From the NCBI GenBank assembly GCA_977030845.1, contig OZ365109.1, positions 62,062,001 through 62,126,000 on the forward strand: a stretch of DNA of 64,000 bases. The letters run 5' to 3'. This DNA is from Fimbriosthenelais zetlandica (Eukaryota). The translations under genes and the position numbers were made by a program. A model generated the notes under the pieces. The model was not told the origin of the DNA and searched no databases. It saw only the letters and a program-made list of their open reading frames with translations. Below are positions 1 to 64,000 of this stretch, in pieces; positions within the stretch are counted from its first letter, which is position 1, and each line of letters opens with the position of its first letter.

Positions 1-3000
1 AGCTGGCCATGCGTCTATTGTACCAGGATGAAATGTGGTGGAGGAACCCTAGTGAATCCTCAATAGGGTATAAATTGGGTATTCCGATGGCACCCTGCCT
101 TATATGGCAAACTAACCAGTAATCATCCTGACTCCAGCAGGAGAAAATACAGACGTAAATAACACTGAATGTAATGGTTGAAAAGATCAAATATATTAAT
201 ACTGAGGTTTTATGGTAAACATCAGAAAATAGACATGGGAGGAGTCAGCTTGATTGATCGATGAGTCTTTGGATCTAAATATATAACAAATGAAATAGCG
301 AATCACTTTGAAACACAGAAGGTGGCTGATGTATGAACTGCTACAATTGGCAGTTATGCCATCGACTTCAGAAACAGTGAATGACAAGAACATGGCCTCT
401 CTATAACCTGAACTGTGAACTTCTCCAAGGTGTGTCAAAGCCAATAATGAAATCCTATTTTCCTCTAGAGCTCAGCTGCCACTCCCCTGAGCTTTTAGAG
501 AGGTATGGGATTTTAGGCAGTAATTTTAATGGATCTAATCCCATTCTGGAGTGACCTTGCTCCGGGATGGCATGCCGAATCTTGGTGTGTTTGGCAGGAA
601 CCACAGGGGTCTTGATATCACCAATCACGTGGCTGCTACCGCCGCCGTGAATATGACATCCGGTTAAGGGGCGGGTACCCTCGATCACTCTTGAGGCCTT
701 TCCAGAAATAGGTCTCACGCGAACCTTAGAATCATAGCCTTATCAAGAAAATGTATATGAATTGCATTTGCTGCAGTGCCCTTTTGGACTTGGAAGGAAT
801 GGAGGCAGCCACGCCCGGGGACTGAAGCTCTTGCTGGGGTTGAGTAATTCTCGGTGACTCAGCTTGCCTTCTTTTTACAATGTTAAGAGAGGAGGATAAA
901 GAGATTGCTCTCTGTGTCTAGAGTAAGCCTTTAGCATGCCCTGGAGTACACAGCATTATAGTTCACAGCACCATAAGATAAATGAGAGAAAACTACTACT
1001 GCAAGTGAATTACAATCCATTACATTGATAAGTCTTTTCTTCTAAAATGGTTGGCCAATATTTTAGTCTTTATGCCTGCAAGGTTTCCGGCAATGAAAAA
1101 AGAAGTTTAAAAGAAAACTTAATATAATGTCTATAGACACCCCTGTATTTAAGATAAGAACATCCTGATTTCCCACCATAACTTTGCTCCCATTTATATA
1201 CTTTGCAAACCTGAAAATTTGACGGGGCTCTGGGGCCTCAGTGTCTAATCAATTTTTCCACTCAGTGAATAAGGGAGAAAGCTCCAGAGAGCATCCATAG
1301 AGGCTAAGATTTTTGGCTGGTGAATACTGGAACCTTGCCTGGACTCCCTTGATAAGGTATCAACTGAATAAAGCCCCGCCTTGAGTGGGCCTAAGACAGG
1401 GACGTCTTGGCCAAATCAGTAAACACGATTGCATTTCAGTCAGTGGATGATCGGAGGGCTGAGCAAATGCTTGTGTGAAGGTAGCAACTGTTGGGCCATA
1501 GTGATAGGAACCACTGGGGAGCAATCTCTCGATGGTAGTCCAATAAAGCCAGGCCCAAGAGGTTTGGATATTATCAAGCTTCATGATGGGGGATGATAAT
1601 GGCTTGATGAAATCAGGGTTGGTTATGAATGACAATGCATTCATCATGATCCATATTAGGCTGGTAGCAGGAGACCTGTTATGTATCAATCTGAGGCTGG
1701 GGTGACATCAAAGCCTCTCTACCAGAAAGAAGTATGGGTATAGTACCTCATTAGCTTCCAGTCTGTCAATTCTTTCTTCTCCATCTTCCAAGGACACAGG
1801 ATGGCAAACATCCTGAAACCTCTTTCCTGGATTTTATTAATTTTTGTTCAACGAGGACATGAAGCGAGTCCCCGAAAAGGTTTTGTCTGTAGTTTAGGGG
1901 ACTGTCACCGCTGTATTATTTGACATTCCTTCTTGCCTTTGGAGTCAATTTACAGATAATTTCCTAGAACAAACATCAATTACAACTGATTATAGTAACT
2001 GTTACATGTATATAGATAAAGTTGATACTCTTCAAATTTCCTGCCATGACCAAATCTTGACCCTGCAGGCAGGAACCCTGTTCCTCGTGTTACTGGAACC
2101 TGTGTGATTACATGAGGGTCAATCAAGCTGCCCCTGATCAATCATGGGCTAAGTAAATTATCGATGTTGATTTAGCATCAATCTTGGCATTATTACAAAC
2201 ACTGCCAATCAATCATCCCTTGTATATTGCAATTGGTGAACGCCAATGTAAGAGCATGGGACTGTATTGTGAATGAACAAGGATTACATGATTGTGCCCA
2301 GACCCCAATTCACTGGCCCTATTCGAAGTTCATTCTAAAGAACATAATAACCTGCCAATTGTCGCATTTTCCCTGGTGATGTATTTTCCATGAACTGGCT
2401 GTGATATAAATTGATTGGTTCTTATATACTCAGATTGATCAAGCTTTTCTCCTCGTGATCATGTTTTCTCCTCGTGCGATATTTCTGATTTTCATTATTC
2501 AACAGTTCATGTTTTTGATTCATCTGCTGTTGATTCATTAAAATGCTATTAGTGGATTAAATTACACGTTATCTATACACATTCCGTATATGAAGCATTG
2601 AGGGGAAACGTCAGTGTAGTCCGTGCTAGCATGTTTTGTAGACATTTCTGCCGGTCTTTTTGTTAAATGGGAGTTCAAGTTAATTATCCACTCGAGCAGC
2701 GGCCGGTGTAATTGCTGCGTAATCATGGCGGAGCTTCATTAATTGAAAACGATGTGCAGATCGCCATTATATTTAACTTGTTTGACAAGGTGCATGTATG
2801 GGATTGTTCTCATTAAGAAGCACGGCACCCTCTGGGGAAAAAGAGATCTATTCATGCCTGATGGGACAATGCACTCTTTACTTTTTTTTCCATGGATATT
2901 TCATGCCTTATTCTTTATTAAATTCTGTTATAAGGTAGTTTTTCACGTGATATTGCCTCATATCAAGATTCATCCTCCTCTGTGGGGTAAACATGGAGAT

Positions 3001-6000
3001 ATTTTGCCAGGCTGGTGGCATGAGCATCCAGTATAATATAGTGATATTTCATCCCTCCACTGTCAATGAACATCATGTATATAGGCCTATACCAGTTTCA
3101 CGACTACAGCAATAATTAAGTGTGCGATAACCATGAATTACCCGACAACAGTCATTTAGACCTATTTAGACAAAGTACATTTAGACACATCAAGGTAATA
3201 TGCATGGACGTAAACCTGAGCCCATGTCTTAATATATGCTTGCTCAAAATTAATTTTGACAAATTTGTCGGGCCTATTAAAATTAAATTAAATTGAAATT
3301 GTGAAACAGGTGAGATATAGACGTGTGGTCCTTGAAGCACTATAGATGTGTGGTCCATATAATTTTAATAGTTTTGTTATTACACACGTTCTTCATTTGG
3401 GAAACCCGTATTATAGCCTTCATCTTTGTGATATCGGCATAAAATACTAATGGTATAATGGACATAAAAAAAATACTGGTGGGCATTTCTATTCAGCAAG
3501 AAATTATATCTAGACAATAGGATCTTGGTTCTGATCCTATAGCCTATTTAGATTCCATCCACGTCTGATCGTTTACAATAATTGAAACACCGAGATCAGA
3601 ATTAATTCCGATTCTAATTTCTAGGTAAATTAACTTATTTTTGTCTGAAATGGTAACGAGGGGAATCTCTCCTTGCATATTTCTTTTCAATTTTTTGGGG
3701 GGGATTTTGGTTTAGGAAAAATAAAATACATGCGGGCCTTCTTGTTAATTTGGGATATTTGGCAGAGGCCTTTTAGGACTTGCCCAAGTACCATGAAATT
3801 GTTTCCATGTTACTAAGTGTAAAAAACCATAATATTTGAGCAGGAATCAACTCCGTCAATATTCGATCGGCAGAGTTGTATCCAGAGGTGCTCAACAGAA
3901 AAAGAGAAAAAGTTCCCCTTGTCCCATGAATATGACTTGGCACCATCACATTATGTTGTGAAAGAAGAGAAGTTACAGCATGTACCTCGATCTACTCTCT
4001 CTGGCGAAAAAATATTATCCAGTTTTTAAACATAGGCGTACAGGTCGATATTTTAAACTATAGGGTGGATAATTATCAATGACAGAGCTACACAGCTAGG
4101 TGTCTGATTTGCCAATATGTATGTAGTTATGAGTCCAATGGAAACTTTTCAGTACAAAATGTATTAGTCCAGATTCAGTATGGACCAATAAGCTCTTTAA
4201 TATTGGGTATATATGAGGATCTGGGTGGATTTTATAGATACCATTACATCTTACATCCTATCGAAGACTAGAGACTACAGGATTACAGAAAAAAACATTC
4301 AGCGTTATCATCTATAACATTCAACAATTAATGACAAAATATTGATTTGAAAAATTAAATGCGTGTTCTGTTAGGTCCATGATAGGGGAGCAAGGAGAAA
4401 ATGTGCGGATAAATGAATGAGAGTATAATGTGCCGGAGGAAGGATAATGAGATAAGAGATTAGTGTGTCACCTCCTGTTGATAACAGGGTCGTCCGACTC
4501 CACCTCCTCTGGAATGGGATGAACGCGCGAGTTACCATGGTGAACCACACCCTCGGCAATTCTTCTCTTCCTCCTCTTCTTCTCAGCGCCCTGTAACTTG
4601 AGGCTCATCTCCCCATCAGATTTACTCCTGCTCAGCTTCTTTGGCCTCATCTTCTTGTTGTTTGGGGCAGCTGCAGTCACCGATGACATGGGGAAGGATG
4701 AAGGGTATGAGGCAGCTTAATAACAGCCCAATGCACACATACATAAAGGCTTCATATTTGACGCCATCTAGGCCTATATATAGCAGGCCACAGCAGGAGC
4801 AAGTCAAGGATATGCAAACCCAGATAATCTCAGGAAAGGGAAACCCTACTTTTCCTATCCAGCCAAATGATTTTCATTTGCACTGAAGCAGCCTGTAGCA
4901 GCCCAATGCACACTGCAAAATCCATGTCTTTTGATGTGCAATGGCCCTGAGGCAAATAGTTATAGGTTCTTGAAGCACACGCTTGAATAAGCAGTGACAT
5001 ATGGAACAGATTATTGAGATTCCCAAAGGGGAAATGACACTGTCCTGCTAATGCCGAAAATTGTGAAAGGTAATCCTTGAAGGAGGATGTTCCTAATCCA
5101 ATGTAATGCCATTCAGGGAATCTGCCTCAAATGGCTGTGGCAAGCCAGACACAGTGTTATTACTTGATCCATGGCATCCAGCATGGAAATGAGGAGCCTT
5201 CTGTTTTTTTAGCCTTCTGGTTTTTAACATGCATACTTGTAAAAGACACTTCTGAAATCTGTCTAAATGGATTTAGTCCTTGGTTGCAGGGAAAGCTCAG
5301 GTGGGCAGTGTGTATACCTATACGACCATGACACTCAGGTAGATATATCACCTTGGCTGAGATAAGCAAGGTCTTTCCATGGGTCCTACTTTTCAGTTTT
5401 TGCTTGTTTGGTGGAATGCATCCATGATAACAAATGTTCTGTGCATGTCAATCGGAAGAGATCCTATTATTAGCTTGAATGTTTCCTTTGCTATGGTTGA
5501 ATTCAGCTGTTACTCTGAATTGAAGGTGTGTATGTGAGGCAGGCAAGAGTGAAAACTCTCCACTGATGGCTGCTCCAGCAGCAAGCACTCCTCCTCCTCC
5601 TGCTGGTGTTGATTGCACCGCAGCAAACCTACTGCTTTTGCTACAACTACAACTGCTTCTGCTCCTGCTTCTGCTTCAACTGCTGCTTATGGCATGACTG
5701 TGTCAGCATGCATGCGGACACAGTTGAGTGTCATAGGGCCCTGGGTACAGTGGAGCAGAACACACTGTCATTGCATGTACATATACTCCCTATAACTCCC
5801 CCCTACCTCTCTCCCCCTCCTATAAGCTGCTGGAGGGCATCACCTTATTCACTCCATCCTGCAGCTTCCCTTCCACCTCCCACTGGCAACTTGTTCTCAC
5901 TCACTCTAGAACCTTGTTCACCTTGGGACAACTCAAGCATTCCATCCATCACTGCGGGCATGATGGCCTTTCCCCACCTACAACCTTAAACCTGCATTCC

Positions 6001-8449
6001 AAGCTTTTGTGCCTTACACAGTAAGAGATATAGAGGGCCGTGTGGGTATAGGTGGACGCTGGTAGGGATAACAGAGGCAATGAGAAGATAAATCAGGGTC
6101 CATTGTATAAAAACGCCCACCACAATCCTCAGTTATTCCACTGCGCAAGTATATAATATAATTAATTATATCTTTTATTCATGTTGGCAGGCTGTTCATG
6201 CAATCTAAGACATCCCATTTGTTCATGCATTAAACATCCCTATTGACCATTTAAGGTAAAGATGTTGCCTGGGTAATGAGCTAATGCCCTATACATGTAT
6301 GTTCAATATGATATTCGGATATATTCCTAGCTTAGATAAGTATGTACATGTATACGACGGTTTTCCATGCCTAAGTCTGCATAGCAAAACGGTATAAACT
6401 TTTGGTAGGTGTGAACAGACGAAAACTTAAGTCCAGTCTATTTTTTCACGTTAAAGTCATGTTATACTATTCTATCTATCCCTATATATGTCCATTAATG
6501 ACTGAATAGGTCAAATACTTTTCTTTATATATAGTCAAACCATAATGATCCATTATATGTTAAACACTTTGCGAACTTAGATATTCCATAATTGCCTCTT
6601 CCTAAAAGCCCCAATTATTGATTCACGCTGATATCTTGAAATTCAGTGCATGTTCCACTCGGATGGCATGATAAACATTTCACTTGCATGCAAAAACTTC
6701 ACTACCCGTTGCAGCTCAGGGACCAACCCAATGCTGACATGACAAATTTTAGGATGATGGTAACACAATACCACAATGCAATCGATGTTATTTATTCAGG
6801 AGGTCTATGATAATGGCAATGGTCCGCCTAACAAGCCAAACCCATATTCCTATATGTTTACTTATTGAAAATACAGAATCAATTAGGTCATCATAAATAA
6901 ACAGCCCCAAAATACAGGTAAAGCCTGGGTTTAGCTTGGAGGCCCGAGAATAAACAGTTTGCACGTGTTCACCAGGCCAAATACGATGGTCAATGCTTTA
7001 AACAATTGACCCTTCACAAACACTATCTTTGCTAAGCGATGAGCCTAACGACCGCTATGCACATTCAATATGTGCATTCTAAGGCAGGGGATGTTGCATG
7101 ACAAAAACCATCATACCTATATACTGCGATATATAAGGGTCATAGGCTCACGGGGCACAATGTATGTGGCAGATTTTTTTTCTGTTTTTCTTTAGTAACC
7201 CATGTTATTTAAAAACCTGACAATTATATACAAAATTGACCCTGACACTTTCAATTATTTATAGGGTGTCTATACACTGTTGCTCTTGCATACCTTTTTT
7301 ATGGAACGCACCCAAGCTATGGATCCCTTTTCCTGTCGCCATACAAGCTCATCAGTATAGGTGGATGGGTGATCGATTGTCAGTGTAATCGGCAGCCTTT
7401 CTCACATACAGCTCCTAAGGCAGTATAAGGAAATTAGTAAAATGTATGACGCCATAGAAAGTGTTTTCACTGCATAGAAGACTGTGACTTACTTTGGCTT
7501 GGGAACGTTGGGTGGTGCCTACAAAGATGAGCCAGCGGGGAATTGAACTGAGATGCTCATTTACCCATCACTGCTATTTTAGGTGTGGATGTAAATCATT
7601 TTCTTATAGAGTTGGGATGATTCAGAAGATGTAAGAGTGTTCTTGCTTTACTGTCTTTGTTCTCCAAAGCAACAAGCGGGGAGGATGGGGAAGAACCAAC
7701 TAGAGCTGACAGTAGGTAGTTACAAAGAAAGTGATGGTCCTGTGAAAAAAAACTAGTAGGCGCCCATTACCTGCTCGCCTAAAGTTACAGCTTACCTGTA
7801 TGGGAATAGCAAAACATCTTAACTGAACTTGATTTGGACTTAAATTTAATATTTCAGCCAAACAAAACCAATTATTTTTATATTTATAGTTCTAATAATC
7901 ATATCATATGAATGAATTAACTACAAAAGTGTCATTCTATATTAACAGCTTTAAAAACCGAAGATTTCCAAACGGGTCTGCTTCTGATTAGGAATTGATT
8001 TTATATTTTAGTATAAACCCCGTAACCATTAGTTCTGTTAATTAGGGGGGGGGCCTCATGAATAAATTGATCGAGCAAAAGGAAATGCAATATGATGAGA
8101 AATGTACTCTCCCTGGGCAGTAGATGTTTTAATATTTTCGAATTTCATACAGTTGCAGAATGTTACCAGGAGTGTTCATCCACAAGGCAAATCAATACCC
8201 ATTTGTGGTGCGATGAATGAAACATCAAAGGTGTTCTACATGAAGGCCACGCATTTAAATTTTAAGTTGGAGACGTACTATGGCTATACACTTTGAACAA
8301 ACATTGGGTAATTCATGGCCATAATGATATTTCTGTTTGAGGAAAGAATTGGCTTGGGGCAGCAGAGTATCATGATCTAGATCACAAAGTCAGCCTCTCA
8401 AGTTTCACTATAAGATAATTAGGAATTCTACACCAAGGCGACCAGGGAC

Positions 8450-8502
8450 CTGTTTCAAAAGGAACATTAGCAATGCTATGGCTACAATTCGTTTTGAAAC
8501 AG
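8450..8502. repeat. Short palindromic element (mini-MITE-like hairpin)
   Basis: CTGTTTCAAAA (8450-8460) and TTTTGAAACAG (8492-8502) are perfect inverted repeats. Related heads occur at about 17506 and 16372. Confidence 0.55.
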
Positions 8503-11500
8503 CTCATGCCCACACCCACACCAACAGTCTCCACTATAGATTTATATTTTCCAGTCGCCGATACAGAAGGGTCCAGTTTTATGCAAATTGTCCCTTGAAG
8601 ATGTGACCAAGGATTCTGCACTGCGTCAGTCTCTAACGTATATAGTGCACGAAGGCCAGTCTGACATGCAACCCAATGTATGATTGCATACAAGTCTCTT
8701 AAGTTTCTGATTGAATTAATGAGTACAGTACAGACTGTGATTGCGTCTCTGACGTCATAATGCATGGGGCCAGTTTCCTGCAAATTGGCCCAGTCCCCAG
8801 CGGACTGTGACCGGTTTCTGACTGAACGGGCCCACACAGTTTCCTGCAGATTTGGGTACTCCCTCCTGAATACGGGATCCCGTGCAGAGCAGATTGGGTC
8901 CAGTTTCCTACTGACTGTGCCATGAAATACGACACTAACCATGAAAACCAAGGCTGACAGATTGCATTTAATATATAAAGAGGAAAGCAGGAATTCCTGT
9001 CATGACTTCCTCCACTCCCTAACATGCGATTCATCATTATATGCATTAGTTATAAACGCTGGGTTTTCTCCTTTCCCGGGCCATTCCTGGGTAACAGCTG
9101 GGAAATTTTACTGACTACATTGCGGCCAATACTAATGTGATCACTACAGGCTTTTAATGGAGAGATCCGCTTCACAGTTGTAGCTAAGATCCCCATGTGT
9201 ATCACATTGCATGCAAAATAAAAACTAATGAGAAAGCAGGAACCATTAGCAGTTAAAGAAACATTTTTATCATTAAAATTAATGTTTGCAAATGGCTGGA
9301 GTAATTGTGCGTATTGTGCAAAACAGATAGGTTTGTTCAAGGGCAGAATTCGAGACACGAATGAGATGGCAGTAACATGCCGATGGGCAGTCTTATATCA
9401 TAAGAACAATTTTCTTTATCCGTCTTATAAGGATCTGAGATCAAATGGCAAGTACTGACTGAGGGTTGAAAATATTATTTCTGTCACCATCATGCATGTA
9501 TGTAGTTTTTATAATGAAGGTTGTACAAAATCCTTAATATATTTGGGTTTTATCATACCCAAAGTTTTTAAAAAGTTAAGTTCATACCTGTGGCTGCTCC
9601 AGCAACCCATCAACATTCCAGTCACTAAACAAACACCCCATTCTCTTACACAAATACAGGCACTATGCATGGCTTTACCACTGCCCCAGTTGCCTCCCTG
9701 GTAACGGAATATAACAGGTGTGCTCAGTCGAAAATCAGGGGTTTGTCTCATACAAAATACCCTACAATGTCCATACAATGTCAAATCTACTAGAAAATGG
9801 ACTTTCTGGAACAGACCCCAGAGCAAGGAAATGGGCGGGAAGGACAGGAGTTTACAGTGCACTAAAAGCTGCATGAACAAAGATTCCATATATAGAACCA
9901 AGAGTCCCTCTAGACTTCCCCTAGGCTAAGAGACTCTAGACTTTCCCTAAGAGGTAAAACTAAAATAGGCTTTTATATCCTAACTGGTCTATTATAGCAG
10001 CATAGATGGACAAGCTTTTACTATTTCAGGTGTATAATTAAGTACTATAACACCAACAACACCTTCCCATCAAGTATGTAGGTTGAATGTTGATTATTCC
10101 TACGACTCCAAACTTATTTAAGAGAACCAGCGACTGGACGCCCACGTTCAAAGTGGAACAATGTTGACAAACTACTCCTGGGCGGACAGGAGACAAAGGT
10201 ATATTGGACTTTGGTCCCCGGCTCTGTTTGGGCTCAACAAAGATATTACACGTCAGATTCACATAGCCACGTGGTATCATGCGGCAGACCCGATATGTTC
10301 TTTCTGAGTAACAAGTCACACATTTAGACAAATACATACATTTACCCTGGTTATCAGATTGAAACTGGCATTTGTTTAAACTTGACGGGATAAATGCATG
10401 GGAGTTGAACGAACACAATGAAAAGAATATATCCAATCACAATAATTCCTTTCAATTTTCAGCAGATTGAGATAATTATTTGTATGCTGAATACAAAAGC
10501 AATAGAAAATTGGGTATCCACGACATTGGTTTTGAATCAAATGAATATTGACACCCCTCAAATGCAATAAGGAAGTCTATGAGAAAATCCCAATTATAAC
10601 CTGCAAGTTGCATGGTTACTCCAGCTCCCTACAGAGTGGAGGTGCGTTCCACTACCATATATGTATCCTGTTATGGCATTTTGGGACAGTTTTGTAATTA
10701 TGTTTTGTCTTTAGCTCTGAGCATTGACTAAAATAGCACAATTTAGTAAACTAGTACATGGAGAATTATAGGACTACCTGGTTGATGCCCAAAGGCAATA
10801 TAGCACTAAGCCTATATAGGGGTAAAGGACGTATGCATTTATCCGTCATAGAACTTAGAAGACCATAATAGAACTCGCCCACCTCTCCTCCAGGCTTCCC
10901 GGTTATTATAGGGAGCTTCATTTTTCCGTTTCCCGCCCTAAGACTCAATACCATATCATTCACCTGAAGCCTGGGCGATATGTACATGGAAGTGACATCC
11001 CATAACCAAAGGTATCAATGCACTCCTAAAAGTCTTACTGTTGAATTTCAGTAAGTCTCCGTAAGTTGGTTGATCAGCGCCATGATTGTCTAAATTAGCA
11101 AAATAAACCTTTGCTTGAGACTAAGCAAGTGGTAAAACCCCTACACAGTCCAAGCACTGTGTAGGGAGGCAATGAAAATGCTTTTGACAGCTTGGTGATT
11201 GGACAGGTGAAACAGCATAAAAACCTGCGATTGAGCTGAGGCTCGATCTAACCAACTCTGCTAATATAACTAAATATTATTCATTTTACACTAATTGTCT
11301 GCAAGGACAGGTGAAACTCATTCCGAGAAAGCTGTGAATGAGCCAAATACCTAATTAGATATTTATTTTATAGTCATGTACACAATGTACTGCAATTATT
11401 TATTACTGAGTTTATATTTATTTAGATGGCAATATCTTATGAAGTTTAGATGCCTTGGAGTCCCTAAATATAGAGGGGACATCATCACTATTGCCACTGA

Positions 11501-12847
11501 ACTGATATCGCAAAATTATAGGTGATAGTCTTAACCATATCATGCATGTACATGTTTATTTTTCTACATGATTATTTTTCTAGCTTTAAGATAAGAATTG
11601 CTATTAAAGTTTACATACACACTTAGTGTGTATTCAATATAGAATTCAAGGTTCAAATGTTCAATATTGCAAGTGAGTTGCCCCGATTATTATCTTTTAA
11701 ATCGACTTGAAATCTTATGATAACAATTTCGAGGACTTCCTTAGCCGGCGACACACCGCCATGACCATGACTCAGAGACTGTCCTTGAATGTGACAGCCC
11801 TTGAAACTAGACCCTCCCTACCTTATCACGTAATCTTCTCCCCTCAAAATATGTACACATACAACATATATGTCGCCTTGTTCATTCAGTTAAATTCCTA
11901 TGGCAACAACATAAAACAGTTCAATTTTCTAATATAAGGGGGCTTGAGTTAAGGACATTGGTAATAAGATAAATCAAGATTAATTAAAACGATTTTGAAA
12001 CATGACTTGAAAATATTAAAACGTATTAAAAGGATATGAATGTCTAGGTATAAAGTTATCATCCAGTTTGACTAATACCGTGGTATGCAAATAATCCATA
12101 GAGACGGACCAGTCAGGCAACGCATAAAACAGTCAATGCAGGTGGCGTGAACACCAGCATTTCCCTCATTGGTTAATATAACTTTATCACCAGATGAGGA
12201 GAGATCTTGTGTTGTCAGTTGTATTTTGAAAATACAGCATGTAGTCCGTGAACTCGTAATAATTCACGCTGTAATAAATATGTTCAGAAGCTTACAAAGA
12301 AGGATTTTACACTTCCTGGTAGCATATCGGTTTGTTTACAAAATTATTTTTGGATAAAGCTATTTTTGGATTTCACCTATTTCTAGGCACAGTAGCTTAC
12401 AATGTAGGCCTACATTACGTGATCTGCCTTATTCAGATCTAATCCAATTATAATTACCAAATATGTAATATGAATTCATAAAACACTGCCAAGACACCTC
12501 AAGAGAAGATTAGTGTTTTTTCAACCAAAAGTGTTGTTAATCCCTAGGATTAGTATAGGGGGTGAATATGACATATTATTTCCAGTATTTGCCCTAGGGA
12601 AATAGAAGTTGACCAGTTTTCTGTAACATTAATTTGCAATGGGAATACACCGATTTTTGTGGTATTTTTGTTGGTTGGAGTGGAATAAATATAGAACTGA
12701 ATACTACCATCCAGACCTGTCCTAGGTCAGTTCTATCTATTTCCCCAGGATTTGGAGTATTACTAACGGGAAAATAATTATGCTGCAAAAAATCGCTGAT
12801 ATGCATATTAATAATTTGGATATTTATCGTTTTTGTCAGACACTCAC

Positions 12848-13037
12848 CGAATACGTATCCGTTTCATCTTAAGACTGCTGACGGCAATCTTGAACCTGGG
12901 TGATATTTTCAGAATTCTGAAAATACTCCCAAATGAGGAGCCGTTTTGATCCTTAACTGGTAAGTCCGTCCAAGTCATTCGAAGGAACTTCCAAACATTA
13001 ACACGCTTTCGATCATTTCTCTGCTCATGCAAATGTG
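12848..13037 (-). other. Candidate exon (190 nt), one open frame
   Basis: Acceptor TAATTCTTATCAG and donor TCG|GTGAGT. The open frame reads HLHEQRNDRKRVNVWKFLRMTWTDLPVKDQNG..., which I do not recognise. Confidence 0.4.
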
Positions 13038-15201
13038 CTGATAAGAATTATTAGGTGTCTCAGGTAAACTACATGTGATTTATTCTCTTTGGGCTAAGCG
13101 GTCAATGCAGACGCCAGCAGGCAGATGCTTGTAATCTTAGATAAGTTTGTGTACACTTAGAGATAAGAGGCAAGAACGGAAACTAGGGGGTGGTACAAAC
13201 CTTGAGGGAGATCACACTTCGAGCATATCATTTTTTTCATATTATATTATTTTCTCTATGCTACCTGTCATGACCCGCCAGCTTTTAAATAATGTAGTGG
13301 ATATAAATTATATGCCAGGAAATAATTCCTACGTTAGAGAAAACATTATTTCTTTATCACATACATGTATTAGACAACTTTGAAGTTGGTACTACACTAA
13401 CAACTCTAGATTAATTCATGAAATAATATAATTTTTTCTAATACGAGGAAATAGACAGAGAATTTCCTGCATTATTCAATATCATACAATTATATGGGAA
13501 GTGTATCAGGAAGAACCAACTATTATAATATGAAGCATCTCTTTGTACGGCAGTTTCCAATCCTACCTGCCAATCCTTGGTTACGGGGCGACCGATAGAA
13601 TACCAGAGAGTTTTTTAAATACAAAATTTTGTGGGAAAAATGGATATAATAAAAAAATTGACGCAAGACGATGGAAATAAATATTTGATCCTCATTGAAG
13701 GGTGGAATAAATATTTCGAGCCCGTCTTGCCATGAAATAAATAAAGCTTTCCATTTCCATTTTGAAATTTAAAAAAAAATGGCCAAACAAAAACCTCAGC
13801 CCCCGCCCGCTTGTAAGGCAAGGTGTGTACCCATAATTATATCGATAAGCATAAAGGGGTCATGTCCGGTAAGATAGCAACATCTGTATGTAAAATATCA
13901 TCTTGATTACTAATATTAATGACCTAGTTTAAAAGGATTGACCTTAAGATAAGTTATTGATATTGCTGAGAAAATCCTGATAATATCCTATGAAGTCAGG
14001 AAAATATTTCTTTCAAGTGTATGTAGAGGTAACTACGTGATGAATAATGAAGCTGAGAAATAAGAAAATAATTCTGCCTTTTTAGATATTTTCATACTGA
14101 TCTGCCGCAATTAAAGAAATATATGGGCCTTGAACAACACAGCTTATGGCGGTTGAAGAATGATTCATTGGACTTTGTCATCATTGGAGCAGGGCGTTTT
14201 CTCGCCGTCTTTATCACACTTTGGACTTTACACTCTGCCGGTAAATTTGGCGCCAATTATTTTACTAATGAAATAACGTTAGGTAGATATCAGTCACTCT
14301 TAATCATCATGTATCAGAAAGATGGATCAAAGAAATATTGATTTGCTTGTCATTTTGGAATCAAGTGTGTTGTTTAGGGTAGAAAAACATACAATGTCAT
14401 GACATACATGTTTACATGTGTACAGGTCTAGAGATAAATGGCTGAAAATATAAAATTTACAAATGTATATTAATTTAATAATTATATTATATTACATAGC
14501 GAATAAATCTATAAACATGGCGTATCATTATTTCTTTCCAATTTGGTTTCAATGTCTGAACTCAGGCCAGGAATACAAAATATTAAGAGAAGAAATATTA
14601 TCACAGATATGTGATAATCAATTAGCAGAAATGGACCTAAATTATTTTAATGTGATATTTTTATGTTATTTCTTATAAAAATGTGATAAGAACTATTTGA
14701 ATATGACTAAAATAGTCATCGAAGATCATTCAAAAAGTTGCGGATGTAAAGGCATTAGCTATAGAGTGGATGAGGGCATCCTAGACGTTCATATCAATAG
14801 ATTGTACCGTAATTGATCACTGGCGCATAAAATAGATAAATAATGTAGATACAGATGACACATGAAATCAATGATGAATTCATGGCAGGTTATTCACGTG
14901 AATTGATTGCAAACCTAAAGTTATAGTCATACATTGGTGACCATAATATTGTGATGGGTTTGGCTAAGAATTATCAATGCCTCACATACTATTATAGGCC
15001 AGTACAGGTAAAATACAGGTGCGAGACTTCCCTAACAATAATTTCTGTCAACGTAAATAATTTCGTAAATAATTATAATCCTTTGTCATATTAATGTTAT
15101 ATCTTATTCTGCACTTCATTATCATATGAATCCCAATAAGAAAAACACTTTTTATATACTTGATTTTTATATCCATTGGGTATCCAAGGATCAAGACTGT
15201 T

Positions 15202-15336
15202 CAGGGGAAAATCCAAGAATTTGGAAGGACGGGGGCCAGCCTTACGACCGCAAAATCATTCCTATTTCGCTAAAAAAAAAATATCATTTCTGAAACGGGG
15301 GGGGGGGGGGTTCTGACTCCCGTGGATACGACCTTG
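15202..15336. repeat. Small dispersed repeat with degenerate inverted ends and an internal poly-G tract
   Basis: CAGGGGAAAATCCA and TGGATACGACCTTG pair at 9/14 positions. Similar GGATCCAGAATTTT/GGCGGATTAAGTTTT heads occur at about 62322 and 42362. Confidence 0.45.
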
Positions 15337-16785
15337 CTGGTTCCAATGGTAATTCGTACATACAGTCCACAAAACCAAGGGATTAAGAGCTCAGCTTCAG
15401 TCCATGGTTCTGGAGGTAGATGGTGCCGCCACCCTTCTCTGAACATGGGAACTATTTACTAAATGTACTTGTCAATACAGTTCGTTCTTTCAACTTCATG
15501 CATAGGTATATAATATCTCCTGATTTGTATTCTTTTTAATTATCTTCATTATGTTCTTGACTGAACCATTTGTTTTGATAGCAACATAAAACAGTGGGTG
15601 GATAGACCATACATATCAAAACGAAACTAGTAATCATGATTGTGGGAAATCCCTCGTGTGTGCATTTCAATAGAGGATTCATAGCCATGGTCACCTAAGA
15701 GGTTTGGATAAATAGATATTAACAGGTATGGGGCATTCTGAGAAGAAACAAATTGAGGAATTATAATACGTTACAACAATGGCGCCTATGTATTATTTCG
15801 TATACATGTACATGTATTGTCTACTGCATGAGCACGGTGTGCATTGGCAGAAAGAAACCTCGTTGTATGGGGTAGGATGATGAGTGCATAATCATATATT
15901 CATATTGAGCAAAATGCACGGAGCCTGAAATCTGGCCTTTTAATGGAATTTAATGCATGGAATTTGAAACGATGACGTACACCTATACATGTACACTAGA
16001 GTGTATGACCATTCACACTGGTAAAACTTTAGAAACAAAAAGCTGTAAAGGACAAATAGTGGGCACAGGTGGAATGACCTTTTAACTCCACTGAGCATCC
16101 AGAGATATTCTGCGAAATTCTCTCTCAAAATTGTCTATATCCACTACGATAGAGACCACAAATATATGGATATTGTTCGGAGGGTTCGTTCCCTAAAATT
16201 AAATGTTATATTAAAGGGTCATTATTGTTGAATATCATGTCAATTATGCTGGAGTAAGATTATAGTTTTGTTAAGGCATTGAGATGTTGCATGGTCTGAA
16301 CAGAAATCAAACGATTGACTGAGGAAAGACACTCAATAATCATAAAATTATTTTTCAAAAGTCAGCCATATTTCAAAAACGGATATATTTAGCCATAGCT
16401 GATGTTTCTGTTAAGAAATTAAGGGCCCTTGGTCATACTAATGTCGAAGATCTACTCATTGGCACTGTTCCACTATATGAATTATGATCCAAGTTAATTG
16501 TATTTGTATTGAAATCTCAATGGATGTCTAAAATAATGTGGGAGTTTCTAAGCACATACCGCACACTTGAATGAGTACAGAGAATGAGGTACGGCATGGT
16601 GTTACTATAACTGATGGCTGTGTTAGTATGAGGCGTGTTGTTTAATGGTGATCAGAGTACATCACCTGATATTTCACGATTACTCATAACATGGATCACT
16701 GAGAAGCACCAGGAAGTATATCTGATGTGTTTTCACTAAATGAGTCTTAAGTCGCACAGGCCCATTCAGCGCTACGGGCCTGAAA

Positions 16786-17080
16786 CCCGGGGGGGGGGCT
16801 CTCCCTCTATGATGGTCACTAGGGATGTGCCGCCCTTTAGGATACCCTTTTTCGATCCTCTGGTATACCCTTGACCCCTTATAAAATGCCATCTGGGGTG
16901 GACGAGGTATAGCCATGGGTAGTCAAAATAGATACCGCCTCTTACACAACAACCACATGTGCTAATTAACATCATTTTCTGGCCTTTGCCAATGGTCTTG
17001 GTTGTCAGAGGTTTTTGGCGGTTAAAAAAAGGTTGCCGGTTCTTCAAGCGGTTTTGATCGCATTTTGGTGGAAGCTTTTT
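16786..17080 (+). repeat. Truncated copy of a dispersed repeat beginning CCCGGGGGGGG...GGGATGTGCCGC
   Basis: The head sequence resembles a non-autonomous repeat type I recall from marine invertebrate genomes. No right end was found. Confidence 0.4.
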
Positions 17081-20000
17081 AGCTTATGCACACACGAATA
17101 AAACAATGTAACAAATTTTGGAGTTTTGGAATGCCCAATGGTTGATGTTGGTAATGCCATTTTGATAGAAAAAAATAAAATTGTGAAAAGTTATATTATC
17201 CAGTACCCTACCCACAGTTATCCGTCATTTTGCTATCCGTCAGTTTTACACCAATATTGTCTCATACCAGGTGGAATTGGCTACCATAGGAATGGATGAA
17301 TAAACTGGATGGGGAGATGTTGTATCGTATTACTGTATATATTCTAGGAGGTAGACCAGGCTCCATGGGACTCATTGCTATCGGTTGGATAGATTCTAGT
17401 GAAACCCCAGGTGAATTCCCGAGTAAGGAGAGTACAGCGGAGGAATAATGTGTATTACAATTAGTTAATATTCACTCCTGATACAGAGGCAAGTAGAGGC
17501 ACCTGGACCCGTTTCAAAAATCGTATTAGCCGTAGAAGTCAATGGCTAATTTATCTCTTGTCCCGTCAACTTACAGTCATATTAATTACTGTTTTGGTGT
17601 CGGACTTTCCTCAATTTAGAACATTTATTTTGTGATTTTAATGCAGTTTATGCACCCTAATTGGATGTAATTTCTTTTATGTAAGTCAATATGTGTATGG
17701 CAAAGGAAATGTCAGGCGGATTTTCTCCATAAATAAGGACATTTAGGTTGATCATAAATTGCACATGCAGATGCGTGCATAATTAAAAAGAGCTGAGGTG
17801 TGTACAAAAACTCTCAGAGCTCCCAGAGCTCTTGGTTTCTTTATGTATGGATAAAAAATATATAGGGCAAGGAGAATGTAGGAATTTATAAATAGAATTA
17901 TGCACCAAATAACAGCTTGCTATCTTAGGGGACACCACAGTATTGCCTTTCCTATATTTCCGCCTGGAAAAAAAAGTGAAAATAGTTTATATTTACCGAC
18001 ACCTGGAAGCAAATATAATTTTGGGGCGAATTTCTACATCACTCGTCCTTATTTCCTGTTCTATGAACTTGGTGTTTATAAAATAAACATCGCTGTGAAT
18101 TCGGACTTAATAATTGGTGAACCTGAGAAACCAAGTGCATGCATTACACAAATTGAATTGGAAAAAAATGATTTGGAATGAAAAATTGGAAAGAAATGGG
18201 GGAATATTTCTCCAGATCATGGTGATCACATGGATCCTTATGATGCAAAGTACAGCGTGCATCACATGCTTCTAAATACACAGACTTGTTTGCTGAACCC
18301 TATTTCATGCCTCTTCTGAAAGTACATGTACATAGTAGGAATGCTGTATATACCATTCCTGCCTGTGTTAAAAGGAGAAGTGAAGCAAGGATCTGTACAT
18401 CTGTCGCTATCACGTGTGTCTCTGCAAATATGTCTTTATACAAGTAAATAATGAATGTGGATCTAACTGGCAAATGGGTGTGGTCTCATATAGGACCCAT
18501 AATCCCACTGATTCAAACAAAAACTGCAACCTCGCCAACTGTTCAAAAAACAAAAATTAACTACTATAGACAACTACTGGGAAGGGAAAGGTTTGAATGT
18601 TAGCCTTTGAAATTATTGGTCAACCTATGAATAATCAAATCGCTCATGTCATAAGATCCTTGATGAAATCATAGACCTACATTTTCTCGTCATCTATGAT
18701 GAAATCAATCAAGGAAGTTAGAATAAATAATATCATTTGAATTTATAATAAGGTTAATATTGGGGTAAAATATAGATTTTTCAATACCTCGTTGCTTACC
18801 GAGTTATCTGTGTTCCTGATCTCAAACTTTGCCTTAGAATGTAACTTCCCTTTCTTATGAGGAGGGCTCGGGTCTTAGCCTCCTTTTGCTTTGAGGTGAA
18901 CAACATGTCTGTCTGATCCATGTCTGTATTGCTGGCAGCCCTGTGCGGCTGGCTATCGGCTGAGGCAGACTGAGGCGTTGACCACATGTTTTCATTGGCC
19001 TGGAAGTCGATAATTGGGGCTAACCCAATGCTACTGCGCTCCCGACCTTGTCTTGTATTTTTTTCTAATCCTCAGGTTCTTTTCATCCATTGCCAATGGT
19101 GAGGTAATGTGTTGGGAATTTAAATATCCCAATATTTGCAGGATGGCAATTACTGTTACAAATCAGTAACAGAGGTCAAAAATGAGTGGCATTAAATCGG
19201 AGGAAGGCAAAGTGTGAAGTGGAAATGTTAGGTCCACTTTGATGATATTTCTTTCAATTTCTGATCTGATATCAGGTCATTGCCAGTAGACTTACATTCC
19301 AGTTACTCCAATTTTTAATTCCTCCTGCTAGTCCTTTTAATTCTTTGTAAGCCTTGCCTAATTAAAGCACAAGCCTATAACACTCAGGTTAGGCCCTATC
19401 TGGGATAGGGAGTCCCAAAAGGAACCTTCCCATCAGGGAAATTCCGAAAGTCAACAAAAATGCATCACTTTTCCTTAAAATGAAGGAACTGTACAATTTC
19501 TCTTCACATGCGCAATAGTGCCAAGAAATCCAGCGATCATATAATAGATCTATATGTACCACAATTCCTGTTCGTCTAAGTACAAGATAAATCAGTATAA
19601 AAACGCTTGATGGATCATTTATCGCAGTTGAGCACTACTGACATCCTAGCTGGACAAATGGACAATGGTCGTCTGTTCGGTCCCTGATAAGAGTGTTATC
19701 AGTTTATCATGGGTCATAACATGTACATTCAGGTGCCTTCTGGCCTTTTGACCTTAGTGTCTTGATGATTACTATTTTCAAGTTATGTCTTTCAAAGTGT
19801 TTTGATAGAATATTCTATAGATATATAGTGTGGAGAGACCATATATCCATGGAATATTCTGACCACATTGAGCGTGCCTGGTAATTATGGACATTTATAC
19901 ATTATTTTAAAACGAAACATTTAGGCCTATTTATCAAATGTTTTACAAAAGACAATCAGAAACCACTAAACCGGTACCAGTAAATCTATTTAGTGTCACG

Positions 20001-23000
20001 TATATGGGTTAAGCTGAATAAGCCAACACCTCTTTGATGCCCAGCAGGAAGACTCTACACACTGTGCAAGAGACAGTGTTCTTATTGGGCCCAGGATCAA
20101 GTCAATATTTTACTGAGGGAAACCCAACCAGGCAAACAGCTGCATTACACTAAAATCCGCGATGTAAACCGCAATCTACATTGTACAGGCCTACATGTAT
20201 TATAAGGAAATGCCCTGTACCTAGATTTAATGTTTTTTGATTTGCTAGTCATAATGATTTGCTCATCAGATCAGAATTATGTTACAGATGAATAAAAATA
20301 ATTACTTAATTAATTTTTAAGAGATGGTACCCCATTTGGGTATTATAGAAATGTTTATAAGGGCCCCTCATGCAGTAACAAGTCAATCGTTTGGGGTAGA
20401 TCTGTTTAGGTTGATGACAGTCAGTTGATGACAATTATTGTACAATTATTGTTACAATAATTAATGACAAAAATGTCATTCCCTGAACGCTGCTAAAACA
20501 AGAGTATGTTGCATAAATTATGAGATAAAATATGGGGGGGAAATCCAGATATGAAAATAGCATGTAAACATATTTTCTCATGATCTGTATATATATATAT
20601 ATATTAATATATTATTAGTAATGTTTAGCACACATGTAATACTTAATCTAGAATGTGACCCTGTTTTATCTGGTTAATCTATCTACTTTATCTACACTAG
20701 GTTAGCAACCATTGCGAACATCAACTCACCACTTGCCGGACTTCCCTTTGATCCACTGAGACATGTTCTGGAGCACAGCTTTCAACATTATCTACTTTCA
20801 TTGAAAAAAGACTCCAGTCCTCCGCCTCTTCCTCCTCCTATACCCACTGTTGCCCACCTCTCAGCACCAATAAAGGAAGGAGGTCAGAATCCAGGTACCA
20901 GCCCTGACTGCAAACAGGTTGCATTTACCGCTTCAAACATGGTCCGAAAAAAGACAGGCGGAGGGCATATCTCCGAGATGTTTTATTTGCCCGAGGCCCA
21001 TGTGCATACTACGATCACCTGAGTGAGGTAACGTGGAGTTAGAGACCACGTGCTTCTCTCATGATTTCGACCCAAGATGTTGGCGCCAGCACAAATTCAG
21101 GTTTGTGCCTTATTGAGTCTTTCACATTGTGGGAGTGGTATTGGGATAAAGGTTGCCTAGTACTATAATGCACCAAAGACCATTAAAATGATTTGATGTT
21201 TATCTCTTCTTTTATGTTTTGTCAGGTAAGGTCATAATTATAATGCATTAAGTTGACATTCACATTTAACAAAACAGGTTACTGAGGCTCGTGTGTTTCA
21301 GTTTCAGTTATGCCCATTGACTGGGTAGCTATTGGCACTAACATTGCCTTACATACAATACAAATCATTGTTTATTGTAGGCTGTACCTGTCTGATAGGT
21401 TATACTGGATAACCTCAAACATTATCGTACGAATAAAAACCCGTCAATTATAAGAAATAACCTCCATGAATTGATTTTATTTCACTGCTGATCATATTAT
21501 ATGTGGGAAAAGTTAATTTCTCTGTGATAGACCTAATACTGCACATGGAACGATGCCATAGAACAAAATTATTGGTCTCTGGTTATAGTTCTGACATTCT
21601 ACTCTAGGCAGCGACACTGGGTAGGGCAAATGCTCATGGTCCTAGAACTATATTTAAGATATAATACGAAAGGAACTAATTTCCCTCGTGTTTTGAAAGT
21701 TTCAGTGGCCGACTATTAGATGTTCATTGCACAAGGCGATTTGATTTTATATTTCACCAGGGGTGATTTAAATTCTGTGTGCCTTTTTTTTATGTTTTAC
21801 CCATTTTTGATGTAATGTGAAATACTATTAATGGTGGGTCTCTGGTACCCTTTGTGGAACGGACATGCATTCAGATCCATATACTGAATTATTCATGTGT
21901 AGAAGAGAATTAAAGCCTATCTAGAGAATGCTGGTATCAAATAATCATAGCCACCTTGAAAGTTCTATACCCCTAATACGTGGCAGAATGAAAGATAGGT
22001 ATATGGCATGTTTTGGCATATCACCAATTGACCGAGAAAATAGTGTAAGATTAAGACAGAAATATCATCTGAGTGAGGGGTCTCACCTGTAAGGGTTGGA
22101 AGAAGAGACTCGGCCACAAGGACAGGGATCACTTACTGTCCTTGTAAGAGGAATCCTTTGTAGATGTAACCTTGCTTCCATGCCAGCCATCTCTCCAAAT
22201 GAACTCTCCGAACTCTCACTTTTCATTACCATCTTCATTTCCACAGATTCAATCCCAATGCAGGGTAATTTCAAGATATTAGCAATGGATGGTAGTCCTA
22301 AACACAGTGCACAATAGGCCTACAATCAGCATTGTTCATTGAGCAATGACTCCCCCAAGATGCAGTAATATAGGCATACTCATCACTCAGAGATATTAAT
22401 ATATATTCCTCGCCATGACCAATGTCATTTTGTCAGTGGTGACTGGAATATGAGGCTATGGTTTTATAGGATCCCGGTGGATCAACGGTGGAGGCAGCCA
22501 TGTGGGTGGATAATCCCAGATTATCTACCAGTACCAGTACATGCAGTGATGGGGATTATCCATAGAAACTAGAGAGGGCCTTAAAATCTACTCCTCTCTC
22601 TCTCCACTGGTGGTCCAGACAATAAGCACTTATCCCAAAGGTCCTTACTGGCCTTCCATCTATAGGTGGTGGTCAGTATAGAGAGGTTAAGGACGAGGGA
22701 ATGTGACATAGGTATCATGCACTGACCGCGCCAAAACCATATTCCCACCTGTCTATATGTACCATTAACAAGAGAACAAAGCTCGTTCGCATTCAGTTTT
22801 TAAGAATGGACCGCGAAAAATAACTGTCCATGTAGGATAGGTACCAAGAAAAATGAACTTTATCCTTTTAGTGACTAGCAGAGGATGGATGATCACACAC
22901 AAAAATAGAGAAGCAGTGTCAAATTTTACTGATCTCGTGGGAATAATGGTGAAAGAAATAATAGTTTCTTTGTTAATTTTGCGTGTACAAATATTGGTTG

Positions 23001-23300
23001 AAGTTCTCTTGACCATCCCCACCTGGCCTGCTACATGCGACAGTTGGTGTCGGGACGGTTGCCATGCCAACTGTCACATGGTGGAGAATCACAAACTCTC
23101 GCTCCATATTCCACATTCTCCATCTCCTCCTGGGCCGAGTCATCATGACCTCTCTATACATTCAATACATAATCAACAGGCCACATTCACAAATAAAGTA
23201 AATCTAAGTCATATTTCTAAAGTGGAAGTTGGATCTTTCAAGATGTGGATCTGGCCTTAGGTCAATGTATTAACTGGCTATTTACTGACCATTGCAAGAA

Positions 23301-23520
23301 CCCACTTTGAAAAAAAATTATACGCACTTTGAAAATATTTTCCATAGTATATTATCATTTATGTCCACCTCAACGCACTTTGAACAAATTTTTCAAAGTG
23401 TGTTAACAAATTTAATATTGGTCCAACTCAACGCATTTTTTCAACGTGTGCTTATGAGGAACATCAAAGAATTTTAAACCTTCTCAAAGCACTTTGAAAT
23501 ATTTTTCATAGTGCATAAAT
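23301..23520. repeat. Degenerate minisatellite, 4-5 units of about 50-58 bp with a hairpin core
   Basis: Recurrent (A)CGCACTTTGAA at 23322, 23373, 23431 (degenerate) and 23487, each followed by TTTTTCAxAGTG-like sequence. Confidence 0.7.
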
Positions 23521-26199
23521 GAACGCAGGGCTCAATGCCATAAGTAGGCATTGTTATGATATAACTTAATGATTATTGAAACTGACGTTAAACAACTATA
23601 AAATCAATGAATCAATCAAAATGTGACCACACTTTCTTCAAATTTCCAAATTACAACCCACAGTGGTATTAGGCATTAGGCCTACAATATGCAAGACTTG
23701 TGTGAGCGTTCGGGGGACTACATATAGGGGTCGGGCCTCACCCCTACCCCCGCTACAGACCCTTTTGCCTCTATACTCCCACCCACCCCCACCCCCCAAC
23801 CCACCCACCAGCACCACCCCCGACCCCCCAAAATAGATTGGACCTTAGAAATAACTGCCTAACTGTAACTGTCAAGGCAACAATTAGTTGCTGGAGAATT
23901 TGATGAATTAAAAAGTCCAGAGTGACTAATCGATTGGCGGTGAATGAAAGCCCAGTTAGGTGTGACCTTTAATGCCACATGGGACGAATCTGGCAATCAG
24001 ATTAAATAAAATAGCTGGCTACGTCATAGACACACGTCATGGTATACTTGAGTGACACCATACAAAAAGTGTGTGGAATTAAACGTCATTCTACTGGGCA
24101 ATTGGTCGCCAAAGTATTTTGTTGCATTTTAACAAAACACAGAGTTATGCACTGACCAGTAGGCCTATTTATTTGAATGTCTTTGTCTTTATTCCAAATT
24201 TGTAAACTTATAGAAATTCGAATTGGAAGAATTTAATAATAATCATAATGACTTTTCCTCCCAGTCAGGATGCTTTCAACAAACTGAATGCATAATGTAC
24301 TATATAGACTAAGATTGCAATAGAAATAATAGCAATTTGTCCCAAACAATGTGTGCACTTAGCTGGCATGGATTGTCATGAAAACAAACCATGTTTTATT
24401 AAACCTATGGCAGTGAACACAGTTTCCACATTTACCCTTTCAGATAAAGCTATTCATTAGGTGCTGGGGCCGAGGTAGGCAGGCCATGCTCTACTAATAC
24501 CCACACCGTATCATTTGCCAGGGTCATTTCAGGCCCGGCCGGAGATGGTGTGGACTCCCTCTGACTAATACACATTTCTGTCTATTCTTCTCCTGGACAA
24601 AGAGAATTCCATTCTATTTATTCAAAGCTCCACAGGCACAACGCTAACCATGCGAATTCACATTCCTTAATGGCATATTAATGCTCGGCCTGCCCTCCTG
24701 CATTGGAGTGATTTTTAATTACTACCAACTATCAGCACTCGTTAATATTGACATGGATGGAAAATCAATATTTCTCCACTTAATTCAGGGCTGGTTGCGG
24801 GAGATTGATATTAGCATAGAGGCAAAGTAGAGATAACAGGATATAAAGCGTCTAATATTTTTCCCCTGGGGTTTACATGTAAGCGTGTAAATGGATATAC
24901 TATCTCTTGGATAATCCCCAACACTATCCCTACAGACCAAACTGATCATGGACCATTATACGATGAAAAATCAGAAAATATTATCATAGAGCAGTTCACC
25001 ATGTCCTATCAGATATTTACACTATGTTAGTGTTAAATATGCCTATATGTATAATTATACTATGCCTATATACATGTATAATAATAATATAATACATATG
25101 AATTAAATATCCCTGAAATATCATCTACAGTTCTAAAAATGACTTGTTAGTTATAAATACAATATGACAGATATAGTTATCTAGGTGTATCGATAATTAT
25201 ACCTGTATGTCTTGATAAAGTGATCAGAGAAAGACCTGACTGTCCTTGGAAGGATACCAGGAGGTGACACCTAGAGGCGGGGGATGACATTAACAAGGAG
25301 GAGACTGGCTCCCATCATCATGTCCACACGAGAAGCTGTACATAGCATTATTGATTTACCTCTAACCTGTCACGAGAGCCATACCTCTAATGTACAGTAT
25401 ATCTATACTACTGTCTGCCCTGGTTCCCATCCAAATATTCATTGAATACACCAATATAATGTATAATCTGTATATCAAGACCGTTTGGATTTTTAGTTAG
25501 AATTTTTATAGAGCCATATTCATTAAGATTCAATGAGAATAACATCTATGAAGCTAATATTGCAGTATCTTTACAATTCATTGTTGGGGTGTGTGGGGGG
25601 GGGGGGGGGGGGTACGGTCCAAGGACTTTATAAATAATATATAATATAAAAAATATCGATACATGCAATGTACAGGCGGTCTCTTAAGACAAGGTTAATT
25701 TGTCATTTTCCATCAGTGCAGATTCAATGTAGCCATTTGATTTAGCTATACGTATTTGCTATATGATATGAATCATTCATATGAACCAGCACACTTTGGA
25801 AGCTACTCTGCAACAAGTGTGTATAAATCACAGAGCAAGACTTTGGTGTTCATAAAAGGGTGCCCGGACATCGATAGAAAGGTGCTTACATTTTCACCTA
25901 ATCATAACTCATTAATCACACCCCACCACATTGAACAAAAACATATCTGCACTCAGTGCAGGCAAGAAAGGACTGGGGTGCATAATTAATATCTTTATTT
26001 CCTATGTTGTCCATGGAACAGGTGCAAGAGATCCAAAATAGAACAAGAATCGATGGTAAAAAGGCATGCCTGGACTTTCAAGAGCAAATACTGAACATAT
26101 CAGCGCCTCTTTTCATTGATAAAAATATCGTTGCCAAAAGTCATCCACCTTTTAACTCCTGTTCTTTTTATTGCTTTTCAAAAGGAGTGATAGTGATAG

Positions 26200-26700
26200 T
26201 GAATCCCTTTCAACTTATCTGTGAAACAGGCTCCATTAATTTAAGGTGAGGCAATTTGAAAGGAGGAAATAGCACCACCTGTCAATACTTGTAAGTTGGC
26301 CAACCAACACTCTATCGAATGGGAGGATACGTGGGATGGGAGAGCCTTGTCATGTATTTGCCTTGTCGGGCGGTCAGTTCTGAAACCTCCCATTATAGCT
26401 ATGAATAAATGATAGCATCGACAACTGATATGTCAGGTAATATAAACTCAGATAACCTGACAACAAAATTCTTGCCACAATAACTCATGTCCATAATATG
26501 ACAGATCCATTTTGTCACAATAATCCTTGTCACGGTAAAAGGTATAGGAACAGATATATAATTGTAAGCAGAGGATGCATGGCCGGAGATGACTTTCCAG
26601 GTCTATTATGAAGGTGAAAAGCTTATCAAATAGGCCCACCTGGTTTGTCCACACTATCTTTATGATGTCTAAAGGGCATCTTGTAACCGGATTCTTTCTG
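26200..26700 (-). mobile_element. Decayed APE-type endonuclease of a LINE (CR1/L2-like) remnant
   Basis: Degenerate motifs in the expected order: WTNQVGLFDK, IIDLESHL (~ITESWL), SYTFYRDKD (~GYTLFRxDR), TYPP (~VYRPP), VVLFPPFKLPHLK (~IxGDFNLPxI), with stops. Boundaries are approximate. Confidence 0.4.
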
Positions 26701-27512
26701 CTTTTATATGAAAGATGTTTTCCGCGTGGGATTCTAAAAATATCTATCAGTGTCGGAACAAGAAGTAAAGATTTAATCAAACCTGTGCAATGTACCTACA
26801 GGACAAGGATTTAACTATCATAAACATGCAAGATACTGACCACAGTATTGTGTCAATTGTTTTGAAAGTATTGCAAATTGTCATGCATTTTCCATAAAGT
26901 TTGGATTTAGTTTCAATTGAAAACTCAATTTCTTTCATATTTCTAGGATTCTGTCATCGGATGGTTATCGTAAATTCTATCCTCATGCCTATATAGTATT
27001 CAAACTAGAAACTTGCTGTCAATGTCATGCAATTAATTTTTTTCTACACTGGGGAGGATTCTTTAGAATGGGGTTGGCAAATACCATTCCCCGCCTGGTG
27101 CGGAATAATAGTGAAAGACCTAGACCTACATAATTATGACGTTGGAGTTTTGTATTGGATTCATGCAACTAGTAGTATAGGGAAATGGTGAATTTATGCC
27201 ATATGCCATTTCAGGTTTCATGGGTCATGATTTTGCCCAAAAACAATTTATAACATCAAACATGAGTGAATGATATTATTATTTTTTTGTAAATTCTAAA
27301 ACTTTTAGGCTATTAATTTTTGGGGGGCATGTCTATTGTGTTCAAAATTCTAAATCACTATATACCTCCTGAAATGGCGAATATTTCGGAATTAATTCCC
27401 TGTGTTGGCCTACATTGAATGATCAAATAAATGTTAGGGAAGAGAAAAAGTATGTGGCTAAAATTGAATATGAACAGGGATAGGACGCGGACAGGAGGCA
27501 CCATAAACTCAC

Positions 27513-27637
27513 CTGTCCTCTTGAGTGTCACCACTAAGGAAGAATAAATCACAACTATATAGTTCAATTCATCTTCAAAATATTTTACTCGGAAATGTTT
27601 CAAATGCCAATATTATCTAGATTCCTAAGCCAGTAGC
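27513..27637 (-). other. Candidate non-coding exon (125 nt)
   Basis: Acceptor GACTTTTTTCTCTCAG and donor CAG|GTGAGT. All three frames contain stops. Confidence 0.55.
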
Positions 27638-28176
27638 CTGAGAGAAAAAAGTCCGAGCTGGTACAATTACGTGCTTGCATGGGGAGGTGTTCAACAGTCG
27701 GAAAGTGTACATTTAATCAGCTAAGTGGGCGGAGTGTTTCCATATCCTTTAAGCTAAAACCCGTTAGGAGCCTTCTCATTGTCCAGTGGACATTATTCCG
27801 AGGGGCTCTATTTATAAAACACTTCTTTTAATGTCAATATAGATCTGTATTTAGCCACACATAATATATCAGGAGGTACTTGAGTAGTTTGCCCATGCAT
27901 GTACCTACCAGATGGTGGCTTTGGATAAATTCTAGACACAAAGTTACACAATTACCTAACTCTACTCTGAATCCCATCACTACCTCCCTCTGGGGTGATT
28001 TATGTTCTTAATGAAGCCTCTTCTCGCAGGACCAAATGATTGTGTTTTGTAAGGTTCTCAAAAGAATCGACTACACTCTGAAACCAAAAAACTAGCTACC
28101 TGGTGGTCTTAAAAAAAGATAATCTTGTTCGGTGTTATTTGATAATTCCCCAGGAGGTAAATTCGTCTAAACTTAC

Positions 28177-28272
28177 CTTGGCATGGGGACATCCAGACCA
28201 TCCCGATCCGAGTCGCCATATTGGTAGCTAAGGCCATCTGACTTTGCAACATTCTTACTGTAATTCGTTGCC
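28177..28272 (-). other. Candidate internal exon (96 nt) of the unidentified minus-strand transcript
   Basis: Acceptor TTCTCTTCACTTTTTCAG and donor AAG|GTAAGT. Two frames are open; neither peptide is recognised. Confidence 0.55.
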
Positions 28273-31200
28273 CTGAAAAAGTGAAGAGAATTCAGTTTAA
28301 TTTTAGTGAATCAATAGAGAAAGTGGTATGTACACAAAGCAGGCAGGATAGTCTGTTTGATGAAAGGGGGTTAGTTTTGGAGAGAGAGGGATATTACATA
28401 TATTATATTGAGAAATTCAAGAGATAAGTAGGCCGAGATAAGGATCAAAGGGTGTACAGAAGATCTCGACCGAGAATCTTAAACTATAGCATGAAAAGAT
28501 GAGATTTATGGCAAATACTTTCTTAAAAGTTGGTTGTTAATGAAATCTAATACTAAAAGGATCATTGATCTGGGGAACATGATATTCCGCAAAAAGGTTT
28601 AATAACTACAGTGCATGTTGATTGTCTGCCTTTAAAAGGATAAATAAAATGAGCAGTACATAATATTGCCGAACGTTATTAGAAAAGACAGGCGATACTT
28701 CTGATATTATACTCTATACATGTAAGTGGATATTATTATATTGTAATAACAAAATGATGAAACTGATATTAATCCGTAAGCATAACCGACTGTTTCATTG
28801 TTTCATTATTCATAACCTTTATTACAAGACAAAACCGAACTCGATTACAAAACTTTTGCTCAATATGTGTTTAGTAAAAGTCTGGAATATCAGACAGTTG
28901 GCCATGCACACAGCACAGATTGATATGAAGAATGGATTGTTAGCTAACAAAGGAGCCCATCTGGCCCATGATCATCCTACGGATCATAGGTATCAGGCAG
29001 CTTTATATATGCTTACAAATGCTTATGGCAATTGCAATCTTCATAACAGCAACAACTATAGGAGAATCCAATGACTCAGCAATATTGCAAAGTAACATGG
29101 AGATATACCAGACCTATCAAACCTAGTATACATAAACGACTATAGGAATGGTATATGTTAATATGATTTACTATGGACAATCCTAATTCAGAGACCTACA
29201 AATTATGATAAACAATAGGGTGATGTTCTGCTTTTGAGCTACAAAGAAAAAAAAGCTGCATTGAAATAAAAGGTTCTCTTTGGATTCACAGTTCTGGAGG
29301 CAAACATTAATATGATTTGATGCTATCCTCAAGAGAGCGAAATGGTACTGAAACTCCTATAAAGTGCATGATCAAGACTCTAATATGAAGTTTTAATATT
29401 TATATAAACATTTTCCATTCATATCAGATTCTCGGCAAAAATCTAATTGTGTTCATGTTGACGTGTATAAGGAAACTTCATGAATAAACCACTGGTAAAA
29501 GTGGCAATGGCCCGTGGCTCTGTCTTGCCATTTGAACTCTCTTGGGGGACAGTCACTCAGTTCCTCGGGTTCCAGGAGAATAAGCAATGTTCAGTAGAAT
29601 GGAATGAACCGAAGGAATATTTATATATTCTGCTCCGGGGGAAGCCATTTCCCTGGAGGTCAGATTCAAGAGGCTACTAGTATAGTCATCTCATTGAGAG
29701 GAAAGGGGCTTGGAAGCCCTGAAATGTATAGACAATGCCCTCCACCCATTGTCATTCCAGAGTTGGACCTTTCAATAGTTTAGGAGACTTGGAGGAGCAA
29801 GAAAGCCAGAGGCGCACGGTGAAAGTCCGAAGTGATAAGCACGGCTCCAGGCCTTCTATAATTATGGATTTATTTAATTAATGTAAAGGAAATAATACAC
29901 ATGGGTATAAACAAGAATAAGGACGTCTCCAGTCCGATAGAAATTCTCAATGAAGAAAGGCTAGGCAGACTTTACACAGCGACTTGACTAAATGGAGGTG
30001 CTAGTCCAGATTGTGCACACAACATTGTTTGCTGCCAAAGTAAATTGACTTAAAAATGATGGAATGTTGGCTTCCTGCTTACACCTAAGTAAAACCCAAC
30101 ACGAGCATGATAGATTAGAGAAGCAAATGTTAATGCATCACTGTAGCAACCATCAGTAAGCCCATGATACTGCCATCGATCTTATGGCATTGCTGGTTAA
30201 AAGGTTACACCCCAGCTGTATTGCAAAGTCAGTGGCTGTCATGAGGCTGTCAGCATGGCCAACTCTTGCAGATCACCAATGTAATATATGTTAACCAACC
30301 AACCATGACTATAGGAAATATCATTTCTGGAACAGAAAAAATAGCAGGGCATAACTCAGGATAAAATAATATATATACAAGTCTCTATTTCGTTTTTATC
30401 AGTATTTGCATGTATACTAATACTATAAAAGAGCAACCTATAATATAAAGACCCTCAACAAATCGGCTCCCAGTGTTTTTCAAGCAAGTAATACATAACA
30501 AGCAGTAATACTTGTTGCTATAAGCCCTTAATTTTCACTTTTCATTGCGTATAGTTTGCGAGAGAAGCAATTTTAGAGGCGAACACAAGAAGGATTTAAA
30601 GCATTTCCGGGGGACAAACATTGATCAAAAAGAAGTCGAGAGGGCCCATTCCATTGGCTGATTAAATTTCCCGCTTCCCATGTGACCTCTTCCAGTGACC
30701 CTTTTCAAAATGTAATCCAAGCAAACCAGTTCTTCCCGCACGCAATTCCCCATTCCGTATACGGTGATCCCCGAATAGGCTAAATTGCCGTAGTGGCCTT
30801 ATAATTAAAGAAAACATACACATGTGCTTACCGCTAACGTTTTCAAAAACTAAAGATTCAAATTTTAAGTTTCAAGGTGAAAAAACTGTGTTGGTGGACA
30901 AGATTGCAGACATTTAAATTAGACCATAATCCTTCGTAAGATCTCCTACGAAAAACCCGTTTATTATAATAATTTAGTTCACTTTTCCCTAAAGTATAAA
31001 ACAATTTATCTTTTCTCTAAATTATAAAACAGTCAGGACTGGTTCCAGCATTCCAGTATTGGCCGGTTGCAGACCACCACCAGTTCCAGACATAAATCAA
31101 GGGAATCATATTGATTCTATATTATTTCCAGCACAACCATGAACCATTAACCTAAATATAGGTCTATCTGCTCTGTACTTGGTCAATCTGCTTATTGTGA

Positions 31201-31399
31201 GTATATACATTGGACTGATGTTCAGACAATAACAAAATGTGTTGGTGGAAAATACAAATGGAATAATCCCCAAAGCCCATGCAATTGAAATACATGTCTA
31301 TTAATCTCTCCTGACATCTAATTTCATCAACAAATAAGTCTTTATCACGAAATGCACTGTAGCCTACATAACTAATGGAATCCTATTTAGCATGCAAAT

Positions 31400-33000
31400 T
31401 GCCTGAACTTGACAGAGCCAAAGTTTTTTGAATAAGAAAAGATTCACATCTTATCCGATGTCCTAAATGCCTCCAATTATCCCCCCTTGTCAGTACTGGC
31501 AGAGAACCAAATCTCTGGTCTTGTTTAACTCTGCAAGGTTGATATAATGATGAATTTATGCATGAGCTATATCCCTGTCAATCTTCTCTCGCGGACAGCA
31601 ATCAGCTCTATCTCCGACAGTTAAAGACAGGAAATACACCAGAATGGAGAAAAAAACAGCATTACAACTTCCCTGGCAAACACATTTGTCAAATGGTTCT
31701 ACACTACCTTTCTTTGTCTTTTTCAGAATCAGATTCCCTTGTCGGCCGAAGGTCCATCTCTGCCAGGGGAAGGCGTACTATGGCGGCCACGGCAGCCGTG
31801 GTGGCTGGACCCCACTGCATGCTTGTGCTACGGTTAAGTTTGTTGGGATCCATTATCTGATGCTTTAATGAGCGATTGTCATTGAATCAATATTGGAGAG
31901 CTGGCAAGATCGATGCTCCAACCCTGCCATGCAGTAGCATTGGCAGTTGTGATCACTTGTCTCTTCAGCCAAGGAACTGCCGCCACTGTCTCCTCGTTCT
32001 GATTAATACAAGAGATCTTATTACAAGATCTATCTATGTGAAGAGATTCTCATTATCTCTGATGGGTGTAGCCAGCCATTTCCTACTGCAGGAAATTGGT
32101 TGCAATATTAGCATCTCTGTTATTGTCTAATGAGGAGCACTTTACTTTACATTGAAGCCACTGTTTGCCAATCAAGGGCATAGCACTTTGATACAACCTC
32201 AACTCCAGATGATATCATAGAAGGCAATTGACAGACCTAATACTGTAACGAAAGTTGCATTATATTAACAGTCAATTCCATGAACCTGGACTACTTTGGA
32301 AGTAGGTGAAATGGGAGGATAGGAGTATCAATACCATGAAAACCAATGCAGGTCATCAAATTAGACGTGCCAGAGGCAGTCTGTGTCTGGATCCAGCTTG
32401 AAGAGAGCACATACACACCCTAAGGCAATGCTTCATTACCTGAGCCCTGGCCTTATTTACTTCCTGAAGCAAACCTCCTTATCAGACCTCCAGCAATCAT
32501 GGTCCTCTAATCCAGCCATCACGTAAGCCTGGTTTCTGCTCTTGCGTTCTAGCTGCACAGACTGAGTCTGGGTCCACTCTATAAATCTCCTTAGGGTCTT
32601 AACATATGCTACTCTTAAGGCTTCCGCCTACTATCAAATCCTATCTTTTTATTATCAACACGGGCCATTCTCCTCCTTATCTCATGTCCTCCTCAGCCTC
32701 CCTCAGCAACCATCTGATATCTTCTATTATAGCCTGGGCCCCTCTGTGCTTCATCTAAAGCACTAGGAGTTATTAAAAGCTGCCCTTGCAAATAAAACTC
32801 TTCTCCTTGCCCTTTTCTTACAGACTTAACAGAGAGGGACGCAGGGTGCAGAAGTGTCACTTGTAAATAACACCACTTTGGTTATGGGATTTCCGGGACC
32901 CAGGTCTTAATCGACTGATGGTTTCACTTTTTTCTGCTCCTGGATCTGATCTCTATGAATAGATCCACGTGCTATTTGCGGTGATGAGGACACATTAATA
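31400..33000 (-). mobile_element. Decayed LINE remnant with APE endonuclease traces
   Basis: Degenerate PDSVC, AETRL/WLD, YSYPP and VLG..DIIW motifs in order at about 32570-32200, with stops and frameshifts. It shares AATGGGAGGATA (32310-32321) with 26318-26329. Boundaries are approximate. Confidence 0.4.
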
Positions 33001-36000
33001 GAGTGTTTGATGCTTTATATTCTCTTGCTGTGGTGCAAGAGGCTCTAATTGCTCTGTCGGTGCATCCTATCATTAAGACATTGTCGATTGTGTTCAAGTA
33101 TTAAATACCGCTAAATAATGAAATCGCAATCTTTGTAGATTTTGAAATCGTCTGACCATTCCAAGATGATAGTGAACCCATTTTGAGAGCCATTTTGAAA
33201 ATCAGACCGTTAGATACAATGTATTTGGTTGGCATTCCTTTACTTGATCTTATAATGGTTTTCGCAAGGTTCCTTGTCATGAAATGTGAGCAGAATGGAA
33301 CCAATGGCCTGTCATGAACAATCTGCTGGCTGTTGTCCTAGGCTCGTTACTACGGTTTCCTTTAAATACGACACTTCTCAGACTTCACATCCAGGCCGTG
33401 GTCTACAATTGAAGCTGTGGCCTCAAATGCAATCAGCAAAGTACTATAGGGTAACCCAACAGTGGCTCACTGAAAATGAATGCTGCTCAAGCCCCCAAGT
33501 AACCTTATTTTCTGCTCCAGCTTTTTCGGTAAGGACGCCGCATGTTTTTATTTAGGCTCCATTTGCTGGCTGAGCAAGTCAAAGAACGAGGTAAAGTAAC
33601 CATCGATGGCTCTAACAAGGATGAAATATTACCGCAAATGAATGCCTTTTTCCTCAGACATCAGCAATGTTTAATCTTTTCACTGGTGTTTTCTGCATTT
33701 AAAGTTTGTTATATTATAACATGGTTTTTTTTGTAGCAGTCGCAAATATCCCAGTACTTTCTCTAGAGCAGCTGGTGGTCTGTATGGTGTATAACATTAG
33801 ATCTATATTGGACTTGCAGAATGGAGAGAAATCCTGGCGCAATGAAGTGAATCGTGAAAGGGAGGCGGAGGGACGCCGTTGGAATGGCGAAGTCTTGTCA
33901 GAGTCAATAAAGATAAAAAGCTTTCTGAATACATCTCTATATGAAGGGTGCAACGTATCAAAGAGCTGAATTGTGAGCAGATCCTCTGGTGACTCACTGA
34001 AGTATACTTGTTGATAAAAGCAAATGTTACATGTCTCGGTCCCTCTGCGATAAGGGTAAATACCAGGCATCGACTCCTTCACCACCTATTTATACTCCAA
34101 GTGGAATGGACGTTGATAAAAGTATTTGAATGCGAGGTAAGCCTAATCGATTGTATTCAAAGATAAAGTTGCAAGAAAGGAGACATTGAATTGACCTTTT
34201 CTGAACGATTATATTTGGTAGCAAGGTCCGTTCCTATATCCTGGGCACCTTTTGACAGGATCCTAATGTCTTGGCAACACAGTTTTTCAGCACGTCCTGG
34301 ACACTGTACTGTCTTTAAGAATAAATTGCCTTCCTTCCGAGCATAACATGAACTGCTCTGAGTCGCTCTGGACCCTATTGATTCTCATGTTCCTTCTCCC
34401 TCTCCATACCCATAGGGGAACTGCTGACTTGGCTCCGTGGTTTAAATATTACACATCATAATAAGTGTAAGAGGAAGCAAGCAATCAATTAAATTACTTT
34501 CATTCCCCATTTGGCCTTGGAAGGATCTGATAGGATGGCCCCAGTTTAGGTTTCCATATGTGTGTGGGTTTTATAAGAAGCAGATTACTCCAGTGTTTCT
34601 CCACTGAATGTCCCGCCTACTACTCTTCCTTCTCCCCCTGCTGGTCCTCCTCCTCCTACTAGTAGTAGTACTCCTCCATGCGCTGTCTAACCACCACCAT
34701 CGCCCGCCACCACTTGCCTCCACCGCTCACTGCTGAACTGCTCCTCCTCCTCCTCCCCCTCCTGCTGTCTCTCTAGAATGTATTGGCTCAGGGCTGAGAG
34801 AACCGTTTCCTACCAACTTTGATCCGGGCTCGGTCACTTCCACCCAATAACCCACAATTACTAAAAGCCAACGTGGAGGAAGATTTAATGTGTCCATACG
34901 TGTACTGACTCCTAATGTTATTTCCTGGGGAATCCCAAGCCACTGAAGTCCTGCAGACTACCCTATTACAGCTGTATTAATGAGATGGCCTGTCAGCATC
35001 AGGGCTGGAGCAGTGGGAGGGAGCAAATATCCCCTTCCTCACAGCCCCGGGGATTCTGCCAGTAGGTTTTAATATCCAACTCCCATACTGTTAGCTAAAG
35101 CCCCCAAATAGGCTTAGGCTACTCCAATAATTAAAAGTGAATCTCTTGGGTCTTATGCCTTGCAGGATTAGATCCATCATTATCAATTTGGTAGTCATTG
35201 CCAAACTATTGCAACTATACTTAGGCCTAATCCCAACAATTGACAAGGCCCTGATTTTGCCATGATATAACTTAGGCCTAAGGCTAAGCCTAATTGGAAA
35301 CTGTAGAGAAGATAATTATATGAAGGTAAATTATTTACAGGCTTCCAATCCTGTATGCAATCTCCCATTGCATTGAGACTTATTTATCCTGAACCTATTA
35401 TTCAGGCACCTAAAGCCATTTCCCCATGATTCCTCCTTCTTCCTGTCCTTGACTGTCTCCAGGAGTAGGTGGATTAGAAGCATTGTAAGAAGGAGCAGGT
35501 ATGTACTGACCACATCCCTTTGATCCTCTAACAGATTTAATCAGACCAGAGACCGACCCCCATTGGGTGACCAGGATGAAGTCAGGTAATAGACCAGAAA
35601 GCTGACCAGCCCGGATTATCCTCCAACCTGGTCAAACAGACTTCATATCATCTGTATTGTCACATTTGTTGATTTAATAATCAGCTTTGTTCTGCCTGTC
35701 CTTCCTAAAATCCAATGTGCAATTGGTCATCATATTGATTGGGTTTTTTAAAATATCTGTTGCTTGGCCTATTGCTGGTTGAATTTTATGTTGGGAGGTG
35801 GCTTTTGGACTGTGTCGTGTGAATATATTAATTGAGTGGGTGAGTGGGGGAAGAGTCAGTTGACTGATTGTCTGTGGTGAATTCATATATGTACACCAGA
35901 CTGTAGAGAATGGGTATCGGTGGGCGTACTATACAATTAAACTCCATTTAATTATTGGGCTATATGTAAATAAAATAATAAAAATAAAATAATATACATC

Positions 36001-36826
36001 TAGATAATAAATATTCCCATGCCACCTTGCAGTATAAAGATATAAATTTCAAATAGAAACATGACTACATATATATATGCGAGATGCTAGACTAGGTTGA
36101 GTAGGCCTACAGAGTGGAAAATATTATGCTGATAACATGGAAATGTCTCACAATTATAGGCCTATTTGTAGAAGCACGCAACAATTCTATAAATATATAA
36201 CCGTCTGCACGCCATTAGATGAGAAGCATACATGTGATGTTTGCCTATTCAATATCTTTCGGGATGCTGCCCAGAATAACAAGAAAGATTGACCGTGAAC
36301 CATCGACATGCAGTTAGCTCAGTCGATCAAGGACTCGGTGGCTTTGCCGTTTTTAGACTAACGTTAGTCGATAGCGACATGAAAGTCAATTCAATTGTAG
36401 CAGTAGGCCTAGAATATCCCTACTTATATATGTTTGTTTTGGCCTACTGATAGGCCTACTAGCACCTAAGCCTACTTCTAAGTTCTAGAGGACTGGAAAA
36501 AGTCCTGTAGATCAGGCTAGGCCTATTGCTGTTGCCCTGATTAATTCTGCACCAGTTTTTTTGTACATACTACACTTTTTCAACCATTTCCACTGTACAA
36601 TTGCATTGCCGAGATGTACTGAAAACTTACATGTTAAAGTAGCCTAGTATAGGCCTTGGTGGTGGTCTGAGGCCCACATAAACAGTTGAATGGATATCAT
36701 GCAGTTACCATGATTTCATCCACTGTGATATAGTGGTGTGGTATTTACCACGGCCACATGTTGATACCTGTAGCACATGGATTGATTGAATTATTTAAAT
36801 GACCTAATATTTCTAACGTTACTTAC

Positions 36827-37000
36827 AAGCTGCTCTCCTTCCGTGAACCATTTCTGCTTCAATTCGTTCAATATTTTGTTTGAGAGAGACAAACGTGATG
36901 AGAGATGTCCAACTTCTTTAGAACGTGTGCTCGAGCCGGAAGAAAGACGCCATCACCCAAAATGAGGCATTACTGGACGCCTACTTCCGGTTACCCGGTA
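36827..37000 (-). promoter_or_regulatory. Housekeeping-type promoter and first exon of an unidentified minus-strand transcript
   Basis: CpG-rich patch with ETS motif CCGGAAGT (minus, 36983-36990), YY1-like GTGATGGCG, and a perfect donor GTAAGT starting at 36826. Confidence 0.5.
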
Positions 37001-37174
37001 CTTGTATTATCGCTCAGCCTTTTGTGGCCTAATTCAGGTCTACCGTAGTATATTATACATTAAGTTGGGACATTTGGACCAAAAAAATGTAGGTCCTATT
37101 ACTATTACTGCAAGCTTCGGGTTTCTTTAGTTTAGGTGTTAATCGGCCGACAGGTGATCATATAGACTGTGTGA

Positions 37175-37189
37175 TGCCACCTAGTGGCC
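37175..37189 (-). promoter_or_regulatory. CTCF-like motif
   Basis: The minus strand reads GGCCACTAGGTGGCA, matching the CCACYAGRKGGC core. Confidence 0.55.
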
Positions 37190-38911
37190 GAGGTGTGAAA
37201 ATCCAATCGAGGGAATTGGACGCTCTCGCCTATTATGATTTGTTATTTTCTACATAGACATATATATAGAGGATTTATGTAGACCTATGTTTTCTAGTAG
37301 ACTAGGCCTTTTTAGGCCAAGGGCCTACATGTAGGCCTAGGTGTTGGGCATAGGCATGGCCATCTCAATACAGTTGCTCTAGGCCCTCTCCAAGTTTGTG
37401 AACATGGTCTGCAGGGTGAAAATGATGTCCTTGTAGGCCTAGGCTTATGCCCTGGGGAAATTTCTTAAAATAATAGGCCTATCAAGTCTTACATGCAAGT
37501 CCAGTTTGAACTAAGGGTTTTGTAGAAAATAACGTCATAAAATAGGCTAGGCCTAATGTATAGGTAGGCATGTAGACTAATTCAATTAGGCCTAAAAATA
37601 AAGTGTGAATTAGATGGAGAGTGATGGATGTTAAATTAGGCTAGGCTACACTAACGTTAAAGAATAAATGAAAATAGACAGTCATGTATGTAGAACAAAA
37701 TCTTAATTTCCAGGCACCAATTTTAAGTATAGGCCTAGGTACCTCTGCCTATGCAATTCGAAGCGCTTTCTCCATGTTGCCCAACCCCTGCCTAAATCCA
37801 TGCCCTGAATATGACGAGACAAAATGGTATCTTATTTGTTCTATCCCTTTGAGATGGTATGAGTCATGCAAGAAAGCAGTCTAGGCTAAATGATCAACAC
37901 TAGTAGTGATTTAGGACTGGAGAAGGGCTGGGTTATTTATGCTCGGGTGGTGCAGAATAAGGCATTGACATGCCATAGACAGTTCTACATGTAGCCTATA
38001 CCCTGACTGTCTCACTGAAAATGATTTGTTTATTACATTTTACAATCCTTTCATTGTAAAATTATTTTAGCCCGCTTTTAAATAAACCTTCAAAAATATA
38101 ACTTCCCCTTGACAATTTGGATTGATTTTTGTTAAGCAATATCTCACTTTGGCAGGGCGTTGGGATAAAATATGGTCCCTTTAAAGTTCTGAAGCACACT
38201 TGTCAGTTCTGGCCTCATTCCAAATGTGTGAGTAGTAGAATATCACGAGGCATTGCCTCAGGGATTGGTTTATTGCGAAAGAAGGAGGAAATGGTAATCA
38301 GCCCATTTCAAACTCACATAAAGCATCTTAGAGGGATGTTTTGTCTCAGTATAAAGAATATATCTGTTTGGATAAGCGTGATAACTGTCGGATATGCTAC
38401 AATTTATATTATAGCTCTTCTGGGGCAGGAGAAAAACACCTTCAGATCTGATGGGCCAGTCTGTGGGAGGCTGGAGGGGGTGTTTCATTACCTTCGTCCT
38501 GGCTGCAAGCTCCCGAGGCATAACCATATAGAAGTCAGTATATAATCACATTGGCATCCGGCGCCTAATCTTGTTAGGAGCGGCGTTTGCTGGCTTTGCT
38601 GCCATGAACTGGCATTAACTGAAGCTTCTCAATAATAAAAATCACACCTAAGGCGTCTGGGTATAAAAAAAATAATTTTTAAGTGATTCTTAGCAATACC
38701 AATTTATAAGGGCATACTATTCTTCTCCGGAAATATGAAATTCTGTATCAATGGATTTTAATGAAATAGGAAGTCAGTTTTTATGGGGCAGTGCCTTTCC
38801 CAAAGATTCTTGTACTTTTTGCACGTGTGGTCACTGTAGTGAATGCCGTGGCAATATCTAATTCTTTAAGCAAAACACATAGTGGTTCGCTGTATTGAGG
38901 TCCATGGTTGC

Positions 38912-38964
38912 CAATGAGAGTATCAAGTGTGTTACTGTTAGCAATGAGAGTATCAAGTGTGTTA
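38912..38964 (+). repeat. Tandem duplication, period 30
   Basis: CAATGAGAGTATCAAGTGTGTTA at 38912 and 38942. Confidence 0.9.
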
Positions 38965-41900
38965 GCAGGTGTGTCCGGTAATACTTTTGTTTATGCACGA
39001 GGATGGAATAATATAATCTCAACGTGACAAGTGCTAATGGCTTCCAGGAAGGAATTGTATGACCTTCTGATGCCCTCATGTGTAAATAACAGGAAATACA
39101 AATTTCCCCATTAGAATAGAACTACGCATTTGGTGGTAATGATGGGGACCATGTATACAATATACTATCATGTATTAATAGGCTAATTCCCTTATGCATT
39201 GTGTAGTTTTATAGTTGTATTAAATATACTGAGTGAAGTATGATAATCCATTCTCCTGAGTTCTATTGTAGGCCTATGTATACCGGCCGGTGCATTGTTA
39301 CTATTTGGATCATTATTAGTCTTTTCATAATAGGCCTCATATAAAGTTACTGTGGTTAATAATTATGAGCAGAAAATAGACCATACATGTAAGATTTTCT
39401 ACGCGGAATATAATTAGATTGGCTTCCCTGGGATCCCATCGAAAAGTACAAATATAAAATTATGCTGGAATATCAAATAATTTAACAACAGGCGTGGCTG
39501 AAATTGATCGAGGGACAAATCGGGTTGTGGCAAATTGTGTTACTATGCTTAAATCGGAAACCTAATTATAAGAAGTAATATAGGTCTATGTTTGATGGTG
39601 CGGAGTGTGGTAATTGCATTGCGTTAAGCTGAAATATTGAACAACACTGCTAAGCTCTTGTATGGCTGACTAGGGAGTGTGCATTTTCATTACCCTTCTC
39701 CAGTCCATTCCATACTATTTGCGGGAATGGACTATAGTCGATAGCAACCACGTGCAGATATAATGATTTTGGTATTTTACTTGAAAGTGTCCACACAGCT
39801 CCCAGCTCCCACTGCCTCCCATTGCTGCTTCCCAGCCTTCCATTGTATACACATGAACATTCCATAGATATAACATATAAAAAGTAGCTGGCAAACATTG
39901 AAACCATTTGGAAGCAGGCCCACTGCTGGAGATAAAAAAGCTTTTGATGTATGTGAATGAAAAAGAAAGGTCTGTAGAGATAGCACTGCCTGCGTAATGT
40001 CCTAAATCATGGCACGGGAGGGTGATTCGGGTCCAAATGCAAGTCATTCGGCCAATATTTTTCCAGATGTATTTGTGCTTATAACATGCAGGTACGTAGC
40101 CCACCCCATTAAACGTTTTAAATGAAGTCATTTGAAACGTGGTCCAGGAAATCAATCATGGTAGGCCTAAAAGAAACATTTATAAAATAGCCTCCCCACT
40201 CCGCACTGTATCACTATTTGGGGTTGGCATTCGATCCATGGCAACATAAAAAGGAGACAGCTGTTATATGTTGGGTCGTGAAAAAGGCTGCCTGTCAGGA
40301 AGCTTGCAATAAAAAGGTATCAAAAGGACTGGCTTACGTTACAAAGGATCAGTACAAAAAAATAAACTATGCTTTAAGGATGATTTTGAACTCTGTTACT
40401 GCTGCGGGCAACATTGCTATAAGATGCAAGTCTTCATTTTCTCCGTGTTTACTTCAGACTCTATTTCAGCAAGGATCCTGGAACTCCATGTGATACGAGG
40501 CTGCTTATTTGGTGTTGCAGATAGGGCAAATTGCTTCCACGGGGCGACCCTATAGGCAATAACAGCCAGAAACAGGGGAGAGGGCCCCAACATGTTAACT
40601 AATTGAGCAGCTAAATAGATCTACATGTAGCACCATGTAGTGGAACATAATAAGTTGGAAGAGCATATATTTAACTTGCGTGGTAATCAATTTACTTCTG
40701 AATTAAATTATTGTATTGTGGGGACATCCATTCTAGAAATATTTCTGGAAGACTTAATATGCTTCCGCAAGGCTTTCTACTAATGAATAATCAGCCACTT
40801 GATATTATGGCCTGGATTTTTCCACCCCGGTGATAACAAGTAGAGACAAGGGCAGACTCACCCATGAGTCCTCTACAATCCTGCCAATCCTAGCAATCAG
40901 ATGGAACATCTCAAGCATGGGGAACCTCCTTCACATCCCCAACCAAATGAGATCCATTCAATATAGGGTTTCACGTCATAATTCAAAACCATATTGATAT
41001 AGTGATCATAATATACCCGATCATATAATCTCATATATTATAGACAGTTCTATAATAGACATGCATGTCTGGAAACATTGGGGTGGTGTCTCCCCATCAA
41101 CATTTCCAAAAGCGGAGTTGTTATTCCTGACTCATCTATCATTGAGAACGAACGTCCGACATGCTAAAACAGAGTGCCATCTGCAGGCTGCTTAGCGGTC
41201 ACTTTATCAACAGTGGCATGGTTTAATATGGGTAATAGACGCTGGTGTTCGCTTTGTCCTACCACCCTTCAGTATATAGATGGATTGTGTAGGTGTACAT
41301 ACCTGGAGGCTGGAGGAAGCTGCTGAACATGTATAGGAAGACTGGTCCCTGACAAATTAATCTACCAGTCCTCTAATGCCATGTATTAAATGATCCAATT
41401 AACAACACAGATGTGTCAGGCCATTGCCGCGAAGTTGAGGACAAATGCTCAGGGACCTAACAGCAGTGAGATAGGCCTATATATGGATAGGTGGGTGTAG
41501 GTCTATCTAGAAAATACATAGGCTTGTATCATTCTGCTTGATACAAATATAGATTATCATTATAAAGGGGGGTTATATAATGATAAATAATGAATATGAT
41601 GTAGGCCTATCAAACAGAAACAGCAAGGAATTGATCAAGCAATAGCGGAATAATGAGTGAGTTGGTTTGTAGGTGCAGGAGCATATGAATTAGGCAATAT
41701 GTGCAAGAAAGAAGGAAGGAGTGGGTTATATGGACTGAAGGAGTAAAGGAATGAGCTTTGAATGAAGGAAGGGTAAAAGGAAGAGCTCCTTCCCTCGTAA
41801 AATTCAGTATCTACATAGTATTGCACTGTGTTGGAACCATGAGACATTCAATCCTTTCGCCAGCTTTCTGTCAAGGTATCAGTGACATTGGGAATGGCCT

Positions 41901-44900
41901 GACCGAGCCTCATTGATTTTTTTTCTATAATTTACTTCTTTTCAGATTTTACAAATTCTTGCCGTGTTTCCTTCGGTGAGGGCTGCCTCTGGAAGCACGA
42001 CCTTCGTGTCAGAGGTTGATTGAGGAGGTTTCGGGACGAGTTTTCACTGAAAGCTCAGCTAGCCTTTGGCTGAATACCCTTATAAATTACCTGTTCTTTG
42101 TGTCATACTGGAACTGTCAATCTACATGTAAATCTATTACTACACGAAACAGTACAATCATTTAGTTTAAAATATAAGATTCCACGCAACCTCTCTGTTA
42201 ATAAGTATTATAGTGAAAGGTTTAAATTAAGAAAATCAATTCAATCACCTGAAGTAGAACTTCATCCCACCCCCGCATAGAACATGATCTACTGTATCTG
42301 CTATTGGTCCCTATTACGTCCTTGATATAAAACATAATACTCAGGACAAAGAGATTCCCACTGGGGGCGGATTAAGTTTTTCACAAGGGGGGCGCCGGGT
42401 TAGGAGACATGAGGACAAACTGCTCAGGATGAGACACAGCTAATCCTGACTGAAATAATTAAACAATCACTATGCCATGTCTACATTATATTTATTTATT
42501 ATATTCGTCATAATTATGGGGATACAACTGATACCAACACCCCGGGTGCCTGTCTATTTTACGGGCATGTCAATTGTCTGGTGTTCGTTCATATAGCCGA
42601 CGTCTTAGAGGGGTTTTTAGCATAATATATGGGCAGATATATAATTACTATAATGGCATGTCTAGTGAGAGGTTAATCTACATGGAGACAAATAAATTCA
42701 GCCTTATCCAAACCTGAGCATATCCTTATTCTCAAAGCAAGTCCTTTTGAATTATTACTAGGTTATCCTGTCTGCGCCTAGCCTCCCGAAGTTCAAAAGT
42801 GACAGCAACCTTTCTATGCCCATGAACCAGATGAACCAGCCATTACCGGACTAACTTTGCTGGCAAATTGATGTCCCTGTCAAGACCCAGCAAAAAGAAC
42901 CTTCCGTAGAAGATGTATCCGAAGGAAGGAAAGTTGTTGTAGACCAAAAGGTATTGGAAATAATTCTTTGTCGACCCACTTCGACAATGCCTTCCAAAAG
43001 TTAATCTTTCATAATCGCCAGCGCTTCCTTTCACTACTCCTGCCATGCAATTCATTTGCCACTGATCGATTAGGAAATAACGTCTCACAAAGAAAGCAAT
43101 CTGAGCAGGTTCGATACCATCCATTTTGTTAAATTGCAAGGAAGGAAAGGTTAGATTTATCATTTAGTGTCAATCTAGGCTGTGCTTACAGGGTGTTGCA
43201 AGGCAAGCTCCAATATGAGATTTTCTACTCGGTTGCATTCTAAGCACACCTAATCGCCCAACCCATGGACCTCTGGTCTGGGTATTAACATTCCTCACAA
43301 TGTATCACAACGAACCCTACCTTTCCCGATCTATGTACATAGTATAGTATAATTATAGGCCTTAGTGGCCTGCATTAGAGATGCACAGCGCATGGATGGC
43401 AAATTCCTTTTTAGGCCTGACTTATACATTGGCACATATAGTTCTATGATTGGAATGGCAATTATTTTAGTCAGGATTGACACGCGAACAACATTCCCTT
43501 ACAAGGGATGTGTTGCTTTGCTGTTGCATGTTTATGAATTATCCCCATGCCATATGATGAAAACAAAAAACGGGACTGGAGTGAGAATGAGAGTAGCTCA
43601 AGTTATAAATATTCCTGTATCAAAAGCCTGTTTCAAGAGGAATATTAGCCATAGACTAACATTCCTTTTGTAACATCTGACCCCTGGAAGCATAAATCAA
43701 GAGATGATAATTAAGCCTATGTTTCTCTATTTACTTGGTAAATGTCCACAATCAATGGACGTCTTTCAATCAACTATTTTATCACCTTAAACCAGTTCCC
43801 CGGGAGGCTACTTGCATCTTTTGTGGCCTTATTACACTCCTTGATAACCCACCACAATTCGGATTGCTACCACTAATGGCTTTGATTGGCCGTTTTGGGA
43901 GACTAGCCTAAGGCCTTTCCCGTTACTTCAGAACATGAACCGGAAGTAGTTGTCGGGGGAAATGACCTCGCATGAAGACTAGGATGAAGAGGATGGAAGA
44001 TAAAAGTTTTAGTAAAATGCCTCCTAAATAAGGCGATGTTCCATGTGGGACATGAGGCTATATAACCAAGACCAGATTCCCTTTGAATACCATTGTATGT
44101 ACATGTTCTGTAAATCAGCTGAAGAAGTATTACTTTGATGATATATAAAAGGGTTGCCAATAATGTGTTGAAAGTACGTATACGTAGGCCTATACATGGG
44201 TCTATCGTATAGCCTATATCCTAAAAGGCAATTTCTTCCCACACTACATTCGGAGGAAATATAGGAAATTCGGCCAAAAAATGTAGCGCTGCTCGATGCA
44301 AAATTGTTTCTGCATGTTTTCACCCGGCCTCCGTGCAGCAAGACTGGTGCTTAATTGTTTGGCTTATCGCCAAAGGCAAAAGAGCTGCAGCTTCAAACTG
44401 GAATTACTTCTTGAAAGAGACAAAGTGATTTGTCAAATAAAGATAAAATTACTTTTTTATGAGTGTGAATCCAAAGAATCACCGCTTGAAACAACGTCAC
44501 ATCTCTTCATCTGTTGTAACGGTTTTTGATCGTTTTGCCATTATAATGATTAGGCCTATTGAATTAATTATAGTATAGGCTACGCATATATCTGGCAAAC
44601 ATTACATTAAATCCATGGGATTCACATACTTGTACCTGAATCTAACTAGAAGATTTCAGTAAAATTCGTTTATATGTTTAATCCATGTTCATTGGAAATC
44701 TACATTAGTTACAATATTAATGTAATGCAGATATTATATAGTTCAGGTATCATGATAGTGATCCGTATTCTTCATAATGGACAGCGATGCCGTTCCTGGC
44801 ATCCATTCCCCTCATTCTCCTATCTTTTCTCCTCATTATCTATATATAACCTTTATATTCAATGACTCTTGATTGCAGTACCGGATGTGTTAGGACATGG

Positions 44901-47900
44901 AGAGGATAGCTTGAGCTTCTCTCTGTATAAAATGTCACATCACACGGATCTTTCATTGTCCAGAACAATCAATTTGTATTATTATAATTATATTCATTCA
45001 GGCATATTATATTCCATCAAATGACTGTATTGTATTTTATCCCAATGACAATCATCAGAGGCAAATGGCTATGTGTGTGACCAAAGTAATCAGTTGTGAA
45101 AACATTATCCACTTATTATCTCTTATTGACATTAGACGCTGGTGGCCTGTTGATCCATTTGGTCGGCAAGAAATACAATCAGGTCAATATCACACAGTAT
45201 AATGTGCATTATTACAGGTCTGTCATTCTCCTCCAGAATTGCAAAGGCAAAATATAATATTTGTCATTTAGATGTAAGCTACAGAGAATACACAATACAG
45301 AAAGGGTTCTTGACATTTTGAGATAAATTTAATAAAATTCTCAGTGTGCAGAATGTATACTTCAATATCATTTAAATATAGAAACAAGACGTTTCTGTTT
45401 GATGACTTAAGATATTTTGCCATACCTGAATGTACGAAGTTAAAAATAAGTGCACCTAGTGAATTGAGAAGCTCTGGAGAGCAATTGATCTTTTTGAAGT
45501 CATCCTTACCTGGTCTTTCGCGGAGATGGTACTGTAAGCTGTTGTACAAGAATGTAGGCAGGTTCATTCTGTTCTTGCATTATCCTGTCTTGACTCTTTT
45601 TACGATACCACTGAACCACCGCAACGTTGTTGTATCATCCCAGTTTTAAATACGTCTAGAGCCACCCTAAAACAGGTGACTTCTCTGGGTATTGGTCAAC
45701 TCTTAATACATATATGAAGGCCTTCCAGTGCTTCACGGGAAAGGTCAAAGAGCTGGCGTCATGTCTAGTCTCACATGAACACTACAGGTGCAAACAGCCC
45801 AACACAGATCAAAGACTAATTTTTTGCATTCTGACTTCCATTGCACAAATACTGCAACCTGTGAAGACTTAAAACATCACAAGTCCTGAAACCGTGAACG
45901 AGTGAATGGAAACCAGGAGAACAAATATAAAAATTAATTATTCCTGCTGTGTGATAAATTACCAGCCAATTAGGCTTAGGTCTACTAAGCCCTGAGAAAT
46001 ACAATGAGATGAGACACTCTTGTTCTCAGATGTCCTATGGAGCTGCTCTTGTAGATAGGCAGAGTGTGCGAGATAGAGATGAAGGCAAAGAGAGGGAAGC
46101 TGTGTATAGGCAAACAGAGGCAGCTGGAGTTCTGGTGCTTCGTCCTCATTCCTCCCACCTATCTCCTCCTACAGACATCTGCCTCAGGCCATCCGTTACC
46201 AAGCGATAATGCCTCCAGCAGCTAGCTATGGCATAGTTGGAGGAAAAGCATGCAGATGGACTAGCAGCAGAGGGTGGAGCCCCAATAGAAGGGCACTACA
46301 CACTGTTATGAGGCTGGGTCCAGCACCCAGCAGCTATGATTTGCCAAAGCTGTTTTCACCAGCCCTGTGATCGACCACACACACAGACGGCTGAAAAAGT
46401 CTCTTATAATCTACATTAAAATTGCCCGTCCTGTGGCTGGGCCAGGCTCTGTTTGGGCATATAGCAAGGCAATGCTTTGGCATATTCGATTGGATATCAT
46501 AACCACACATTCCAGGATAGAAAATAACCCCTCCATTCGCCCAATGAAATCCATGTGAACAGTGCTGGAGAATCGTGTTTGAATTTGAACATCAAGCAGT
46601 CAAATTTGGCAGATTTTAATGAAGATTTTTTGGCTTTTAAAAACAAAGCCATCAAACAAAGGTTTAAAAAAAAAATGGCAGCATTGAAGGTCATGCCTTC
46701 AATTGCCAAGTCACTAATTTAATGAATTCCTGTGAACGCGTGTGGCATAATTATGGATGGTGCCCTTCCACGTTATTAATAATACTACCATTGGAAAATA
46801 GTTGATTCTGTAGAACTTTGGGAAATTACAGCTGGGATTAGAGTTTAACATTTTTACTTCGCGGTAACTTCGACCAAGGCCTTTATCTCATTTAGAACAG
46901 TGGGCTACAATATCTCGTATAGGAAAATTCCGGCATAATCGATTATACGAGGTGTCACTTTTACTATTATTCCCAATATTGATTTATGGGTTGTTATCAG
47001 TGGCTAGCACCTTGAGTATTATATTGATATCAGGAGTGGCTAAACTACTTAAACTCATGTCTGAAACAATAGAAGGACTCGTTACGGCAGGACGATAGTT
47101 ATTCTTTTACGTTAGAATGTTTATAGAATTGGAAAGTGGTAAATATTAATCGAAACTTCCTTCCTGATAATCCTTTAATACTTGACGATGACGTTCAAAC
47201 TTGGTTTCGATAGATAGGCCTAGTACTGTAATACCAGTACCAAAATTCTTAAAACTTAAAAAGAATCGATCTATCGATAAGCGACTTTCGTCAATTGTCA
47301 GAATAAACCCAATATTTAGTGACGGTTATGATTTGAGAATGTTTCTTTAAAAGTGGTCGGACCGTATATTTTGTGGCTCAAATAAATCAATTATTTTAAA
47401 CATGCCTTACCTATAATCAACAGTATTGTCGCTTTTGTGTCGCCTACTCGTAGCCCTACGCCTTTTAGGCACCTTGGATTTGAAAAGCTTCGGCATTTTC
47501 TCGTCTCGTTAGGATTGCAATTATAGGTCGTCCTTTGGTTCAGCAATGTTTCTTATGAGTTGGGTGAGAGATCTTCTAACAAAGCTCAAAGATATGTCCA
47601 GAGTCCATTTTGATATCGGTCGGGGACAAGTATGAATTCATAAAGCGATAACATATAATATGCTCAATGGATTATAAATTTAGTATAGGGTCAAGGGACA
47701 GTATATGATAGGTCCCTAGATAACATAGGATTACATCTATATGGTATTGAAGGTTCCCTCTTGGAACATAAACCGACCTCATTCTTATACCAATATCCGA
47801 TTTCCAATTATGTGTGATACAATAAGCCTAACACATTACATGTAATTCAAGGTTGGGTCCACGTGTCCCTATTCTTAAAACCTTCTTGTGCATCTCTTAC

Positions 47901-49379
47901 TTGTTTACTCCATATCAGAGCAAACACATGATGATACTGAACTCAATAACAGGATAATATATTAATTCACATTATTGTAATTGACTACTTCCATTTAACT
48001 TAAGTGTTAATTTATTCTATGTTGAGTTTCCATCTAGACTGAGTTCTGACTGTCGCCTATTAATTATAGTGAGATAGTATTTCTATTTTAGGCTATTTTT
48101 TTCTCTTCTGTAGTGAATGCATGTGTAACTGATTAAGAAAATGTTAACGCCTAGTGCGTGACTAACATAGAATTGACAGCTACTGCCATGACTTCATGAG
48201 TACCACACACATGTTATAGTGGATGACTGTAAGCTACCGTTTATGGATAAAATATTAGTTAATCAAATCAATATTTAAATGCATTCAAACGATTTTGTAT
48301 TTTCGTATAAGAATGCATTGCCTAATCAATTACACGAGATATATCATGGTCTGCATTGGCGCGAACGGATTGAGCGAAGAACACCTCCGCCATCTACCGG
48401 TCTGTCAATGAAGATCTCACAACCATCAGGCCTGATCCTATGGCTATGAATCCTGCTTACGGGGTTTCATATTGAGCAAATGATATGAGAATGGCTAACA
48501 GACTTGCTCTTATGAATTCTACATAAAGCTATCCTTGTTGCGTCACGAAGATATTGTAAAAATATTGTTTGCATCAAGTGTTTCAATTTGCCATTCTTTA
48601 GGTCTATCATATGAAAGCGGCGACTGGCGCAAGTAATTAAAGATATCTACAAATTTCAAATTTCCCGATTTATTTTCGATTTATAAAATTTAAATTAGAC
48701 AAGCAAGTAAGCCCTACACAATTAATTGTCCTTTCAATTTCCACATCCGTAAAATGTTTCATTCATGCTTCGAATAACATGAATACAAGTGCCATAATCA
48801 ATGAGTACATGTATACATATAATTATTCACAACCCCCTCAGGAAGTAAAAAAAGAAGGCTTCGAAGAATTGAAAAATTTATATACAGTTTCATACCCTGA
48901 AATCAAAGTTTCTTATCTCAGTGATGATATTTTCGTGGAGCCATAGTTTTGCGAATGAATATTTCGCGCATCCTTGGGGATATCATGTAAACGAATTAAT
49001 TGTTCTTATGTCATTCACTTCCATAGTCATATGACTCGGTCATACATTCCTTTGATTCGAATAAACTTAATATTAGAGTGCTTATATTTGACTTTAAACT
49101 CGCGAAATTATGCTCAAGCTATCGTGGTCTTGCACATCCTTTCCCAGGGATCAGTCTATGACCTATTTTTTCATTGAAGATTCCTCTATTTCATTGGTAC
49201 CTGTTTGTAAGGATAGTCCTACCAAAAGGTACTGGTAGAATTAATATTTATACTTTCAAACACATATTGGGATGCAGCTGAGTTAAAAGAAGAGAAGAAC
49301 AAAGGGTGTGTGATGTGTTATTTATGGTTGTTTTTATGTTGTCTATTGATGCTCCCTTGTTTCTTTACCACTCTCTAGT

Positions 49380-49495
49380 GTTGGAGTACAGAAAACGCTG
49401 CCTTCATCCGGGCACCTGCCATGAGCAATTACCTCCGTGCTTCGCGAAAATTTGTTGACTTGAATATATTTATACTCCCCGGGAAGGCCATTGAG
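49380..49495 (+). other. Candidate 5' UTR exon of gene A (left boundary approximate)
   Basis: CpG-rich patch ending in a strong donor GAG|GTAAGA at 49495/49496. The next good acceptor is TTTTAATTACAG at 50501. Confidence 0.45.
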
Positions 49496-50535
49496 GTAAG
49501 ATTAGACGACTTTTTAATCCTTGGCCGATTATAGAAGAATCAGAGATGAGTCTTGTGGCATAAAGAGTGTCTAAGGCGTGGGATGGAGTTTAATGTTTCA
49601 AGGGTTGCGTGTGGGAATTTTCGCGTGTATAGAACGCTGGTGCTGTCTATCGTTTGGTAGGCTGGCGGTCGTTAGAACTAGACGGGATGTTCGTCTGCTT
49701 TTCCCTCTAAAACAAAGGTTTTATTCTAAAATAATGTACCATATTTACAGGTCAATTAAAAAATGACCCATAGTCCCAGTGGCATTGTAATTTACTAGTT
49801 TTGTAATGAATATCGGGGTACGGAACCCGAACCTAGGATAGAACAGGGCGGCTGGACCTCGGACCAAAGCGAGACATATGCTAGCCCGGTGCAGCCCGGT
49901 AACCATAGAATGGGGCCTTGTTTCCCACCAAGGCCTTGTCATAGATTGGCAATTCCCTTGGCATTGACTCCTTTAAATTATAAAATAATCCTTTGGGAGT
50001 AATCTAGCCCCATTTCAGTTACTTTAATGATTTCCGTACTTGGTCCATGGACTTTCTTCAATCCCAGCTGATGAGCTGTTATGTAGTAATATTTCTGCCA
50101 CACTCACCAAACATTGTGGGCGGGGCTAGTTTTCACTTTTTATCATGACATGTCATTAAAATTTATAGCTGACCATATTTCAACAAATAAAGATCCACGT
50201 ATTTACAAGTATGGATTAAAAGCAGATAATTATATTATTTTTTCCTTTTTAAAGGAACGATAGCCTACACATTTTTGTAGGCCAATTAGTAGGCCCTACC
50301 AACCCAGTATTTTTTTTTAATATATAGGGCATATTATAGGCCTATATATTGTCTAACAGAAATAATTATTTTTGAAATATTTTGATCTAAGAATCTCAAA
50401 TATTTCTAGGATATAATTATTGTAGAGATTTAAAATAATTAATTTTAATTAATATGTCCCTATTTTTGTCGAGAAATAAAATAATACTATTTTAATTACA
50501 GTTTATATAAAGAAGGTCATTAAAGTGAAGATTCA

Positions 50536-53500
50536 ATGATGGATGACATAGATGACATACAACCTGGCAGACATAGCCCACCTCCCATGTCACCAGATGA
50601 GGACGATGATGCTCTATCACCCATTCATACAGCGGGAGAAACAGATACAGAAGGTTTAGATAAGATAGAAGACGGGGAGCATCCAGATGTACCCGTAGTG
50701 GAACCAGAGGCCGTACCAGACGAGGAACTCCTTCATGAAGATCTAGATACCACAGGAGCAGATCCTGTTAGGGTTAAACCCAAGACAGCTTCATTAAGAC
50801 TTCAGACCAGAGGAGGCCGAATGAGAGCTGACCAGGTTAAAAAAAATTATTGTTTTATTTCCCCCAAAAGGACCTTTTCATGAATGAATACGTTTTTCCT
50901 TTATCTCAATAAGTAATTTGTTTAATAGTAAAATGAGTGTTTTTTTTAAAATTTTATATTTAATTCTATATTTAGTTGTACTAAGATCATTTGATCTCTT
51001 TCTAAATTTGTAATTATTCATTATTTGCGGTGGTAAATTTGGCTTTTGATATAAATTACTAAAATTGGTAATTTTTAGGTAAATGAATGTCCAAAGTGCA
51101 ATCTAGATATCTACATATAAAGTTGATCACATCTTATTTTATAATATCACCTGAATGATTTTCTTTTACATTGTCTATTTTCAGGACCGTATAAAATCCA
51201 TATTGAAGGAGGCTATAGTCAGTATGTGTAATTCGGGCCTCTACTACCAGACAGAAATGAGAATAGAGGGACTTCTCGGTATCACGCTGGACCGACGTGA
51301 GGTCATCATTGTTAACGTCCATGACATCGTACGGACGTCAGAATCTGATGATGAATACACGTAAGTTAAATGAGTACAGTAACACAAAAGGCTTAAAAAG
51401 AAAAGGTAAATAATTACACGTAAGTTAAATGAATAAGGTAAAAAAAATAAACGTAACTAAGTTAAATGAGTACGTGGATAAGTTGAAGACACGTAAAATG
51501 AATAGGCCTCTCCACATATTATAAATAAATCAATTTATTCACGTCAGTTAAATTAATACGACTCCCGTAAATTTCAAGACGGGTATTTTAAGTCAACAAA
51601 CAGCTGATGGATTCTAATTTAATGGACCTGAAGCATTTTCGATCAAATCTGAAAGTAGGCCTAAATAACTCATTGGTTTGAGGATGAAAGCTATCATTAT
51701 GTTATTACTTATTTCATGTACCATTATTTCGAAATCCAAATTGATAATAATATTGAATAATTTTTTAGTACCAAGATCCCATACACACCAACCATCCACA
51801 AAAGAAAGATGACGAGACCGTGGCGTATAGCTGGCCGTCAGTACATTAAGCGTGGTCCTGGACGCCGACCCAAATACGACCCTGGCGAACCCCTCCTCAA
51901 ACGCCGGAAAGACACCGAAGATGGGGATGAGGTGGACATCTTTGGTACCTCCAGCTCGCGAGGGGAGGCTGGGATGACAGGCTCGAGTCCCCGTCAGGGA
52001 CAAGAAAACCAAGATGGAGATGGGAGCCACTCTGAGGAAGGAAATCTGAATAATCTAGCCCAGGCTGTGGCCTGGTATACTTCAGTGGACGAGGAGGCCA
52101 AGTCCGGTGATGGTTCATCTTTACTCAATGATCACGTGAGTGTATGTGAAAATGATTTAATTCTCTCTATCAAATTAATCAATAAAATTAATTATGTCAG
52201 AAACAGAAAATCTGAATTATTAGAAATTTAACTGTAGGTCTAGTATCATTTGAGTAGCCTAACCCAATATTATCATTTCCATTATTTTTTAGTTCTAGAA
52301 AATTGATTGATGGATTAGGGACATAATTTTTACATTATATTTCTAACTTTCAATAACTATTTTATCGTATTATAAATTTGCCTTATATGAATTCTCCAAA
52401 TTTACAAAACTAGCTTTATTATACAATATGATAATATCTTTCCAGGGTTTACCTCTACCTGATCCACTTACAAGCCCGGACAAAGCAGAGATGATCAGGT
52501 TCCTGAATGAACAAGTGGGTCGGGGATATGCCCGGAAACAAGAAAAGAAGAAAAAACGTGGTGAATACAACAACTACACTGCAGAAATGCGTGCCAAGAT
52601 CGGCCAGTTTGCTGTGGAACACGGCATAGGTAAAGCCATGAAGCATTTTAAGACTTTGTTTGGTCGGCCGATTAGTGAGAGCACAGTCAGGTGTATGAGA
52701 AAGGCGTATCTTGATGCTAAGAGGGAAACTCAGGCTGACGAGGTGGTGGTACTGCCTAAAAAAGACAGAGGCAGGCCGCTGATGCTGAAGGAATATGACA
52801 CCGATGTCATGGATTATATTGAAAACCTGAGGAGAAATGGAGCTCAGATTAATGTTCAAATCGTCATGGATGCAGCCAGAGGAGTTCTCCTTCATAAAGA
52901 CAAAGCAAAGCTGAAGGAATTCGGAGGCTCCATTGAAATCACAAAGGCCTGGGCTCAGTCATTTATGGCCAGAAAGGGATTGCATGGTCTTGGTAGACGA
53001 AGGAGAAAATCGGAAGGACAGAAAAGTCCAAAGAAGAAGAAAGATCAGCAAAGCAGCAGCAATCCAGGAGAGTCCTCACATATTACACATCAACAACAAC
53101 AGCAACAGCAGCAGCAGCAACAACAACAGCAACAACAACAACCACCAACACATCAACCTCAACACACACAAGGTCTACCTCAACAACAGCAACAGCAACA
53201 ACCACCACCACCACCTCACCATCCAGGAGCTGCTGTACCCGGCCAACAGCAAGGACAACCCAACACCCACCAACAAAACCTCTCACAACACCCAACACCA
53301 GTCCACACTCCGCATTCTCAGGACCATGAAGCCCATCTACACAATCTAGATGTGTGTACCCCACCACCGGCACACCAAGATCAGAGAAATAACACTATGG
53401 TATTCCCTGAGAGACAGATGCACCCAGGTGCTGATCCAATGCATGATCACAGGAATGCTATGGTGTTTGGGGATAGGCAGCCTCATCATGGTGAACATGT

Positions 53501-53672
53501 AATGCACGATCACACAGGGAGGATGGTCTTCCCGGATCGACACCCAATGACCACAGCGAGCATGCAGGATCCACATCATATGTTCTTCCCTGAAAGACTC
53601 AACCTGAACCCAGTTCCTGCTGCTCATTGTTCATTGTGGCCCTCACAAAATATACATCATAAAAATAACTGA
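50536..53672 (+). CDS. Gene A: putative transcription factor (GLLGITxD N-terminal domain + AT-hook-like motif + domesticated pogo/DDE_1-type transposase HTH region + polyQ/His-rich tail), about 689 aa
   Basis: Exons 50536-50835, 51185-51360, 51769-52135 and 52446-53672. All introns are GT-AG with matching phases (0, 2, 0). The joined 2070 nt give one open frame (RMRADQ|DRIKSIL...DEYT|TKIPY...LLNDH|GLPLPDP...HHKNN*). An acceptor at 50500-50501 precedes the ATG. Confidence 0.85.
51185..51331 (+). other. GLLGITxD N-terminal domain, copy in gene A
   Basis: DRIKSILKEAIVSMCNSGLYYQTEMRIEGLLGITLDRREVIIVNVHDIV aligns without gaps to 57634-57780 with 20/49 identities (hand count). Confidence 0.85.
52446..52982 (+). 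other. Transposase-derived bipartite HTH DNA-binding region (pogo/Tc1-mariner superfamily, DDE_1 type; second HTH is CENP-B/HTH_Tnp_Tc5-like)
   Basis: The motif order LPDP...KKRGEYNNYTAEMRAKIGQFAVEHG...SESTVR...LPKKDRGRPL...YIENLRRNGAQINVQIVMDAARG...GGSIEITKAWAQSFMARKG matches my recollection of the N-terminal half of marine-invertebrate DDE_1 transposases. No DDE region follows. Confidence 0.75.
53091..53141 (+). repeat. CAA/CAG repeat encoding 17 consecutive Gln in gene A
   Basis: Read directly: mixed caa/cag codons in frame with exon 4. Confidence 0.95.
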
Positions 53673-54042
53673 GACCAGTGGACACCAGTAGATAATGTAA
53701 GACCACCTGTGGAGGATATTATGATGAGGCATGGCACTGTCAAATACGAACCTCCTTGAAATTTATGACCCTTTACAAGGTGTACTATAATTCCTCATAA
53801 AGGATTGGGCATGCAAATTCATAATAATATTTTTACGTTTAAGTGCCACTTATTTGCTGAGTACTGGTCTTATTTTTCTACTGGAATGTCCATGAAGTAA
53901 TCGGAATTATATTGCAAATTTTTCTTTTGGAGACAAAAATATTGAATCAACTCCTTCCAATGCGCTGATTGTGTTCAAGTTTAGTTGATGGTTCTATAAT
54001 TATTGTTGCATGGATGCAATCGATTTATCCTCAGGAAATGCT

Positions 54043-54094
54043 CAATTTGGTATCGTGGTCACACAATTTGGTATCGTGGTCACACAATTTGGTA
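54043..54094 (+). repeat. 21-bp tandem repeat, about 2.5 copies
   Basis: CAATTTGGTATCGTGGTCACA twice plus a partial copy. Confidence 0.9.
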
Positions 54095-56639
54095 ACCATA
54101 AGCGAAGATGGCAAACGTTCAGTGGGATTTATCCCTGGTGGGATACAATAATACCAGTCGAGTTCTCCATGTGTCTGTATCAGGGCTGATTTGAAAATGT
54201 TCACTGTCACATTGTTAATGTGTTAGTCTGGTATAAAACCATCTATGTTGTCTGTCAAACGAGGTTCATATATATGATAAAGCCTGTAGGCCTATTCATT
54301 GTTCTTTTCTACCATTGAATTATACGCTTATTTCTGTTTGTTGAAAAAGTATCACGTTGAATTACATAATACCGTATGTAATAGAAATCTACTTAATGAT
54401 ATTGAATTATATTCGGACAAATGATATTAAATTACATATGAGCAGATGTAATTTATATGGGATAGAATTCAAATGGTAATCTTTGTAAGGTGAATTAGAA
54501 ATGGATACTGTAACCTTGATGTGGTCAAATTTTTATTACGTAGGCTTATTTAGACATACCGGTACCTGTGTGCGCAGCAAACTATGATATGCAAGAACAG
54601 CTATGTAATGTACTCAATATGGAAAAAGATAGCTTTAATGGCCTATAGATGCCAAATCGTTTAATAGAATCCTCAGGGTTGAAACAAGACCTTTGTCACC
54701 AATGTACTTGATCTGATCCGTAGCCTTGTGCACTACATAATAATTATAATCTAGGTTGCACAGGCTTAAATTACTATAGATATTGTATATGTATATTAGT
54801 ACCACTAACACTTACTGAAATATAATGAGAACTGTATCCTTTATAACGTTTTGATATAATGAAATGCCCTCTATGAAAAGTAGAATTAACAAATAATTGT
54901 TAATCTATACATGTATAATGTACATTTTTAATGCTGAGTAGGACCATTTAGTCCTTACCAAAGTGCTTAGTTATTCATTGATTATTTATAGATGAATATT
55001 AAATTTGTAATATTAATTTGGATATTTAATCTCCTCAATCCCACTAATGATTAGCTATAAATACTAAATCGCTATGATTAGCAATAAAATGTAGTTTACT
55101 CGTAGGTCCGCGATGCTTTATGTATTCTAGTTGTACCCAGACATTTTCATGTACCGATATATGAAGAATAAGTTAATTTAACAGAAAGCTACTGGCACTG
55201 TTACCTCAAATACATACCTCAAATTATACAAAGAAATAGCTTTCTAATTTCCTTGTATTTCAGATATTGATAAATGTTGATAAGAATGTATCGTAGTGTA
55301 AGAAGAATCTAATCCTGTTCTGTCTCGTTCACTACCTTATGTATATTACTGGTACACACATTTTTAATATTACCGGATTATTCGGACGCTGAGTTACTTG
55401 TTTCAATCCTTAACCTTCAGAATTGTCGAGAATGGCTGGAGAACTTGGAAAACATGAACTCTTTTAGTCGATCGTTGCATTCCAAAGCAAACTTAAATTG
55501 TTCGTCCTTTGCTTATTTCTTATCATGTCGGGGTTTCTTTTGTAAGTTTCGATGATAAATCTTTATTATACGTTTTACTTTTTTATATTTTATGTTATAT
55601 CGCAGGTTATATATATACTATATATATCTATTTTGTCTTTCAACCGGTTTTAAAAATTAAAATCAGACAAACTCCTGTTACTATAATAATTATAGGTTAT
55701 ATGTAAGCCTACTTGATTTCCTTCAATGTTTCTTTTGTTATAATAACAGTAGGATTCCGTGTAGAATTCAATGGGGTCCTCTTCTGGTTCATTCATTTTG
55801 ATATTAAAATTTTGTTATGAATTGTATTAGATCTATTAGTTCTTTAGTTATAAGTGTATAGATCTATCCCTTTAGAATCTTTGATGAAGGCTTTATGATC
55901 AAGTGTCCATTTATGTAAGTCAACATACAAGTCTGTTTCTGTGGTCCATGCATAAATTTAAGGCTATTTAGTTGTTATAATGATAATTATATTTCCTACA
56001 TACAGCCTCTAACTTTTCGGATTTTAGTCCTTAGGCCTATAAATATAATTGTCGCTGATAACGTTGAAAGCTTTTACATATTGAACGATTCCATCTTGCT
56101 TGATAGATCCATAGAAGTAGACTTCTATGATAGATCTGCGCTGAGCGCCCGATATCAGTTTTGTTTTCCTATTGTTTATGATTGTTTGGAGATACCTGAT
56201 TGATTGATAGACCTGCCTACTTATATTGATGTTTAAACCAAAAAATCTATAAGTTAGGCCTACTCAATCTGTACAGGAAAATATTTCAGATACCAATTAA
56301 ACTTATTTCTATAGAACATCTTTCTTGTTCATTATTATGAATCCAACTCCCTCGAATACCCCTGTGGGCTCCTGTTAAGTGGAATGTTGATAGGGGTATT
56401 GTTAGTTAGAATATCAGTTGGGCCTAATAATTGGTGATTGTAGCATGTATAGGTCTATACTATAGTATAGCCTACCTCAGGCTAGGCTAAAACCTAGGCA
56501 TATTCCCGTCCCTGCAATAGACTTAAACTAGCCCATGTTTCATAAATAATGTGTAATTTCGGATAAACAATACAGTTTGATGGGAAATTGAACTTTTTCA
56601 TGACACAAATTTCAGTTCGCCTAGCCCTCAGCTCCGACA

Positions 56640-56907
56640 CCACCTTATGACATGCGGGCGGGAAATGAGTGGGCCTGAGATCACCGCACAGTGGCGCCCT
56701 CTGTATCAGTGTGGTGAACTACAGGCATCAGCTCTCCGCCATGAAAACAACCCTCGACAGAGTCTGTCTTTCCACGTTATGATCGTCAATAACCGTCCGC
56801 CCTGCCTCCAATTCCTACTTACTATCGCCAGACACAATCTAACAGCCCCATGGTTCAACCGACAAGTTCAAATTCGGAATTTTCTCTGCTGGATCTTCGG
56901 CGGAACA
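56640..56907 (+). promoter_or_regulatory. Candidate promoter and non-coding first exon of gene B
   Basis: CpG-rich patch with GC box GCGGGCGGGA (about 56654-56663), a CTCF-like motif (56689-56705) and a donor ACA|GTGAGT at 56907/56908. Confidence 0.5.
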
Positions 56908-57603
56908 GTGAGTAGTTGAGCGCTTGTTCTTGTTTTACCCTATTTTCGCCCAATGCGGGCTGGGAAAGAATAGCCCCTATGCTATGGCCTATCTGGCAAT
57001 CATATGGTTATGTGTTATGTATTCACAGAAGAACTATTTATGGTCAGTTTTTGACAGGTAGCTGCTTAAATGTAACTCTCAAACAGCATACTATAATCTA
57101 TAATAACTGTTTTAACTTGTAATTTTTAATTCAATGCCAATGGTCAATGGACCTTTTTATCCCGTCATCATAAATAATGAATAACATGATTACCTGCTCA
57201 TTTGACAGGAAGAAAAATACAGGATAGAGATCTAAGTTTGGGCTTTACTATAGCTCTTGGGCCAGTTGGGGTGCTACTCTATCATACCATGAGACTCCAT
57301 ATGATCGGTCTATCACTATGACCTATCAGTATCGCCCACGGGATTCCTTTGATCTTCTTACTTTAGAACTAAGTTCTATGCTTATGCCTTTTGGCTATGT
57401 AACGTTATGGTTGCCTTGTACTTGTAGCCCGCATAGCTGGTCCCACTCACATTCCTGGCATAAAGGATGGACATTTTATTTTAAAATTAATTTTTAAGTA
57501 GGCCTACAGTTTTACTATAATAAGGATATTCGGTTTTAAGTAGACACCATGGCATGGGTCTAAACTATTCAAGTAACGAATCTAATTTTTTTCAGGTGTT
57601 ACA

Positions 57604-59472
57604 ATGAGTGCAGAGAGGGAGAAATCTTCCAAAGAGCGTGTGAGGGCCATCCTGTCTGAGTCAGTCTCCGTCCTCTGTCGCACCATGCTTCAATACGATG
57701 CCGAGCTGAGTATCCGCGGTCTGCTGGGAATCACAGTGGATAACCGAGATGTATTCCTGGTAGACATCCTGGAGACGGTTCGCGGTCGAAACCACGATGT
57801 ATCAGGCGTAGCTGTCATAGACCCGGGTAAAGAGGACTCAGAGGCAGACATGTTAGTGGTGGACGACTCGGACATGGAAGAGAAAGGACATGCTAATTCT
57901 CTAAACCACTCTCACCAAAACCCACACATGCAGGAAAAACCTGGCAAATGTGCTGAGAACATGACCATCTCTCAAGGCCAGACTCAGGCGGCTCCGAACA
58001 ATGAACAAGCACATGGAGAAGTTGTACAAATAATGAACCCTGAATCTCTAGCCAGGCAACCTATAGGTCTAAAAGAACTTGGTGATGCAGCTTTTGCCAG
58101 AAGTATTAGTCACTTCCATCAGCAGATTGCTAATAAAGCAGTGAACATGAAATCAAATGTCAGTATGCAGGGTGCGATGAGTAGGGTGGCAGAGGATGCC
58201 AATGATATGTCAAACGCCAATGTCATCAGTTCACAGGCTTTGAATATGTCAACGACTACTCAAGTGGAATCAGTATCAACAGAGCAGAATGATGATCCTA
58301 ACTTCAGGCTACAGAATCATGAGACTGAGAGACAAAGTGTTGTCCACAAACATGAGGATGATACGAGGGAGGGTGAGCCAGAGCAGCAAACCACTATGTA
58401 TACACTATGTGCTTGTGAAAGTACTGGAGATGCTGCGGACTGTTCAATGAAGCATAATGCTAACCAGGCTCAGACCGTGTGGAGTCATAGTGAGACAGGT
58501 CAGCGTTCAACGGACTATGTGGCAGTAGCCTCCCAAGCCAATGTTACACCTATAAGCCAGTCAACCACTGTCCCTGTATCCCAAGTCCACACAGCAGCTA
58601 ACTCTTCCAACCCCGTCCTCACCACCCAAGACCCTTATCAACTCTGGAACAAGGCAAACAGTCAACAGCAGAACACCACTATGACTACATCAGCTAATTG
58701 GTCCAGTCTTCCTATAGCTGCTGCCGCCGCCGCTGCTGCAGCTGCCTCTTCTGTCCCAACCACAACTTGGTCTGGTCAGACACAAAGTCAGGCACAAACC
58801 GTGACTGTTGCTACTAGTACTGAAGTGATGGCTTCAGCTCCAATACAGTCACTCTACTCCTCGTTGCCAGAGACTATCAGCAGTGCCATATTACATACTA
58901 CTTACTCCCAAGGAGGCAGCACCCCAAAAAACTTGAGAGGTGAAGGGGTTTTTCCATGCAAACTCTGCAGTCGTGTTTTCACCTACAAGAAGTCTAAAGC
59001 CAGACACATGAAGAGACATCTGGGACAGTTTTACACATGTGAAGTGTGTAAAAAGACTTTATGTCGCAAAGATGTTCTCGCACGCCATCAACACAACGTT
59101 CACGGCATCAAGATAGAGACGAGTGGAGAGACGAGCAAGTCTCCGCAGAAGTCGCAGGGCGAGGAGCCCACCACCATTTCATTGCTTTCACAGGCCAACG
59201 AAGTTGCTGCTAATAATACTTATCCGACATCGCAGTCTGCAGGACACGGACAGCGAAGCTATGAAGCAGTGGAGTTTACCAACACCAACACACCTCAACT
59301 GACAGTACCCAGGCCACCTCTTGCTGCTGTAGTCACCTCCCTCTCTCAACCCATCCAGTCCTTCCTCACACTCAATCACACTGCTATACAAGCCCATCAG
59401 AGCCCCAATCAAACCAGCGTCCAGTCAAATGTACAGGCATCCCTTCATCATGGCGCTAGTCCATCGACATAA
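57604..59472 (+). CDS. Gene B: C2H2 zinc-finger protein with GLLGITxD N-terminal domain, 622 aa, single coding exon
   Basis: 622-aa ORF. Two fingers, FPCKLCSRVFTYKKSKARHMKRH and YTCEVCKKTLCRKDVLARHQHNVH, at about 58951-59103. Poly-Ala at 58717-58746. An acceptor TTTTTTTCAG ends at 57595, 8 nt before the ATG. Confidence 0.9.
   Translation: MSAEREKSSKERVRAILSESVSVLCRTMLQYDAELSIRGLLGITVDNRDVFLVDILETVRGRNHDVSGVAVIDPGKEDSEADMLVVDDSDMEEKGHANSLNHSHQNPHMQEKPGKCAENMTISQGQTQAAPNNEQAHGEVVQIMNPESLARQPIGLKELGDAAFARSISHFHQQIANKAVNMKSNVSMQGAMSRVAEDANDMSNANVISSQALNMSTTTQVESVSTEQNDDPNFRLQNHETERQSVVHKHEDDTREGEPEQQTTMYTLCACESTGDAADCSMKHNANQAQTVWSHSETGQRSTDYVAVASQANVTPISQSTTVPVSQVHTAANSSNPVLTTQDPYQLWNKANSQQQNTTMTTSANWSSLPIAAAAAAAAAASSVPTTTWSGQTQSQAQTVTVATSTEVMASAPIQSLYSSLPETISSAILHTTYSQGGSTPKNLRGEGVFPCKLCSRVFTYKKSKARHMKRHLGQFYTCEVCKKTLCRKDVLARHQHNVHGIKIETSGETSKSPQKSQGEEPTTISLLSQANEVAANNTYPTSQSAGHGQRSYEAVEFTNTNTPQLTVPRPPLAAVVTSLSQPIQSFLTLNHTAIQAHQSPNQTSVQSNVQASLHHGASPST
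57634..57780 (+). other. GLLGITxD N-terminal domain, copy in gene B
   Basis: ERVRAILSESVSVLCRTMLQYDAELSIRGLLGITVDNRDVFLVDILETV, homologous to 51185-51331. Confidence 0.85.
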
Positions 59473-59497
59473 AGACAGTTGGTTGCAAAGTTATTCA

Positions 59498-59666
59498 GAC
59501 TCAATTAAACATAAGGTTTATTGGCAAAATGAAAATTTTTGCTGAAGCATAATTTTGAGAAAGGAATATTTGATCTCGATATTATGCTTTTCTGGTATGG
59601 TTATCAGTATCACAAACAGCTGCAAGGTTCTAAATTTTGCCAATAAACCTAATGTTTAATAGGGTT
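59498..59666. mobile_element. MITE-like element of about 170 bp with long terminal inverted repeats
   Basis: ATTAAACATAAGGTTTATTGGCAAAAT (59504-59530) is the reverse complement of 59634-59660 at 26/27 positions, with weaker pairing a few nt further out. The interior is non-coding. Confidence 0.7.
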
Positions 59667-60119
59667 GTATAATTTTGCTTCCTAATGTACGTCACCTTGG
59701 AAAACGGTGCTACTCTTAAATTTTCCCAACCATAAACCTTCAAAAGTTTACCGCCCGACTACAGCTGTTTGAAAGGCCTCGGACATTTGAAAAAAAATCA
59801 CTAGAATCAGTAATTTTAAATTAAATTATTATATTTCCCTCTTATAATGCTGGCGTTGAGTACAATATGAATTTTGCAGTTCACTATTTACATATATTCA
59901 TATTGTAGAAAATGTTGTCATTGGTTTATTTTGCGGATGGTGATGTGGTTGTATGTGTAGTTATGGACATTACTTGCATTCTTCATAATTATAAAGAGGG
60001 TCAAAGATTGTGCGCTCAATTATGGTTTAATACCGTAATAATTATTTAAAACAAATGTATAAGTGCATGTTGATGTAGGCAATAAAGGCGGTTATGTTCA
60101 GTAAACACATCTGCTCTTG

Positions 60120-60275
60120 TATTTTTACAAATATTTTTTGGGGTGGTTCTTTGTGAAATTTGAGTGAAAAAATGTACATTGATTTTTGGCTTTTTTTTTT
60201 AAGTTGAGGAAAAATGTATAAGGATTTCTGCGTTTTTGTAAAATTTGAGAAAAAATATATACAATGTAACTGCAT
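60120..60275. repeat. Degenerate A/T-rich tandem repeat in the PHAX 3' region
   Basis: Three recurrences of TTGAG..AAAAA(T)GTA(C/T)A-like units. Confidence 0.45.
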
Positions 60276-60357
60276 GACATTTTCTTCATAATATACAATA
60301 ATTCAAAACAATGATTTACTCTAACGATAGGTATTTTACCACAAAATATTTAACGCT

Positions 60358-62642
60358 TTATTCTAACTGGATGCCTATCTCGGTTTCAAGATCTAGATCA
60401 TCGTCCTCTAATTCTCCGTCCTCCATTTCTAATTCTCCAGTTTTACTGGCCTCAGTCTCTAGGGCTGCTTTAGGAACATTGTCGCTTTTGATAGCAGAGA
60501 ACACATCCTGTGGTCGCTTGACAGCTGCTAACTGGACACGTTTAGCTTTTAGTATTTTCCTTTTGCGTCTGTAAAATAATACAAAAAGGATATTATAAAA
60601 TAGTTTTTGAATTATTTTGATAAAGGATAGAGCTATGCACACATTTTAAGTAGTAAATAATGAAATATATTTTAATATTTTTAGGAACACCTATTACGAA
60701 TGTCTCTGTTCTGGAGCATTTACTCACTGTTTGTCAAGTTCCCGTTCTTCCTCAAATATTTTGTCCAAATCTTCCTTCCGGATATGTCGATCCTCACGGA
60801 GGAGGAAAAGAAAGACTCCACCGGGAGTTCTTCTCCGGGATCCATTCTGAAGTTTTGCCAAGGGAAAATCATCAACAGTTCAAATCATTTTAAATTATTT
60901 AAAAATTCTAAAGTCCATATGAAATTCATTCTAGAGTGTGAATTCGTAATTCTTACCTTAATCATCAGGCCCCCTGTGGATTCAATAGTTATTGTTTCAG
61001 ACATCAAATCGACAGCCCTTCTCGGTCCAAGGATATCTACCACACGAGCTGAAAAATATGCAACAATGGATCTTAGAACAAAATACATATATGAAACAAC
61101 ATTGTTGTAAAAAATGTCAATTATAAATATATCAGTGATTTATTATGCCAACTTTTACAGATGTAATAATTTCATCACCTGTAATATGACTGAATTATAA
61201 TTTAGAATTGAGAACAAGAATCTTCAACTTACTCATTAAACCGACTTTTGGCTCCTTCAGATTGTGTGTCAAGGCAGCAACTATCTTTTCTGTGGAATCC
61301 GTTTCAGTCACTTGTATCAAATCAAGTGGTAGGGTCTCACTTCCAGTTGTTTCACGCTTCTTCCCCAACCTTTCCTTTACATTTTTCTTTTTGTTCTTAT
61401 CACGTTTTCGTTTAAGAGTATACATGACTAATTCTTTCTGGAAGTCATCGACTTCACCTCTCTTACTCTGAGGTCGACTCTTATGGTATCTTCTATCTTC
61501 ACCACTATCAGAATCGCTGTCACTTTTACATGAACCAAGTCTATCTTTTACCGAAAGCTTGGGTAACTTTTTCTCAGGAATAGTCCCAAAGGTTTCAATT
61601 TCAAACAATCCTTCTTGGTCCTTGGCCTCTTTGTCTTCCGTATCAGGGCTCTTACTTTCCATTTCCACTTCGACAGGCTTTTTTTGCTCTTTTGTTTCCT
61701 TACTTTCTTCATCATCCCCAGATTCACCAAAGAGATCATCGTCGTATGTAATATTAGAGTGTCTGGGTAATTGATAAGCCTCCACATTTCTATAACTGAG
61801 AGCAGATAAGTCTTTTTCGACTGCAAAACTTCCTATTTCTTGGGTCAGCACCTGTTCTGCTAAAACATTACCCCAAACGTTTTTTGGCTTTGATTGAGAT
61901 TGCTGTGCTTTGCTCCTATCAAGATTCCAGACGTCTTTCCCGCTTGCACCCTTTCCCTCAGTGTTTTGAAAGCCCAGATCCGAGGGACCACGATGTTTAG
62001 ATTGCAACAGAGGGTTTTTGAAATTTGTCCGGCTGTCTTGCGGCTTGTAGCATTTACGTTTGGGAAAACCTTCGCCCTCAACATCACTGTCACTTTCTTC
62101 AGATTCAGATGAAAGTCCCGGAACTTGACTTTTTCTAAAAGCTTCAACTGGAGTCGGGGCAGATGGTCTTGGTAGGCATACAGGATTAAATGACGGCGCA
62201 GCACCTGCTTTGGTATGCTGAAAGAACAACAGAATGGTAATATAGTTTTATAATTTATAGAAAATGTGGTAAACTCTAAATATAAATTTAACACATTTTT
62301 ATCACCCCCTCCTCCTGGCCTGGATCCAGAATTTTTCAGAAGGGTTGGGGGAGCCGGGTTAGGGTTAGGGTAATACGGTTAACCGTCAAAAAATGGGAGG
62401 GGTGGGGTTCAGTCTGAAGAACACTCTGATTCTGAACAGTTAGTTAGCCTACAACTTTACTTGGTGATTCTGATTTTCTGAACAAATTCGAATACAAACT
62501 CGGTGGTATCATTACAAATAATTGAAATGCATTTAAAAATGAACACCGTAAACCACATGAATACATTAGAAACTCTCCAAATTTGACAAAAACAGACCTG
62601 TTCTGTTTCACTCCCCGAGTCAGACAGCTCTCCGTCCTCCAT
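60358..62642 (-). CDS. PHAX: Phosphorylated adapter RNA export protein, 483 aa
   Basis: Exons 62642-62598, 62217-61233, 61048-60957, 60846-60728 and 60568-60358. All introns are GT-AG with consistent phases, 1452 nt in total. Diagnostic motifs: MEDGELSDS, KNVWGNVLAEQ, VKERLG, LKEPK..LM, RVVDILG...A, and NGSRRRTPGGVFL of the PHAX RNA-binding domain. Confidence 0.96.
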
Positions 62643-62876
62643 CTTGGCGCCGTTGTGTATTCGTCAAAGGTCAAGGTCGACTTACTGAAAAATCTAACAA
62701 AACATTATTATTTTGATATATGCACTAGCGATGAGTAAAAACCAATAAAACGAATACTAAATAAATATTAAATAACCTAATGTTAATAATTTGACATTTG
62801 CTGTTCGGTCGGCAAATTTCGGAAACTTCCGGACACATCTCACTTCCGGTGCAGTCGACAACCGAAATTTTTCAGA
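62643..62876. promoter_or_regulatory. Bidirectional promoter PHAX/TMCO1
   Basis: Only 234 nt separate the divergent ATGs. Two ETS/GABP-type ACTTCCGG motifs lie at 62825-62832 and 62842-62849. A YY1-like GCGCCAAGATGG overlaps the PHAX start. Confidence 0.8.
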
Positions 62877-63930
62877 ATGTTCGCAGATACTTTACTCATC
62901 TTATTTATTTCCATAGCTACAGCCCTATTGGGTGAAGGTAAGGGATGAGGATAACAATTTCTTGTACACGATTGCAGTAACTGCTTTATTATTACATGTG
63001 TAATCGCTCGAATATCTCCACAACATATCTGTTGTCTTCATAAATCCCCATTTATCGCTCATTATCTCACCGGCGGGCGGGGTCGGGGTACCGGTACGGC
63101 CCCGGGGATAGACCGGCCGGCGTGAGGGCCGGTCGGACGACGTATAGTGTAGCCTTTACTACCGTACCCCGTGTAGTGTACCCGACGTGAGGCAAAGTTG
63201 ATAGCCGATCCAGGGGCCTAGGCTATGATTATATTAGGATATTTAAAGCTACATTTATTTATTACGTACGGGTACCGTCATTTTGAGTAATTTGTTTTTG
63301 TGACTGAATTAATTGCCGAATTAATTATTGATTATGCTTTTTCTAGGGTTAACATGGCTTCTCGTTTACCGAACGGAAAAATACATCAAGTTAAAAGCTG
63401 AAGTGGAAAAACAAAGCAAAAAATGTAAGTATCCTATCCTATACCGGTACGGTAATTGATAGGCCTAATTGCTCACTCCATGCAATTTTTAAAAAATATG
63501 TTACGGCTCTGGCTACAAATAGGCTAATGCGTAAAAATAAAATAATGAGAGTCAGACGAAATTATGCCTAAGCCTTATATTTAGTCCTGTTTGCCCATAG
63601 TCATAGACCTATATAAATAGGCGTACGTAGGCTACATCTCCTCATCGATATTCCCGAAATATTATATTACATTTAAGAATGTACCGAAATATCTTTTACA
63701 GTGGAAAAGCAAAAGGAATCTGGGGAGTCTGCTGACAGGAGCCACAAAAAGAAAATAGGTAAGATCACACGTTTGTTCCTAGGTAAGATCACACGATTGG
63801 CGTTTGTCCGATTTGAGGATGGGCTGGACATTTCATGACGAAAATAATCGTTATAAATATAATTATTACATCTTTATTTTTAGAACGACAGGAAGAACGC
63901 CTAAAAAACAACAACCGGGATTTGTCTTTG
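62877..63930 (+). CDS. TMCO1: Transmembrane and coiled-coil domain protein 1 (ER Ca2+ load-activated channel / GEL complex subunit), exons 1-4; the gene continues beyond the window
   Basis: Exons 62877-62937, 63347-63424, 63702-63758 and 63884-63930 join to MFADTLLILFISIATALLGEGLTWLLVYRTEKYIKLKAEVEKQSKKLEKQKESGESADRSHKKKIERQEERLKNNNRDLSL, close to the vertebrate TMCO1 N-terminus as I recall it. Confidence 0.96.
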
Positions 63931-64000
63931 GTAGGTTCATGATGGTTATTTACTCTTAATGCTTTGATTCAGTGGAATATAAATTTAAAAATGAAATATC

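Follow-up and report, generated by a model that had tools for sequence, protein, structure and literature searches.

The question raised by this locus is whether a transposase-like coding region at positions 52446 to 52982 still belongs to a mobile element or has become part of a host gene. Transposase capture is an established source of new transcription factors, most documented cases of which come from vertebrates and Drosophila. The window analysed here, a 64-kb stretch of DNA from Fimbriosthenelais zetlandica, holds a predicted four-exon gene, gene A, of which the region in question forms the beginning of the last exon. An earlier note on this DNA had read gene A as a host-transposase fusion, specific to its lineage and acting as a transcription factor. 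The reading reached here, with a probability of about 0.8, is that gene A (~689 aa) is an old fusion of this kind and a probable transcription factor; the fusion itself is retained from the earlier note, and its restriction to one lineage is not.

Structure of gene A and of its last exon

The four-exon model was rebuilt on the + strand, on which all features of the window described below lie, and it has GT-AG borders in all three introns and a joined, stop-free frame of 689 codons. The putative exon 1 (50536 to 50835) starts with ATG, encodes a 100-codon acidic N-terminal extension and ends at a phase-0 donor (CAG/gttaaa). It is the least certain portion of the model, because the orthologues lack it and start directly at the N-terminal module. 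This module of about 50 aa (N-module; DRIKSILKEAIVSMCNSGLYYQTEMRIEGLLGITLDRREVIIVNVHDIV) is encoded by exon 2 (51185 to 51360), which lies between the acceptor ttttcag and the donor AC/gtaagt; a codon is split across the junction with exon 3 (AC/T). Exon 3 (51769 to 52135) encodes a basic segment with a GRP-type motif (IKRGPGRRPKYDP, KRRK) followed by an acidic Ser/Gly-rich linker, is collinear with the homologous protein P0005, and ends at the phase-0 donor CAC/gtgagt (52135/52136). Intron 3 (52136 to 52445) then separates the host-derived exons from the transposase-derived one.

Exon 4, the last exon (52446 to 53672), opens behind a polypyrimidine tract at the acceptor ttccag/GGT (52445/52446), in phase 0 and precisely at the motif GLPLPDP, as had been described. 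Its open frame, also reported as intact, runs for 408 codons (52446 to 53669) into a stop codon at 53670 to 53672, and its first 179 codons make up the region 52446 to 52982. The exon occurs once within the 64-kb window, and Rfam has no match anywhere in it. The predicted splice from exon 3 to exon 4 (52135 to 52446) is supported by canonical signals, by frame continuity and by orthologues: the acceptor of intron 3 in the relative L002 lies 3 nt from the position in the window, the intron in L004 lies about 5 codons away, and the whole gene A model is collinear with P0005 across 414 columns (E 2.5e-82).

An AlphaFold model of the exon 4 protein made from 79 homologues reaches a pLDDT of 93.5 and supersedes an earlier one from 10 sequences only (pLDDT 67), which was too weak. 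The protein begins with the GLPLPDP motif and an N-terminal helix (52446 to 52580, aa 1-45; a long helix at aa 11-34 in the model), the counterpart of a conserved 'GLPDP ... AN.EV' segment of transposases, and passes through KKKKRGEY into HTH module 1 (HTH1; 52581 to 52730, aa 46-95), a psq/Brinker/CENP-B_N-like unit with helices at aa 46-59, 61-72 and 78-95. The inter-module linker LPKKDRGRPLML (52752 to 52787), with an invariant G109 and an RGRP core, falls into an unstructured stretch of the model (aa 103-114). HTH module 2 (HTH2; 52794 to 52973, aa 117-176) is HTH_Tnp_Tc5-like, with helices at aa 117-130, 137-151 and 167-176, and is followed by a small hairpin. Its invariant block, QIVMDAARGVLLH..K.KLKEFGG, and its recognition helix, ITKAWAQSF, are the most constrained parts of the protein. 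The two HTH modules joined by an RGRP linker that had been proposed are thus recovered by the model as two three-helix units.

At the point where relatives run on into a DDE domain, gene A has a basic stretch, RRRRKSEGQKSPKKKK (52995 to 53042), for which an NLS-like role may be proposed. The rest of the exon (53043 to 53672) encodes a low-complexity C-terminal tail with a polyQ run (53087 to 53202), a Q/P/H-rich region and, upstream of the stop codon, four [MF][VF]F[PG][ED]R repeats. The tail consists of 20% Q, 14% P and 13% H, in agreement with the previous description of a basic stretch, polyQ and a His-rich tail in place of the DDE domain.

Relationship of exon 4 to pogo transposases

Scanned alone against Pfam, exon 4 matches HTH_Tnp_Tc5 at aa 119-180 with 14-16.4 bits. 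The cut-off is 22.2, so that of the expected outcome, an HTH_Tnp_Tc5 match without DDE_1, the second part stands and the first is present at a sub-threshold level (16.4 vs 22.2). The scan returned no DDE_1; beyond aa ~180 a basic stretch gives way to Q/P/H-rich sequence. All five orthologues tested show this weak match too, in the same place, and HTH_Tnp_Tc5 is matched in 22 of the 79 family members (best 1.8e-6). Sequence searches of the PDB with the protein and two profiles gave chance-level matches only. Because the Pfam score is sub-threshold, the transposase nature of exon 4 rests on its homologues and its fold.

The top match of the model among PDB structures in Foldseek is CENP-B(1-129) on DNA (1hlv_A; E 0.013, prob 0.99), and VIA aligns 114 residues of the two with a Z of 7.2; the next PDB matches in Foldseek are the SETMAR DNA-binding domain on its TIR, Pax5 and Mos1. 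When Swiss-Prot models are searched with Foldseek, nearly all of the 30 matches are N-terminal DNA-binding domains of pogo-derived proteins, with POGK as the best (1.2e-4), followed by JRK, TIGD1-7, CENP-B, Cbh1/2, Abp1 and PDC2. An Atlas feature search leads to HTH_Tnp_Tc5, CENP-B, BrkDBD and psq clusters (score 0.93, 182 shared features).

A profile of the HTH region finds 3373 proteins at E<=1e-3 in a library of 1.84 billion representatives, and among the best 150 of these 3373, 12 full-length proteins carry a complete catalytic part behind the same HTH region. One of them, P0053 (474 aa; Pfam DDE_1 59 bits), aligns at its aa 50-204 with exon-4 aa 35-197 (46% identity, E 3e-42), and the alignment ends at exon-4 aa 197, or aa 204 of P0053, where the catalytic part begins. 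Pfam DDE_1 scores above the cut-off in P0053, P0125, P0076, P0091, P0092, P0099, P0113, P0042, P0047 and P0078. All three catalytic aspartates are kept in seven of the 12 full-length relatives; the spacing between the second and the third is 35 residues in six of these seven (P0053, P0125, P0076, P0091, P0092 and P0113) and 33 in P0099. DD35D is the signature of Passer and Fot elements, and POGK is Passer-derived (Gao et al., PMC7386202). On this signature, the parental family of exon 4 would be a Passer-like pogo family. The motif 'GLPDP' and a helix of the form AN.EV are conserved 10-40 residues into the transposases; GLPLPDP at the exon start is therefore a transposase N-terminal motif, and the exon spans almost the whole pre-catalytic part.

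That exon 4 encodes the DNA-binding portion of a pogo/DDE_1-type transposase and lacks the catalytic domain is thus well supported by homologues and the predicted structure, and the claim that a transposase-derived last exon has been joined to a host gene is strengthened by the 46% identity to DD35D transposases and the folds of CENP-B, POGK and TIGD proteins. No credible inverted repeats were found from 49000 to 56000, where only AT-rich matches of 14-27 nt (70-93%) occur, which agrees with the reported absence of flanking TIRs. For the parental family, no TIRs are recognisable around P0053, which lies on a short 2.2-kb contig, or around P0047.

Age, partner module and history of the fusion

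The closest relatives of exon 4 share only 56-66% identity with it and fall into three sub-clades, which together form a monophyletic window clade (99/93) outside the transposase group. The combination of N-module and HTH region is seen in each of the three, represented by the window, L002 and P0005. In L002 the N-module exon is found 2.3 kb upstream of its HTH exon. P0005 has both parts in a single ORF (593 aa); its contig of 4.1 kb stops 16 nt past an AATAAA signal and is transcript-like, and the related genome L004 has an intron at the corresponding point. A search of 10 kb upstream in L004 and L005 found no N-module exon.

Synonymous sites are saturated between the sub-clades and even within them, and the only unsaturated pair is L006 and L009, which gives a dN of 0.059, a dS of 0.635 and a ratio of 0.09 for the HTH region. 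In the tail of the same pair dN/dS is 0.25; the tail evolves faster than the HTH region. Between L002 and L007, pN in the HTH region is 0.016 and pS is 0.80 (saturated). The HTH region is under strong purifying selection, and gene A is a conserved host gene. The previous expectation of orthologues with a dN/dS well below 1 is confirmed by the ratio of ~0.09, and the evolution of exon 4 as a host gene is supported by this ratio and by the transcript-like contig of P0005 with both parts in one ORF. A decaying transposon fragment was rejected on the selection data. The description of the fusion as lineage-specific has to be given up: the same architecture exists in at least three deeply diverged lineages and, more distantly, in P0146. 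Since synonymous sites of these lineages are mutually saturated and the fusion also occurs in the much more distant, intron-less P0146, it is old.

The N-module itself has no Pfam match and no named Atlas neighbour. In gene A it shares 47% identity with the N-modules of P0005 and L002 and 38% with that of a neighbouring paralogue in the window (57604 to 59472). This single-exon gene encodes a 622-aa protein that carries the N-module at the N-terminal end and, around aa 450-500, two C2H2 fingers. As the module also heads this C2H2 gene, it is not tied to the transposase domain. An HMM of the N-module finds P0005, P0146 and P0047 (E 5e-7) and gives no match in any of the seven catalytically intact transposases. 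The module is also present in P0158-160, and a different subtype occurs in the multi-C2H2 protein P0165 (820 aa, at least six C2H2 fingers), whose N-terminus is 78% identical to the N-module of P0047. Its presence on zinc-finger genes in two independent settings indicates that the N-module is a host module and not a transposon part. At the locus of L010, a clear orthologue of the C2H2 neighbour, gene A is absent within 10 kb on either side, and the local arrangement is therefore not conserved there.

The wider family includes three further forms. P0146 is an intron-less gene (387 aa) from a compact AT-rich genome, with the N-module and an HTH region of 37% identity. A large multi-HTH clade consists of proteins of 700-2000 aa that end in the same HTH1-HTH2 unit and carry extra HTH1 copies; an insect, Timema, is the source of one such AlphaFold DB entry. 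P0047 has an uninterrupted ORF of 679 aa that contains the N-module and the HTH region together with a DDE_1-like domain; it lacks the first and third catalytic aspartates, its DDE domain thus being dead. Its nearest relatives (39% identity) are of transposase length (477-487 aa), bear DDE_1 and have no N-module, and two of them represent clusters of 24 and 29 sequences. One branch of the tree (84/59) sets the window clade, P0146 and the multi-HTH clade apart from all transposases and P0047, and this split of domesticated groups from transposases has only moderate support. Because the tree is unrooted, it is the architecture and the distribution that point to a transposon-to-host direction.

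The constitution of P0047 bears on the reading that gene A is a truncated transposase, in which the N-module would be native to the parental element and the C2H2 genes would have taken it from transposons. A module, an HTH region and a DDE_1-like domain in a single frame speak for this reading; however, this protein has lost two of its catalytic residues, its N-module is far closer to that of a multi-C2H2 protein than its transposase relatives, which have no module, are to it, and all seven transposases with an intact triad are devoid of the module. An intron, moreover, lies between the N-module and the HTH exon in both the window and L002, and we regard this origin as very improbable. Scarcely better placed is the proposal that exon 4 in this species is an independent single-exon gene, or an unexpressed relic, unspliced to the N-module. 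An in-frame ATG at 52428, 6 codons upstream of the exon 4 acceptor, would allow such a gene, but an acceptor with a polypyrimidine tract is conserved in L002 and L004 in almost the same place, the four-exon model has canonical borders throughout and one 689-aa frame collinear with P0005, and the N-module and HTH region share one ORF in P0005 and P0146; a relic is further countered by the strong purifying selection.

The number of fusions is a more balanced matter. Independent captures of one transposase family in the window clade, P0146 and P0047 have a little less than an even chance against a single ancestral event. The HTH region of P0047 groups inside the transposases, its N-module is of a different subtype near a C2H2 protein, and P0146 falls outside the window clade, all of which favour several captures; yet both proteins are placed on long branches, and the AU test leaves a single clade of all N-module bearers unrejected (p 0.31), as it does when the multi-HTH group is added (p 0.23). 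Whether there was one origin or several matters for the family's history but does not change what the window gene is. P0047 hints at a second capture in which a dead catalytic domain was kept, as in POGK. A broader reading, put forward tentatively and held to be rather doubtful, is that the N-module is an undescribed old animal partner domain of transcription factors, normally found on C2H2 fingers and comparable in role to KRAB, ZAD, SCAN or BTB, which captured Passer-like pogo transposases more than once. One capture would survive as the DNA-binding region only (the window clade, perhaps with P0146 and the multi-HTH clade), and another, P0047, as a full but catalytically dead transposase.

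Proposed function and comparison with known fusions

In the favoured reading of gene A as an old host-transposase fusion, its last exon would be the complete N-terminal DNA-binding region of a DD35D pogo-superfamily transposase (Passer-like), comprising the LPDP motif, N-terminal helix, HTH1, GRP linker and HTH2. It would begin about 15-30 codons into the former transposase ORF, end just short of the catalytic domain, and be spliced behind exons for a ~50-aa N-module that other genes combine with C2H2 zinc fingers. Gene A is likely to function as a sequence-specific transcription factor. The bipartite HTH region would bind DNA in the manner of CENP-B or a paired domain, the GRP linker and basic patches could provide minor-groove contacts and nuclear import, the N-module may make protein-protein contacts, either to oligomerise or to recruit a cofactor, and the tail rich in Q, P and H would serve as an effector region. 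Binding to the TIRs of the parental family, which the earlier note had raised, is possible; the clade has a long, conserved stem, which suggests that gene A has targets of its own.

Gene A is a new example of a known route of gene making, and the principle itself is not new. It offers a clean, conserved case of capture outside vertebrates and Drosophila, with an identifiable parental transposase family that has intact relatives and with an apparent intermediate form, P0047, with its dead DDE domain. The system bears on the re-targeting of transposase DNA-binding domains once they are domesticated and on what the N-module recruits. Of greater interest is the unnamed N-module, which may have been paired repeatedly with one transposase family.

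Among known systems, CENP-B, fission-yeast Abp1/Cbh1/Cbh2, JRK and the TIGD proteins have the pogo-type bipartite HTH fold in common with gene A. Unlike gene A, they stem from whole transposase ORFs and have kept the DDE_1 fold; they are only 13-21% identical to it and have no N-module. ATTF-4 of C. elegans, an AT hook-containing protein (Pfam Attf-4-like), aligns in Foldseek at residues 280-385 with model residues 76-179 (HTH2) at 25% identity. Both proteins have GRP-type basic motifs, and the multi-HTH relatives have an Attf-4-like cluster as one of their Atlas neighbours; the Pfam scan of exon 4 up to E = 10 gave no Attf-4-like match, and the relationship is a lead only. BTB-psq proteins such as pipsqueak have an HTH module behind a protein-interaction domain. 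Drosophila cag and CG4570 are made from the DNA-binding module only (PMC13548663). The BTB-psq proteins and these two are likened to gene A by architecture alone, in that only the HTH module of a Tc1/mariner-pogo transposase is kept; their N-terminal partners differ from that of gene A.

POGK shares with gene A a host effector-type N-terminal domain upstream of the pogo region, a bipartite DNA-binding domain of the BrkDBD/HTH_Tnp_Tc5 type and a parental type with the DD35D signature (PMC7386202). However, POGK retains the entire transposase, its DDE_1 domain being degenerate, carries KRAB and is confined to mammals, whereas gene A has the DNA-binding region only, an unnamed N-module and a distribution over several deeply diverged non-vertebrate lineages; P0047 is thus a closer analogue of POGK than gene A is. 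In tetrapod host-transposase fusions, e.g., KRABINER (Cosby et al., bioRxiv 10.1101/2020.05.07.082677), splicing has placed a captured transposase DNA-binding domain behind host exons; this is the route proposed here for gene A, and it gives a new transcription factor. Gene A differs from these fusions in the animal group and in the partner domain, and it is old and conserved rather than recent.

Intron 2 and the C-terminal tail of gene A

Gene A is the four-exon gene of the window, with a predicted protein of 689 aa. Where its intron 2 starts (window 51357-51560), a motif that includes the donor, CACGTAAGTTAAATGA, recurs about five times in degenerate form, at positions ~51357, 51417, 51451, 51490, and 51540, and these copies could act as alternative donor sites. 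In the His-rich part of the C-terminal tail of the protein (window 53043-53669), the motif [MF][VF]F[PG][ED]R recurs at four spaced positions, aa 599, 620, 641, and 660 of the model; these repeats were not found in the tails of the orthologues. A perfect 21-bp tandem repeat, CAATTTGGTATCGTGGTCACA, is present in 2.5 copies at window 54043-54094, ~370 bp 3′ of the stop codon. Further downstream, an ORF of 344 aa with a high content of Ser, Asp, Glu, and Lys is located on the reverse strand (window 61195-62229).

Relatives carrying the HTH region

Extra copies of HTH1, the first helix-turn-helix module of gene A exon 4, occur in ~40 proteins of 430-2070 aa (P0013-P0041 and others), two to four in each, and the HTH1-HTH2 unit forms the exact C-terminal end of these proteins. 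They constitute one clade (support 99/89) and look like a domesticated family of their own; in the AlphaFold DB, one such protein is labeled California timema. P0047, a protein of 679 aa encoded by one ORF (L011 10001-12040), has the N-module, which is the ~50-aa N-terminal module of gene A exon 2, together with the HTH region; it also has a DDE_1-like domain in which the catalytic aspartates D1 and D3 have been lost. P0165, a multi-C2H2 protein, has an N-module that matches the one in P0047 at 78% identity. P0047 is possibly a second capture from the transposase family that also gave the HTH region of gene A. The DNA immediately 5′ of P0047 (L011 9173-9734) contains long inverted repeats that are nested in one another (57 nt at 95%, 53 nt at 83%, and 35 nt at 89%) and form a MITE-like structure or a hairpin.

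The N-module and neighboring C2H2 genes

In the window, the same N-module as in gene A is followed by two C2H2 fingers in a single-exon gene on the forward strand (57604-59472, 622 aa). Because its orthologues P0158-P0160 show 84-97% identity in the N-module and only ~57% over the whole protein, the N-module is the best-conserved part of this gene. P0146, an intron-less gene for the N-module plus HTH, is located directly 3′ of a multi-C2H2 gene with the same orientation (L003 4905-7164), in a compact genome with a GC content of 32%. This pairing resembles that of gene A with the C2H2 gene in the window.

What the first reader, a model, noticed from the sequence alone, without database searches (positions are those of the whole stretch)
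51185..59472. Tandem paralogues share one ~49-aa N-terminal module but carry unrelated DNA-binding domains (a KRAB/ZAD/BTB-like system)
Seen in the sequence: genes A and B, 4 kb apart on the same strand, share only the ungapped module R-x3-IL-x-E-x5-C-x3-L-x-Y-x2-E-x2-I-x-GLLGIT-x-D-x-R-x-V (20/49 identical). It is paired with an AT-hook plus transposase HTH in A and with two C2H2 fingers in B. I recall similar sequences at the N-termini of uncharacterised mollusc and annelid proteins but know no named family for them. Inference: a lineage-restricted dimerisation or cofactor-recruitment module shuffled onto different DNA readers, as KRAB and SCAN are in vertebrates and ZAD and BTB in insects. 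A and B might heterodimerise.
Basis: partly seen in the sequence, partly recalled or inferred. Interest (0 to 1): 0.8.

Follow-up and report, generated by a model that had tools for sequence, protein, structure and literature searches.

The report
Unnamed N-terminal domain of zinc-finger factors
Two neighbouring genes share a real, about 55-residue folded N-terminal domain that no database names; it heads a large family of mollusc and annelid zinc-finger transcription factors, and in one old gene it sits on a transposase-type DNA-binding region instead.

Summary
Genes A and B share an ungapped module: 21/49 residues identical, BLASTP E 1e-14.

It is not peculiar to these two genes.
- A profile of the module finds 33-36 copies in this 447-Mb genome. 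Of the 33 strong matches, 29 lie on one chromosome.
- It finds 1,860 clusters (50% identity) in public data.
- AlphaFold DB and ESM Atlas matches are mollusc and annelid proteins, mostly with C2H2 fingers.
- AlphaFold2 models it confidently (pLDDT 88) as one helix plus a long beta-hairpin.

The usual architecture is module, disordered linker, then C2H2 finger pairs. B is a typical member and is conserved full-length in three other species.

A is the one exception found. It is a single-copy gene with orthologues, and its fingers are replaced by a probable pogo/CENP-B-type double helix-turn-helix without a transposase catalytic domain. This parallels vertebrate POGK.

A and B are separate old lineages, not recent duplicates.

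What the module does is untested; self-association is my best guess. The A/B complex prediction gave no answer, and no RNA runs were listed.

Earlier scan notes cover A's last exon and a lola-like finger-exon array elsewhere in this genome. None covers this module on other DNA.

The parts
50536..50835 (+). Possible first coding exon of gene A (about 100 acidic residues). Uncertain.
   Evidence: The open frame ends in phase 0 at a weak donor (GTTAAA). Joining it to 51185 gives an intact 689-residue frame and adds one more residue (D) to the module match. It is not conserved in the orthologous locus L036. The alternative start is the in-frame ATG at 51155.
51185..51360 (+). Gene A exon carrying the shared N-terminal module (module 51188-51334).
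   Evidence: Canonical acceptor (pyrimidine tract then CAG) and GTAAGT donor. Profile match E 1e-26. 39% identical to B. An orthologous module exon lies 2.3 kb upstream of the HTH exon in L036.
51769..52135 (+). Gene A exon 3: basic, AT-hook-like stretch (K-R-G-P-G-R-R-P-K at 51848-51874), then an acidic low-complexity stretch.
   Evidence: Canonical acceptor and GTGAGT donor, frame kept. No Pfam hit. The transcript-like orthologue P0164 has G-P-G-R-P at the matching place.
52446..53672 (+). Gene A last exon. It holds a double helix-turn-helix of pogo/CENP-B type (about 52548-52985), then a polyQ/His-rich tail with four M-[VF]-F-[PG]-[ED]-R repeats (53397-53597), then the stop. There is no DDE domain.
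   Evidence: Pfam HTH_Tnp_Tc5 is sub-threshold in A and in all 9 orthologues (best E 0.002). The top Swiss-Prot fold matches are POGK, CENP-B, TIGD2 and JRK, all weak. An Atlas cluster that is 100% HTH_Tnp_Tc5 aligns to residues 110-192. hhalign against this genome's own pogo DNA-binding regions is colinear, P 0.005. The region is single copy in the genome. Orthologues are 48-66% identical.
57604..59472 (+). Gene B: a single open frame of 622 residues (module, linker, two C2H2 fingers).
   Evidence: Full-length orthologues at 80, 57 and 45% identity.
57631..57789 (+). Module of gene B (residues 10-62).
   Evidence: Profile match E 1e-23. 77-87% of positions are invariant across four species, against 0-40% in the linker. 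The AlphaFold2 model has pLDDT 88: helix 2-21, strands 27-38 and 42-53.
57790..57873 (+). Conserved acidic extension after B's module, with hydrophobic-then-acidic stretches (V-A-V-I-D, L-V-V-D-D-S-D) that look like SUMO-interaction motifs.
   Evidence: 87% of positions are invariant in the four B orthologues. The motif reading is my inference.
58951..59103 (+). Two C2H2 zinc fingers of gene B (58951-59019 and 59032-59103).
   Evidence: Pfam zf-C2H2 scores 24.9 bits against a cut-off of 25.2, in two stretches. Both finger patterns are complete. 87% of positions are invariant in the orthologues. The orthologues carry precomputed PF00096 hits.

Best explanation
The shared segment is an autonomous, roughly 55-residue folded domain: one amphipathic helix packed on a long beta-hairpin. 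It defines a large, so far unnamed family of lophotrochozoan (mollusc and annelid) transcription factors. The standard family member has the domain at the extreme N-terminus, a long disordered linker with SUMO-consensus (psi-K-x-E) sites and other short motifs, and one or more pairs of C2H2 fingers. B is such a member, with everything in one exon. A is an old, single-copy offshoot in which the finger exons have been replaced by the DNA-binding front end of a pogo/Tigger-type transposase, without its catalytic domain. Shown here: the domain's reality, size, position, distribution and partners. Inferred: its job. My best guess is that it is a self-association (dimerisation) domain that pairs two DNA-binding tails, as BTB, ZAD and SCAN do, so that family members bind DNA as homo- or heterodimers. 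Rough odds: real domain family on DNA-binding proteins 0.9 or more; A's tail is pogo/CENP-B type 0.75-0.8; the domain acts by self-association about 0.45.
For: Reality and constraint: A versus B gives E 1e-14. In four B orthologues the module and the fingers are 77-87% invariant while the linker is 0-40%. Family size: 33-36 copies in this genome. 1,860 clusters at E<=1e-3 and 1,350 at E<=1e-10 in 1.84 billion representatives. The module starts within the first 12 residues in 130 of the 150 best hits. Taxa and partners: the significant AlphaFold DB cluster matches are all C2H2 or uncharacterised proteins whose accessions I recognise as annelid or mollusc. Atlas clusters are Mollusca and Annelida, with zf-C2H2 in 46-81% of members. 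Fingers lie downstream of 10 of the 14 paralogues for which sequence beyond the first exon and its start of intron was scanned. C2H2 is the only Pfam domain among the 150 best hits. Fold: pLDDT 88, helix plus hairpin. For self-association (inference): both strands carry consecutive hydrophobic residues (G-L-L-G-I; V-F-L-V), so both faces of the hairpin are hydrophobic while one helix can cover only one face. Seven of the 150 best hits carry two modules in tandem, some only about 5-18 residues apart. Position and context match known finger-associated dimerisation domains. Gene A: the splice model gives an intact frame. The module exon lies upstream of the HTH exon in another species. P0164 is one continuous 593-residue frame with module, G-R-P stretch and HTH, whereas the close relative's genomic loci L037/L038 have introns there.
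Confidence: 0.5

Rival explanations
1. The module is a cofactor-recruitment (repression) domain rather than a dimeriser. Like KRAB, it would dock one conserved corepressor. A specific version: its most conserved stretch ([FLM]-S-I-E-G-L-[LI]-G) acts as an engrailed-homology-1 (eh1)-like Groucho/TLE-binding motif.
For: The core of strand 1 fits the eh1 pattern F-x-I-x-x-I-L in the subset of members that have F there; my eh1-type regular expression hit 21 of 109 family members, inside the module. eh1-like motifs occur at the N-termini of C2H2 repressors such as ces-1 and ZNF312 (PMC1310626). The linkers are rich in SUMO-consensus sites, typical of repressors.
Against: Conservation covers 55 residues with a confident fold, not a short linear motif. 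The eh1-like stretch is modelled as a buried beta-strand, whereas eh1 peptides bind as short exposed helices (my knowledge of the TLE1 WD40 complexes). The first position is L in most members, M in A and L in B, rather than the near-invariant F of eh1. No test with Groucho was possible.
Confidence: 0.25
2. The module has no separable function. It is simply the conserved N-terminus of one expanded gene family, kept by descent, and A is a chance exon-capture product of no special meaning.
For: Apart from A, only one kind of partner (C2H2) is seen. The family looks like ordinary local duplication on one chromosome, with several pairs 5-20 kb apart.
Against: The module is the most conserved part of B, together with the fingers, across species that differ by up to 55% overall. 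It is kept in A's lineage after the fingers were lost, in at least three species groups. It folds confidently alone. It occurs duplicated in tandem in some proteins. All of this points to a function of its own.
Confidence: 0.1
3. The module comes from a mobile element protein and its many copies are transposon relics.
For: Retroelement genes lie near some homologous loci. A's tail is transposase-derived.
Against: Copies are only 40-55% identical to one another. They share intron phase (a phase-0 donor after ..T-Q) and have host-gene structure with finger exons. A and B have conserved orthologues. A's HTH is single copy.
Confidence: 0.03

Closest known systems
BTB/POZ-zinc-finger factors of insects (lola, tramtrack, broad, fruitless) and vertebrate ZBTB proteins
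   Same: An N-terminal protein-interaction domain is followed by a long linker and a C-terminal pair of C2H2 fingers. At several paralogues here one module exon is followed by several stop-terminated finger-pair exons in the same phase, as at lola.
   Different: There is no sequence or fold similarity to BTB: no Pfam hit and 55 residues against about 120. Alternative use of the finger exons is not shown, because no RNA was available.
ZAD (zinc-finger-associated domain) of arthropod C2H2 proteins
   Same: A lineage-restricted N-terminal domain of a large, locally duplicated C2H2 family. ZAD forms homodimers (PMC7913770, abstract seen).
   Different: ZAD is built on four zinc-binding cysteines, whereas the module has one conserved cysteine. 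There is no Pfam hit.
KRAB and POGK (pogo transposable element with KRAB domain)
   Same: A finger-family N-terminal module is also found fused to a pogo-type DNA-binding region. POGK is the top Swiss-Prot fold match of A's tail.
   Different: KRAB is tetrapod-restricted, is unrelated in sequence, and works by recruiting TRIM28. POGK keeps a DDE-type region, whereas A has only the DNA-binding part.
SCAN domain and the fish FiNZ domain
   Same: Lineage-specific N-terminal domains that mark expanded C2H2 subfamilies. FiNZ genes are concentrated on one chromosome arm (10.1101/2022.11.29.518450), as this family is on one chromosome.
   Different: SCAN is all-helical and about 80 residues long. FiNZ is a 28-residue acidic stretch. 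Neither resembles the helix-plus-hairpin module.
CENP-B / Tigger / Jerky DNA-binding region (HTH_psq or CENP-B_N plus HTH_Tnp_Tc5)
   Same: A's last exon has the same two-HTH layout and weak but concordant sequence and fold matches.
   Different: It is below Pfam's threshold, has no DDE_1 domain, and is preceded by the module instead of standing at the N-terminus.

Membership tests
KRAB (PF01352) | Match to the KRAB A/B-box profile | tested here: not met
   No Pfam hit for A, B or 27 modules at E<=1.
ZAD (PF07776) | Four conserved zinc-coordinating cysteines and a profile match | tested here: not met
   Only one nearly invariant cysteine in 27-76 aligned modules. No Pfam hit.
BTB/POZ (PF00651) | About 120-residue alpha/beta fold and a profile match | tested here: not met
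   The module is about 55 residues, one helix plus a hairpin. No Pfam hit and no PDB fold match.
SCAN (PF02023) | All-helical domain of about 80 residues and a profile match | tested here: not met
   The model contains two long strands. No Pfam hit.
C2H2 zinc finger (gene B) | C-x2-4-C-x12-H-x3-5-H pattern and a Pfam zf-C2H2 match | tested here: met
   Two complete patterns. Pfam gives 24.9 bits, just under the 25.2 cut-off, E 2.5e-5. The orthologues have PF00096 on record.
pogo/CENP-B-type DNA-binding region (gene A) | HTH_Tnp_Tc5 match above Pfam's gathering score | tested here: not met
   16.3 bits against a cut-off of 22.2. The match is sub-threshold but present in all 10 sequences (best E 0.002).
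pogo/CENP-B-type DNA-binding region (gene A) | Two consecutive three-helix HTH units with fold similarity to CENP-B(1-129) | tested here: inconclusive
   The model (pLDDT 66) is helical with the right layout. POGK, CENP-B, TIGD2 and JRK lead the Swiss-Prot list, but at E 0.08-0.5. 1hlv ranks 7 in PDB at E 1.8. hhalign against this genome's own pogo elements gives P 0.005.
pogo/Tigger transposase | DDE_1 catalytic domain | tested here: not met
   After the HTH there is only polyQ/His-rich sequence up to the stop. No Pfam DDE hit.
AT-hook (PF02178) | R-G-R-P core flanked by basic residues | tested here: not met
   A has G-R-R-P, not G-R-P, and no Pfam hit. Orthologue P0164 has P-G-R-P.
eh1 Groucho-binding motif | Short F-x-I-x-x-I-L motif in a disordered region | tested here: inconclusive
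   The pattern fits in members with F at the first position. A has M and B has L, and the stretch is a modelled beta-strand inside a folded domain.
lola/mod(mdg4)-type locus (paralogues, not A or B) | One common 5' exon spliced alternatively to many terminal finger exons, shown by transcripts | not testable with these tools
   Same-phase donor and acceptors and stop-terminated finger-pair exons are seen. No RNA runs were listed.

The most novel reading that the evidence does not exclude
Molluscs and annelids have their own, so far undescribed, zinc-finger-associated oligomerisation domain with a new small fold. It would be the lophotrochozoan counterpart of BTB, ZAD, SCAN and KRAB. It marks a transcription-factor family of thousands of genes that is concentrated on one chromosome here. 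Many of its loci may work like lola: one module exon and several alternative finger-pair endings. It has been co-opted once onto a domesticated pogo DNA-binding region.
Probability: 0.4. Interest if true: 0.75.

Novelty: new variant of a known kind. Interest (0 to 1): 0.6.

Why it matters
N-terminal domains such as KRAB, BTB, ZAD and SCAN determine how the largest transcription-factor class in animals acts, and each marks a lineage-specific expansion. No equivalent has been described for molluscs and annelids, as far as I could find. Their genomes hold hundreds to thousands of C2H2 genes that are annotated only as 'zinc finger protein'. A defined domain with a profile, a confident model and clear boundaries would allow several things. 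These genes could be classified. The domain's partner (itself or a corepressor) could be found by simple binding tests. One could ask whether the family is tied to transposon control, as KRAB and FiNZ families are. Gene A adds a second, independent example of a finger-family module fused to a pogo DNA-binding region, after POGK. This suggests such captures are a recurrent route to new regulators.

Tried and rejected
1. Complex prediction on the A and B modules returned 'no answer': score 0.01, both chains unfolded at pLDDT about 40, and the alignments were not used. It is evidence neither for nor against binding.

2. The look-up of sequencing runs was called twice, on gene A and on A's last exon. 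No run was listed, so read laying was not used and no splice junction in this genome is confirmed by RNA.

3. The protein-atlas search by features, on B residues 1-70 and on P0087, gave no usable hit.

4. The word-index homologue search with a consensus-like member found only 5 proteins, none named. The listing of cluster members gave no informative names.

5. Sm/LSm likeness of the G-L-L-G-I-T-L-D stretch was considered and dropped. The glycine and aspartate spacing differs, and no Pfam or fold hit supports it.

6. CtBP-type P-x-D-L-S motifs occur in only 4 of 26 first exons, so they are not a family feature.

7. Conserved A-B synteny was looked for. B's orthologue locus L039 has no A orthologue within 10 kb upstream, and A's orthologue locus L036 has no B within 10 kb downstream. 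Synteny is therefore not shown.

Smaller requests succeeded.

9. Of six literature searches, five looked for a description of this domain (two by exact sequence words or accession numbers) and found none. The sixth retrieved the eh1 paper. This is not proof that no description exists.
Full report
**1. The observation**

Gene B is a single open frame, 57604-59472, of 622 residues.

Gene A is split into exons:
- The module exon starts at 51185, after a pyrimidine tract and CAG, and ends at a GTAAGT donor at 51360.
- Next come exon 51769-52135 and a last exon 52446-53672. All their splice sites are canonical.
- Joined to an upstream acidic exon (50536-50835), these exons give an intact 689-residue frame.
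- That first join is uncertain. The donor is weak (GTTAAA), the exon is not seen in an orthologous locus, and an in-frame ATG at 51155 is an alternative start.

The two modules are 21/49 identical without gaps. BLASTP gives 22/56 identical, E 1e-14. Nothing else in the two proteins is similar.

**2. The module belongs to a large family, not just these two genes**

In this genome:
- A search of the 447-Mb genome with B's module gave 33 matches.
- A profile of 27 copies gave 36 matches.
- Of the 33 strong matches, 29 lie on contig C1, which is 16% of the assembly (binomial 2e-19).
- They are spread from 3 to 70 Mb, with several pairs 5-20 kb apart.
- In every copy the module opens a long first exon.

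In public data:
- The same profile, run against 1.84 billion representative proteins, found 1,860 clusters at E<=1e-3 and 1,350 at E<=1e-10.
- In 130 of the 150 best hits the module starts within the first 12 residues.
- Seven of the 150 carry two modules in tandem.

**3. No known family or fold matches**

- Pfam gives nothing for A, B, 27 modules or the 150 best hits, apart from C2H2 fingers.
- A profile search of PDB sequences gives nothing.
- AlphaFold2 with a 74-sequence alignment models the module at pLDDT 88: helix 2-21 and two 12-residue strands, 27-38 and 42-53.
- Foldseek against PDB has its best E at 0.35.

In AlphaFold DB clusters, the only significant matches are N-termini of 'C2H2-type domain-containing' or uncharacterised proteins. 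I recognise their accessions as Capitella, Helobdella, Dimorphilus and Biomphalaria; this is from memory, because the organism column was blank.

The ESM Atlas search states the taxa outright. The top clusters are Mollusca and Annelida, with zf-C2H2 in 46-81% of members. Of six literature searches, five looked for a description of this domain (two by exact sequence words or accession numbers) and found none. The sixth retrieved the eh1 paper.

**4. The standard architecture of the family**

B has the module, a variable linker and two C2H2 fingers.
- Its three full-length orthologues are 80, 57 and 45% identical.
- The module (plus a 30-residue acidic extension) and the fingers are 77-87% invariant, whereas the linker is 0-40% invariant.

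Among the paralogues:
- For 14 family members sequence well beyond the first exon was scanned: B, three paralogues with fingers inside the first 1.5-2.6 kb, and ten for which a further 4 kb was fetched (L010 was also read to 7.4 kb). 10 have C2H2 fingers on the same strand.
- In the other 4, no fingers were found within 5.5 kb.
- First exons typically end at a phase-0 donor after ..T-Q.
- They are followed by two or three separate exons. Each has a phase-0 acceptor and two to four fingers (mostly two or three), ends in its own stop, and has no consensus (GTRAG) donor after the last finger.
- This is the layout of lola-type loci with alternative endings.

Evidence on the splicing:
- One related-species pair shows the first-exon donor in use: P0009 is unspliced and P0155 is spliced to a two-finger exon.
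- Alternative use of the endings is not shown.
- An earlier scan note (s1-228801) describes a 13-exon array of this kind on another contig.

The linkers are enriched in psi-K-x-E sumoylation-consensus sites: 22 of 26 first exons, against 3-6 in shuffles. They also carry a P-G-C-S-x-W motif and a P-P-x-K-R motif.

**5. Gene A is the exception**

Its last exon has no fingers. It has a basic stretch followed by two helix-turn-helix units.

Evidence that these are of pogo/CENP-B type:
- Pfam HTH_Tnp_Tc5 matches A and all nine orthologues, but below threshold (best E 0.002).
- The best Swiss-Prot fold matches are POGK, CENP-B, TIGD2 and Jerky, all weak (E 0.08-0.5).
- CENP-B(1-129) and Abp1 appear in the PDB list.
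- An Atlas cluster that is 100% HTH_Tnp_Tc5 aligns to the second unit.
- A profile-profile comparison with six pogo-type DNA-binding regions taken from this same genome is colinear, P 0.005.

I take 'pogo/CENP-B-type double HTH' as likely (about 0.75-0.8) but not proven. There is no DDE domain, and the region is single copy in the genome, so this is an old domestication.

Evidence that the module and the HTH belong to one gene:
- In another species (L036, 66% identical HTH), a module exon lies 2.3 kb upstream on the same strand.
- P0164 is one continuous 593-residue frame holding the module, a G-P-G-R-P stretch and the HTH. The genomic loci of a close relative have introns there, so P0164 is most likely from a spliced transcript.

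The 'AT-hook' of A reads G-R-R-P and gets no Pfam hit. I call it AT-hook-like only.

**6. The relation of A and B**

In a tree of modules, A with its two orthologues forms one clade (98/95) and B with its three orthologues forms another (99/99). The two are not resolved as sisters. They are old, separately conserved members of the family that lie side by side, as several other family pairs do. They are not recent tandem copies. Conserved A-B synteny could not be shown.

**7. What the module does**

Nothing here measures function. I favour self-association (about 0.45) for these reasons:
- Both strands have runs of consecutive hydrophobic residues, so both faces of the hairpin are hydrophobic, while the single helix can cover only one face.
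- Natural proteins with two modules in tandem exist.
- The domain's position matches BTB, ZAD and SCAN.

The main rival (about 0.25) is corepressor docking. One version is that the conserved [FLM]-S-I-E-G-L-[LI]-G stretch is an eh1-like Groucho motif. Such motifs do occur at the N-termini of C2H2 repressors (PMC1310626). Against this version, the stretch sits in a folded strand and usually lacks the phenylalanine.

The complex prediction for A plus B gave no answer.

**8. Verdict**

It is an unnamed domain family of lophotrochozoan zinc-finger factors. Gene A is a single conserved case of the module on a transposase-derived DNA reader, a parallel to POGK. It is a new family within a known kind of system. 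Its mechanism is open and easy to test.

Noticed in passing
L048 (G000:C1:63062900-63066960, minus strand), L043, L045, L047, L040: Behind paralogous module exons lie two or three separate exons. Each has two to four C2H2 fingers (mostly two or three), a phase-0 acceptor and its own stop codon. The module exons end at phase-0 donors. This looks like lola-type alternative endings, but no RNA was available to test it.
   Followed up: partly
G000 contig C1, 3.4-69.5 Mb: 29 of the 33 strong module copies in the genome lie on one chromosome-sized contig that makes up 16% of the assembly (binomial 2e-19). They include a group of five within 0.75 Mb at 33.4-34.2 Mb and several pairs 5-20 kb apart.
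   Followed up: partly
Linkers of family members (L002-L030 first exons; P0001-P0150): psi-K-x-E sumoylation-consensus sites, often [VI]-[VI]-K-E-E followed by acidic residues, occur in 22 of 26 first exons against 3-6 in shuffles. A P-G-C-S-x-W motif near the exon end (11 of 26) and a P-P-x-K-R motif (7 of 26) also recur.
   Followed up: partly
P0001-P0006, P0057; L034:9373-10872: Seven of the 150 best database hits have two modules in tandem in one protein, some only about 5-18 residues apart.
   Followed up: no
window 57790-57873: Directly after B's module lies a 28-residue acidic stretch with V-A-V-I-D and L-V-V-D-D-S-D. It is as conserved as the module itself in four species and resembles SUMO-interaction motifs.
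   Followed up: no
window 53397-53597: The tail of gene A holds four repeats, about 20 residues apart, each starting M-[VF]-F-[PG]-[ED]-R, in a His/Gln-rich context after a long polyQ run. The repeats are absent from the orthologues.
   Followed up: partly
window 61195-62229 (minus strand): An open frame of 344 residues encodes a Ser/Asp/Lys-rich, probably nuclear, protein. It was not examined.
   Followed up: no
L036:18089-21425; L037:13636-17838: Retroelement genes (RVT_1, RNase H, integrase) lie a few kb downstream of A's orthologues in other species. This may explain why A-B synteny is not seen there.
   Followed up: no
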